Shown: one piece after another, positions 1 to 64,000 of the stretch
Position numbering within the stretch: the stretch's first letter is position 1
Layout of the letters: each line of letters starts with the position of its first letter
Origin: Bugula neritina
Lineage: Eukaryota > Animalia > Bryozoa
Length of the DNA stretch: 64,000 nt
NCBI GenBank assembly: GCA_964035545.1
Contig: OZ037766.1
Coordinates: 372,001 to 436,000 of the forward strand
Direction: 5' to 3'
The notes under the pieces: generated by a model
Databases searched by the model: none
Told to the model about the DNA's origin: nothing
What the model saw: only the letters and a program-made list of their open reading frames with translations
Made by a program: the position numbers and the translations under genes

Positions 1-16
1 TAGGGTCAGGGGCGAG

Positions 17-3000
17 ATGGAATCATACGAAGGGGAATACGGCACCCTAGCTGACGGGTCGTGCCTTCCCTTCTATGGTATAATTGAGCTGACGGGGCGA
101 GTCCGTGATCAAACGATCCAAGAGACGTTCATCGTCAGTCAGCTCAAGGAGGACGCCATCCTCGGGATGCCATTCCTAAAACGGCACGGATGTCACATGG
201 ATTTTAGCAAATCTGCGATGATGATGTCCGGGCGAGAACTCGCCTGCGTCGACAAGTTCGGCCGCCCTTTAGTGGGAGGTGTGCAAGTGGTACGCAACCG
301 TACCATACCAGGCCGCTCCCGGGCTACCATTCACTGCAGGGTGAACAATAGCCGGATCTCTGGACTCGGGGTAGTTGAAGGCGCGCACGAAAAGATCCAA
401 CTTGCCAGCAGTCTGAATCAGCTGACTGAGCAAGGGGAGATCTTAGTGCAGTGCGTCAACCCCTTTACCGAGTCTGTCAAGCTTCCGGCTGGGTCGATGC
501 TGGGCCGTTTTCACTCTGTTCAGGAGGAAGACATAGGCCCGTCGCTGGGTAATGCGACAGAGGCACGTCCTCAGTGCCCTACTCAAGGGCGAGGGGCAGT
601 CCCAGCACATCTCCGGGAGTTGTATGACACAGCCTGTAGCGGCTGCGCGAGTAACAAAGAATGCCAAGTTATGGCGAAGTCACTACGCAACTACGGTGAT
701 GTGTTCAGCAGCGGAGAGCATGACATGGGACTGACTGGAATTGTCAGACACGAAATACCGCTGACTGCAGGGACAGTCCCTGTCCGGCAGCCCACACGCA
801 GGCTGGGGCCGGAGAAAGAGAAGGAGGTTAGCCGACAAGTACGGGATCTTCTGGACCGGGGACTGATAGAGCCCGCCCATAGTGCGTGGAGCTCGCCAGT
901 CGTACTGGTCCGGAAGAAAGACGGCAGTTGGCGGTTCTGTGTGGATTACCGCAAGCTCAATAGCGTAACCATACAGGACGCCTACCCTCTACCTCGTATT
1001 GACGAGTCATTGGACGCCCTAGCTGGCAGCAAGTACTTCAGTACGTTAGACTTGCTAAGCGGCTATTGGCAAGTTCCTCTGAGTCCCGACGCCCAGGAGA
1101 AAGCGGCGTTTATCACACGGGACGGTTTGTGGAAGTGGAAGGTGCTGCCTTTCGGGTTGACCTCCGCCCCAGCCACCTTCCAGAGGCTGATGGAGCAAGT
1201 CCTCAGCGGGCTCTATTGGAAGACACTGCTGATCTACCTCGATGATGTCATCGTGATCTCCCCAGACTTCGAGGCGCATGTCAGTCGTCTGCAGGAGGTC
1301 TTTGAGAGACTCCGAGGTGCCGGTCTTAAGCTCAAACCTTCTAAGTGCGCTCTATTGCAGCCAGAGGTTAAGTACCTGGGGCACGTTGTCGGTCGAAACG
1401 GCGTGGCAACGGATCCCGAGAAGGTACGGGCAATAGAAGACTGGGTCACCCCCCAAGATTTGACTGGACTCCGGGCTTTCTTGGGGCTGGTAGGGTATTA
1501 CAGGCAATACATACCAGACTTTGCGGGCATAGCACAGCCGTTAAACCGGCTCACCGCAAAGGGAGTGACGTGGCAGTGGACCCCAGTCGAACAAGGAGCG
1601 TTCGACCGCCTCAAGGGCTGCCTACTAACGGCGCCCATCTTGGCCTACCCAGACCCCACTCTGGAGTACATCCTCGACACTGACGCCAGTGACCAAAATG
1701 TTGGCGCTGTGCTTTCACAAGTGCAGGAAGGCCGAGAGGTAGTAGTAGCCTACTACAGCAAGTCTCTCTCACCCACTGAACGGAACTACTGCACTACCCG
1801 CAAGGAGCTGCTGGCAGTAATCAAGTCAGTGAAGCACTTCAGACCATACCTATATGGCAGGAAGTTCCGGCTGCGTACGGATCATGCCTCGCTGATCTGG
1901 TTGTGCAAGAGAGCAGAGCCCTCTAGTCAGGTCGCCCGGTGGCTCGAAATCCTAGCTGAATTCTCATACCGGATCGAACATCGACCGGGCAAGAGACACA
2001 GCAATGCGGATGGGTTGAGTCGCCGACCTGACAGAGGTTGCAAACAGTGTCTCAACATCGAGAGGAGAGATGGAGGTCCCCCGCGATGCGAGTTGGAGAC
2101 GCTGGCTCACCACGGAGCACCGTTTGACTGGGACCAGGGTCAACTCAGGCAGGGAGTTGACGAGTCCCCGGAGGATGTACAAAACCTCCGCGCCAACCCT
2201 GTACTGGCCGGTAATGTTCGAGAGCTGAAGAAGCTCCAAGAAGAGCTGCCTGGAGTCGTGGCAGACATATATCGGGCCAAAAGGGAAGGGCGACGACCCA
2301 GCGAGGAACGCATACGACAGGGATGCGCCGAGTTCCGGCTATACTGTCAGCGTTGGGACTCGCTGCGGATCGGGCAGGATGGGTTACTAACCATCTCTCT
2401 AGCCGCCAGTGGCAGACACCCGGAGAGGAAGAGGGTAGTCTGCCCCACGGCCATCCGCCGTGAGTTGATTTGGGATACTCACAAACAGGCCCACGCAGGG
2501 GTCAAGAGAGTGATATCCAAATTACGACTCCGGTGGTATTGGCCTCAAATGGAGCGTGACGTCCGACTCAGAGTCAAACAGTGTGAGATTTGCCAGGCCA
2601 GTAAGCATAGCCGCCCCCTTGGTGAAGCAGGACGGCGGAGGCTATATGCTGGTAGGCCCTGGCAAGTAGTCGCTGTAGACCTGGTCGGACCCCTGCCCCT
2701 GACCCCCAGAGGCAATAATTGGATCCTAGTACTAACCGACCACTTTACTAGGTGGGCGGATGCTCTGGCTATCCCAGACGCGCCAGCTGAAACTTTTTCA
2801 GATTACACTCGACCCGCAACAACCAGGGTACGGGATAGAGCACTTCCCGCTCCGCATCCGGAGGAGTATGCTAGTGGTGACCGGCCCGAGCCACTGCGCC
2901 GCCGTTGGCGGTGGGTGTCTCCAGAAACAGAGGAAGAAATAGAAACGGCCTGGGGGTCCAGAGGACGGACGAGATGCCAGATTTGTGGCGAAGAATGTGC

Positions 3001-3583
3001 CTCTCACCGCTCCTTGAAGCTACACGTCAACGCCCATCTCTTACTAACATTCTGCCCCTGCGGATACAATGATGTCTACCCCTACCCCGTCACCAGACAT
3101 CGAGCGGCGGGCTGTTTCCCTGGAGAGAACTACGTGGTCGACGCTAAGCTCTACCCGGAATTCCTCACCCTGATACGACCCCTAGTAAAGAAGGCAATGC
3201 TGTTAGCCGTCCTGACCTCGGGTTTCCAACGTGTACTAGACAATGCCAGGCAGCAATCCCCATTAGTATCTGACCGTCCTCAGATTACGTACACCCCCGA
3301 AGAGTTTGCCTACCCAGAAGAAGGAGAGATCTCCCCTATCCCGACGAAGAGACGAACCAGGTCTCCCAGTCCCCCTTTACGCCGCAGACGGACACCGTCC
3401 CCAGACCCAGTTCGCCTGGCCACAGTAGAGGAACGCCTCCTCCGACTACAAGAAGAATTCACCCAGTTGGCACCGGATCTACTTAATACTACAACAGGGC
3501 TCTTCCAACTAAAAGGATCCGTATGCCGGATGAAACGGAAACTGCGTACATGCCAAGCCAAGCACCGGCGTGCACAACAATGA
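17..3583 (+). CDS. pol: Pol (PR C-term, RT, RNase H, truncated integrase) fused in frame by deletion to the ORF3 zinc-finger protein
   Basis: 1188-aa ORF. It matches copy-2 pol up to ...WADALAIPDA, then switches at about 2787 to ETFSDYTRP..., which is ORF3 of copy 2 (41067 onward). Confidence 0.9.
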   Translation: MESYEGEYGTLADGSCLPFYGIIELTGRVRDQTIQETFIVSQLKEDAILGMPFLKRHGCHMDFSKSAMMMSGRELACVDKFGRPLVGGVQVVRNRTIPGRSRATIHCRVNNSRISGLGVVEGAHEKIQLASSLNQLTEQGEILVQCVNPFTESVKLPAGSMLGRFHSVQEEDIGPSLGNATEARPQCPTQGRGAVPAHLRELYDTACSGCASNKECQVMAKSLRNYGDVFSSGEHDMGLTGIVRHEIPLTAGTVPVRQPTRRLGPEKEKEVSRQVRDLLDRGLIEPAHSAWSSPVVLVRKKDGSWRFCVDYRKLNSVTIQDAYPLPRIDESLDALAGSKYFSTLDLLSGYWQVPLSPDAQEKAAFITRDGLWKWKVLPFGLTSAPATFQRLMEQVLSGLYWKTLLIYLDDVIVISPDFEAHVSRLQEVFERLRGAGLKLKPSKCALLQPEVKYLGHVVGRNGVATDPEKVRAIEDWVTPQDLTGLRAFLGLVGYYRQYIPDFAGIAQPLNRLTAKGVTWQWTPVEQGAFDRLKGCLLTAPILAYPDPTLEYILDTDASDQNVGAVLSQVQEGREVVVAYYSKSLSPTERNYCTTRKELLAVIKSVKHFRPYLYGRKFRLRTDHASLIWLCKRAEPSSQVARWLEILAEFSYRIEHRPGKRHSNADGLSRRPDRGCKQCLNIERRDGGPPRCELETLAHHGAPFDWDQGQLRQGVDESPEDVQNLRANPVLAGNVRELKKLQEELPGVVADIYRAKREGRRPSEERIRQGCAEFRLYCQRWDSLRIGQDGLLTISLAASGRHPERKRVVCPTAIRRELIWDTHKQAHAGVKRVISKLRLRWYWPQMERDVRLRVKQCEICQASKHSRPLGEAGRRRLYAGRPWQVVAVDLVGPLPLTPRGNNWILVLTDHFTRWADALAIPDAPAETFSDYTRPATTRVRDRALPAPHPEEYASGDRPEPLRRRWRWVSPETEEEIETAWGSRGRTRCQICGEECASHRSLKLHVNAHLLLTFCPCGYNDVYPYPVTRHRAAGCFPGENYVVDAKLYPEFLTLIRPLVKKAMLLAVLTSGFQRVLDNARQQSPLVSDRPQITYTPEEFAYPEEGEISPIPTKRRTRSPSPPLRRRRTPSPDPVRLATVEERLLRLQEEFTQLAPDLLNTTTGLFQLKGSVCRMKRKLRTCQAKHRRAQQ

Positions 3584-3871
3584 CTCTGGTTCTGCTACCC
3601 GGAATAATCCGCAACCTCGTCCTCCTGGGGGAAACCAGGATATCGTGTAAATGCTTGACTGCTCGACAGGCCTATTCCTTGTCTAATACCACAGCTAGCC
3701 GGTATTCCTCCTCTATAGCTGGTCAATTGTATGTAACTGGCTGTTATAATGACTCTGTCTGTTATTACGTATCTTTATCTGTGTTATGTATTATTTTGGT
3801 CTACTGATGTATGTGGTTAGTAATGAACGTTTTTTTATATCAGAAAGAGGGCTTTCTGCTGGTGGGGGCGG

Positions 3872-4178
3872 TGTGGTGGCTCGTGGAGCTACCAGCAGCA
3901 CAACATGTGGGGTCGCGTAATTGACCCGGAACAATTGATAGCCAATTAGCGTGTTTAATAGTTAGCAGCAAGTATAGTTTCCCCGCTGCTAACTCAGTCG
4001 AAGTTAGAGTGCTGAATAGACTAGATGTGTAACTTGTCAGATGTATTTGTATCGTTTTTGTAATGTATTGTTGTGTGTAAAATATATACTCGTTCACTCG
4101 ACTTAACCTGGTGTAGTTCTATCGAAGTAATTAGACTCTCTGGATAGCATATCAACCCTAAATCTGAAAATCATAACA
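3872..4178 (+). repeat. 3' LTR of Gypsy family A copy 1
   Basis: Starts TGTGGTGG directly after the PPT and ends ...ATAACA; similar to 35011-35314; followed by GTAT. Confidence 0.93.
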
Positions 4179-4653
4179 GTATTAAAATGAGAGACAGATG
4201 GAATTGTGGGATACATTTAACTGTAGTATCTAAAGCTAGCTAATTACTAGTAATTGTTAATTTTTGTTGTTAATTCTTACCAGCTGTTTTGTTACAAAAG
4301 TTGAATAAATTGTTACAAATTAATACAACCATCTCATTCACATCTAAATTCTTTTTGATATAAGCAGCTAGAAGTAGTTCTATAAAGCAATCATTATTTA
4401 TCAATCAGCTGTATCATTCTAGCTACTCAGACTGAGCTATTTGAGCATTCTAACTAAACTATTTAAATAACCAGTTGAGAGTGAAAGTTACTTAACGATA
4501 ATCATCACATGCATATTTAATATATTCATAAAACATAAAATCATAGATAAAGTTTTTGGTATAAAAACACAAAATATGGAATAATTCTTTTATAAACAAA
4601 TAGAAATATTAGCATTGAGTATGTAAAAATCAGCATATATGATTAAACACACA

Positions 4654-4747
4654 AGTCAGCAGGTGAGTGAAGGTATAAGCCAGCAGGTGAGTGAAGGTGT
4701 GAGTCAGCAGGTGAGTGAAGGTATAAGTTAGCAGGTGAGTGAAGGTA
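4654..4747. repeat. 24-bp minisatellite (GTCAGCAGGTGAGTGAAGGTATAA-like), about 4 units
   Basis: Direct tandem copies are visible. Confidence 0.85.
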
Positions 4748-5173
4748 CACATCCTCATTGGCAGCCAGTGTACTTCCTACAGATACTGATCCACGTCCTG
4801 GCAGCATGTTTTATCTGTAGTCTCTGTAGAACTGAATGCTGGGCTATAACCTGATCTGATAGGTCCTTATTGTGTATGCTCATGAAATCTGTCAACTATG
4901 TAGATAGGAACTGATAACTAGCTGCCACCCTAAATCTCAACTTAGTTGCTTCCAATAGCAGAACTGCAGGTTCACAGGTTTCAGGCAGGCTGTGGCCGTA
5001 GCAGCAGGCTGTGGCCGTAACAGCAGGCTGTGGCCGTAGCAGCAGGCTGAGAGTTTCTTTCTGCACCATTTTGTGCTTAACAAATACTCTCAAAAACTCA
5101 TTTAGGCGCCAGCCTCTATCCCTTGAGGACACCTAATGAGAAGAGCAGGACTAAAGACGGTGATAAAAAAGAT

Positions 5174-5175
<2 letters not shown>

Positions 5176-5247
<72 letters not shown>
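5176..5247. repeat. (TA)n microsatellite
   Basis: Pure TA run. Confidence 0.98.
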
Positions 5248-5249
<2 letters not shown>

Positions 5250-6236
5250 TTATACTGCACTATCACTAACAGTAAGCACACACTGTAGGATTAGCAGCCA
5301 CCCATTCTCCATCTAACAGATGAGTCCAGCCAGTGTGATTGTGTCTTCAGGCTGATTTGCCTGTACAAACCTCACTAATTGGAAACTGCTGACACAGCAA
5401 TGTCCTGGCATTCAATAAGGGGGGGGGGGTGATTTACAAGGGTAAACAGAATTCATGTAACCCTTAAGTGCCGTTTCTTCTGAATTATTCCATGAGCTTT
5501 AAAACTAGAAAAAAGTGCACGAGTGCTGTTATATAATAATAAATGTAACCCAACACTATGTATATCAAGTACTTTTACAGCTGTTTAACACAGAGAGCTA
5601 TTAGATGACAACAGCTCTGTATGTACCGGGATTTCCTTTTTACTAAGATTTTATTCCACAAAATTCCAGGAGCTGAAAAGCTATGACAAGGGTCAAGATG
5701 TCAACATATATAATAATAAATGTAATACAACACTATGTCCATAGAAGGCATTAAGTTTCAAATTACCAGATATTTTAGTAATGAAGGAATCACTAGGTTG
5801 TTTATCAAGAGAAGATAACTAAATTTGATGAGTTACAAAGTTTCATATGTGTTTATTACTTTCATACATTATTGCTTTGAACATGTTTACATTCTACTGT
5901 TAATAAAGTGGGTAGTTGTCTTGCCATGAATCTCTTGAAAGGAAGTTTACTAAATACCCAGAATGCAACAGATGTGTTACACAAAGTCATAGCAACCAAT
6001 CATAACAACTCTAGAATACAGCTGCATGTAGAATAGACACATAAAAGCTACCAACTAAACCAACTGCCTACACAAGGAACAGGAAGTAACTTACACAACC
6101 AATTAATGGATCTGTCAAACATTAATACAGTTTATCAGCCAATAAAATCAAATAGTAAAACTCAGAGCTTCAGAAAGAAGGAGGAGCTGAGAGAAAGTAT
6201 AAACAGAAGTCAGTGTGTCTTGAAGTTAATAAGGAG

Positions 6237-9200
6237 TTACTCCCACTTGACAATCTGTCTCTTGGACACATGTTGACCTCTGATCTCTGTGTTTGGAGGT
6301 AAGACAGCGAGGTAGTAGGGTGTGTCAGCACCTACAGTATAACACAGAATATGAGCTGTAAGACAGCGAGGTAGTAAGGTGTGTCAGCACCTACAGTATA
6401 ACACAGAATATGAGCTGTAAGACAGCGAGGTAGTAGGGTGTGTCAGCACCTACAGTATAACACAGAATATGAGCTGTAAGACAGCGAGGTAGTAGGGTGT
6501 GTCAGCACCTACAGTATAACACAGAATATGAGTTGTAAGACAGCGAGGTAGTAGGGTGTGTCAGCACCTACAGTATAACGCAGAATATGAGCTGTAAGAC
6601 AGCGAGGTAGTAGGGTGTGTCAGCACCTACAGTATAACACAGAATATGAGCTGTAAGACAGCGAGGTAGTAGGGTGTGTCAGCACCTACAGTATAACACA
6701 GAATATGAGCTGTAAGACAGCGAGGTAGTAAGGTGTGTCAGCACCTACAGTATAACACAGAATATGAGCTGTAAGACAGCGAGGTAGTAAGGTGTGTCAG
6801 CACCTACAGTATAACACAGAATATGAGCTGTAAGACAGCGAGGTAGTAAGGTGTGTCAGCACCTACAGTATAACACAGAATATGAGCTGTAAGACAGCGA
6901 GGTAGTAAGGTGTGTCAGCACCTACAGTATAACACAGAATATGAGTTGTATTTTGGAGTTGTCATATTACTAGTATATATAGTTTACACTACAATGTCTC
7001 TCACTATATACTACATACCTTCATCTGTAGTCAGATTTCCTTTGTAACTGCTCATACTGGTCATTACATATCCTGGGCAGGCCTAAAATAGTATATAATA
7101 AATTATCTATATTATACATAATCACAATGGAAACACAACTCCTATTATCACTAAAATGAAAATATAAACTACAACTTACACTGTTAACTATAATATATCT
7201 GTATAATATACTTAGACTGTCCACTATAATATATCATATACTTACACTATAATATATCATATACTTACACCACAATATATCATATACTTACACTATAATA
7301 TATCATATACTTACACTATAATATATCATATACTTACACTATAATATATCATATACTTACACTATAATATATCATATACTTACACTATAATATATCATAT
7401 ACTTACACTATAATATATCATATACTTACACCACAATATATCATATACTTACAGCATTCACGACAATGTCCCTCTCGGACACAGAGTTAAACTCCTGCTG
7501 ATAGGCTCTGGCTAGGAGAGTATCTCCCAGTTTAGAGACTGAATAGGCAGCGTCATCAGGCCAACCTTTCTCAGCAAAATCTCCAGCCTTCACGGCTCTA
7601 CAAGACATGAGAGAGAATATTGTGTAAGAGAATGAAACTCTTATATTCAGAATGATTGGAGGTCTGTACCTCTCCAAAAATATGTATTCTACGTGTCGAG
7701 TGAAGCAATACAAACATCCCAGTTGACATCCCCTCTCCTCTTGTTACATCCACCTCATCCTACGCGACGCTACATCCATCTTTTCCCTCCCCACTTTACA
7801 TCCGCCCCCTACTTCCCTGAGCTACATCCACTCCCTCCCTTTCTATGTTACTATTACCAGTTTAAAATCTCAGCTCAACGCCAGCATATCTGGTCAATCC
7901 TTATTATGTCATACTTTTGGCCTTGAAAAGTTGCCTCCTCCTATGTCAGTGAGATACGGTAGATTTGGTTCTGTACATGTATTTAGGTCATCAGTCTATT
8001 AATAAGTTGCTTCATCAAATGAATATAGCAGCACACTTGTGTCTTTCTTTGTTTGATTGAGTAAAACTATTTGGTTGAGCAAATTTATAAAATTGATAAC
8101 TTCTTAAAATAATTTTTATAAACCTGGACCAGTCAAAGCCCTAAATTACCCAGTCAAGTTTCTAGCGTGTACAACAGCATCCAAATAACTTTTTAAAACC
8201 CAATTATTTAATAGAACGGAGAGTATATGCTAGTAGAATGGAGAGTATATACTAGTAGAATGGAGAGCATATGCTAGTAGAATGGAGAGTATATGTTAGT
8301 AAAATGGAGAGTATATGTTAGTAGAATGGAGAGTATATGTTAGTAGAATGGAGAGTATATGTTAGTAGAACGGAGAGTATATGTTAGTAGAATGGAGAGT
8401 ATATGTTAGTAGAATGGAGAGTATCTGCTAGTAGAATGGAGAGTATATGTTAGTAGAATGAATCCAATGAATAAGCAGATGGTTGACTGACTGAATGAAC
8501 CCAAGGGAGAAGTTTAGTCTACCAGATCCATTTGATGATCTTGTCAGGAAAAGATATGATAATGGCACACAGAGACTGCCATCTTAATAAACACTCACGA
8601 GACGAAGTCAGTCATTGCCTGAAGGACTTGAGTCCTGGTCAGGGGAGGATCATTCTCGATAAATGAAGCGTATCTCTCGGGGTTCAACTTCTTAACCTTA
8701 TGAAGGGCCATGGGAGCCAGCATGCCGGAGAGAACCACAACTCTAAAACCAATCAGCAAATCAGCTGATGACCAATTAACTATAATAGTTCAATATTCAG
8801 GTGGACTTATTAGCTAGAAGGTGGAGGAAAACATTAAATAAAATACTTTATTACAGAACTGGATGTTTCAGAGTGAAAATCATACAAACTTCCAACTTGA
8901 TAATGAAACAATATCCTAGAGAAGACAACTTCTTAACATGTACAAATGTCAGGGTAAAGCAGAGTACACAGTTTATAGAAAGGCATACAGTGTGTATACT
9001 TGGTCTTAGTTACAGAAAACCATTAACTATTAAAGTAAAGTTAAGTATAAACCCAGGAATGCTGCCAAAAACCAACATGTGTTAGAACACTGACCTTGCT
9101 CTGTCCTTGAGAATAGGAAATAGAGTGTCACACACCATATTAGTACCAAACACATTTGTAGCCAGAGTAACCTCAGCTTTCACAGCGTATGGGTCGGTGG

Positions 9201-12200
9201 AAGCACTCTAAACAACAGAGCAACTCTACTTGTGAGAAAGGACCTCAAGTTACATAATAATAGATCAATTGATAAAAAACAGTTCAGCTACAATTTTTTC
9301 AGCAACCGTTCATTTGATTTTATTTTCACAAATATTTTACTCCTGGCCAGCAAAACGGACCTTGAAAGCCATGCCGGCATTATTAATCAGGATATCCAGT
9401 CCACCGTGATCTTTAGTCAGCTTCTCTTTGACAGCAGCAAAGGTTTCAGGTTTTGTGAGATCAGCCTCTAAGAACTGAGCTTTCAGACCCTCTGACTGCA
9501 GTTTCTTCGCTGCCTCTTCCCCATTGGCAGCGCTTCGTGCTGTAAATTATGACAACACAGAGGGCTTGGAGAGAAGTACAGACATCCTAACATGTTGAAG
9601 GTAATGTGCAGAGTAGGTAATATAAATAACTTGAAATCTTAGTGGGTTATTCCTGCCAAAGGACTTCAGCTGGCCATAATAGTTATGTAGGTCACAGTAG
9701 TTATGTACGTCAAAGTAACGGCACACAACACTCACATGTTCCATAAATTGTCCAATCAGGATGCTCCTTACAAAGTCTTCTAACTATGCCATAACCAATA
9801 CCTTGATTTGCTCCAGTAACCTGGTTATAGAATACTGAGTATATACTAGTATGTAATGTGTTCTTATGTATGTTGAGTCAGTGTATATGGTAGTCATGTT
9901 CACTTTGCTAGCCACATATGAGTTTCACAGCATGAATTGAACACCAGGAAAACCATGGCAGTTTTGCCATTTTAAAGAGAAATGTGCGATTTGAACCAAA
10001 CTAAACTTACTCTGCATTACTCTCCTTTCAAACTAGTAAGCCAAGTGTGGTTTTAGTTTGAATCAATGAGTTGAAGTACATTCTAACTTTATATTATTTC
10101 ACTTTCTGCAGCCTGTCTCAATGTATTGTCTGTGTCAATGTAGACCATAGAAGACACAAGATATTCATTTTGATTTTAATTTGCAAATTTTACAGACACT
10201 AAAGAGCATTTTTTTAAAGATATTAATTTATGTAGTGAGTTAGTTAATTAGAATGCTAATACAGATTAACTAATGATGAATGTAACTGATTCAGAGTGCA
10301 ATGTGTGTTCTAAGGACACAATGGTTATTGATAAACTTATACTTGGATATTAATAAAAAACTCACGCAAGTTTATAGTCACCATCCCTGTGAGAAACGCT
10401 TGATGGAAGGGGTTTTTGTTAAATTGGGGTAAGAACTTAATCAGATAGTTTCAAACATAATTAGCTATGATAACCAGCATTTCTGGTGACTATCAATACC
10501 TTCGGTCACACATATATGTAGTGCAGCGAGTAATGAAATGTACACCTACTACTATATATAGTGCTTCCTTTTCTATAAATTTCATGACATATTTCACTGC
10601 ATACAAGTCGCGTGTATTTCAGCAGAACTTTATGAGACTTAGAAAATAGTCTGCATGCAGTGCCATCATGTTGTTATAAATTATTAAACACAGTAAATTA
10701 TCTAACTTGCTAAAGACAGGACTCAGGAGTCTGTATAAAATGTCACACCAAATGTCAACAACTGCCTTAAAATGAATAAGCAGTTTAATTTAACTAAAAC
10801 AAAGTGTACTACACAATGTTTGTTATTGTAAAAACACAAATATAGTTATTAATTACTTTTGTATCAGTACCTGTACCACTGTAAGTTTTATGCTATATAA
10901 TGTTCTAATAAAGTATACTAAACCAATAGACTCTGAGTGAGATAGTATTTGTAGAAATTCAACGTAACAAAACCATCACTAAATCTTAGAGTGCATATTC
11001 GATATTTATATGACCGAATATCAGATTATAAAGATCAGCAAGTCATGACAAATGACTATTATATTGATTGTCATATCAATTATTTGTTTATAGTAATAAA
11101 AGTTAAACTTTAGAAAACGCAAAAATGCAAGATTAAACAAGGCAACACCGTCTTGCCTCAAATATAAGTTTCAAATTATAAAATGATACGAATTATCACT
11201 ATGGGATGAAATACTAATCGATATAATTAAATACAAACATTTCACCTGCTATTTTCAGCCATGGTTAAAGCTGCACTATATTAATATGGGCTAGCCATAT
11301 TTTGATTTCTATTTTACATCAACTTTTCACTACACTCTACAGCTTTTAGGATGAGTATTAGATTAGATTGCTATTACACTTACATTTACAGTTCTACGAC
11401 TAGTAATAGTAATACTTTTAGTATTTATTTAATCTAAGTTTTAATAATTACAATTAGAATTAGTACTAGTAACTCTTAATTCATCAAAAGCATTATATTT
11501 ATCATCAACATAATTTTATTGAATGATCAAAATCAGAAAATGAAAATTACTGAATACTATTAGTATTTGGTAGTTAAACGTTTTATTTACCATCAGTATT
11601 TCAGTATTTGGTATCCGGAATAGTAATTTACTAATATTAATAACAATAACAGTAACACTACTCAATTACTATTACTGTTAGTATTACAATTACTATTAGT
11701 ATTACTTATTAGTATTACTATTAGTGTTAGAGTTGGCCATTTAATTTTATTGACATTACAAACTTGTGATTACAATTAGTTTTACTATAAATTTTGTAAC
11801 TACTATTGCATTACCATGAGTATTACCAAATTTAATAGTAATAATATTAATAATGATTCTTATTATAATAATGAATGCGTCGGAATAGCTCAGTTGGTAG
11901 AACACATTATTCTAAACCCAGAGTTCCGAGCATGTTCCGGGTACGATTCCCAACTGCTGCATTTTTCCGGCAAAAAGCTTTGCACATTACCTTGCTGGGT
12001 CCTACTAGGATTAAGACATAAAAATTAGTTCCTAAAAACTCAAGATGATGAATTACAATAGAAAGAATAAAGCTAACGGCAGGATGTCTAGCCGAGCAAG
12101 GCATGTCTCGTCCGGCAGTGGGTATGTGGAGGACCAGGCAACCTACGGTCGTCAACCTGTTACTGGCACAACTAGAAGATATTCAAGAGCAGACAACAAA

Positions 12201-15200
12201 GCTGTCATGGAATGCTACTTCAAAAGTAGACCTGGAGTGAGGGCTTATAGAAAAAGAATGTATGAACTCTGGATGGAAAGAGGAGGGTTTGACATCAGCG
12301 AACAGAGACTAGCAGATCAAGCAAGAACTATAAAGAAACACAAGCATTTCACAGAGGAAGAACTCCATTAGACTGAAGAAGGAACTTTGCAAGAACTAGG
12401 CACAACAATTGATGAAGAAGGTCATGAAGAGCTAGATCGACACATAGAAGAGGATATAATAGTTCAGCATGAGATAGCAGATGTACCAACGATAAGAATT
12501 TTAAGATTATCTAGTTCAGAGGCAGAAAAAGTACTAGTTGAAAAAAATTATAGATGAGCGTAGCAGACTAATGCTCGACCAAGCGCCTTTACGCACATTG
12601 AGAGGGTCAAATTACTACAGGTAGTAAGACAGATTAACGAAGTGCTAGACTGTGTTGAGATTATTAATATCACCGAGCTCAATGACACCATCATGGCTTG
12701 TGCAATAATAGTAACAGAACAAGTATGTAACAATACGGAAAGAAGAAAACCTGACAATGTACCAGCATGGAAAGTACGACTACAGAACAAATCAAGAGAA
12801 ATTAGATCAGACTTGAGTAAAGTAGTAGAGTGAAAAGAAGACCTTACAATGATCCATTGAGAAGAAGGCTTGAAGGAAAGTATAGGTTAAAAAATGAAGG
12901 ATATTATGTAGTGATTGAAGAACTGAAGCAAAATCTGAGGGCTGTAAGTCAGAAGATAAACAGATATACAGAACGAGTCGAACAATATAACCAGAACAGG
13001 ATGTTTACAAACAATAAAAAGCGCTTCTATCAAGAATTACAAGGAACTGAATGTACATCTAAAGAGGCACCTGACAAGGAAGAGTTAAAAACGTTCGAGC
13101 AAAATATCTGGGATCAGCCAACTAAACATAATACCAACGCAGAATGGCTAAATAAAGTAAGTAACAAGTTGGAGCATATAGAAAAACAACAGAATTTATG
13201 CATCACAGTGACTGATGTGAAGAAGATGACAAGCAAAATGCCCAATTGGAAATCACCAGGACCAGATGGAGTTCAAGGATATCGGGTTAAGCACCTGACA
13301 AAGCTGCATACACTGATGGCTGACCACCTGCAGAAGTCCTTGGATAACGGGGATGTCCCAGAATGGATGACATCAGGCAAAACAGCATTGATAATGAATA
13401 ATCCAGCTGAAGGAAAGTAACCGGGAAGCTATAGAACAAATACCTGCTTGCCACTTATGTGGAAAACATTGACAGGCATATTAGCTGACAAGCTGTATGA
13501 TCATCTCTCAGAGCAAAATGTCATTGGAGAAGAACAAAAAGGCTGCATTAGAAAGTCAAGATCATCTCATGTTTGACAAGGAAATCATGTGTGACTTGAA
13601 AAAGAGAAGTACCAATCTAGCAATGTGTTGGATAGACTATCAAAAGGCATATGACATGGTACCACACTCATGGATCTTCGAAACAATGCAACTAACTGGA
13701 AGGACTAGTAATGTGATAAGGTAGATAAGAAAAAGCATGAGGTCTTGGTAAACACAACTGGAGTACCTTGGAGAAAAGATCAGAGAAAAAGACATCAAGC
13801 GAGGAATTTTCCAAGGAGACTCTCTATCTCCACTCCTCCTTGTGACTGCTCTTATCCCTCCATCAGTTCTAATGAGAGAAGCGGCTCAAGGATACAAGTT
13901 TCGACAGGGCCGAAAAATAAACCATCTTCTATATATGGATTGACTTGAAGCTATACGAGAAATCGAAGCCAGAACTGGAAGCTTTGGTGAACACTGCCAG
14001 GATCTTCACAAGAGATGTAGAAATGAAATTTGGGTTACAGAAATGTGCCACACTTGTTATAAAAAGAGGAAAGAAAATTGAAGGCACAGGAATCACTATG
14101 CCTGATGAACAGGTAATCAAACATCTAGACGAGGAGCCGTATAAGCACCTAGGAGTTCTTGAGACAGATAGATAGAGTTCTTGGCTGCGCAAGAGCAAGC
14201 ATTCCCTACTAGAAAGTATAACGTAGCTATAATGAAAGGACAAGGTGATTGATTGATTTATTGCATATCACAAACATGACAACACGTTGGGAAATTCAGT
14301 GTAAATACTGGCTGTAATATAAGTAGGAATGAACAAAAATGAGAGAAAAAGTCAAAACTCCGTTGCATTATTTAAAACAAAAGCTCATTTAAAGTATTTG
14401 CAAGATATCGCAAGAAGTAGCAAGAAGTGTCGATGTGTAATGCAAAGGACGAAACTATGATGCATATACTGAGCGAATATGAGAAGTTAGCACAAGGAGA
14501 ATATAAGAAAAGACACGACCGTGTGGCATCGATAATTCACTGGGAGTTGTGTGAACTTCATGAATTTCAGAGAAGCAAAAATTGGTACGACCACTGCGCA
14601 GAATCAGTACTGGAGAATGACAATGTAAAAATCTTGTGAGACTTCAACATACACACCGACAGAGTCATCGAAGCTAAGAGGCCTGATATGGTAGTAGTTG
14701 ACAAGCGTAATGCTGAAACAATGATTATCGATATTTTTATGTTGTGTTAGTTGCAGTTATTATATTTATGCTGTAGAGACTACACTCGGTTGAGGGCTAA
14801 AAACTATATGTTTATTTGTAAATCTACATCTTATATATGTACAGAACATGACGTCATACAGTTGTAATCATCATCTGATTCACGCAGTAATAACAAACAA
14901 CACCATTGCATGCTGTAAACATTCAAAACATTACAGATCTCGCAGTGGCTGGTGAGTACAGAGGGAAAGAAAAAGAATCGGAGAAGATAGGAAAATATCA
15001 GGATTTAGCACTAGAGTTAACCCACTTCTGGAAAACATCAACAAAAGTCATCACCAATGTAATTGGAGCCCTTGGAGTTTCATACAAGACTGCAGACTGG
15101 ATGGCACTACTTGCCCTTGGTGCAGCTGAAAACAAATACTAACTGATTCAGCAGATAGCCTTACTAGGATCAGCTCACATCATGAGGAAAGTTCTATCCA

Positions 15201-15792
15201 TCCCAGCTTAGTGGAACTAGGCCGAAGGTAGAAGGTTACACCAGCTAAAAAGCTGTGATACAATCAATAATAATAATAATATCACTATTAGTATTACTAC
15301 TAGTAGTACTAGTAGTAATACTATTAGTATTACTATTAGTATTATTTAAACTTAATGTCATTAGTATTACTATTACTAATAGTAATACTCTAATAGTAAT
15401 ACTAATACTCATAGTGATAGTAATACTTATACTAAGAGTTAGAGTAATAGTATTAGACCATTACTATTAGTATTAAAAATACTAATTATTACTAGTAACT
15501 AATAGTAATAGTAATACTGATACATTTACTAATACTAATAGTAATACTAATATTAAAATTTAATGTACTTAATACTAATAGTAATAGCTATAACTATAAG
15601 TATAAGACTAAGTAATACTATTACTAATACTAATAGTAATAGTAATACTATTAGTATTAGTATTACTATTAGTATTAGAGTATTACTATTAGTATTAGTA
15701 TTAGTATTAGTAAAACTAAATGTAATACTTTGATTTAAACTTTAAATTCAAACAACATGATTGAAAATACAGACCAGTGCAACTTTTGCCAT
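6237..15792 (-). CDS. Carbonyl reductase 1-like SDR, copy 1 (exons 15792-15775, 9820-9736, 9539-9361, 9207-9095, 8742-8599, 7597-7453, 7082-7019, 6331-6237)
   Basis: GT-AG spliced translation gives MAKVAL|VTGANQGIG (TGxxxGxG), LDILINNAG, GWPDDAAYSVSK (YxxxK), CPGYV and GADTPYYLAVLPP...W. This layout is typical of CBR1-type SDRs, and exon phases are consistent. Confidence 0.9.
6299..6947. repeat. 59-bp tandem repeat, 11 units, each made of the last intron's acceptor plus the start of the last CBR exon
   Basis: Unit GTAAGACAGCGAGGTAGTAGGGTGTGTCAGCACCTACAGTATAACACAGAATATGAGCT; the minus strand reads ...TTATACTGTAG|GTGCTGACACACC... Confidence 0.97.
7222..7452. repeat. 23-bp minisatellite starting at the exon-6 splice donor of CBR copy 1
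   Basis: Minus-strand unit GTAAGTATATGATATATTATAGT, about 10 copies. Confidence 0.92.
8210..8460. repeat. 21-bp intronic minisatellite (AGTAGAATGGAGAGTATATGT-like)
   Basis: About 12 tandem units. Confidence 0.92.
11874..15282 (+). mobile_element. Decayed non-LTR retrotransposon with restriction-like endonuclease (R4/Dong-type) in intron 1 of CBR copy 1
   Basis: Fragmented ORF with N-terminal ...MECYF...YRKRMYELW...EQRLADQAR, RT motifs (KSPGPDG, WIDYQKAYDMVPH, GIFQGDSLSP, frameshifted YMD), RHDRV and RPD.V..D nuclease motifs; TAA-repeat context at both ends; many stops and frameshifts. Confidence 0.85.
11877..11961 (+). promoter_or_regulatory. tRNA-derived head (Pol III A/B-box-like) at the 5' end of the LINE
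   Basis: TAGCTCAGTTGGTAGA (A box/D arm) and GGGTACGATTCCC (B-box-like); no convincing acceptor or anticodon stem. Confidence 0.6.
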
Positions 15793-17019
15793 TTCTGCTC
15801 TTTAAATCGCAAGCAAACTCAATAAATAGATAATAAATGTGAAATCACAGAAATGCTCAGCCTGCACGTCGGAGCTCCTAAGTACTGCGTCCAAGACTAA
15901 TGGTACTAGTGCAAGGTAAAGTGAAACTGAACGAGATAAAAGTTGATTTATCTGAAACGAAACCAACTTAGCTTAAAATAGACATACTGGAACCGTTGAT
16001 GACTTGACTTGGAATCTTATAATATTTTACAAGTAATAATCGATAGATGTAATACGTTTGCAGGCTTTGAGGCTATACATTTTGCGTGATTTAATAGCAC
16101 TCGACCAATGAAATTAACATTCTCATCATGGCACGTGTTATCAGCTAACTTTATAATGATATTTGATTCCCCACCTTGAAACCGTTTGTTGTCAGCTAGT
16201 AAATCCAAGCTTGTATTGCTACATAAAATCTAAGAGTTATATCACGCTGCATAATGATTGTCACAAAATAGCAAACGTTCTATAACCAGAGTTTCTTAGT
16301 GAATATTGCTAGCAGACAACTCCTATGCATAGCTATTGCCAGCTGGACGTGCCAGCAATTGAAATAAGTATATTAGCAGAATTAATGCAAGAACGGGATG
16401 CTTTGTGAAGCTCTAGCGTCTAAATTCTATTGGACTCTCAAAATGGATACAGTGGTATCGGAAATATAAGTTTGCTTTATTTATTTATGTACATAACGTA
16501 GTAAATAAAACAATATTTCTCATTTATACACTTTTATTGAAAATATATGAATTTAGAACATAGTAACACGTATATCCAACGCAAATAGAAATTATAGCTG
16601 TGATCACAGAACGCTGACACAAGAAATAGCTGAATTCTGACAGAGAAAAAGTAAAGTTACAGAAATTTATCTACTAGTCAAGAGTGGTACACAGAAAGGA
16701 TCACCTTCAACACAACGTATCTCTTTGCCATGAAAACTTGAAGCAATCAATTTCTATCAGCAATATAAAAACTAAGCGAGTAAACTTGAGTATACAAATA
16801 GTAAAAATAAAAATCAGAATAAACGAATATGCTGATGAAAAGTATAAAAGTTCAGTCAAAACAATGAAAAGTAACTTACACAACCAACTAATGGGTATGT
16901 CAAACATCAATACAGTTTATCAGTCAATAAAATCAAATAGTAAAACTCAGAGCTTCAAAAAGAAGGACGAGCTGAGAGAAAGTATAAACATAAGTCAGTG
17001 TCTTGAAGTTAATAAGGAG

Positions 17020-20000
17020 TTACTCCCACTTGACAATCTGTCTCTTGGACACATGTTGTCCTCTGATCTCTGTGTTTGGAGGTAAGACAGCGAGGTAGTA
17101 GGGTGTGTCAGCACCTACAGTATAACACAGAATATGAGTTGTAAGACAGCGAGGTAGTAGGGTGCGTCAGCACCTACAGTATAACACAGAATATGAGCTG
17201 TATTTTGGAGTTGTCATATTACTAGTATATATATAGTTTACACTAGACTGTCTTTCACTATATACTACATACCTTCATCTATGGTCAGATGTCCCTTGTG
17301 ACTGCTCATACTGGTGCTTACATACCCTGGGCAGACCTGAAAATATAAACAAAATCATAATGGAAACACAACTCCTGTTATCATCAAACTCAAAATACCA
17401 ATTATAATCAATACATATGGAAATTCATTAGCACAAAATTTCCAACTGTTCACCACAATGTATCATATACTTACAGCATTCACGACAATGTCCCTCTCGG
17501 ACACAGAGTTAAACTCCTGCTGATAGGCTCTGGCTAGGAGAGTATCTCCCAGTTTAGAGACGGAATAGGCAGCGTCATCAGGCCAACCTTTCTCAGCAAA
17601 ATCTCCAGCCTTCACGGCTCTGCAACACATGAGAGAGAATATTGTGTAATAGAATGAAACTCTGATATTCCGAATAATTGGAGGTCTGTACCTCTCCACA
17701 AACATGTATGCTACGTGTCGAGTGAATCAACACAAACATCCCAGTTGACATCCCCTCTCCCCACGTTACATTCACCCCTCCCTCCTCACATTACATCCAC
17801 CCCTCCCTCCTCACATTACATCCACCCCTTCCCTCCCTACATTACATCCACCCCTTCCCTCCCTACATTACATCCACTTCTTCCCTCCCTACATTACATT
17901 CACCCCTTCCCTCCCCCGCGTTACATCCACCCTCTCCTCCTCACATTACATCCACCCCTTCCTGCCCCAAGTTATAAACACTCACGAGACGAAGTCAGTC
18001 ATTGCCTGAAGGACTTGAGTCCTGGTCAGGGGAGGATCATTCTTAATAAATGAAGCGTATCTCTCGGGGTTCAACTTCTTAACCTTATGAAGGGCCATTG
18101 GAGCCACCAGGCTGGAGAGAACTACAACTCTAAAACAATCAGCAAATCAGCTCATGATCAATTAACAATAATAGTTCAATATTCAGGTGGACTTACTAGC
18201 TAGAAGGTGGAGGAAAACATTAAATAAAATACTTTATCACAGAACTGGATGTTTACGAGTGAAAATCATACAAACTTTCAACTTGATAACAAAACAATAT
18301 CCCAGAGAAGACAACTTCTTAACAAGTTCAAATGTTAAGGTAAAGCAGAGTACACAGTTTATAGAAAGGCATACAGTGTGTATACTTGGTCTGAATTACA
18401 GATAACCATTAACTATATTAAAGCAAAGTTAAGTATTAACCCAGGAATGCTGCCATAAACCAACATGTGTTAGAGCACTGACCTTGCTCCGTCCTTGAGA
18501 ATAGGAAATAGAGTGTCACACACCATATTAGTACCAAACACATTTGTAGCCAGAGTAACCTCAGCTTTCACAGCGTATGGGTCGGTGGAAGCACTCTAAA
18601 CAACAGAGCAACTCTACTTGTGAGAAAGGATCCCAAGTTACATAATAATGGACCAATCGATAAAAAACAGTTCAGCTACAGTTTTCTTTTCAGCAACCGT
18701 TCAATTTATTTTACTGTCACAAATACTTTACTCCCAGCCAGCAAAACGGACCTTGAAAGCCATGCCGGCATTATTAATCAGGATATCTAGTCCTCCGTGA
18801 TCTTTGGTCAGCTTCTCTTTAACGGCAGCAAAGGTTTCGGGTTTAGTGAGGTCAGCCTCTAAGAACTGAGCTTTCAGACCCTCTGACTGCAGCTTCTTCG
18901 CTGCCTCCTCCCCATTGGCAGCGCTTCGTGCTGTAAATTATGACAACACAGAGGGCTTGGAGACACAGTAGTTATGTAGGTCACAGTAGTTATGTAGGTC
19001 ACAGTAGTTATGTAGGTCACAGTAGTTATGTACGTTACAGTAGTTATGTAGGTCACAGTAGATATGTAGGTCACAGTAGTAATGTAGTTCACAGTAGTTA
19101 TGTGGGTCACAATGCACAATGTAAGTCAAAGTAACGGCACACAACACTCACATGTCCCATAAATTGTCCAATCAGGATGCTCCTTACAAAGTCTTCTGAC
19201 TATGCCATAACCAATACCTTGATTTGCTCCAGTGACCTGATTATAGAATAGTAAGATACTGAGTATATACTAGTATGTAATGTGTTCTTATGTATGTTGA
19301 GTCAGTGTATATGTTATGTTCACTTTGTGAGTCTCACAGCATGAAGTCAACACCAGGAAAACCATGGAAATTTTGCCATTTTAAAGAGAAATGTGTGATT
19401 TGAACCGAACTAAACTGTACATTTTAACTTTATAGTGCTTTCAATTTTACAAATTTTACTGATATATAAGAGCAATTTTCCTTATCATACTTTGTTTATA
19501 CCAATACACTATTTCATTACTGAATGATTCTAATAGATATTAGGCATGCTGTATATACCATGACTTGCAAAAACTCAATAGAGTCTCCCACAGGTGAGAA
19601 TATAGGATTAGTGGATAAAATAACAACAATCAAATATTTGCAGAAGATAGATGAATGAGAGCTGTTTGTTTAATTGAGGAGTCACACAGTAAAGCTTAAG
19701 TTTGAATGTTTTCAAACCTAATTGGTTATGATAACCACTATGTGATGACTGAGTAGACCTTTGGTGACATATAGATGTAGTACAGCAAGTAATGAAATGT
19801 ACACTCATCACTATATTATAACGTTTTATATAAATCATATGACACATTTCAGGGCATACAAGTTGCATGTATTTCAGCATAACTTTGACAGACTTAGGAA
19901 ATAGTTTACATGCAGTGCCAACGTGTTATTATAAATAATTAAACGAAGTAAATTCTCTAACTTGCTAAAGACGGGATACAGGATTCTGTATAGAGTGACA

Positions 20001-21149
20001 CACCAAATGTCAATAACTGCCTTAAAATGAATAAACATTAGTTACATTTAACTAAAACAAAGTGTACTACACAATGTTTGTTATTGTAAAAACATGAACA
20101 TCTTTATAATAATCACTTTGTATTACAGTACTTGTACCACTGTAAGTTTTATGCTATACAATATTCTAATAAAGTATATTAAACCAATAGACTCTGAGTA
20201 AAATAGTAATTGCAGTAAGTTAATATAACAAAACCATCACTAAATCTTACAGTGCATATTCAATATTGATATTATAAATATAAGAATATGAAGATCAGCA
20301 GCTCATGACAGATGACTGTTATGTTGATTGTCATATCAAATATTTGATTATAGTAAGAAAGATCAACACTAAAATTGGTAATTAAATTCTTTTATTTACT
20401 ATTAGTATTTCAGTATTTGGTACCCAGAGTAATTATTTACTAATAGTAATACTAATCATAACACTACTTAATTACTATCAGTATTACTATTAATATTAGT
20501 ATTACCCATCCTATAAGTTTTAATTTCATGAGTATTCCTACTATTGCATTATTATGACTCATGAACATCAGTATTACCAAATTGAAAATTAACAAGAATG
20601 GATATCTTTATAGTTTTCTCCCAAGAACGATAAGAGATATGAGGATCAGTACTGATTGAATGACTTCCAGAACAGTCCATGATTGTAAACCACACACAGG
20701 CAGGCTAGTTAAGTTAGCCTGTTAAGTTAATCTTCACAAAAATGTTAACATTGTTTAGACTACTGCCCAAGTACTGACAACTTATTTTCTATATGCGGCA
20801 CACCTCTTTTTCCTTCTAGGTAGGTCTAAGGTGAAAATAACATTGACAGGTATCGACAGGTAATTCCAATAGTAACAAATACAATTGTCATAAGATAATA
20901 ATACTAACACTAACAGCAATACTATGTCTATTGTATTACTATTAGTATTAGCATTACTACTACTACTAGTACTACTATTAGTATTACTATTACTATTAAT
21001 ATTACTATTAGTATTACTATTAGTATTACTATTACTATTAGTATTAGTATTAATTAGTATTAGTACCTAATACTTTGAGTTTGACTTAAACTTTAAAATT
21101 AAACAGTATGAATATAATGGAAAATACAGACCAGTGCAACTTTTGCCAT
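17020..21149 (-). CDS. Carbonyl reductase 1-like SDR, copy 2 (8 exons, apparently intact)
   Basis: Same exons as copy 1; ATG 21149, stop 17020-17022; VVVLSS and YSVSK intact; two units of the 59-bp repeat at 17082-17199. Confidence 0.88.
18964..19110. repeat. 18-bp intronic VNTR (CACAGTAGTTATGTAGGT); paralogous arrays at about 25268-25520 and 45677-45788
   Basis: Tandem units whose number differs among CBR copies. Confidence 0.92.
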
Positions 21150-22291
21150 TTCTACTCTTTGAATCGCAAGCAAACTCAATCAATAGATAATAAATGTGAA
21201 ATCACAGAAATGGTCAGCCTGCACGTCGGAGCTCCTAAGTACTACGTCGATACTACTAAAACAAGGTGAAGTGAAACTACGCGGCATATACTTGATTTAT
21301 TCGAAACGAAACCAACTTAGCTTAAAATAGACATACTGGAGTCGTTGATAATTTTACTTGGACCTTATCATTTTAAAAATACCATTTCAATGTAATAATC
21401 TAAATAATATGTTATACGTCTTCAGCGTTTGCAAGTTCAAAGGCTATATATTTTATGCTATCCAATAACACTTGACCAATGAAATTAACATCATTCTCAT
21501 CATGGCACGTGTTATCAGCTACGCGAGAAATATAAACTAGTAATTTATTGTCAGCGAGTAACTCCATGTTGTTAGCAGACAACTCCTATGCATATCTATT
21601 GCCAGCTGAAAGTGCCAGTAAGTCCAAGACAGTTGAAATAAGTATATTAGCAGAGTTAATGTAAGAATGGGTCGGTTTGTAAAACTCTAGCGTCTAAATT
21701 CTATTGAAGTCTCAAAATAGATACAGCGGTATCGGAAATATGAGTTTACTTTATTTAATAATGTAAATAGTGTAGTAAATAAAACAATATTTCTCATTTA
21801 TACACTTTTATTGAAAGTACATGAAGTTAGAACATAGTAACACGTATATCAATCATAAATAGAAATTATAGCTGTCATCACAAAACGCTGACAGAGGAAA
21901 TGGCTGAATTCTGACAAAGTAGAAGCAAAGTTACAGAAATATATCTACTAGCCAAGAGTGGGACACAGAAAGCATCACCTTCAACACAAAGTATCTCTTT
22001 GCCATGAAAAGTTAAAGCAATTTCTATCGGCAATATAAAAACTAAGCGAGTAAACTTGAGTATACACATAGTAAAAATGAAAATCAGAATAAACGAATAT
22101 GCTGATGAAAAGTATAAAAGTTAAAAAAAAACAACAGAAAGTAACTCACACAACCAACTAATGGATTTGTCAAACATCAATACAGATTATCAGTCAATAA
22201 AATCAAATAGTAAAACTCAGAGCTTCAGAAAGAAGGAAGAGCTGAGAGAAAGTATAAACATAAGTCAGTGTATCTTGAAGTTAATAAGGAG

Positions 22292-25200
22292 TTACTCCCA
22301 CTTGAAAATCTGTCTCTTGCACACATGTTGACCTCTGATCTCTGTGTTTAGAGGTAAGACAGCGAGGTAGTAGGGTGTGTCAGCACCTACAGTATAACAC
22401 AGAATATGAGTTGTATTTTGGAGTTGTCATATTACTAGTATATATAGTTTACACTACACTGTCTCTGTCACTACTCACTATATACTACATACCTTCATCT
22501 GGAGTCAGATTTCCCTTGTGACTGCTCATACTAGTCATTACATATCCTGGGCAGGCCTAAGATAATATACAAAATCATAATGAAAGCACAACTCCTACTG
22601 TCTCCTTACTAGCTTCAAGCTATCAGACGGTAGGTAAGCTTTTGCTTCTTCTTATTGTGCTCCTTAGCTTACCTTAAGATCCTTAATTTTTCCCCCTTTT
22701 TTTAGAAGCAATAAATCGAAAATAACAACAACTATAAATTGTCATCAAAATGAAAATATTAACTAAAACTTACGCTGTTAACTATAATATATCATATACT
22801 TACATTATAATATATCACATACTTACACTATAATATATCATATACTTACACTATAATATATCCTATACTTACATTATAATATACCACATACTTACACTAT
22901 AATATACCATATACTCACAGCATTCACGACAATGTCCCTCTCGGACACAGAGTTAAACTCTTGCTGATATGCTCTGGCTAGGAGAGTATCTCCCAGGTTA
23001 GAGACTGAATAAGCTTCGTCATCAGGCCAACCTTTCTCAGCAAAATCTCCAGCCTTCACGGCTCTACAATACATGAGAGAGAATATTGTGTAATAGAATG
23101 AAACTCTGATATTCAGAATGATTAGAGGTATGTACCTCTTCAAAAACATGTATTCTACGTGTCGAGTGAAGCAACACAAACATCCCAGTTGACATCCTCT
23201 CTCCCTACATTACATCCACCCCTTCCCTCCTCACATTACATCCACCCCTTCCCTCCTCACATTACATCCACCCCTTCCTGCCCCAAGTTATAAACACTCA
23301 CGAGACGAAGTCAGTCATTGCCTGAAGGACTTGAGTCCTGGTCAGGGGAGGATCACTCTTGATAAATGAAGCGTATCTCTCGGGGTTCAACTTCTTAACC
23401 TTATGAAGGGCCATTGGGGCCCTCATGCTTGAGAGAACTACAACTCTAAAACCAATCAGCAAATCAGCTCATGATCAATTAACAATAATAGTTCAATATT
23501 CAGATGGACTAATTAGCTAGCAGGTGGAGGAACACATTAAATAAAATACTTTATCACAGAACTGGATGTTTAGGAGTGAAAATCATACAAACTTCCAACT
23601 TGATAACGAAACAATATCCTAGAGAAGACAACTTCTTAACAAGTACAAATGTCAGGGTAAAGCAGAGTACACAGTTTATAGAAAGGCATACAGTGTTTAC
23701 ACTTGGTCTGTATTACAGATATTGTTGCAGGAGCTTTTTCGTAGTTTTCAGAAAACCATTGTGTATCGAAAGCTTTTTGTGAAAGCTTTCGCGATAGCTA
23801 TTTACTGACAGTTTTTGTCCAATGAGTCAGTGTAGCTCAATTTTCCTCCTGCTAAAGATGCAGGCAATCTATACTTAATTGTCAAAATAATTGTAAGTAT
23901 CAAGTATTATATTATCCTTCGTTTTGATCTTCCTTAACTAAATGTTTTGTCAGCTGTGTAATTAATGTTAAGTTAACAATATGTTTTCAATTTTCATGGT
24001 TATAGGTTACAGCATGAGTATGAGTTCGAGTCTAAGTCTATCTTAGAAAATATACCGTTGGCAATAGACAAAACATAGAGTTGTGGCCTGCATCTGTGTC
24101 CTCCATCCATTCACCCTTCATTAAGTGAATCACAATACATGGGCATCCGTGCCAAACAGCACCCGTGCTGACGCAGCAATAATCATCAGCTGATACAGTA
24201 ACCATTATCAGCTGTCACAAATATTCATAAACTACATTAAAGTAAAGCTAAGAATAAACCCATGAATACTGCCAAACACCAGTATGTGTTAGAACACCAA
24301 CCTTGCTCCGTCCTTGAGAATAGGAAATAGAGTGTCACACACCATATTAGTACCAAACACATTTGTAGCCAGAGTAACCTCAGCTTTCACCGCGTATGGG
24401 TCGGTGGAAGCATTCTAAACAACAGAGCAACTCTAATTGTGAGACAGGATCCCAAGTTACATAATAATGGACCAATTGATAAAAAACTGGTCAGCTACAA
24501 TTTTCTTTTCAGCAACCGTTCAATTTACTTTACTTTCACAAATATTTTACTCCCGGCCAGCAAAACGGACCTTGAAAGCCATGCCGGCATTATTAATCAG
24601 GATATCCAGTCCACCGTGATCTTTGGTCAGCTTCTCTTTGACGGCAGCAAAGGTTTCGGGTTTAGTGAGGTCAGCCTCTAAGAACTGAGCTTTCAGACCC
24701 TCTGACTGCAATTTCTTCGCTGCCTCCTCCCCATTGCCAGCGCCTCGTGCTGTAAATTATGACAACACAGAAGGCTTGGAGAGAAGTATAGACATCCTAA
24801 CATGTTGAATGTAATGTGCAGAGTAGGTCACAGTAGTTATGTAGGTCAGAGTATTTATGTAGGTCAGAGGATGTAGTGAACTAGGCTGTGATTTAGGCAA
24901 TAAATCCTCACTGATGTCCTTTATTGTATTATTATTCTAACATTACACTGACTGACATCCTTTGACAGTGATTGACATCGTCAAGACTACACTTGCAATT
25001 CAAAACTTGCATAATCTCAGCATAAACCTAAATAAACAATATGAAAAATACAAACAGTTGTAATCCACTAAAAGAAACAATATAATTAATATAAAATATG
25101 ACTTACTTATTTTTGCTCTCAACAAATATCAACTAGTTCACTAGCTCCTGCTATTATCAAGTGCCAGATATTTGTTAGGTAGCACGGACTAGGCTGTAGA

Positions 25201-28200
25201 GAGCTTTTCTATAAAGGTGCTCAATATAGCTAAGATAGCTTAGCAAACTAGCGCTAATTTCACTACAGAGTAGTTATGTAGGTCACAATAGTTATGTAGG
25301 TCACAGCAGTTATGTAGGTTACAGTAGATATGTAGGTCACAGTAGATATGTAGGCCACAGTAGATATGTAGGTCACAGTAGCTATGTAGGTCACAGTAGT
25401 TATGTAGGCCACAGTAGATATGTAGGTCACAGTAGTAATGTAGGTCACAGTAGCTATGTAAGTCACAGTAGTTATGTAGGCCACAGTAGATATGTAGGTC
25501 ACAGTAGTTATGTAGGTCACATTGCACAATGTAGGTCAAAGTAACGGCACACAACACTCACATGTCCCATAAATTGTCCAATTAGGATGCTCCTTACAAA
25601 GCCTTCTGACTATACCATAACCAATACCTTGATTTGCTCCAGTGACCTGATTATAGAATAGTAAGATGCTGAGTATATACTAGTATGTAATGTGTTCTTA
25701 TGTATGTTGAGTCAGTGTATAGGTTATGTTCACTTTGTGAGTCTCACAGCATGAACTCAACACCAGGACAACCACAGAAGTTGCTAAAGACGGGATTCAG
25801 GATTCTGTATAGAGTAGTGGTTCCCAATCTTTTTCATACTATTCCCCCTTTCATAAATGTTTACTATTAATTTCCCCCCTTTTGAAAAGCGAAAAGATTC
25901 TTGGCTGATATGATGCAAATATGTATTTTGTTACATTATATTAGCTATATCATCTTTATTACTATGCTATGGAACACAGAGCAGTTCAATTATGTTATGA
26001 ATGCAGTTGATGCTTTAGTGAAAGTTTGTTTTAAGCCTGGCTCTGTGTTTGACCAGGCCCATCTTAAGTCACTCTGCAGGTTAAGGCAGTGTCTCTTCAC
26101 TTTGAATTAATGAGAATTATGCCTCACATGGATAGGTGGTGTTGGATGGCACCAACGTTCTGCTTTGTCAGCTATATGTGGGTTGCTTGTTGAAAATGTA
26201 AAAATGGAACAGGTAATAATGGTACAAATGAATAAGTAGGTAGAAATGGCGCACTGATGTTAAATTTTCCCAACCCCCAACCCTTGAACCCCAAATCTCC
26301 ACCTCTTAACTCAAACCCCCAAACTCCAGAACTCAAAATACAAATTCAAAATCCTCACCTCAAACCCCATCTCCAAACTCCAAACCTCTACCCTAATATT
26401 GCAAATGTGCCAGTTTTACCTGCTTTTCCATTAGTGCCATTATTATCTGTGCCATTTCTACTGGACACCACCCACAACACATCAATTGGAACAGATTTCA
26501 AATTACCCTTCTTTGCTATTTTGTGAACCAACTCAACGAAATCCTCTTGTATTTCCTCTAAAATCTTTTTAACAAAGCGATGCAATGGCTTCACATGTCA
26601 AGTTAAGAATTCAAAGCTCTTTCTTTTTGAGAGGTAGCTAAGAGAAATACCATTAAAACTCCATTAAGAGTTCTGAGAGGTGCCCTGAAGTTCTTTTTGA
26701 AAAAGGATCTGGAACAGGTGGTGTCTGGTAAAAATGGTATAAGTAATAATAGGACAAATGGAAAATTAGATAAACATGGCACATTTTCAATATCAGGGTT
26801 GAAGATTTGCATGGGTTGGAGGTTAGGACGCATCTGGGTTCAAGATGGGAGTTTGGAGGTTTGGGAAAAATTTTAACACTAGTGTGCGTTTTTTACCTGT
26901 CATATTTGCCTAAAATTGAAACAGATTTTTCTCTTATAAAAGTTCACTGAGTGTGGGGAAAAACACCATATTTTGATAGAGACGCCACCATTTTAGTGCA
27001 ACTTTAAAAACATTGATGCTGCTATGAAAAGCAATGAAATAATGATTGCACTCCTGCATTTTTAGGTTCAGAATATTTAGTGTAGCAAATATATTTACTA
27101 GGTATGTAGTATACAGTTCATAGAGATTGACTTGCATGGCTGCTAAAAGTTTCACCTCCATTCAAAGTAGCACAGAAGGCAGTTAAGATAGAGTAATTAA
27201 TAAACACATTCATGTAGAAGTAAACTGAGATTGCATTAGTCCATGATTGTAAACCACACACAGGCAGGCTAGTTAGCCTGTTAAGTTAATCTTCACAAGA
27301 ATGTTAACATTGTTTAGACTACTGCCCAAGTACTGACAACTTATTTTATATATGCAGCACACCTCTTTTTCCCTCTAGGTAGGTCTAGTGTGAAGATAAC
27401 ATTGACAGGTATCGACAGGTAATTCTAATACTAATGGTAATAGTAATAGTTATAGTAACAAAAACAATTGTCATAATGTAGTAAATTGTGTAACTACTAT
27501 GCGTGGGTTCCTAGCTTGTAATTATAGTCTATTTATCTACACCAATAAAGCATTTAAGTAAGAGTTTCCAAAGTTTATTTACTACTAATTATATAAAAGA
27601 TACAGCACGTACACAGGTTAGAGATTACATCTTCGCTTAGTTAACACGCTCTCTCCACTGCAAAACTACTACTAGCTGAGGGTTATCACGTGACGCACTC
27701 GGATAGGCTGAAGGAATACGGGGGACGCGCGTATTACGTCCTCACTACATCACCCCCCCCAGCAGAAAGCCCTACTTTCTGATAACACAGATACAATAAA
27801 TTCGAACATAAAATGTTATAAAACTAAAAAAAACCGAGAGCGTGTGGCACATAAAAGAAAAACATGGCTATGTACAGTAATAAGAAAACATATACATATA
27901 AAAAAATATAACAGTAAATACACAATGGCACCGGCGGGAGGCACTTATAAAGGAATAGTTTATAGAGGTAGAGCTGTATACTGGTAGGTTACTATACACT
28001 GTTACACTGAGTAATTGTTTGTGAGCACCGGCGTGAGAAGGGTCTGGAATGGGGCACCACCTGCTGTACCATCACGGATAGGGAGAGGAGGGACATCATC
28101 TTCAAGCACTTCCTTTCATTCGGGCTACAGAGGCAGAGAGGGCCCGGAGTTCTGATGCGGCGGCGGAGATTCTCGGTGTCAGTCTTTGCACCTCTTTCTC

Positions 28201-31200
28201 TAATTCTCGTATCTGCTCTTCTGCCTCGCCTAGATTCCGGGCAGGGGCAGAGTGTCGGTTGGGGGATGAAGATGGCCAACGCCGTTTACGAGAAGGCCTT
28301 GGGGAGACAGGGGGGGAGGGACGCCATCGCTGTGGTATATCAATGCGTCGTAACACGACTCTTGGTATAGTCGGGGCGGGGCACTGTGCGTGCGGGGGGT
28401 GAGGGACGGGATACGCGTGGTTTCCTATATCCGGGTGGTTTAGGGCAGGGTCCCTGTGTGATGGTCCTGGGTGCGGGGAATTCCTGACGCAGCCGTTCAT
28501 ATCGAGCTGGGTCTGATATGAACGGTCGGATGAGATTAAGGAATTGTGGAAAGGAGGGTTCGTCGACTTCGAACAGGTGTCCAACATGGCATCCCATAGT
28601 TCGCTGGTGACGGAGGATGTAGTCCCTGTGGTAACTATATTCACCACAGGGACAGAAGGTGGTGAAATAATGTTGGGGAATATGAACTCAAAGTCTTCGT
28701 GGAGTAGTGAAGTGAAGCTGGCATAAACGGCAGGTGAAGCATTGGTCGTCTCCCTTGTGCTCTCGTATCAGTGTTTCTGTATCTGGTGTAACCCAGCATG
28801 ACTGCTGTAAGAGTGCCTCCGGAAGAGTAGTGGGAACGGGTTCCTCGTTCCAAGCCATTTCTAGTGACGGCATGTCACCAGAGAGAGGAGAGAGAGCGGT
28901 ATCTAAAAGAGCAGAATTACTGTTAGATCGAGTATGATCTTTACACCATAATTCTGATGACAACCGACTGTTACTAGTCTGGGAGTCATACATCTTTTCA
29001 GATAGCACTCGAGGGACTGAGTCGTGTCGTGTAGACTGACAGAGAGACATAGTGTCAAGCTCCAGATCTAGTAGATCGTCGGCCATCTTTATGTTCTCGT
29101 CGCCTTTCACGTAGGACTCAGTCCCCAGTAGTTGTGATTCAATCAAGGCGATTAAATCAGAACTGACTGATGGTAGACTGGTTTCCATGACTGGAAATGT
29201 TAGCTCAGAGCAAGCTTACCTGAGAACCCGGTATTTGTAATCATACTCAGCGTTCAAGCTTGGATGTCCATGGATTGAGTTTGAATGCGTCTTCCCTTGA
29301 CAACGTCAGCGTACGAAAAGACTAGGCAGCGTGGTTGTTGCGCACGGCTGGAACTATTTGCCCCGGGCGTAGTAGTTTTGTTTACTACTCCGCCTTCGCA
29401 AAAGTTGAGATTTCCGTGGTGTTCACAACTCCCACGCTTTGTTGCCAGTCCTTCCGTACGGCGCCCAGCTAGACTTTCATAACTGCCGTTTGTAACACGG
29501 TCACATATGAAATCTTTAAGGTATGCTGGGGGTTGTCTAGTACGCTGTCCCCGTTCCAGGGGAGGTGACGTATCAGCTGGAGAGGGAGTTGTAGCTGTTG
29601 GTTGGGGCGGCGTACTCACTGGTGGGCTATTTTGCTCCACCTGTGGTGTTTCTGGCCCGCCGTTGGTGGTGGTGTTCCCCTCTCCGCTGTTGTCTCTAGA
29701 TGGAGCCCCTCCCACGGGGGGGTTTTGCACTTCCGGACGCGGATGCGGAACCGGAAGTGGTGGGGGTAGACTTGGTAATGGGGGCGGTGGGCGCACTCCC
29801 GTTGGTGGGAGTGGCGTCTCCTGCCTCACCAAGTCCTCTCCCCGCGGCACAACCACTTCGTATTCTGGCCCATGCCGTTGCTGCCCACGCGTTACTGTCT
29901 GCCTCCTGGGCTCCAACAACGGGGGGCTGCTCCTGCTGCTCCTGGGCTAGCCCAATACGGTTTCAAGCGGACTTCGTTCTGGACAGAGACCTGTCCAGAT
30001 CGCTCCAACTTGTACGTATGATTGCGCATAGCCTATACTACTACGTAGGGTCCCACAAACTTAGGCTGGAGCTTAGCCGCTTGTCCTCGACGCCTACGGT
30101 AGTTGACCATCCACACCCAGTCCCCAGTTTGATAGAGAGGTGGTTCCTGAGAGTCCTCTCGCCGTACCTGCCACTGCTTCGCCCGCAGTATTTCGTGTGC
30201 GGCCCTCAGGTCCTCTATCAATTTACTGGCATACTCGTGGATGGTATAGTCCTGCTCTGGGATGTGGTATGTGAGGTGGTCAGGCACTCGCGTCTCTCGA
30301 CCGAGCATCAGGAGGTTAGGGGTTTCCCCCGTACTGGTGTGTGGTGTACTACGGTAGGCCCGCATGACTTGCGGCAGTACCGTATCCCACTCCTCCTGAC
30401 CCCGGCCGAGGAGCAGACTGCGCAGTGCATCGCCCAACATGCGATTGTTGCGTTCCACCACCCCGTTGCCCTGAGGATGGTACGGGGTGGTCCTGCTTTG
30501 GTTTACTCCCCAGAGGCGGCAGAGGTCGCTCAACAGTTGGGACTGGAATTGAGCCCCCTGGTCCGAATGTATTTGCTCAGGTAGTCCAAGATAGCAGAAT
30601 ACATTTTGGTCCAGCACCCTGGCCACCGTGGGGGCGGACGCATCTGGAATAGCCAGGGCGTCCGCCCACCGTGTAAAGTGGTCGGTTAATACTAGGATCC
30701 AACTGTTTCCTCTGGGGGTGACGGGCATGGGTCCGACTAGGTCGATAGCTACCACCTGCCATGGCCTCCCAGCATATAGCCTACGCCGTCCCGCTTCACC
30801 AGGGAGACGGCCATGCTTGCTGGCCTGGCAGATTTCGCATTGTTTGACTCTACGCCGCACCTCACGCTCCATGCCGGGCCAGTACCACCGGAGTTGTAAC
30901 TTGGAGAGCACCCTGCTCACCCCGGCGTGGGCTTGCTTGTGGGTGTCCCATACTAACTCCCGGCGTATGGCGGCTGGGCAGATCACCCTCTTCCTGCCGT
31001 ACTGGTTGTTGTGAGCAGCCACTGTGATGGTCAGCAGACCATCTGGCCCGATCCGCAGGGAGTCCCAACGTTGGCAGTACGACCGTAACTCGGTGCATCC
31101 CTGCCGCAGTTGTTCTTCACTGGGTCGTCGCCCCTCCTTTTTGGCACGATATACGTCGGCTACCACTCCAGGGAGGTCCTCCTGGAGTCTTCGTAGCTCC

Positions 31201-34200
31201 CTAACGTTATCAGCCAAGACAGGATTGGCACGGAGGCGTTGGATAGCCTCCGGGGGCGTAGCGGCCTTCTGTAGGAGTTGACCCTGGTCCTAGTCATACT
31301 CCGTTTCAGAGTGGTTCAGCGCTCTCAACTCGGATTTTGGGGGACCTCCGTCCCTCTTCTCGATGTTGAGGCACTGTTTACACCCCTCGTCCGGTCGCCG
31401 GCTCAGTCCATCAGCATTGCCGTGTTTCTTACCGGGTCAGTGCTCGATCCGGTAAGAGAACTCGGCCAGGACCTCGAGCCATCGGGCGACTTGGCTGGAC
31501 GGTTCTGCTCTCTTACATAACCAAATCAAGGAGGCGTGGTCGGTCCGCAAGCGGAACTTCCTGCCGTATAGATAAGGTCTGAAATGCTTCACTGACTTGA
31601 TTACTGCCAGTAATTCCTTTCGGGTAGTGCAGTAATTTCGTTCAGTGGGCGAGAGAGACTTACTGTAGTAGGCCACGACTACTTCGCGGCCCTCCTGCAC
31701 CTGGGACAGCACAGCGCCGGCATTTTGGTCACTGGCGTCAGTATCGAGGATGTACTCCAGGGCAGGGTCTGGATAGGCCAGGATAGGGGCCTCCAGCAGG
31801 CGGCCCTTGAGGCAGTCGAACGCTCTCTGTTCGACGGGAGTCCACTGCCAGGTCACCCCCTTTGCGGTGAGCCGGTTTAATGGCTGCGCTACCCCCGCAA
31901 AGTCTGGTATGTATTGCCTGTAATACCCTACCAGCCCCAGGAAAGCCCGTAGCCCGGTCAAATCCTGGGGGGTTACCCAATCTTCTATAGCTCGTACCTT
32001 TTCAGGATCCGTCGCCACACCGTGACGGCCGACGATGTGCCCCAGGTACTTCACCTCCGGCTGCAAGAGAGCGCACTTGGAGGGTTTGAGCTTCAGATTG
32101 GCGCCTCGGAGTCGATCGAAGACCTCCCGCAGACGGCTGACGTGTGTCTGAAAGTCTGGGGAGATCACGATGACGTCGTCGAGGTATACTAGCAGTGTCT
32201 TCCAGTGGAGTCCACTGAGGACCTGTTCCATGAGCCACTGGAACATGGCGGGGGCAAAAGTCAGTCCGAAGGGGAGGACTTTCCACTTCCATAAGCCGTC
32301 CCGCGTGATGAACGCCGCCTTCTCCTGGGCGTCTGGGCTGAGGGGGACCTGCCAATAGCCGCTCAACAAGTCTAGCGTACTGAAGTACTTGCTGCCGGCT
32401 AAGGCATCCAGAGATTCGTCGATCCTGGGTAAGGGGTAGGCGTCCTGTATGGTCACGCTATTGAGCTTGCAATAATCTACACAGAACCGCCAACTGCCGT
32501 CTTTCTTTCGGACCAGAACGACCGGTGAACTCCACGCACTATGTGCTGGCTCGATGAGGCCGCGGTCCAAAAGATCCCGGACTTGTTGGCTGACCTCCTT
32601 TTCCTTCTCGGGTCCCAGCCTCCTAGTGGGCTGCCTAATAGGGGTAGTCCCTGCAGCTAGCGGTATCTCATGACGGACGGCCGTGGTCAGGCCGACGTCA
32701 TGGTCCCCACTGCTGAACACGTCGCTATAATCACGCAGCAACTGAGCCATAGTCTGGCGTTCCACGTTGCCCGTGCAGCCGTCACACGCTGCCTGGTATA
32801 GCTCTTTGACGTGTTTTGGGACGGTCCCCCGCCTAACTGACGGGCTCTGTTGGGGACCTTCCGTCGCAGCTCCCAGCGACGGCCCTATATCCTCCTCCTG
32901 GATGGAGTGGAAGCGACCCAGCATGGATCCTGACGGTAATTGTACCGCTTCGGAGAAGGGGTTGACATACTGCACCAAGATCTCTCCTCGGTCAGTCAGC
33001 CGGTTAAGACTGCTGGCGAGTTGGATTCTAGTGTGCGCACCTTCGACAACCCCTAGCCCCGAGAGTTGGCTATTGTTCACTCTGCAGTGAACGGTAGCCC
33101 GGGAGCGGCCGGGTATAGTACAGTTGCGTACTACCTGCACACCTCCCGCTAGAGGACGACCGAACTTGTCGACACAGGTGAGCCCTTTGCCGCCCATTAG
33201 CATGGCTGACTTGCTAAAGTCAATATGGCACCCGTGTCTCTTCAAGAACGGCATCCCCAGTATGGCATCTTCCTCCAGTGGGCTGATGACGAAGGTTTCC
33301 GGAATGGCCTGGTCGCGGACGCGCCCAGCCAATTCTATGATACCGTAGAAAGGAATCCGTGACCCGTCAGCTAGGGTGCCCGGTTCCCCGGTATAGGGAG
33401 CTAAGGCTCCCCTCTACTTGAGAGGGAGGGTGTCGAAGACCCGACGGCTGAGAAGATTAGTGGTACACCCGGAGTCTAACAGGAAGGTGACAGCTTTACC
33501 GGCCACCTTCCCTGGCAAGAAGTAGCTGCCTCCGTGAGGTTGTACCCGTACTCCCCCAGCGTGCTCGGTCTCGGCCGAACGGGGCTGTGCCCGTTTGTTC
33601 CGCGGTTTGCGGGGCCGGTGAGAGTTTCCTTGCGGGGAGGTGTTTTGATCCTCCCCGATGCCCTGAGGGGCCTCGCTGGTCTGTTCTATTACTGGTAACG
33701 GACTGAAGCGGTTGGTGAGAGGCAGAGAGAAGGGGTCTCGTGGTCGACCCGGTTGGCTGGTTCGGCGAGGTGTTTGCCATTGACGGGGGGTGTGCTGCTG
33801 GGCCCGTACGGGCTCCTGGCGACATCCACCCCGTTTTCCTCTCGGTGTGGGCCCGCGGAGCTCTGGGGGTCTCCGGGGAGGTTGTGGGTTCTGCTGCCGT
33901 TTGAATCGTGGGCCGCTCAGGTGGCGGTGCCCCTGGTTGCTGCTTTCCCAGCGTCGCATCATAGGTCTGGGGGTTTTGCTGCCGTCCTCTTACTCTTCCT
34001 TGAGTGGTTGTATGTTATCGTCGCCACCAATTGTCCCAGTCTAGTCATCAAGCGGCTTATCTCCATCTCTATGGGGGGTTTAGTGGTCGCGGCAGCTATG
34101 CGGGCCGGATGGTCTGGTTCCCTAGAGGTCTGGGGAGTGGCCTCTTCCGTCTTATAGAGTCGCTCGGCTCCAGCGTAGGCCTTGTTCTCCTGGATTGCAG

Positions 34201-37200
34201 CCTCGATTGTGGTCACTCCCTTGGCTTGTAACTGGTGGGAAGTCCAAAGAGTTGAGAGACTGTACAAAGGCTTCGAATGTGTAGTGCCGTCTGTGTGTTT
34301 CTGGCAGATCGCTATACGCGGTCCGTGCCAGTCTCTGCACCAGAGTGGCGTGGTCAGAGAGCGGTGTACATGTCTTGCGGAGTAATCCTCGCAGCCTGGA
34401 CTTGGCGACGGCAACGGGCATGCCAAAATGGGCCCGTAGTGTAGCAATGATCCCGTTTACGCTAGGCTTCCACCCGTCAGTGCCATCCGCAGTTTTGTAA
34501 GAGTTACTCTTGGCGGCCATCTTGTAATGGCTGCAGCTTCACGGAACTCTTGAACGAATTGTTCAATATCCTCGCGGCCTGTGAACACGGGAACCTCTAA
34601 TGTGTTCCTATATACCTCCTCTCCAGCTCCGAGAGGGCCTATAATAATGTTCTGCTCACCTCCTTCCATTGAAGTTACTCCCTCGTCCATGATGTTCTAA
34701 TACTTCTCATTGTTCTCATACAGTAGCTAGAAATCCCACCGCTGCCACCACTGTAGTAAATTGTGTAACTACTATGCGTGGGTTCCTAGCTTGTAATTAT
34801 AGTCTATTTATCTACACCAATAAAGCATTTAAGTAAGAGTTTCCAAAGTTTATTTACTACTAATTATATAAAAGATACAGCACGTACACAGGTTAGAGAT
34901 TACATCTTCGCTTAGTTAACACGCTCTCTCCACTGCAAAACTACTACTAGCTGAGGGTTATCACGTGACGCACTCGGATAGGCTGAAGGAATAGGGGGGG
35001 ACGCGCGTATTGTGGTGGTTCGTGGAACTACCAGCAGCACAACATGCAGGGTCGCGTAATTGACCCGGAACAATGGATAGCCAATTAGCGTAGTTGATAG
35101 TTAGCAGCAATTGTAGTTCCCGCTGCTAACTCAGTCGAAGCTAGAGTGTTAAATAGATTAGATGTGTAACTTGTTAGAAATAATGTATCGTGTTTTTATG
35201 ATGTATAGTTGTGTATAAAATATACTCGTTCACTCGACTTAGCCTGGTGCAGTTCTATACTAGATAAATAGACTCTCTGGATAGCATATCAACCCTAATC
35301 TGAAAATTATAACAGTGGTGGCAGCGGTGGGATAGTGCATCCAAGATGGAGACTGAAAATGCTGAAATTCAACCACCGGCAATCGAAGGTGAGCGTAGAG
35401 ACAATGCTGTAGAGACAATGCCTGTTAACCATGTAGTAGAAGAGCGAAGGGTTCCGCGGGAACTAGCTGAAGACCGCTACAGGTTAAAGGCGCCCACCTT
35501 CACGGGTGAAGAGGAGGTGGAACAATTTATTCAAGAGTTTAGCGACGTAATGGACGTCGCTCAGTGGCCCCCTAGGGTGGCCCTGCTGAAGCTTAGAATG
35601 GCATTGATGGACAAAGCCAAGCCCTATGGGCTGGGCGTAGACATTGATAATATCTTTGCTTCTCTGCGGGCCCGCTTTGGCCTCTCGGCTACAGATGCCA
35701 GGGCCCGATTACAGAGGTTGCGGCGTGATCCCCGCACCCCGCTGCGGGAGCATGCCGCCGCGGTCATGAAGCTGGCACAGATCGCGTACAGCGACTTGCC
35801 CCCAGTCAACCGCGAGAGGTACACCCTCGACGCTTTCATAGCATCTGTCGACGATCTGGGTCTCCACCACCAGTTTCTAGCTAGGGGAGTCACCACCGTT
35901 GAAGATGCTCTGACTGAGGGGGAAGCTTACCTCCTAGCTAACCAAATGCATAAAAGTCGCGGAAGCTCCCGCCAAGTGGAGATAGACCGCGCAGACACGG
36001 CCGCGGGACAAGGGGAGGAAACCCCCGCCGCGGCTGCCGTGTCCCAGTTGGCGACGGCATCAAAAGTCACTCAACTGACGGACATGCTAGCCAAGCTGAT
36101 AGCAACACTGACACCACAAAACCCAGTGAGTACCGCCCCTGAGCCCATGCGGCCATCGGCGCCGCCACAGGGAGAAACAGTCAGTTTTTGCTGGGAGTGC
36201 GGAAATCAAGGACATTTCCGCCGATATTGTCCCTTCCTAAATCAGGGGTTAAACTACCGCGGCCCGCAGATGTTCCCACCTTCCGCGGGCCGACGATGAA
36301 ACCTCTAGGGAAGAAGAAACGCAGGTCACCCAGACGGGTACCGCGTACTGGCAACCAACAGTGGCAACAGCCACGACGGACCAGCAAGGGGCTTCGCCCC
36401 GCGGCTGCCTTTTCTATGCCCCTTCACAACAGATTCACAGGGCTGCAAGTCCAAGAATCTGGATGGGAGCACACAAAGGTAGCTGAGGATCTAGCCTCGG
36501 CACCCCCGAGGCCTACCCATCACCGCCCCAAGAGACCTCCTTCGCGACCCAAAGCGAGGGAGGTACTCCCTGCGAGAGTAAGGCCTGAAGGGAGAGTTCA
36601 GGTGCAGCCCCATGGGAACAGCTATTTCTTGCCCGGTAAACTGGAAGGCAAAGCTGTTACTTTTCTCATTGATTCGGGCTGTACCACAAACCTCTTAAGC
36701 CGCCAACTCTTCGACACCCTCAGTGCTAGGGTCAGGGGCGAGATGGAAGCATACGAAGGGGAATACGGCACCCTAGCTGACGGGTCGTGCCTTCCCTTCT
36801 ATGGTATAATTGAGCTGACGGGACGAGTCCGCGATCAAACGATCCAAGAGACGTTCATCGTCAGTCAGCTCAAGGAGGATGCTATCCTCGGGATGCCGTT
36901 CCTTAAACGGCACGGATGTCACATAGATTTTAGCAGATCTGCAATGATGATGTCCGGGCGGGAACTCGCCTGCGTCGACAAGTTCGGCTGCCCTTTAGTG
37001 GGAGGTGTGCAAGTGGTACGCAACCGTACCATACCAGGCCGCTCCCGGGCTACCATTCACTGCAGGGTGAATAGTAGCCGGATCTCTGGACTCGGGGTGG
37101 TTGAAGGCGCGCACGAAAAGATCCAACTTGCCAGCAGTCTGAACCAGCTGACTGAGCAAGGGGAGATCTTAGTGCAGTGCGTCAACCCCTTTACCGAGCC

Positions 37201-40200
37201 TATCAAGCTCCCGGCTGGGTCGATGCTGGGCCGTTTTCACTCTGTTCAAGAGGGAGACGTAGGCCCGTCGCTGGGTGATGCGACAGAGGCACTCCCTCGA
37301 CACCCTATTCAGGGACGAGGGGCAGTCCCAACACATCTCCGGGAGTTATACGAGACGGCCAGTAACGGCTGCGCGAGTAACAGAGAGCGCCAGGCTATGG
37401 CCAAGTTACTACGCGACTACGGTGATGTGTTCAGCAGCGGAGAGCATGACGTGGGACTGACTGGAATTGTCAGACACGAAATACCGGAGAAAGAGAAGGA
37501 GGTTAGCCGACAAGTACGGGATCTTCTGGACCGGGGACTGATAGAGCCCGCCCATAGTGCGTGGAGCTCGCCAGTCGTACTGGTCCGGAAGAAAGACGGC
37601 AGTTGGCGGTTCTGTGTGGACTACCGCAAACTCAATAGCGTAACCATACAGGACGCCTACCCTCTACCTCGTATTGACGAGTCATTGGACGCCCTAGCCG
37701 GCAGCAAGTACTTCAGTACGTTAGACTTGCTAAGCGGCTATTGGCAGGTTCCTCTGAGTCCCGACGCCCAAGAGAAAGCGGCGTTTATCACACGGGACGG
37801 TTTGTGGAAGTGGAAGGTGCTGCCCTTCGGGTTAACCTCCGCCCCAGCCACCTTCCAGAGGCTGATGGAACAAGTCCTTAGCGGACTCCATTGGAAGACA
37901 CTGCTGGTCTACCTCGATGATGTCATCGTAATCTCTCCAGACTTCGAGACACATGTCAGTCGTCTGCAGGAGGTTTTCGAGAGACTCCGAGGTGCCGGTC
38001 TTAAGCTCAAACCTTCCAAGTGCGCTCTGTTGCAGCCGTAGGTCAAGTACCTGGGGCACGTTGTCGGTCGAAACGGCGTGGCAACGGATCCCGAAAAGGT
38101 ACGGGCAGTAGAAGACTGGGTCACCCCCCAAGACTTGACCGGACTCCGGGCTTTCTTGGGGCTGGTAGGGTATTACAGGCAATACATACCAGACTTTGCG
38201 GGCATAGCCCAGCCGTTAAACCGGCTTACCGCAAAGGGAGTGACGTGGCAGTGGACTCTAGTCGAACAAGAAGCGTTCGACCGCCTCAAGGGCTGCCTCC
38301 TAACGGCGCCCATCTTGGCCTACCCAGACCCCACTCTGGAGTACATCCTAGACACGGACGCCAGTGACCAGAATGTTGGCGCTGTGCTGTCGCAAGTGCA
38401 GGAAGGCCGAGAGGTAGTAGTAGCCTACTACAGCAAGTCTCTCTCTCCCGCTGAACGAAATTACTGCACTACCCGCAAGGAGCTGCTGGCAGTAATCAAG
38501 TCAGTGAAGCACTTCAGACCATACCTATATGGCAGGAAGTTCCGGCTGCGTACGGATCATGCCTCGCTGATCTGGTTGTGCAGGAGAGCAGAGCCCTCTA
38601 GTCAGGTCGCCCGGTGGCTCGAAATCCTAGCTGAATTCTCGTACCGGATCGAACACCGGCCGGGCAAGAGACACAGCAATGCGGATGGGTTGAGTCGCCG
38701 ACCTGAGGGAGGTTGCAAACAGTGTCTCAACATCGAGAGGAGGGATGGAGGTCCCCCACGATGCGAGTTGGAGACGCTGGCTCATCACGGAGCACCGTTT
38801 GACTGGGATCAAGGTCAACTCAGGCAAAGAGTTGATGAGTCCCCGGAGGATGTACAAAACCTCCGCGCCAACCCTGTACTGGCCGGTAATGTTCGAGAGC
38901 TGAAGAAGCTCCAAGAAGAGCTGCCTGGAGTCGTGGCAGACATCTACCGGGCCAAAAGGGAAGGGCGACGACCCAGCGAGGAACGCATAAGACAGGGATG
39001 CGCCGAGTTCCGGCTATACTGTCAGCGTTGGGACTCGCTGCGGATCGGGCAGGATGGATTGCTAACCATCTCTCTAGCTGCCAGCGGCAGACACCCGGAA
39101 AGGAAGAGGGTAGTCTGCCCCACAGCCATCCGCCGTGAGTTGATTTGGGATACTCACAAGCGGGCCCACGCAGGGGTCAAGCGAGTGATGTCCAAATTAC
39201 GACTCCGGTGGTATTGGCCACAGATGGAGCGTGACGTCCGGCTCAGAGTCAAACAGTGTGAGATCTGCCAGGCCAGTAAGCATAGCCGTCCCCCTGGTGA
39301 AGCAGGACGGCGGAGGCTATATGCTGGCAGGCCCTGGCAAGTAGTCGCTGTAGACCTGGTCGGACCCATGCCCCTGACCCCCAGAGGCAATAATTGGATC
39401 CTAGTACTAACCGACCACTTTACTAGGTGGGCGGATGCTCTGGCTATCCCAGATGCATCAGCCCCAACGGTGGCCAGGGCACTAGACCAACATGTATTCT
39501 GTTATTTTGGGCTCCCCGAACAGATACACTCTGATCAAGGCGCTCAATTCCAGTCTCAACTGATGAGCGACCTTTGCCACCTCTGGGGAGTAAATCAGAG
39601 CAGGACCACCCCCTACCACCCTCAAGGTAACGGGGTGGTGGAGCGCAACAACCGGATGCTAGGTGATGCACTCCGGAGTCTCCTCCTTGGACGAGGTCAA
39701 GAGGAATGGGATACGGTGTTGCCGCAAGTCATGCGTGCATACCGTAGCACCCCACACACCAGTACTGGTGAGACCCCAAACCTCTTGATGCTCGGGAGGG
39801 AGACTCGTGTCCCTGACCATCTCACCTATCACGTTCCAGAGCAGGATAACTCAGTCCATGAGTATGCCAGTGAACTAGTGGAACGGATGAAGGCCGCACA
39901 CGAGATACTGCGTCAACAGCAGTGGAAGGTGCGGCACGAAGATTCCGATGAACCACCCCTCTATCAAAGAAAAGATAAGGTGTGGATGGTCAATTACCGT
40001 AGGCGCCGCGGACAGGCTGATAAGCTGAAGCCTAAGTTCGTAGGCCCCTACGTGGTCGTCGAGGCTATGCCCAATCATACGTACAAGATTGAGCGCTCAG
40101 GACAGGTGTCTATCCAGAATGAGTCTCGCTTGAAACCGTATTGGGCTAGCCCCGGCGGAGTGGGAGAAGCCTCCCCGTTGTTAGAGCCCAGGAGGCAGAC

Positions 40201-42748
40201 AACAACGCGCGGGCGACGGCGGCATGGACCTGAATACGAAGTGGTCATACCGCGGGAAGAAAACTTGGTGAGAGAGGAGCGGCAGCTTTTGTCAACAGAA
40301 GCGTGTCCGCCACCGCCGAGTCTAATTCCATCACTTCCAGAAACCGAGCCGGTTCCGGAAGTGCAAACCCCCACGGAGGGAGGGCTCCATCCGGAGAACA
40401 AGAAGAGGTGACCGGGGACGGTGAAGTAGAGACGCCATTAGAGGCCCCTACTAACGAACCGGCAAGCGTGTCACCCCCCCTAGAAAGGGGACAGCGTACG
40501 AGGCAACCCCCCGCATACTTGAAAGACTTCGTATGTGACTGCGTTAAAAGCGGCACACATGAAAGTCTAGGGGAAAACCGTACGAGAAAAGAATCGAGCA
40601 AATGTGGGAGTTGTCAACACCACGGAAATATCAACTTTTGTATCGGCGGAAATAGAAACAAAATTCATCCGCCGGGTGCACAAAGTCTTAATCACGCACC
40701 CCAACCACGTTGCTCGATCTTTTCATACGCTGATGCAGTCAAGAGTAGACGTGTTTCTAAGCAGTAGTTCAAACCATTTCACATATTCAGTATGTCTTAC
40801 GACAACAGATCGTGGGGTGAGTTAACTATATCTTAATACGAAACTAGATTGCATCGCTCAGCTCTGACTCACTGAGTCAATCGAGCTGGAGATAGGTTAG
40901 TGAAATACCGTAGTAAGAACTCAGTTTGACTTAGAGATTTTTATAATCTCATTGCAATACGGTTCTATCTGACTATTCACTATCATTAATCTCTACGAGG
41001 TAACTGAATTAGGAGTTGCCAAGCTGTTCAAGCTGACAACACAGCAGTGTACTGTACTAACACTGTTGAAACTTTTTCAGATTACACTCGACCCGCTACA
41101 ACCAGGGTACGGGATAGAACACTTCCCGCTCCGTATCCGGAGGACTATGCTAGTGGTGACCGGCCTGAGCCACTACGCCGCCGTTGGCGGTGGGTGTCTC
41201 CACAAACCGAAGAAGAAATAGAAACAGCCTGGGGGTCCAGAGGACGGACGAGATGCCAGATCTGTGGTGAAGATTGCGCCTCTCACCGCTCCCTTAAACT
41301 ACACGTCAATGCTCATCTCCTACTGACCTTCTGCCCCTGCGGGTACAATGATGTGTATCCCTACCCCGTCACCAGACACAGAGCGGCGGGCTGTTTCCCT
41401 GGAGAAAACTATGTGGTCGACGCTAAGCTATACCCGGAGTTCCTCACGTATATACGACCTCTGGTAAAGAAGGCCATGCTATTAGCCGTTCTATCCTCGG
41501 GGTTCCAACGTGTGTTAGACAACGCCCGCCAACAATCCCCGTTGGTGTCTGACCGCCCTCAAATTACATACACCCCCGAGGAAACTACATATCCAGAAGA
41601 AGGAGAGATCTCCCCTACCCCGGCGAAGAGACGGACCAGGTCCCCCAGTCCACCCTTACGCCGCAGACGGACACCGTCCCCAGACCCAGTACGACTAGCT
41701 ACAGTAGAAGAACGCCTCCTACGATTACAAGAAGAGTTCACCCAGCTGGCGCCAGATCTACTTAACACTACCACAGGACTCTTCCAGCTGAAGGGATCCG
41801 TATGCCGTATGAAACGGAAACTGCGTACATGCCAAGCCAAGCACCGGCGTGCCCAACAAGGACTCTAGTATGCTACCCAGAATACTCCACATTTGGTGAG
41901 GAACCAAAATCGTGCAAATGCTTAACTGCTAGACAGGTTATTCCTTGTCTAATACCACAGCTAGCTAGTATTCCTCGTCTATCTACAGCTGGCCAATTGT
42001 ATGCAACGGATCGTTATAACGACTCTGTCTATTATTATGTCTCTTCCTGTATATTATGTATTATTTTTGTCCACTGATGTATGCAATTACTATTGAATGT
42101 TTTTTTTATATATATATCAGAAAGATGGCTTTCTGCTGGTGGGGGCGGTGTGGTGGTTCGTGGAACTACCAGCAGCACAACATGCAGGGTCGCGTAATTG
42201 ACCCGGAACAATGGATAGCCAATTAGCGTAGTTGATAGTTAGCAGCAATTGTAGTTCCCGCTGCTAACTCAGTCGAAGCTAGAGTGTGAAATAGATTAGA
42301 TGTGTAACTTGTTAGAAATAATGTATCGTGTTTTTATGATGTATAGTTGTGTATAAAATATACTCGTTCACTCGACTTAGCCTGGTGCAGTTCTATACTA
42401 GATAAATAGACTCTCTGGATAGCATATCAACCCTAATCTGAAAATTATAACAGTATTACGTCCTCACTACAATAAGATGATAATACTAATACTATTAGCA
42501 ATACTATTACTATTAGTATTAGTACTACGTCTACTACTAGTACTACTATGAGTATGTCTATTACTATTACTATTAGTATTAGTATTACTATTAGTACTAC
42601 TACTAGTATTACTATTACTATTAGTATTAGTATTAGTATTAGTATTAGTATTAGTATTAGTAATACTTATACTTTGACTTAAACTTTGAAATTAAACAAT
42701 ATGAATATGAGTATAATGGAAAATACAGACCAGTGCAACTTTTGCCAT
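22292..42748 (-). CDS. Carbonyl reductase 1-like SDR, copy 3 (exons 2-8 at 22292 to about 25655; exon 1 at 42748-42731); catalytic Lys replaced by Asn, possible pseudogene
   Basis: Same exon set; YSVSN instead of YSVSK (codon 22999-22997); intron 1 holds the nested LTR elements and the hAT remnant. Confidence 0.8.
24872..25267. mobile_element. Probable solo LTR (396 bp) inserted in the 18-bp VNTR
   Basis: Termini TGTAGTGAA...TTCACTACA form a perfect 9-bp inverted repeat; flanks GAGGA/GAGTA; absent from the paralogous introns; ends resemble family B LTR ends. Confidence 0.65.
25816..27230 (-). mobile_element. hAT (Charlie/Buster-like) transposon remnant with an internal foldback/MITE-like insert
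   Basis: TAGTGGTTCCCAATCTTTT terminus. Minus-strand peptides YLVNIFATLNILNLKMQ...FPTL and CLNLQSDLRWAWSNTEP resemble the Buster-type transposase C-terminal half. Imperfect inverted repeat at about 26250-26470 / 26715-26890. Confidence 0.65.
27477..27749 (-). repeat. 3' LTR of family B (273 bp)
   Basis: TGTAGT...ACTACA; nearly identical to 34752-35010 + 42457-42471. Confidence 0.96.
28102..29188 (-). pseudogene. Family B ORF3: acidic N-terminus, C2H2 and CxC-H-C fingers, basic Ser/Pro region, coiled coil (one stop, one frameshift)
   Basis: CRLC-x12-H-x3-H, FCPCG...RH...GC and ...EEQIRELEKE...SVARMK align with family A ORF3; TGA at 28690-28688; frameshift near 28380. Confidence 0.85.
29254..33962 (-). 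pseudogene. pol: Family B pol (PR LLDSGC, RT YLDD, RNase H, integrase with GPY) with premature stops
   Basis: ORF pieces 33962-33414, 33332-31437, 31217-30033 and 29919-29254 are collinear with family A pol. Confidence 0.93.
33959..34690 (-). pseudogene. gag: Family B gag, frameshifted
   Basis: PVFTGREDIEQFVQEF...WPPRV...KLRMAL and LRAHFG...AYSDLP match family A gag. Confidence 0.88.
34733..34750 (-). other. Primer-binding site (tRNA-Leu type) of family B
   Basis: TGGTGGCAGCGGTGGGAT, 1 nt inside the 5' LTR boundary; complementary to the 3' end of eukaryotic tRNA-Leu (...AUCCCACCGCUGCCACCA). Confidence 0.85.
35316..35333 (+). other. Primer-binding site (tRNA-Leu type) of family A
   Basis: TGGTGGCAGCGGTGGGAT, identical to the family B PBS. 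Confidence 0.85.
35346..36299 (+). CDS. gag: Gag with CCHC zinc knuckle
   Basis: 317 aa directly after the PBS; CWECGNQGHFRRYC knuckle. Confidence 0.93.
   Translation: METENAEIQPPAIEGERRDNAVETMPVNHVVEERRVPRELAEDRYRLKAPTFTGEEEVEQFIQEFSDVMDVAQWPPRVALLKLRMALMDKAKPYGLGVDIDNIFASLRARFGLSATDARARLQRLRRDPRTPLREHAAAVMKLAQIAYSDLPPVNRERYTLDAFIASVDDLGLHHQFLARGVTTVEDALTEGEAYLLANQMHKSRGSSRQVEIDRADTAAGQGEETPAAAAVSQLATASKVTQLTDMLAKLIATLTPQNPVSTAPEPMRPSAPPQGETVSFCWECGNQGHFRRYCPFLNQGLNYRGPQMFPPSAGRR
36248..36292 (+). promoter_or_regulatory. Putative -1 ribosomal frameshift signal (gag-pol)
   Basis: G_TTA_AAC in the gag frame, 5-nt spacer, then an 8-bp GC stem CGGCCCGC/GCGGGCCG; pol is in the -1 frame and overlaps gag. 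Confidence 0.7.
36251..40767 (+). pseudogene. pol: Family A copy 2 pol (PR-RT-RH-IN) with 51-bp deletion, TAG stop and tail frameshift
   Basis: LIDSGC, YLDD, HHCC/DDE integrase, GPY. HEIP^EKEKE deletion at about 37486 relative to copy 1; stop at 38039-38041; frame change near 40385. Confidence 0.92.
41081..41868 (+). CDS. ORF3: zinc-finger / RS-rich / coiled-coil protein, predicted second exon of a spliced gag-leader mRNA
   Basis: Open frame with CQIC-x12-H-x3-H, FCPCG...H...C, RRTRSPSPPLRRRRTPSP and a heptad region; no ATG near its start; preceded by TACTAAC...TTTTTCAG. Confidence 0.85.
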
Positions 42749-43781
42749 TTCTACTCTTTGAATCGCAAGCAAACTCAATAAATAGATAATAAATGTGAAA
42801 TCACAGAAATGGTCAGCCTGCACGTTGGAGCTCCTAGGTGCTACGTCGATACTACTAGTACAAGGGGAAGTGAAACTACACGGGATATAACCACTGAACT
42901 GAAACTATAACCTAGTTATAGTTCAATGGATATGACCACTGAGCTGGAATAGATAATTATAATAATAATTATAATTATAATAATAATTATTGAGTTCATT
43001 GGATATAACATTATAACTAGTAGTTTATTGTCAGCCTTTAACTTTTGTTGCCAGCTAGTAATGTAACTCCATGTTGCTAGCAGACAACTCCTATGCATAA
43101 CTATTGCCAGCTGAAAGTGCAAGTAAGTCCAAGACAGTTGAAATAAGTATATTAGCAGAGTTAATGTAAGAATGGGTCGGTTTGTAAAACTCTAGCGTCT
43201 AAATTCTATTGAAGTCTCACAATGGATACAGTGGTATCGGAAATATGAGTTTATTTTATTTAATAATGTAAATAAAACAATATTTTCAATCATAATCTTT
43301 ATTGAAAATATATGAATTTAGAACACAGTAACACGTAAATCCAACACAAATAGAAATTATAGCTGTGATCACAGAACGCTGACACAAGAAATAGCTGAAT
43401 TCTGACAGAGAAAAAGTAAAGTTACAGAAATTTATCTACTAGTCAAGAGTGGTACACAGAAAGGATCACCTTCAACACAAAGTATCTCTTTGCCATGAAA
43501 AGTTAAAGCAATTTCTATCGGCAATATAAAAACTAAGCGAGTAAACTTGAGTATACACATAGTAAAAATTAAAATCAGAATAAACGAATATGCTGATGAA
43601 AAGTATAAAAGTTCAACAAAAACAACAGAAAGTAACTTACAGGAACCAACTAATGGATTTGTCAAACACCAATACAGATTATCAGTCAATAAAATCAAAT
43701 AGTAAAACTCAGAGCTTCAGAAAGAAGGAAGAGCTGAGAGAAAGTATAAACAGAAGTCAGTGTCTTGAAGTTAATAAGGAG

Positions 43782-46700
43782 TTACTCCCACTTGACAATC
43801 TGTCTCTTGGACACATGTTGACCTCTGATCTCTGTGTTTGGAGGTAAGACAGCGAGATAGTAGGGTGTGTCAGCACCTACAGTATAACACAGAATATGAG
43901 CTGTAAGACAGCGAGGTAGTAAGGTGTGTCAGCACCTACAGTATAACACAGAATATGAGCTGTAAGACAGCGAGGTAGTAAGGTGTGTCAGCACCTACAG
44001 TATAACACAGAATATGAGTTGTATTTTGGAGTTGTCATATTACTAGTATATATAGTTTACACTACACTGTCTCTCACTATATACTACATACCTTCATCTA
44101 TAGTCAGATGTCCCTTGTGACTGCTCATACTAGTGCTTACATACCCTGGGCAGACCTGAAAATATATACAAACTCATAATGGAAACACAACTCCTGTTAT
44201 CATCAAACTCAAAATATCAATTATAATCAATACATATGGAAATTCATTAGCACAAAATTTCCAACTGTTCACCACAATGTATCATATACTCACAGCATTC
44301 ACGACAATGTCCCTCTCGGACACAGAGTTAAACTCCTGCTGATAGGCTCTGGCTAGGAGAGTATCTCCCAGTTTAGAGACGGAATAGGCAGCGTCATCAG
44401 GCCAACCTTTCTCAGCAAAATCTCCAGCCTTCACGGCTCTGCAACACATGAGAGAGAATATTGTGTAATAGAATGAAACTCTGATATTCAGAATGATTGG
44501 AGGTCTGTACCTCTTAAAAACATGTATTCTACGTGTCGAGTGAAGCAACACAAACATCCCAGTTGACATCCTCTCTCCCCACGTTACATCCACCCCTCCC
44601 TCCCCACGTTACATCCACCCCTCCCTCCTCACATTACATCCACCCTCTCCTCCTCACATTACATCCACCCCTTCCTGCCCCAAGTTATAAACACTCACGA
44701 GACAAAGTCAGTCATTGCCTGAAGGACTTGAGTCCTGGTCAGGGGAGGATCATTCTTAATAAATGAAACGTATCTCTCGGGGTTCAACTTCTTAACCTTA
44801 TGAAGGGCCATTGGAGCCACCAGGCTGGAGAGAACTACAACTCTAAAACAATCAGCAAATCAGCTCATGATCAATTAACAATAATATTTCAATATTCAGG
44901 TGGACTTACTAGCTAGAAGGTGGAGGAACACATTGAATAAAATACTTTATCACAGAACTGGATGTTTAGGAGTGAAAATCATACAAACTTCCAACTTGAT
45001 AATGAAACAATATCCCAGAGAAGACAACTTCTTAACAAGTACAAATGTCAGGGTAAAGCAGAGTATACAGTTTATAGAAAGACATACAGTGTGTATACTT
45101 GGTCTGAGTTACAGATAACCATTAACTATATTAAAGTAAAGTTAAGTATAGACCCCGGAATGCTGCCATAAACCAACATGTGTTAGAACACTGACCTTGC
45201 TCCGTCCTTGAGAATAGGAAATAGAGTGTCACACACCATATTAGTACCAAACACATTTGTAGCCAGAGTAACCTCAGCTTTCACAGCGTATGGGTCGGTG
45301 GAAGCACTCTAAACAACAGAGCAACTCTAATTGTGAGAAAGGACCCCAAGTTACATAATAATGGACCAATTGATTAAAAACATCTCAGCTACAATTTTCT
45401 TTTAAGCAACCGTTCAATTGATTTTACTGTCACAAATAGTTTACTCCTGGCCAGCAAAACAGACCTTGAAAGCCATGCCGGCATTATTAATCAGGATATC
45501 CAGTCCACCGTGATCCTTAGTCAGCTTTTCTTTGACGGCAGCAAAGGTTTCAGGTTTTGTGAGGTCAGCCTCTAAGAACTGAGCTTTCAGACCTTCTGAC
45601 TGCAGTTTCTTCGCTGCCTCCTCCCCATTGGCAGCGCTTCGTGCTGTAAATTATGACAACACAGAGGGCTTGGAGACACAGTAGTTATGTAGGTCACAGT
45701 AGTTATGTAGGTCACAGTAGTTATGTAGGTCACAGTAGTTATGTAGGTCACAGTAGTTATGTACGTTACAGTAGTTATGTAGGTCACAACACAACACTCA
45801 CATGTTCCATAAACTGTCCAATCAGGATGCTCCTTACAAAGTCTTCTGACTATGCCATAACCAATACCTTGATTTGCTCCAGTGACCTGATTATAGAATA
45901 GTAAGATACTGAGTATATACTAGTATGTAATGTGTTCTTATGTATGTTGAGTCAGTGTATAGGTTATGTTCACTTTGTGAGTCTCACAGCATGAAGTCAA
46001 CACCAGGAAAACCACAGAAGTTCTGCTTTTATTTTCAACAGAAATGTGTGAGTTGAACCAAACTAAACTTACTCTGTATTACATTACTGTTAAGTTAATA
46101 AGCGAGTTTGAGTTGAAACTGTACATTTTAACTTCATGTTGCTTGTAATTTTACAAATTTTGCTTAGATTATATCAATACACTATTTCATTACTGAATGA
46201 TTCTAATAGATAGTAAGCACGCTGTTTATACTATGACTTGCAAAAACTCAACAGAGTCTTCTACAGGTGAAAATATAGGATGAGTGGATAAAATAGAAAC
46301 AATCAAATATTTGCAGAAAATAGACCAATGAGAGCTGTTTGTTTAATTGAGGAGTCACACAGTAAAGCTTAAGTTTAGATGTTTTCAAACCTCATTGGTT
46401 ATGATAACCACTATGTGATGACTGAGTAGACCTTTGGTGACATATAGATGTAGTACAGCAAGTAATGACATGTACACTCAACACTATATTATAACGTTTT
46501 ATATAAATCATATGACACATTTCAGGGCATACAAGTTGCATGTATTTCAGCATAACTTTGACAGACTTAGGAAATAGTTTACATGCAGATGTTCAGTTAC
46601 AAAGTAAATTATTTAACCTACAGAAGACAGCTTTCAGTATTGCAGGATGTATTAAATTTTATAATTAACAAAGCCAATTACTAAATGGGTGAATAACTTT

Positions 46701-47556
46701 CGGCATACAAATATTTAAATTAAAATTCGAAACATTTCACATGAAGAAAGAAGAGCTAAACACATACCACACAAAACATGATTAATGTAAACCACACAAG
46801 CAGACACACATATATATCGGTAACTTATAGCTATACATACAAAGTATGCGAAAAGAAGAAACAATTTAGAAAAATTACTCACAAATCTAGAGCGGGCCAA
46901 CAGTCATAAAATCAAATATAAATTTGTACCACAAGCTTAGAGTTTTCTTACCACTAGTTAGAATATAAGTATCAGTTTAGAAGACCACACCAAATGCCAA
47001 CAATCACATTAAAAGATGTAGAAATTCATCAGTTTCATTTAATTAAAATAAAACATAATATTACAAAATAATTTGTTATTGTAAAAACACAAATATCATT
47101 CATTTATTGTAATGAACATCTAGTTTAAATGTAAAAAACCATCATAGAGTGCATATTTGAAATTTATATTATCAAATAGTATATTTATTAGTCTTAGTTA
47201 ATCGTATTGTACTTAAGTTAATAACTTAAAGTTGAATTTATTCCTATTAATTTAGTTTTACTTTTAGTATTACTATTAGTATTACTATTACTATTAGTAA
47301 TTATTAGTATAAATTCTAGTAATACTAACAACTAATAATTTATATTGTACAAACAATAACTATAATTATAACATTAACTTCATTAACTATCACTATATGA
47401 GTATAATTATAAGTATTAGTATAAGTATAGGTTATTAATATTACACTTGAACTTTAAGTTTAGCAATTAGAATTAGTGAATTACTATCAATTGACTTAGT
47501 ATTACTATTACTATTAGATATTAAGATATAATACAGACCAGTGCAACTTTTGCCAT
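43782..47556 (-). CDS. Carbonyl reductase 1-like SDR, copy 4 (8 exons, apparently intact)
   Basis: ATG 47556, stop 43782-43784; VVVLSS and YSVSK intact; three units of the 59-bp repeat at 43844-44020. Confidence 0.88.
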
Positions 47557-48558
47557 CTCTGCCTTTTGAATCACAAGCAAATGCAGAAAATAGATAATAA
47601 ATGTGAAATGATAAACTTGCACAGTGGAGCCCCTTGGGTTAGTATTACGTCGTCTATCACTGATACCAAAAGGTAAAGTAAAGCTAGATTGATCTGAACC
47701 GAAACTAACTTAGTTGAAAATCGATATACTGGAGTCGTTGATGACTTTCTTGTAATCGCTTCAAATATCATGTAAAAAAAATATAACGAATGATAAATGT
47801 TTGCAAGTTCAAAGGCTATATTTTTTGGATTAAATAAAAGTATTTAGCCAATGAAATCAACACCTTCCTCATTGCACGTGCCGACAGCATGTTAACTACT
47901 GGTTTTATGCAGTGTACCAAAGCTTCTTTGTACATAATATTGTTAGCAGACAACTCCTCCATATACAGTGGTAGCCGAATTATAAGTTTACTTTATTAAC
48001 TTTTATAAATGAAGCAGTAGGCCTAAATCAAAGGATGTTTATCATTTATTTGTTTTCAATGAAAATACATTAATTTACAGCACAATAGACATAATTATAT
48101 CCAACACAAATAAATATTATAATCATCTGCTTTAAATACTTGTGACCACAAAATTATGACAAAAATGGTTCAAGTTTGACAAAGTATAAGAGACATTACA
48201 GACAGTAGTCAAGAGTGGTACACAGAAAGGGTTACTTTGAACACTTGTTTACAGAAAGTATCACTTATTGATGAAATGTAAAAGCAAAAGTGAAACAATC
48301 AATTTCTATAGTCAAGCGAGTAAACTTGAGCATACAAATAGTAAAATTAAAATTAGAATAAACGAATATGCTGATGAAAAGTATAAAAGTTCAACAAAAA
48401 CAACAGAAAGTAACTCACATAACCAACTAATGGATTTGTCAAACACCAATACAGTTTATCAGTCAATAAAATCAAATAGTAAAACTCAGAGCTTCAGAAA
48501 GAAGGAGGAGCTGAGAGAAAGTATAAACAGAAGTCAGTGTCTTGAAGTTAATAAGGAG

Positions 48559-48930
48559 TTACTCCCACTTGACAATCTGTCTCTTGGACACATGTTGACC
48601 TCTGATCTCTGTGTTTGGAGGTAAGACAGCGAGGTAGTAAGGTGTGTCAGCACCTACAGTATAACACAGAATATGAGTTGTAAGACAGCGAGGTAGTAGG
48701 GTGTGTCAGCACCTACAGTATAACACAGAATATGAGCTGTAAGACAGCGAGGTAGTAGGGTGTGTCAGCACCTACAGTATAACACAGAATATGAGCTGTA
48801 AGACAGCGAGGTAGTAGGGTGTGTCAGCACCTACAGTATAACACAGAATATGAGCTGTAAGACAGCGAGGTAGTAGGGTGTGTCAGCACCTACAGTATAA
48901 CACAGAATATGAGTTGTATTTTGGAGTTGC
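48559..48930 (-). pseudogene. Orphan last exon of a fifth CBR copy, with five units of the 59-bp repeat
   Basis: Last exon and 3' flank match the other copies; homology stops at about 48930 and no further CBR exons were seen. Confidence 0.8.
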
Positions 48931-51900
48931 TCTCTCCTAAGCTTTGCTATCCGCTGCAGTTATTACAGGCTGCACAGTTACGAGGTGTTGTCTTCTGATA
49001 CACATCAAAGTAGCCTTGGAGATGAAATAAAAAAAAGTATTATTAACAGAAATACAAGAAGAATGTTTTACCGTATGAATGAATCATTTTCATACAATAC
49101 TTTCATCTACAGCTAGATGGGCAAGTATCAGAATATTCTACGCATACTTATAAAATATATTAGAAACGAAATATACCCTTGAAGTATGAGTTTAATATTG
49201 AAAAAAGGAACAAAAACTTCAACAAAATCTGACATAGTACTTACAGCTACACAACAACATGACTCTCAGACACAGGCTCTTGTCAGGAGGGCTTCTCTCA
49301 GTTTAAGGATAAAATATGTCACAACATCCAGTCAGCTTCTCTCAGCCCTGCGAGACAACAGAGACGGTATCAATAATAAACATTATGACTATTGTGTGCC
49401 ACTGGCAATCCCTTACAATCACATCATTACAAGTAAAACATAAATATATATTTCATTATCAACTTTAAACACAGACTGTAGTTTCACAAAATGATGGAAG
49501 TCAGAGATGATAGAACTGGCTACATTTAATTGGAGTTCTACGACTACCGTCAAATTTTTCGACAAAATTAAATTACAAAGGGTAAAATAAGACTCAGTCA
49601 TTGTCATACTCATAGTCATTGTCATTGTCTGCAGGATTTCACTCTCAGTTAGTGTGAGTGTCCCACTTATTTACATAATTAATATAAATAAATAAAAAAT
49701 TAAATATATCCATAATAATAATCATATTCATATTGATATTTAATTTGAACTTCATTATGATTATCATTAAATATAATTATCATTTATCACTGATTATCAT
49801 TAGTCTTAGAGTTTAGACATTATTATGATTATCATTATGATCTAGATTATCCTTTTACTAAATCTTTTTCTTATACTTAAAGTTATACCCTATAGCGCAT
49901 ACGATAGCACACGTGGACACACAGCTATGCAGACACATACCTACACAGAAATATGATCAAATTTTATTTCTTTTCAATCTTCACATGTTCAAGCTTCACT
50001 TCTAGTTCTACTTGTTCTGTGGCTGATGTCAATTCTAACCTCTGGCTATGGTGTGCCTACTTGTTTGAGAAAATCGCTTGATGCAGCACAGTGGTTATAG
50101 TTGCCGAGTACAGGTGTTCCGGGGTCTTTAAGGATAGAGTTCGGACTAAGCCGCGTTTGGGAATTTATGTTTGTGCTGCATATAATCATTTTACTGCTAA
50201 AATATTATTACAATAAAAACAGACTCGCTACACCAACAGTTTCTAATTCGTTCTTCTAACTGTCTGTCTAACCCTTGTACCGCATACATGCAATAAAAGT
50301 TTGGCTTTTTTCATCGAAAACACTACTTTGTGAAAAACGTTTTCGACACCAGCTTTATAATTGTTAAATTTGTGTTCGTGCGATATTTGAACATACGGCA
50401 ACAAATTTTTAGTTGTCAGACCATCACAAACCCAAGGATTTTTATTAAAATGAAAATCCCCAAACCAATTGGATCTTTTTTACTTGAACAATTGTCCAAG
50501 CTTTTGCATTACAATAATGATTATTCATCATTATAATTATAATGTTGAACTTAAAGTTAATAAGTTTGATAGGCAATTGTAGGTAATAACTATAATTATT
50601 AATAATTAATTATAATAATAATACTTCAAGTCTAATAGTAATAGTAATACTTATACTAATACTAATAGTAATACTAAAGTAATAGTAATAGTAATACTCA
50701 GTATTACTAATAGTAATAGTAGTACTAATACTAATAGTAATACTAATACTAATAGTGATACTATTAGTAATAGTAGTATAAAGTATTATTATTACTATTA
50801 CTGTATTAGTATTACTATTAGTATTACTATTACTATTAGTATTACTTATAGACTATAGTTATTAGTAAAACTAAATGTATTGATATTCATAATTACCTTA
50901 ATATTTATATTATTATAAATTAAAATATTGATGATATTATAATTATAATATTTATTAATATTGGTATTGATAATCATAATTATAATAATTTAGGGTTGTT
51001 GTCTAAACTCTAAAGTTTACTACTAAAGTCATAGCCCTTAGGCTTAGGTAATGTTATAGTATTAATAAATGATCAACTTCAAATTCAACTCATAATCATA
51101 ACAATATGAATAACATATTTATTTCAAATTTAATATGAAATTAAACTAGAAACATTGACTAAGAATAATAATATCAATATTTATATTGAATATGACATCT
51201 ATTACATTCACATGTACGAACGCCTACACACGCATTTGTATTTGAAAAAAACTTGCACAGGTTTATAGTCGCTATCCCTGTGAAAAACCCTTAATGGAAA
51301 GGGTTTTTTGAAGCAGGCTAAGAAGTTAGACAGGAGTAATTATGACCAGATTCCTCCCCTAACCCCTAGACCACAATGCTCCTTACAGTTGTACTTCTAA
51401 CACCATGAGTTACAATCATATTCATATTCATATTCGTATTCCTATGTTCACTATTAAGATCTTAAATCTTTGCATCAAGTTTAACTTACATTTGTTTAAT
51501 AAATCTAATGATCTTCCAAGATAAAAAGTAATGTGCTAACAGATTCTTATGGTTTAAATGACCTTGCCTGTCAATTAAATTTTATTTAAAATGTTATGGC
51601 GGTTTCACATTTTAAGCTAAAGCTGAATCGAAAGAATTCGTTGTTTTCCAATCAATCCATGATCTGATGACCTTAGTATGCATTAGCATGTAAGGTGGCG
51701 AATGTTTTAAAGAATCTGTAATGTTTAAAGGGCATATGGCATATTGCTGTCATTTTTAAACACTTCATGTTGTGGGCCATGAGTTATCATCTCTTGTCAA
51801 CCAAGTTGCAACCATAGCGCCTACTACTTATTAGCCCAAATTCTTTGTGTCTTATTATTCGGGTGTAAGACATGTTTTAGATGACTGGAAACAGATTATC

Positions 51901-52050
51901 GCAGAAGATGAGATAGTATTTAATAAAACTATTTGTAATTATATTTATATATGAAGCTCATTGTTTTCTCTACATTCAGTAGATCAGGTACCGTGTCTAA
52001 GGTTATGTATATTTGTTTGAACTAGTTGGTAACAACTGGAAGTACCGAGT

Positions 52051-54811
52051 ATGAATGAACATATTCACTTCTCTTCTCAACCCCTGCACGTTCAGACTGC
52101 CAACACGCAGCCTCTAGCAGATACCGAATCCTCCCAGCTCGCTCATCTCTCTCCCATGTGTGGCTGGCAGAAGAAAGAAACGCCATCTCCCCATAAACTG
52201 TTTGTCTCTCCGACTAAACATAAGTCTAAGGTATATGCCTGTTCGTTGCAAGATATGCCGCTGATTATATTGAATAGCACTCATTCTGTAGCTCTTTGTT
52301 TACGGTTACTACGGTTACTACAGCAGCATATCCCAACTGCTTGTAGCCCAGCGCTGATCAAATCTCATCTCCGGTGAAAAGACAGTTAATGCCGTTGTGT
52401 TATTCTGGAGATGAGGCTGTCGGAGTGAGTCCCACGAAGTCGGACTATGGCAGCAGTCTCTCTGGCAGCAGCACTAATACCGACACCACAGATGACAGTT
52501 CAGAAAACCTCCTCTACTTCAAAGTCCCGGATTTGCGTCTCAATGGTAAGAAAAACAGCCTAATTAACCTTGAGCAACTCTATTTCATACCTCCACAGTT
52601 TTATTAATCCTTTCATATTCCACTATATCTCAATTTTGAATAAAACCACTGTTCATTGTGAAAACTGTACAACTGGTGGCTCTTGATTTGTGCCCCCAAT
52701 TGATAGAAATTCAGAATTTTGAAGTTTTTTATGTAAATCATTATTTTAAAAATGGATTCAAACATTAAAATGTTTTTTGTAAAGTTTTATTGCTCACAAC
52801 TTTTTGTAAAATCTAGTTTTTCAGTAACATTTGAATTTTATTTAATTTATAAGAAAATACTACTCCGTGTACTCAGGCGTTGTCTCACTACTCCATGTAC
52901 TCAGGAGTTGTCTCACTACTCCATGTACTCAGGAGTTGTCTCACTACTCCACAGTGTACTCAGGAGTTGTCTCACTACTCCATGTACTCAGGAGTTGTCT
53001 CACTACTTCCTGTACTCAGGAGTTGTCTCACTACTCCACGTACTCAGGAGTTGTCTCACTACTCCATGTACTCAGGAGTTGTCTCACTACTCCATGTACT
53101 CAGGAGTTGTCTCACTACTTCCTGTACTCAGGAGTTGTCTCACTACTCCCTGTACTCAGGAGTTGTCTCACTACTCTATGTACTCAGGAGTTGTCTCACT
53201 ACTCCACAGTGTACTCAGGAGTTGTCTCACTACTCCCTGTACTCAGGAGTTGTCTCATTGCTGCACATGAATATTATCTCTGTGTTTCGTCAGATCTCTA
53301 TGATTGGTCACAGAAAGTTAACGAATGCCGAGTGACAACTGTAAACCCTGCCAAAGGTCTCGTTACTCAGAAAAGCTCGGCTGGTTCTACTGTAGATGTC
53401 AATGAGGAGCTCATTGCTCTCTTCAGATATGATACTAGTGTGTTTGCCGTGCTAGAGAGATGTCCTCACGCTGGTAAGTGAACAATGGCTTATGGCTGCA
53501 CCTGGTTTTCGGTTTGGTTTCGAAGTTTTCCCTTCTTCTGCATGTTGACAAATTTTACTTTGGCTTCTAGTCAAAACCCTGATTTCTCACTTTGGTTTAA
53601 TAAGAGATTTTCCTATTTGTGTTCATTTAGGTAGTTCAGTTATTTAATATTAGAAAGATTTTAGTCATCGCTCATTTTTTATAAGAGCTACCTTAATTGT
53701 ATGTAAAGAATGGGTTCTCTCGGACAGCGTCAGTCATAGATGTAGAGTAGTAACACTGTGTAGAGTAGTAACACTGTGTAGAGTAGTAACACTGTGTAGT
53801 GTAGTAACACTGTGTAGAGTAGTAACACTGTGTAGAGTAGTAACACTGTGTAGAGTAGTAACACTGTGTAGAGTAGTAACACTGCGTAGAGTAGTAACAC
53901 TGTGTAGAGTAGTAACACTGTGTAGAGTAACACTGTGTATAGTAGTAACACTGTGTAGAGTAGTAACACTGTGTATAGTAGTAACACTGTGTAGAGTAGT
54001 AACACTGCGTAGAGTAGTAACACTGTGTAGAGTAGTAACACTGCGTAGAGTAGTAACACTGTGTAGAGTAGTAACACTGTGTAGAGTAGTAACACTGTGT
54101 AGAGTAACACTGTGTAGAGTAGTAACACTGTGTAGAGTAGTAACACTGTGTAGAGTAGTAACACTGTGTAGAGTAGTAACACTGTGTAGAGTAACACTGT
54201 GTAGAGTAGTAACACTGTGTAGAGTAGTAACACTGTGTAGAGTAGTAACACTGTGTAGAGTAGTAACACTGTGTAGAGTAGTAACACTGTGTAGAGTAGT
54301 AACACTGTGTAGAGTAGTAACACTGTGTAGAGTAGTAACACTGTGTAGAGTAGTAACACTGTGTAGAGTAGTAACACTGTGTAGAGTAGTAACACTGCGT
54401 AGAGTAGTAACACTGTGTAGAGTAGTAACACTGTGTAGAGTAGTAACACTGTGTAGAGTAGTAACACTGTGTAGAGTAGTAACACTGTGTAGAGTAGTAA
54501 CACTGTGTAGAGTAACACTGTGTAGAGTAACACTGTGTGTAGTGCTGTCGCTGTGTGTAGTGCTGCCGCTGTGTGTAGGGGGACCGCTGCACCTAGGAGA
54601 CATAGAACTGCTGCCTGATATCGGCTCCATCTGTGTCACGTGTCCCTGGCACTCCTGGAAGATCGACCTGACGAGTGGTAAAGTCCTCTTCCCTCCTCAC
54701 CGGACTCAACGCGCTAAAGTATTCCAAACGATGCTCGACGACGGTGGGCAAATCTGGATCGGCTTTGACGCCTTCAATGCTCGATACTTCAATCTCAACA
54801 CTGACTTCTGA
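52051..54811 (+). CDS. Rieske [2Fe-2S] domain-containing protein, RFESD-like (exons about 52051-52230, 52347-52545, 53294-53473, 54579-54811)
   Basis: Spliced RCPHA|GGPLHLGDIE...CVTCPWHSWKIDL gives the CxH...CxxH Rieske ligands; GT-AG phases are consistent; the 5' exons are less certain. Confidence 0.85.
52860..53258. repeat. About 28-bp intronic minisatellite (TACTCCATGTACTCAGGAGTTGTCTCAC)
   Basis: About 14 tandem units. Confidence 0.95.
53741..54578. repeat. 18-bp minisatellite (TGTAGAGTAGTAACACTG) ending at the last acceptor of the Rieske gene
   Basis: Long array with 15-bp variants; the terminal degenerate units end TGTGTAG|. Confidence 0.96.
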
Positions 54812-56039
54812 TTGGTTGATGATTTGTGTAGCTCAATGTGATTGGCTCGTTTCTTAGGTGAATAGCAAGCCTCTTCTCCACTCATTATCTCTTTGACACG
54901 CAACATGTTTAATGCTACTCTTGGATATATTTTTATATATTAATAGTTTTCACTCACCCGGTATTCAACGAGATGAAGATGGTTGCTCTCTCTCTTTATG
55001 TTCAAAGGATTGTTATTGTTAATGTACATGGCACACACTTTTAACCTACAGTGTATTCTATAAACTAGTTTTATATTGCTGATCCTGTAGTAGCATCTCA
55101 CTGATATCTACTGTATACCACTGATGTCTATAGCATGTTAATAACAGAGCTGCTTGTATATTTCCATGCTAATAGATGTGGTATACTAACCTAGCCCTCA
55201 CATTAGAATACATGTCCAATCAGCTACAGTCGTGTGAATTTAGAGTATTTAATAGATTATATACTAACATATAATTACACTACATATTATTTTCTTACAC
55301 TGTATATCAGTCTGACTAGCTAAGCCTCAGATCAATCACATTATATACAATTAGAACTTAGTCTAGTCTTAGAGTTGAGTGTTAGACACCATTTTTATTC
55401 ACCGTGCACCTTGTTGGCCTTTACCAGGCCTAGTCCTATGCAATCTAATTCAATAAATATATTTTATTGTATAAAATACAATGTATTATTGTGATTCTTG
55501 TAACAAAATAAATCAGAATATAATATTATAAAGCAAAACCAAAAGTGTATTGTTTTAGTAAAAAGTAATCTTCTAGATTGTTCCAAAAGCCTTAGTTATA
55601 GAAGCTAGCACAGTTTTAAGAAGGAGGCCTAGCTTTGATATAATATGTCAGTCTATTTACAGTAGAACAAAGTTTGCCACTCAAATATGGTGAACATTAA
55701 ATCATGCGTTATTAAAGTGGTTGCATCTGGTAAACTAGCAGGGGGGGGGGTTAACTAAAATTACATGAATAAACTTACTATATACAACACCAGGTATACT
55801 AAATATAACACCCGGTATACTAAATATAAAACCAGGTATATAAAACGAGGTGTACATTCCCTAAAGGTAGCCAAATCCATCTTCCCATATAACACTGTGT
55901 CTACCAGGACAAACCTGCATATAAAAGCATAATATGGGAGTATAGTTACCTTATAAACATATAATAGAGTAAATATTTCCTTTACATATACTAGAGCTAT
56001 GATCATTAGTAATTATAATAATTACAGTTATATAATATA

Positions 56040-56226
56040 CTACTTACAGTCATACACTTTAAGTATTACTTACAGTTATATACTTTAAGTATTACTTACA
56101 GTTATACACTTCAAGTATTACTTACAGTTATATACTTTAAGTACTACTTACAGTTATACACTTTAGATACTACTTACAGTTATATACTTCAAGTACTACT
56201 TACAGTTATACACTTTAAGTACTACT
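56040..56226. repeat. 26-bp minisatellite (TACTTACAGTTATACACTTTAAGTAC)
   Basis: About 7 tandem units. Confidence 0.9.
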
Positions 56227-56268
56227 GAGGTAGTACTTAAAGTTCCGAAGCAGAAAGAGGGCTACACA

Positions 56269-59200
56269 TCAATGGCATCGACCAGGAAGCCACTCAATGA
56301 GGTCTACACCAAGACTAGCGTTGCCATAAGTTGAGGAAACATCGTGCCGAGATATAAACACTACCTACATGCATATGAAGAGAAACATCAACTTAGAACA
56401 TGACTATAACAAAGGCTTCCTTTGAATTAGAATATCTCTCTATAGTTAAACGTATTTAATATAGTAGTTTTGGAGTACAACCAGCCACACTGCCGTATCC
56501 AGCTGGTAGTAAGTTCTGTGATTACATAATACCTCTACACTCTGTTTCCTGTAGCTAGTAGCTGAGAGACTGTATTCTATTGGCTGCCAGTAATTCCTCG
56601 ACTCGTCTAACACCAGTAAGGGTGGTCTACTCAGCACCCCGTCAACGGCCTTGTAGACTGAGAGAGATGTATAGCCATCACAGCACATGTATAGCCAGAA
56701 CCTCAGACACCTGCTTTCACCTGCACAGAGTATGCAGACGTGTGGCTCTGGTGTCACATGACAGGATATTAATGGAACTGCTAATGGACAGTTTCAACAT
56801 GATTACTGTAAAGGTTTGTACATCCGTAAAGTATATCTTATTCAATATAGGAAGGCAAATATTTTCTACGAATAAAGTGCTTAATGCTAGCTGAGGCGGT
56901 ATTAATGCAACTTTTTGGAATTATACTCTCCTGCATTATAAAATATATTGTATAGATCACATGTTGGTTGGGACCAGAAAAATCATAAAAAGTTCAGTGA
57001 TATAAGAATTGGTAAAGGATAAATGACTATTTATAATTATTTGAAATGTAAGGATATTTTTAAAGGTTAAAATAGACATGTGGTAACTCAAATTCCCCTT
57101 AACTTTATAATTAAATTACTTGTAACTATATTATAGGAAAACTAATTGCATATATGTACACCACATGTCAGTTTTTAAAGTAACTAGCACCAACTCACCT
57201 GGGTACAAAATGTATGGAATTATTCTGAATGCACCTTTATATGGCCCCTTCGTGTGGGGAGGGGGCCTTATTGAGGTGAGATGAAACTTTCCCTCAGCTG
57301 ACCCTAGTCGGCTTCTTTGATTGGTCGATTTATACACCCACTTTGACACCTGCTGACACAAACACCTGGTGACACAGGCACCTGTTGACACTATGACTGC
57401 ATCATGGTTAGATATGCATGCCATTGCTCAAAGTTAAAAACCAGAAAAATATATTTTAACCGAGTCACCTAACTGCAGGGCAATTGAACTATGTAAATAG
57501 TTATCCACACTCACTCACACCAACTACTCACACTAACTACTAGTACTACTCACATTAACTACTAGTACTACTAACACTAACTACTAGTACTACTCACACT
57601 AATTACTAGTACTACTAACACTAACTACTAGTACTACTCACTACTACTAGTACTACTTACACTAACTACTAGTACTACTCACACTAACTACTAGTACTAC
57701 TCACACTAACTACTAGTACTACTCACACTAACTACCCACAGTACTACTCACACTAACTACTAGTACTACTCACACTAACTACTAGTACTACTACTACTCA
57801 CCTCCCAAGGTGACTCTGTCCAGCTCCAGTCATCATAACCTTTCTGGTATGAGTCATGAATCCTGACGTCTGAACAATCTCCCAGAACTCCCTCCTCAAA
57901 GCCGCACTTCATTCGACCTTCTAAAGGCAGATGACAGTGTGACAGATTAGAGTAACTCGGTGGAAGAAAAACAGCCATTTTAATATGTTGTTCCGTCCAG
58001 TTTAAAAGCTACTTATGAAATTAAAAGAGTTTTTAGCTTCACTATAAGCATGAATAAATCACTATAAGCATGTGTAGGCCAGCACCCTAATAGAACTTGG
58101 AACAATCCTCCGTACAGTATTTCAATCTGTATTTTACTGTGAAACATAATCAAACTAGAGTAGAAATTACATAACGTACTATCCTTACCTTTTGGGAAGC
58201 AGTGACCTTTGTAACACGGTGCCCCATAGCAGTCCCGGCAACTATCTGGAACAAGAGAAACTAGCATGTTATTTCAGGAAACAGTACTCAGGTGTAATAA
58301 CCTCCCCACCAAATACAAGATGTGACTGCTAGAGCACAGGCTATCTGTGATAGTAACAAGTCTAAGAATTTAGCTACACATGCAGGGTATACATGTGTGT
58401 AGATGTGTATATTTACTTATATCTACAGTCAAACAAATTACATATGTCATATGAGCAATAGTAAGAGTAACAGCAAAAATTACATGTAATGCAGTAATTG
58501 ACAATATTATGAGGTATTAAAAGCATGAATAAATCTCCATGTGAAAATAGAGTGGATAATAAAGGTGTAAGAATACTAGGGGTTTAAAACTCTTCTCCAC
58601 CCCCTTCCGGGAGACTGACCTATATCATATGATGTCACAGACAGGTGAGTTGAGAGACTGACCTATATCATATGATGTCATAGACAGGTGAATGGTTCTA
58701 CAGACCTGCCATTTGCACACGAATCTCCACTCCTCGGCCTGTTTTGGTGTCTTTTAAAGCATCAAAAATAATAAGAGCAGAATCTGATGTGCTTTGAGAG
58801 GTGAAACAGTCAGCATAGCATTTCCCACAATTCCTGTAAGACAGAGAGTAGCTTGACTACCATACACTGTGGGAAATAGACTTGCTTATGTCAGCTTCTA
58901 CCTGTACAGGTAATATACTCAGACTATAAACTGTGTCTCTACTAACATAGGTAATAGTTATATACCTGTACTACATACTCCCTACTAACATAGGTAATAG
59001 CTATAAACCTGTACTATATACTCCCTACTAACATAGGTAATAGTTATAAACCTGTACTACATACTACATACTAACATAGGTAATAGTTATATACCTGTAC
59101 TACATACTCCCTACTAACATAGGTAATAGTATAAACCTGTACTACATACTCCCTACTAACATAGGTAATAGTTATATACCTGTACTACATACTTCCTACT

Positions 59201-61690
59201 AACATAGGTAATAGTTATAAACCTGTACTACATACTTCCTACTAACATAGGTAATAGTTATAAACCTGTACTATATACTCCCTACTAACATAGGTAATAG
59301 TTATATACCTGTACTACACACTCCCTACTAACATAGGTAATAGTTATAAACCTGTACTACATACTCCCTACTAACATAGGTAATAGTTATAAACCTGTAC
59401 TACATACTTCCTACTAACATAGGTAATAGTTATAAACCTGTACTATATACTCCCTACTAACATAGGTAATAGTTATAAACCTGTACTACATACTCCCTAC
59501 TAACATAGGTAATAGTTATAAACCTGTACTACATACTCCCTGGCTACTTGGCCAACCAGTCTATCTCGTATCTCCACAGAATGTTTACAGCCACTGCTAG
59601 TAGCTGGTAGGTCCATGTATTCTATACTAGAGTGTATTATCTTTCCACGAGGTGCCTGTATGTATATTATGTATATTATGTGTATTATGTGTATTATGTA
59701 TATTATGTAACGCGTACAAGTCAATAATAGAGTATATTATATAAATATATAGAATTATAAGGTGAGTTTGCTAACTGTGTTTCTTATGTCTACACTGACT
59801 TGTTTCTGCAATCAAATCATATTTCGACAGGAAAGTTTTAGTAAAAAAGAAGAGAAATATTCACAGTAACCATAGAGATGCTGTGGTGATATAATAACAA
59901 TAATATAATAATTCACAGTCTCACCTTGACTAGCCACACACACCGCAGTCTAGACTTGTAGTTACTGGGGTAGTTAGGGGTTCGCAGAAAGAGGGAGGGG
60001 GTGTGTCCTGTCAAGTAGACCACGCCCCCACAACCGTGCTGGTTTCCCGTTGTCGTCTCACACCTGCTTCCTGTTAGACCTTCGGGACACTTACACTGAC
60101 ATCTACCTCCTGAGCTGGTCACATATCCATCATTCAGACAGTAGCTTCTGTCACATCCAGCTAAATTTCATACAATTATATGACTTGTAGGACTGTGAAG
60201 GGATTCATATTAATATATGTAGCTTATACATACACTATACGCATCTCATACATACACTTTACGTACTCTATACGTACTCTATACGTACACTATACGCACT
60301 CTATACGTATCTTACATATGTTATCTATATGTACTTTACACTTTCAAATATCTACTGTAAAAGTACCATATACACATAAGTTTTATGTACGTATATTTCA
60401 TATATATATAAATATTATTTTCCTGGCGGGAAAAATATTGTCAGCCATAATAAGATAGAGCATGCTGAGTTGACAAAAACTTCCCGGTGTCAGTGCATAT
60501 ATCAGTGTGCAAACTAACAGTACAGTGCAGTGCAGTGCAGTGCAGCGCAGCGCAGCGCAGCGCAGCGCAGCGCAGCACAGCACAGCACAGCACAGCACAG
60601 CACAGCACAGCACAGCACAGCACAGTACAGTACAATACAGTACAGTACAATACAGTACAGTACAATACAGTACAATACAATACAGTACAGTACAATATAG
60701 TACAATACAATATCATAGATCTGCTAGTTGTACCGGACTAACCAGAGAAGTAGAGATACTAACCAGAGAAGTAGAGAAACTAACCAGAGAAATAGAGAGA
60801 CTAACCAGAGAAGTAGAGAAACTAACCAGAGAAGTAGAGATACTAACCAGAGAAGTAGAGATACTAACCAGAGAAGTAGAGAGACTAACCAGAGAAGTAG
60901 AGAAACTAACCAGAGCAGTAGGCAGCATTGATGTTCCACTCATCATAGTGCGTCAGCTTCCCTATCCCTGCCTTTAGCCACGAGTCTTTTGGTCTCCTAG
61001 TCACTATGGCAGGTGTCTGGTAGTGCTACAAACCAGTGCGCACCTACATGTAGCCTTAGAGGCAGTAAAACAACTAGTATAGTAGACTAGAGATTGCCTT
61101 AGGACCCACAGAACTCGTCAACCCTTGGTTAGGTGCGGGTCTTAATGACCGAGTGTTAGACCAAGAAACTCTACACAGTGGTGTACACAGGGCAGTGTGC
61201 AACTGATAGCACAAGAGAGGTTGGTATAGCATATTAATGAGATCATATTAGAGCTATACTAATACTAGAGTATTATAATATTATATCATATCAGAGTATC
61301 ATAGAGTCTACCTGTATGCTACTCAAATCGTAGGGTGCAAAGTTCACGAACTCAGGGTGAATCTTTCTGTAGAATGCAGTTGGGTCTGAGACCAAACTGT
61401 AGTTTACACCTAAATAATATATAGAATATTTCACTATAACACATGACATTCAATCTCTGAAAGCATACCCACCCCATAAGACTACCTGAGAATTCTTTTA
61501 ACTTTGTGAAAGAGAACAACAATTAATATAGCCTGTTTTATCAGAAATTTAAAGCTGTGTTGGACAAACAGCACATTAGAAAGTGTGAAGTATAAGTAAT
61601 AAGGTTACCTATGTGGAGGTGGCTGTCAGAGCGAGTGTGTTCGTGAGTGACTCCCAGAACGTGTCCAAACTCGTGCTGCACAATCTCATC
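56269..61690 (-). CDS. Astacin-family metalloprotease with EGF, CUB and MAM-like domains (3' part; 5' exons lie beyond the window)
   Basis: Exons 61690-61609 (HEFGHVLGVTHEHTRSD), 61409-61312, 61025-60911, 60160-59925 (EGF and CUB start CGG...PNYP...CVW), 59655-59537 and about 58834-58707. Later exons give CGFE...W and a final ...GVDLIEWLPGRCH stop at 56269-56271. Confidence 0.87.
57520..57801. repeat. 22-bp minisatellite starting at a splice donor (minus GTGAGTAGTACTAGTAGTTAGT)
   Basis: About 12 units abutting the exon end at 57802. Confidence 0.92.
58940..59540. repeat. 43-bp minisatellite containing an exon end and donor (minus GGGA|GTATGT...)
   Basis: About 14 units. Confidence 0.94.
60518..60712. 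repeat. Compound pentanucleotide microsatellite (CAGTG, CAGCG, CAGCA, CAGTA/CAATA blocks)
   Basis: Directly visible. Confidence 0.95.
60737..60920. repeat. 21-bp minisatellite containing an exon end and donor (minus ...CTCTG|GTTAGT)
   Basis: About 8 units of ACTAACCAGAGAAGTAGAGAN. Confidence 0.93.
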
Positions 61691-61709
61691 CTGACAGAAG
61701 ATACTCAAG

Positions 61710-64000
61710 TGTGAGAAGAGAGTACAAGTATGAGAAGAGAGTACAAGTATGAGAAGAGAGTACAGGTATGAGAAGAGAGTATGAGAAGAGAGTACAAGTA
61801 TGAGAAGAGAGTACAGGTATGAGAAGAGAGTACAAGTATGAGAAGAGAGTACAAGTATGAGAAGAGAGTACAAGTATGAGAAGAGAGTACAAGTATGAGA
61901 AGAGAGTACAGGTATGAGAAGAGAGTACAAGTATGAGAAGAGAGTACAGGTATGAGAAGAGAGTACAGGTATGAGAAGAGAGTACAGGTATGAGAAGAGA
62001 GTATGAGAAGAGAGTACAAGTATGAGAAGAGAGTACAAGTATGAGAAGAGAGTACAAGTATGAGAAGAGAGTACAAGTATGAGAAGAGAGTACAGGTATG
62101 AGAAGAGAGTACAAGTATGAGAAGAGAGTACAAGTATGAGAAGAGAGTACAAGTATGAGAACAGAGTACAAGTATGAGAAGAGAGTACAGGTATGAGAAG
62201 AGAGTACAAGTATGAGAAGAGAGTACAAGTATGAGAAGAGAGTACAGGTATGAGAAGAGAGTACAAGTATGAGAAGAGAGTACAGGTATGAGAAGAGAGT
62301 ACAAGTATGAGAAGAGAGTACAAGTATGAGAAGAGAGTATGAGAAGAGAGTACAAGTATGAGAAGAGAATACAAGTATGAGAAGAGAGTACAAGTATGAG
62401 AAGAGAGTACAGGTATGAGAAGAGAGTACAAGTATGAGAAGAGAGTACAAGTATGAGAAGAGAGTACAGGTATGAGAAGAGAGTACAGGTATGAGAAGAG
62501 AATACAAGTATGAGAAGAGAGTACAAGTATGAGAAGAGAATACAGGTATGAGAAGAGAGTACAAGTATGAGAAGAGAGTACAGGTATGAGAAGAGAGTAC
62601 AAGTATGAGAAGAGAGTACAGGTATGAGAAGAGAGTACAGGTATGAGAAGAGAGTACAGGTATGAGAAGAGAGTACAAGTATGAGAAGAGAGTACAAGTA
62701 TGAGAAGAGAGTACAGGTATGAGAAGAGAGTACAAGTATGAGAAGAGAGTACAAGTATGAGAAGAGAGTACAAGTATGAGAAGAGAATACAGGTATGAGA
62801 AGAGAGTATGAGAAGAGAGTACAAGTATGAGAAGAGAGTACAAGTATGAGAAGAGAGTACAAGTATGAGAAGAGAGTACAGGTATGAGAAGAGAGTACAG
62901 GTATGAGAAGAGAGTACAAGTATGAGAAGAGAGTACAAGTATGAGAAGAGAGTACAGGTATGAGAAGAGAGTACAAGTATGAGAAGAGAGTACAAGTATG
63001 AGAAGAGAGTATGAGAAGAGAGTACAGGTATGAGAAGAGAGTACAGGTATGAGAAGAGAATACAAGTATGAGAAGAGAGTATGAGAAGAGAGTACAAGTA
63101 TGAGAAGAGAGTACAGGTATGAGAAGAGAGTACAAGTATGAGAAGAGAGTACAGGTATGAGAAGAGAGTACAGGTATGAGAAGAGAGTACAGGTATGAGA
63201 AGAGAGTACAGGTATGAGAAGAGAGTACAGGTATGAGAAGAGAGTACAAGTATGAGAAGAGAGTACAAGTATGAGAAGAGAGTACAGGTATGAGAAGAGA
63301 GTACAGGTATGAGAAGAGAGTACAGGTATGAGAAGAGAGTACAGGTATGAGAAGAGAGTACAAGTATGAGAAGAGAGTACAAGTATGAGAACAGAGTACA
63401 AGTATGAGAAGAGAGTACAAGTATGAGAAGAGAGTATGAGAAGAGAGTACAGGTATGAGAAGAGAGTACAGGTATGAGAAGAGAGTACAAGTATGAGAAG
63501 AGAGTACAAGTATGAGAAGAGAATACAGGTATGAGAAGAGAGTACAGGTATGAGAAGAGAGTATGAGAAGAGAATACAGGTATGAGAAGAGAGTACAGGT
63601 ATGAGAAGAGAATACAGGTATGAGAAGAGAGTACAAGTATGAGAAGAGAGTACAAGTATGAGAAGAGAGTACAGGTATGAGAAGAGAGTACAAGTATGAG
63701 AAGAGAGTACAAGTATGAGAAGAGAGTACAGGTATGAGAAGAGAGTACAAGTATGAGAAGAGAATACAGGTATGAGAAGAGAGTACAAGTATGAGAAGAG
63801 AGTACAAGTATGAGAAGAGAGTATGAGAAGAGAGTACAGGTATGAGAAGAGAGTACAGGTATGAGAAGAGAATACAAGTATGAGAAGAGAGTATGAGAAG
63901 AGAGTACAAGTATGAGAAGAGAGTACAGGTATGAGAAGAGAGTACAAGTATGAGAAGAGAGTATGAGAAGAGAGTACAGGTATGAGAAGAGAGTACAGGT
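61710..64000. repeat. 19-bp intronic satellite (GTATGAGAAGAGAGTACAA/G) with 13-bp variants, continuing past the window end
   Basis: More than 2.2 kb of tandem array next to the acceptor region of the astacin HExxH exon. Confidence 0.98.

Follow-up and report, generated by a model that had tools for sequence, protein, structure and literature searches.

The question raised by this locus is how an LTR retrotransposon expresses a third open reading frame that lacks a start codon of its own. The window, by which we refer to the whole 64-kb stretch of Bugula neritina DNA that was analysed, consists of AT-rich, repeat-rich sequence holding three GC-rich Ty3/gypsy elements, one of which, termed A2, carries this frame (ORF3) downstream of gag and pol. 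As stated in the original prediction, ORF3 has no usable start, since its first in-frame ATG is located only at 41476, at residue 157 of the stop-to-stop frame and after the zinc fingers described below. It had been proposed that the missing start is supplied by a singly spliced mRNA joining the leader of gag to ORF3, and this proposal is now supported by a naturally joined relative (P0023), by selection acting ahead of the first ATG, by conserved Glu-Gly-Glu (E-G-E) columns in related Gags and by an equivalent donor in a second family. We thus consider the splice in A2 to be very probable.

The element is assigned by its structure to the Ty3/gypsy LTR retrotransposons, as it contains terminal direct repeats, a target-site duplication, a primer-binding site and a pol gene in the order PR-RT-RH-IN. 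Its LTRs are 304 bp each with TG...CA ends, the element is flanked on both sides by the target-site duplication GTAT, and it is a young member of the Gypsy type. Its features and those of its surroundings are as follows.

35011-42452, + strand: element A2, the Ty3/gypsy LTR retrotransposon under study
35011..35314, + strand: 5' LTR of A2, identical to the 3' LTR at 303 of 304 positions
35316..35333, + strand: primer-binding site of A2, upstream of the splice donor and hence retained in spliced RNA
35346..36299, + strand: gag of A2, 317 residues with one CCHC knuckle, mostly within the predicted intron
36143..40411, + strand: pol of A2, PR-RT-RH-IN, in frame -1 relative to gag
42129-42148, + strand: G-rich tract of A2, preceding the 3' LTR
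42149-42452, + strand: 3' LTR of A2
42471 to 27477, - strand: family B element, with an ATAA target duplication and near-identical LTRs

The primer-binding site, which we take to be of the tRNA-Leu type, comprises an 18-mer that is also found directly after the LTR of family B. A TATA-like box is located at 35214 and the gag ATG at 35346 is the first ATG downstream of it. The domain evidence for gag consists of a weak zf-CCHC match (E 0.14) and a nucleocapsid match (E 0.008), and pol is broken by a stop at 38039-38041 and by a 51-nt in-frame deletion near 37486. The overlap of both genes (36245-36299) contains the heptamer GTTAAAC, presumably a motif of the -1 frameshift type, followed by a GC-rich stretch, which together constitute a candidate frameshift site, and in the same interval the TGA of gag and an ATG of the pol frame overlap as ATGA. 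A2 is nested in the 5' LTR of family B, head to head with this element, and the last 15 nt of the interrupted LTR are found beyond A2 at 42457-42471. The third element, A1, occupies 1-4180 and is an incomplete sister copy of A2 with 86-94% identity. A region following the integrase is 75% identical between A2 (40470-40751) and family B (29288-29569), although their ORF3 and gag sequences do not align; this region is possibly a Cys/His-containing tail of pol or a cis element, which might act as ORF3 response element. The surrounding DNA at 6000-27000 and 43000-64000 holds multiple copies of an AT-rich, long interspersed repeat, in which minisatellites with units of 59, 22, 26, 18 and 12 nt are found, and between 61600 and 64000 a 19-nt unit is arrayed in tandem.

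Selection on the part of ORF3 preceding its first ATG is reflected in the comparison of both copies of family A. Within the 131 codons ahead of this ATG, A1 and A2 differ with a pN of 0.028 and a pS of 0.304, corresponding to a dN/dS of 0.073 (Fisher p=1.7e-13), which compares to a value of 0.072 for pol and to 1.6 and 4.1 for the other two frames of the ORF3 region. Ahead of its first ATG, ORF3 is thus subject to purifying selection, with the 32 codons directly following the acceptor showing no significant selection when taken alone (dN/dS 0.37, p=0.35; A1 vs A2). Since the three frames of the segment between 40701 and 41082 contain 15, 6 and 5 stops, read-through from pol into ORF3 of A2 is excluded.

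The predicted splice sites, whose coordinates we have confirmed, together with the exons that they define and the corresponding site in A1, are listed below.

35346..35388, + strand: coding exon 1, 43 nt from the ATG onward (14 codons plus one nucleotide), encoding an acidic leader common to Gag and the spliced product
35389..35394, + strand: 5' splice donor GTGAGC in phase 1, the sole AG|GTRAG of the element
41055..41061, + strand: branch-point-like TACTAAC
41062..41080, + strand: AG-free stretch with a T tract and the CAG acceptor, ACTGTTGAAACTTTTTCAG, ending at 41080
41081..41868, + strand: exon 2, constituting ORF3, with 261 codons following the split codon
2788..3583, + strand: acceptor of copy A1 (G at 2801) and its intact ORF3

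The donor GAAG|GTGAGC follows position 35388 and is preceded by 43 coding nucleotides, and the GT-AG sites are compatible in phase. Removal of an intron of 5,692 nt joins the gag leader through a split Asp codon to ORF3, whose stop-to-stop frame extends from 41008 to 41868 and includes position 41083, as had been predicted. Of the five G|GTRAG motifs in the 7.4-kb element, this donor alone reads AG|GTRAG, and in shuffled sequences such a donor in phase 1 was obtained within the first 26 gag codons with P=0.003. In equivalent shuffles, the probability of an in-phase acceptor in the gap ahead of ORF3 was 0.019 for any YTRAY branch and 0.00016 for TACTAAC, the criteria having in both cases been chosen post hoc. 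The original prediction had emphasised a perfect branch point, and although TACTAAC is present at the described position, it occurs three times in A2 and our acceptor heuristic finds six candidates, five of them inside pol and the one at 41080 as the sole candidate outside, so that the branch point alone is weak evidence. The last 14 nt of the acceptor are identical in A1, where a deletion at 2787/2788 has removed the branch point and joined the truncated integrase in frame to ORF3. This deletion begins in the middle of the integrase and stops 14 nt short of the acceptor AG, its ends do not carry GT and AG, and it generates an open pol-ORF3 frame of 1,193 codons.

A product of the kind expected from the splice is found in P0023, a protein of a sister subfamily known at the protein level, in which a Gag leader is followed by ORF3 with the switch at the predicted codon. 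Its residues 1-14 are identical at all 14 positions to the Gag P0241, which is the best among the 120 Gag matches listed, and at 13 of 14 positions to eight further Gags of this list. Directly after the leader, P0023 continues with D-H-T-R, which corresponds to the start of ORF3 in its relatives, at a place where Gags mostly contain G-E. This protein is a single case, and the junction is resolved only to the codon. It originates from a single JGI contig of 5,320 bp, which exceeds the length of the expected spliced RNA and may thus be an integrated copy of such an RNA. No second leader fusion was detected upon a short-query blastp comparison of 189 ORF3-like proteins with the 120 listed Gags, where the sole other match relates residues 2-16 of P0071 to an internal part of P0285, and a protein search with the first 45 residues of P0023 has retrieved only P0023 itself.

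The residues encoded at the donor are conserved in a broader set of Gags. From 130 matches, 120 of which are listed, 76 reach at least 20 residues upstream of the anchor, and after omission of six that begin after the donor, 70 N-termini were aligned. In the three columns encoded by the donor, Glu is found in 58 of 69, Gly in 62 of 70 and Glu in all 70 of these listed N-termini, compared to 33-47% conservation in the four preceding and 39-61% in the six following columns. Five Gags contain Ser in place of Gly, which is compatible with retention of the GT, and the E-G-E columns are kept despite leaders that vary between about 2 and 15 residues. These figures describe related Gags at the protein level, where the same residues could also be kept for protein reasons. 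On the acceptor side, 21 of 72 ORF3 matches reach the junction motif, the remaining 51, which either do not extend to it or do not match it, having been left out, and all 21 contain Asp or Gly at the split codon. In the 20 unfused relatives, the preceding residue is Ser (18) or Leu (2), both compatible with YAG, and one of these proteins, P0001, is a 100% match to the ORF3 of the window. In 13 of these 20 proteins a Met is annotated two residues ahead of the acceptor codon, and in many a Met is present some 14 codons downstream of it. Owing to the proximity of these Met residues, the respective subfamilies may not require a splice.

A comparable arrangement, with the same donor in the same phase, is found in family B, for which blastn gives no alignment to A2 in gag and ORF3.

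34654..34690, - strand: gag leader of family B, 31 nt from the ATG at 34690, with the donor GGAG|GTGAGC in phase 1
28102..29215, - strand: ORF3 homologue of family B, broken by a stop and frameshifts (E 8e-28 and 8e-10; 34% identity)

Its candidate acceptor, a CAG ending at 29191 in matching phase, is located 2 nt before an in-frame ATG of its own (29188) and is weaker than that of A2, as it fails the acceptor heuristic and its CTAAC is close to the AG. A second AG|GTAAG of family B at 29219 (- strand), 28 nt upstream of the ORF3 acceptor, looks like a recursive-splice motif, although it lies too close to bound an intron.

With respect to the protein, the composition of ORF3 is hydrophilic and basic, with 43 Lys and Arg compared to 28 Asp and Glu, and its sequence contains three recognisable parts.

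41164..41538, + strand: compact double zinc-finger domain, a C2H2 finger (C31, C34, H47, H51) followed by C57-x-C59...H72...C77/H, with conserved flanks
41626..41682, + strand: basic Arg/Ser/Pro patch, recognised from sequence
41704..41862, + strand: C-terminal long helix, a predicted coiled coil (residues 208-260, 53 residues, pLDDT 74-94)

Whereas the model of the full-length protein is poor (pLDDT 61), an AlphaFold model of the segment 41164-41538, which was used instead, describes a single domain with a pLDDT of 96 and a pTM of 0.87. A profile search has identified 120 representatives of this domain at E<=0.001, and in a 76-row alignment selected from ORF3 and the profile matches, the candidate metal ligands C31, C34, H47, H51, C57, C59 and H72 are each kept in 71-76 rows, whereas 58 rows contain C77. 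The ligands of the pattern C-x2-C-x12-H-x3-H, each present in 73-75 of 76 rows, define a C2H2 zinc finger, and the profile retrieves C2H2 fingers from the PDB (E 4e-6), whereas the ORF3 of the window on its own remains below the Pfam cut-off. The nearest folds are DNA-binding fingers. Foldseek searches with the ORF3 models have returned nothing at E<=0.001 in PDB or BFVD, a VIA fold search found nothing at Z>=5 (best Z 3.9 over 57 residues) and the matches in the ESM Atlas are all below 0.9, which does not show that the predicted domain is a new fold. The basic patch is a candidate region for nuclear localisation, nucleic-acid binding or phosphorylation, and in a crude heptad scan the best window was located at most 70 residues from the C-terminus in 16 of 18 picked proteins.

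The same domain is found in proteins annotated as host genes of bryozoans, namely in Watersipora subatra XP_067940963/XP_067940964, where it occurs in two copies, in XP_067944745 of the same species and in Bugula neritina KAF6040922/KAF6040923; all named homologues of ORF3 are from Watersipora or Bugula. In B. neritina, the domain is carried by P0329 and P0330, whose genes have the consecutive locus tags EB796_000764 and EB796_000763. These bryozoan proteins share with ORF3 the double-finger domain and in some cases a C-terminal coiled coil, yet they differ from it in their annotation as uncharacterised host proteins and in that some contain the domain twice. They may be host genes or unrecognised elements, and are possible donors of the ORF3 domain or domesticated copies. 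In P0333, RNase H, integrase and, after them, the domain are all read in the pol frame, an arrangement that links the domain to a distant gypsy family. When metagenome and viral contigs were searched for loci, the ORF3 alignment gave no match in either; the integrase as query gave none in viral contigs and two loci in metagenomes. One of them (L001) is a distant gypsy element of 35% integrase identity with a zinc-finger-like frame after pol (4542-4967), which was left aside since the ORF3 profile does not match this frame and the AG nearest to it is in phase 2, and the other (L002) stops short inside the integrase.

In the mechanism that we propose, the LTR would drive a single transcript with two fates. 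In its unspliced form, this transcript would serve as genome and as mRNA for gag and pol, and after removal of 5,692 nt it would code for a protein of about 276 residues beginning with the Gag leader. Because gag and pol are contained in an intron whose splice sites are strong, some of the RNA would have to escape splicing and nuclear retention. ORF3 is a candidate for a positive-feedback factor, whose fingers and basic patch would bind nucleic acid and whose helix would oligomerise. As the spliced RNA would retain the primer site and both ends, it could also be copied back into an LTR-ORF3-LTR mini-element of 1,750 bp.

A related organisation is known from complex retroviruses, where Rev, Rex and Rem are made from spliced RNA and contain a basic region and an oligomerising helix, all of which would have counterparts in ORF3, with similarity in sequence not being expected. 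Rev is also described in work on the Caenorhabditis elegans Ty3/gypsy element Cer1, whose CERV is itself a spliced protein sharing its N-terminus with Gag and is required for the export of unspliced genomic RNA (PMC10309623). The element A2 resembles this system in its layout, with export being known for CERV and predicted here. According to the same text, CERV comprises 517 residues encoded by 5 exons, features a C4 loop, an M domain that forms a ring and a domain resembling G proteins, and shows no obvious homology outside nematodes (PMC10309623). By this description it is set apart from ORF3, with its 2 exons, about 276 residues and its C2H2+C2HC/H double finger, whose model contains no region of the size of a G domain. 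By analogy with these systems, we regard it as quite likely that ORF3 is a nuclear, nucleic-acid-binding regulator of A2, and the combined reading of expression by splicing and of a protein acting in the nucleus on the RNA of its own element, as described for CERV and Rev, as likely. A role specifically in RNA export or splicing control is predicted more tentatively, at a probability somewhat short of even, since an element with gag and pol in a strong intron faces the same problem as Cer1 and since the parts of ORF3 fit.

The same splice could also produce a protein of different function. If ORF3 were a DNA-binding transactivator of the LTR or an anti-silencing factor of the Tas or Tax type, with an activation region to which the acidic Gag leader would contribute, it would be in line with its best sequence and fold matches, which are the DNA-binding C2H2 proteins SALL3, HIC2 and Kaiso, and with its basic finger helix, where R42 is found in 48 and an Arg at position 45 in 53 of 76 rows. 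The basic patch and the coiled coil resemble those of dimeric transcription factors, and the domain is present in proteins annotated as bryozoan genes. However, the matches do not extend beyond the fingers (about 50-57 residues, with Z not exceeding 3.9), the second of these is atypical in its CxC and C2HC/H arrangement, and both are packed into one domain, unlike in a Kruppel array. We thus view this function as possible although somewhat unlikely. A decidedly lower probability is attributed to ORF3 as a module for integration targeting or chromatin tethering, which would act in the manner of the chromodomain of chromoviruses either in trans or fused to the integrase. Such an arrangement is reflected in P0333, where the domain is in frame with RNase H and integrase, and the insertion of A2 into the LTR of family B might be taken as sign of targeting, but a single nested insertion shows none. 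Moreover, families A and B separate ORF3 from pol by stops and use a fusion to the Gag leader instead, and the fusion to pol in A1 results from a deletion that has removed most of the integrase core.

That ORF3 would be expressed without the splice, from a non-AUG start, an internal promoter or another exon, with P0023 originating from a chance deletion in DNA, is very improbable in light of the same evidence that favours the splice. In this case, P0023 would have had to switch simultaneously at the two predicted codons, the element has no other donor of this type, the residues encoded at the donor are conserved, and family A contains no in-frame ATG before 41476. For such expression speak the Met residues found near the acceptor in some relatives, the occurrence of internal deletions, of which the one in A1 ends 14 nt before the acceptor AG, and the fact that no junction read was found for A2. 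The RNA run X1 (share 0.19) provides 21 short and sparse contigs on A2, which leave the donor and the region 40960-41200 uncovered, a gap that carries no weight as evidence. In run X2, which may be the source of the window itself, 64 short contigs cover 40960-41200 with no variants at 41027-41095 and nine at 41096-41166, a comparison of low power; there is no loose end at the acceptor, and among 15 listed of 100 joints none is located at the splice sites.

The remaining comparison concerns env, to which the original prediction had likened ORF3. In errantiviruses such as gypsy and Kuruka, env is a third ORF after pol, whose subgenomic mRNA is generated by splicing at a conserved acceptor (PMC13669377). 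In the family of A2, the donor inside gag is conserved too, whereas ORF3 is a zinc-finger protein without signal peptide or transmembrane segment. Accessory frames other than env are described for the MDG1 group, where sORF2 follows pol in some Lepidoptera and encodes a small transmembrane fusogen-like protein (PMC11952523), whereas ORF3 is soluble. The analogy thus stands for position and expression route and does not extend to the protein, for which CERV is the closer precedent. That ORF3 would be an env or infectivity protein akin to that of errantiviruses or to sORF2 can be dismissed despite its env position and env-like splice, since it is hydrophilic and basic, its hydropathy over 19 residues reaches at most 1.24 and averages -0.74 in the leader, a hydropathy scan detects neither signal peptide nor transmembrane anchor, and it contains a single N-glycosylation sequon and conserved zinc ligands. 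The matches listed in Pfam and fold searches are zinc fingers, with no env family among them.

Collectively, our study provides evidence for the splicing of ORF3 in this window, which is its new contribution. LTR retrotransposons that lack env are usually treated as simple gag-pol elements, and CERV is one tested case of a spliced regulatory protein in such elements. A literature search, whose coverage is thin for subscription journals and repeat databases, found no paper describing the ORF3 gene. The domain of ORF3, which in A2 remains below the Pfam cut-off and which is shared with uncharacterised bryozoan proteins, is a candidate for gene capture or domestication. In its widest and rather doubtful form, our proposal would imply that a lophotrochozoan gypsy lineage has independently evolved a switch resembling that of complex retroviruses, where a spliced protein licenses the export of the genome and where LTR-ORF3-LTR mini-elements disseminate the regulator and may be the origin of the domain in bryozoan host genes. 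The family of A2 thus constitutes a second, apparently unrelated candidate for a spliced regulator with exact splice coordinates, which together with a natural spliced product and a modelled domain make the repeated emergence of Rev-like control testable.
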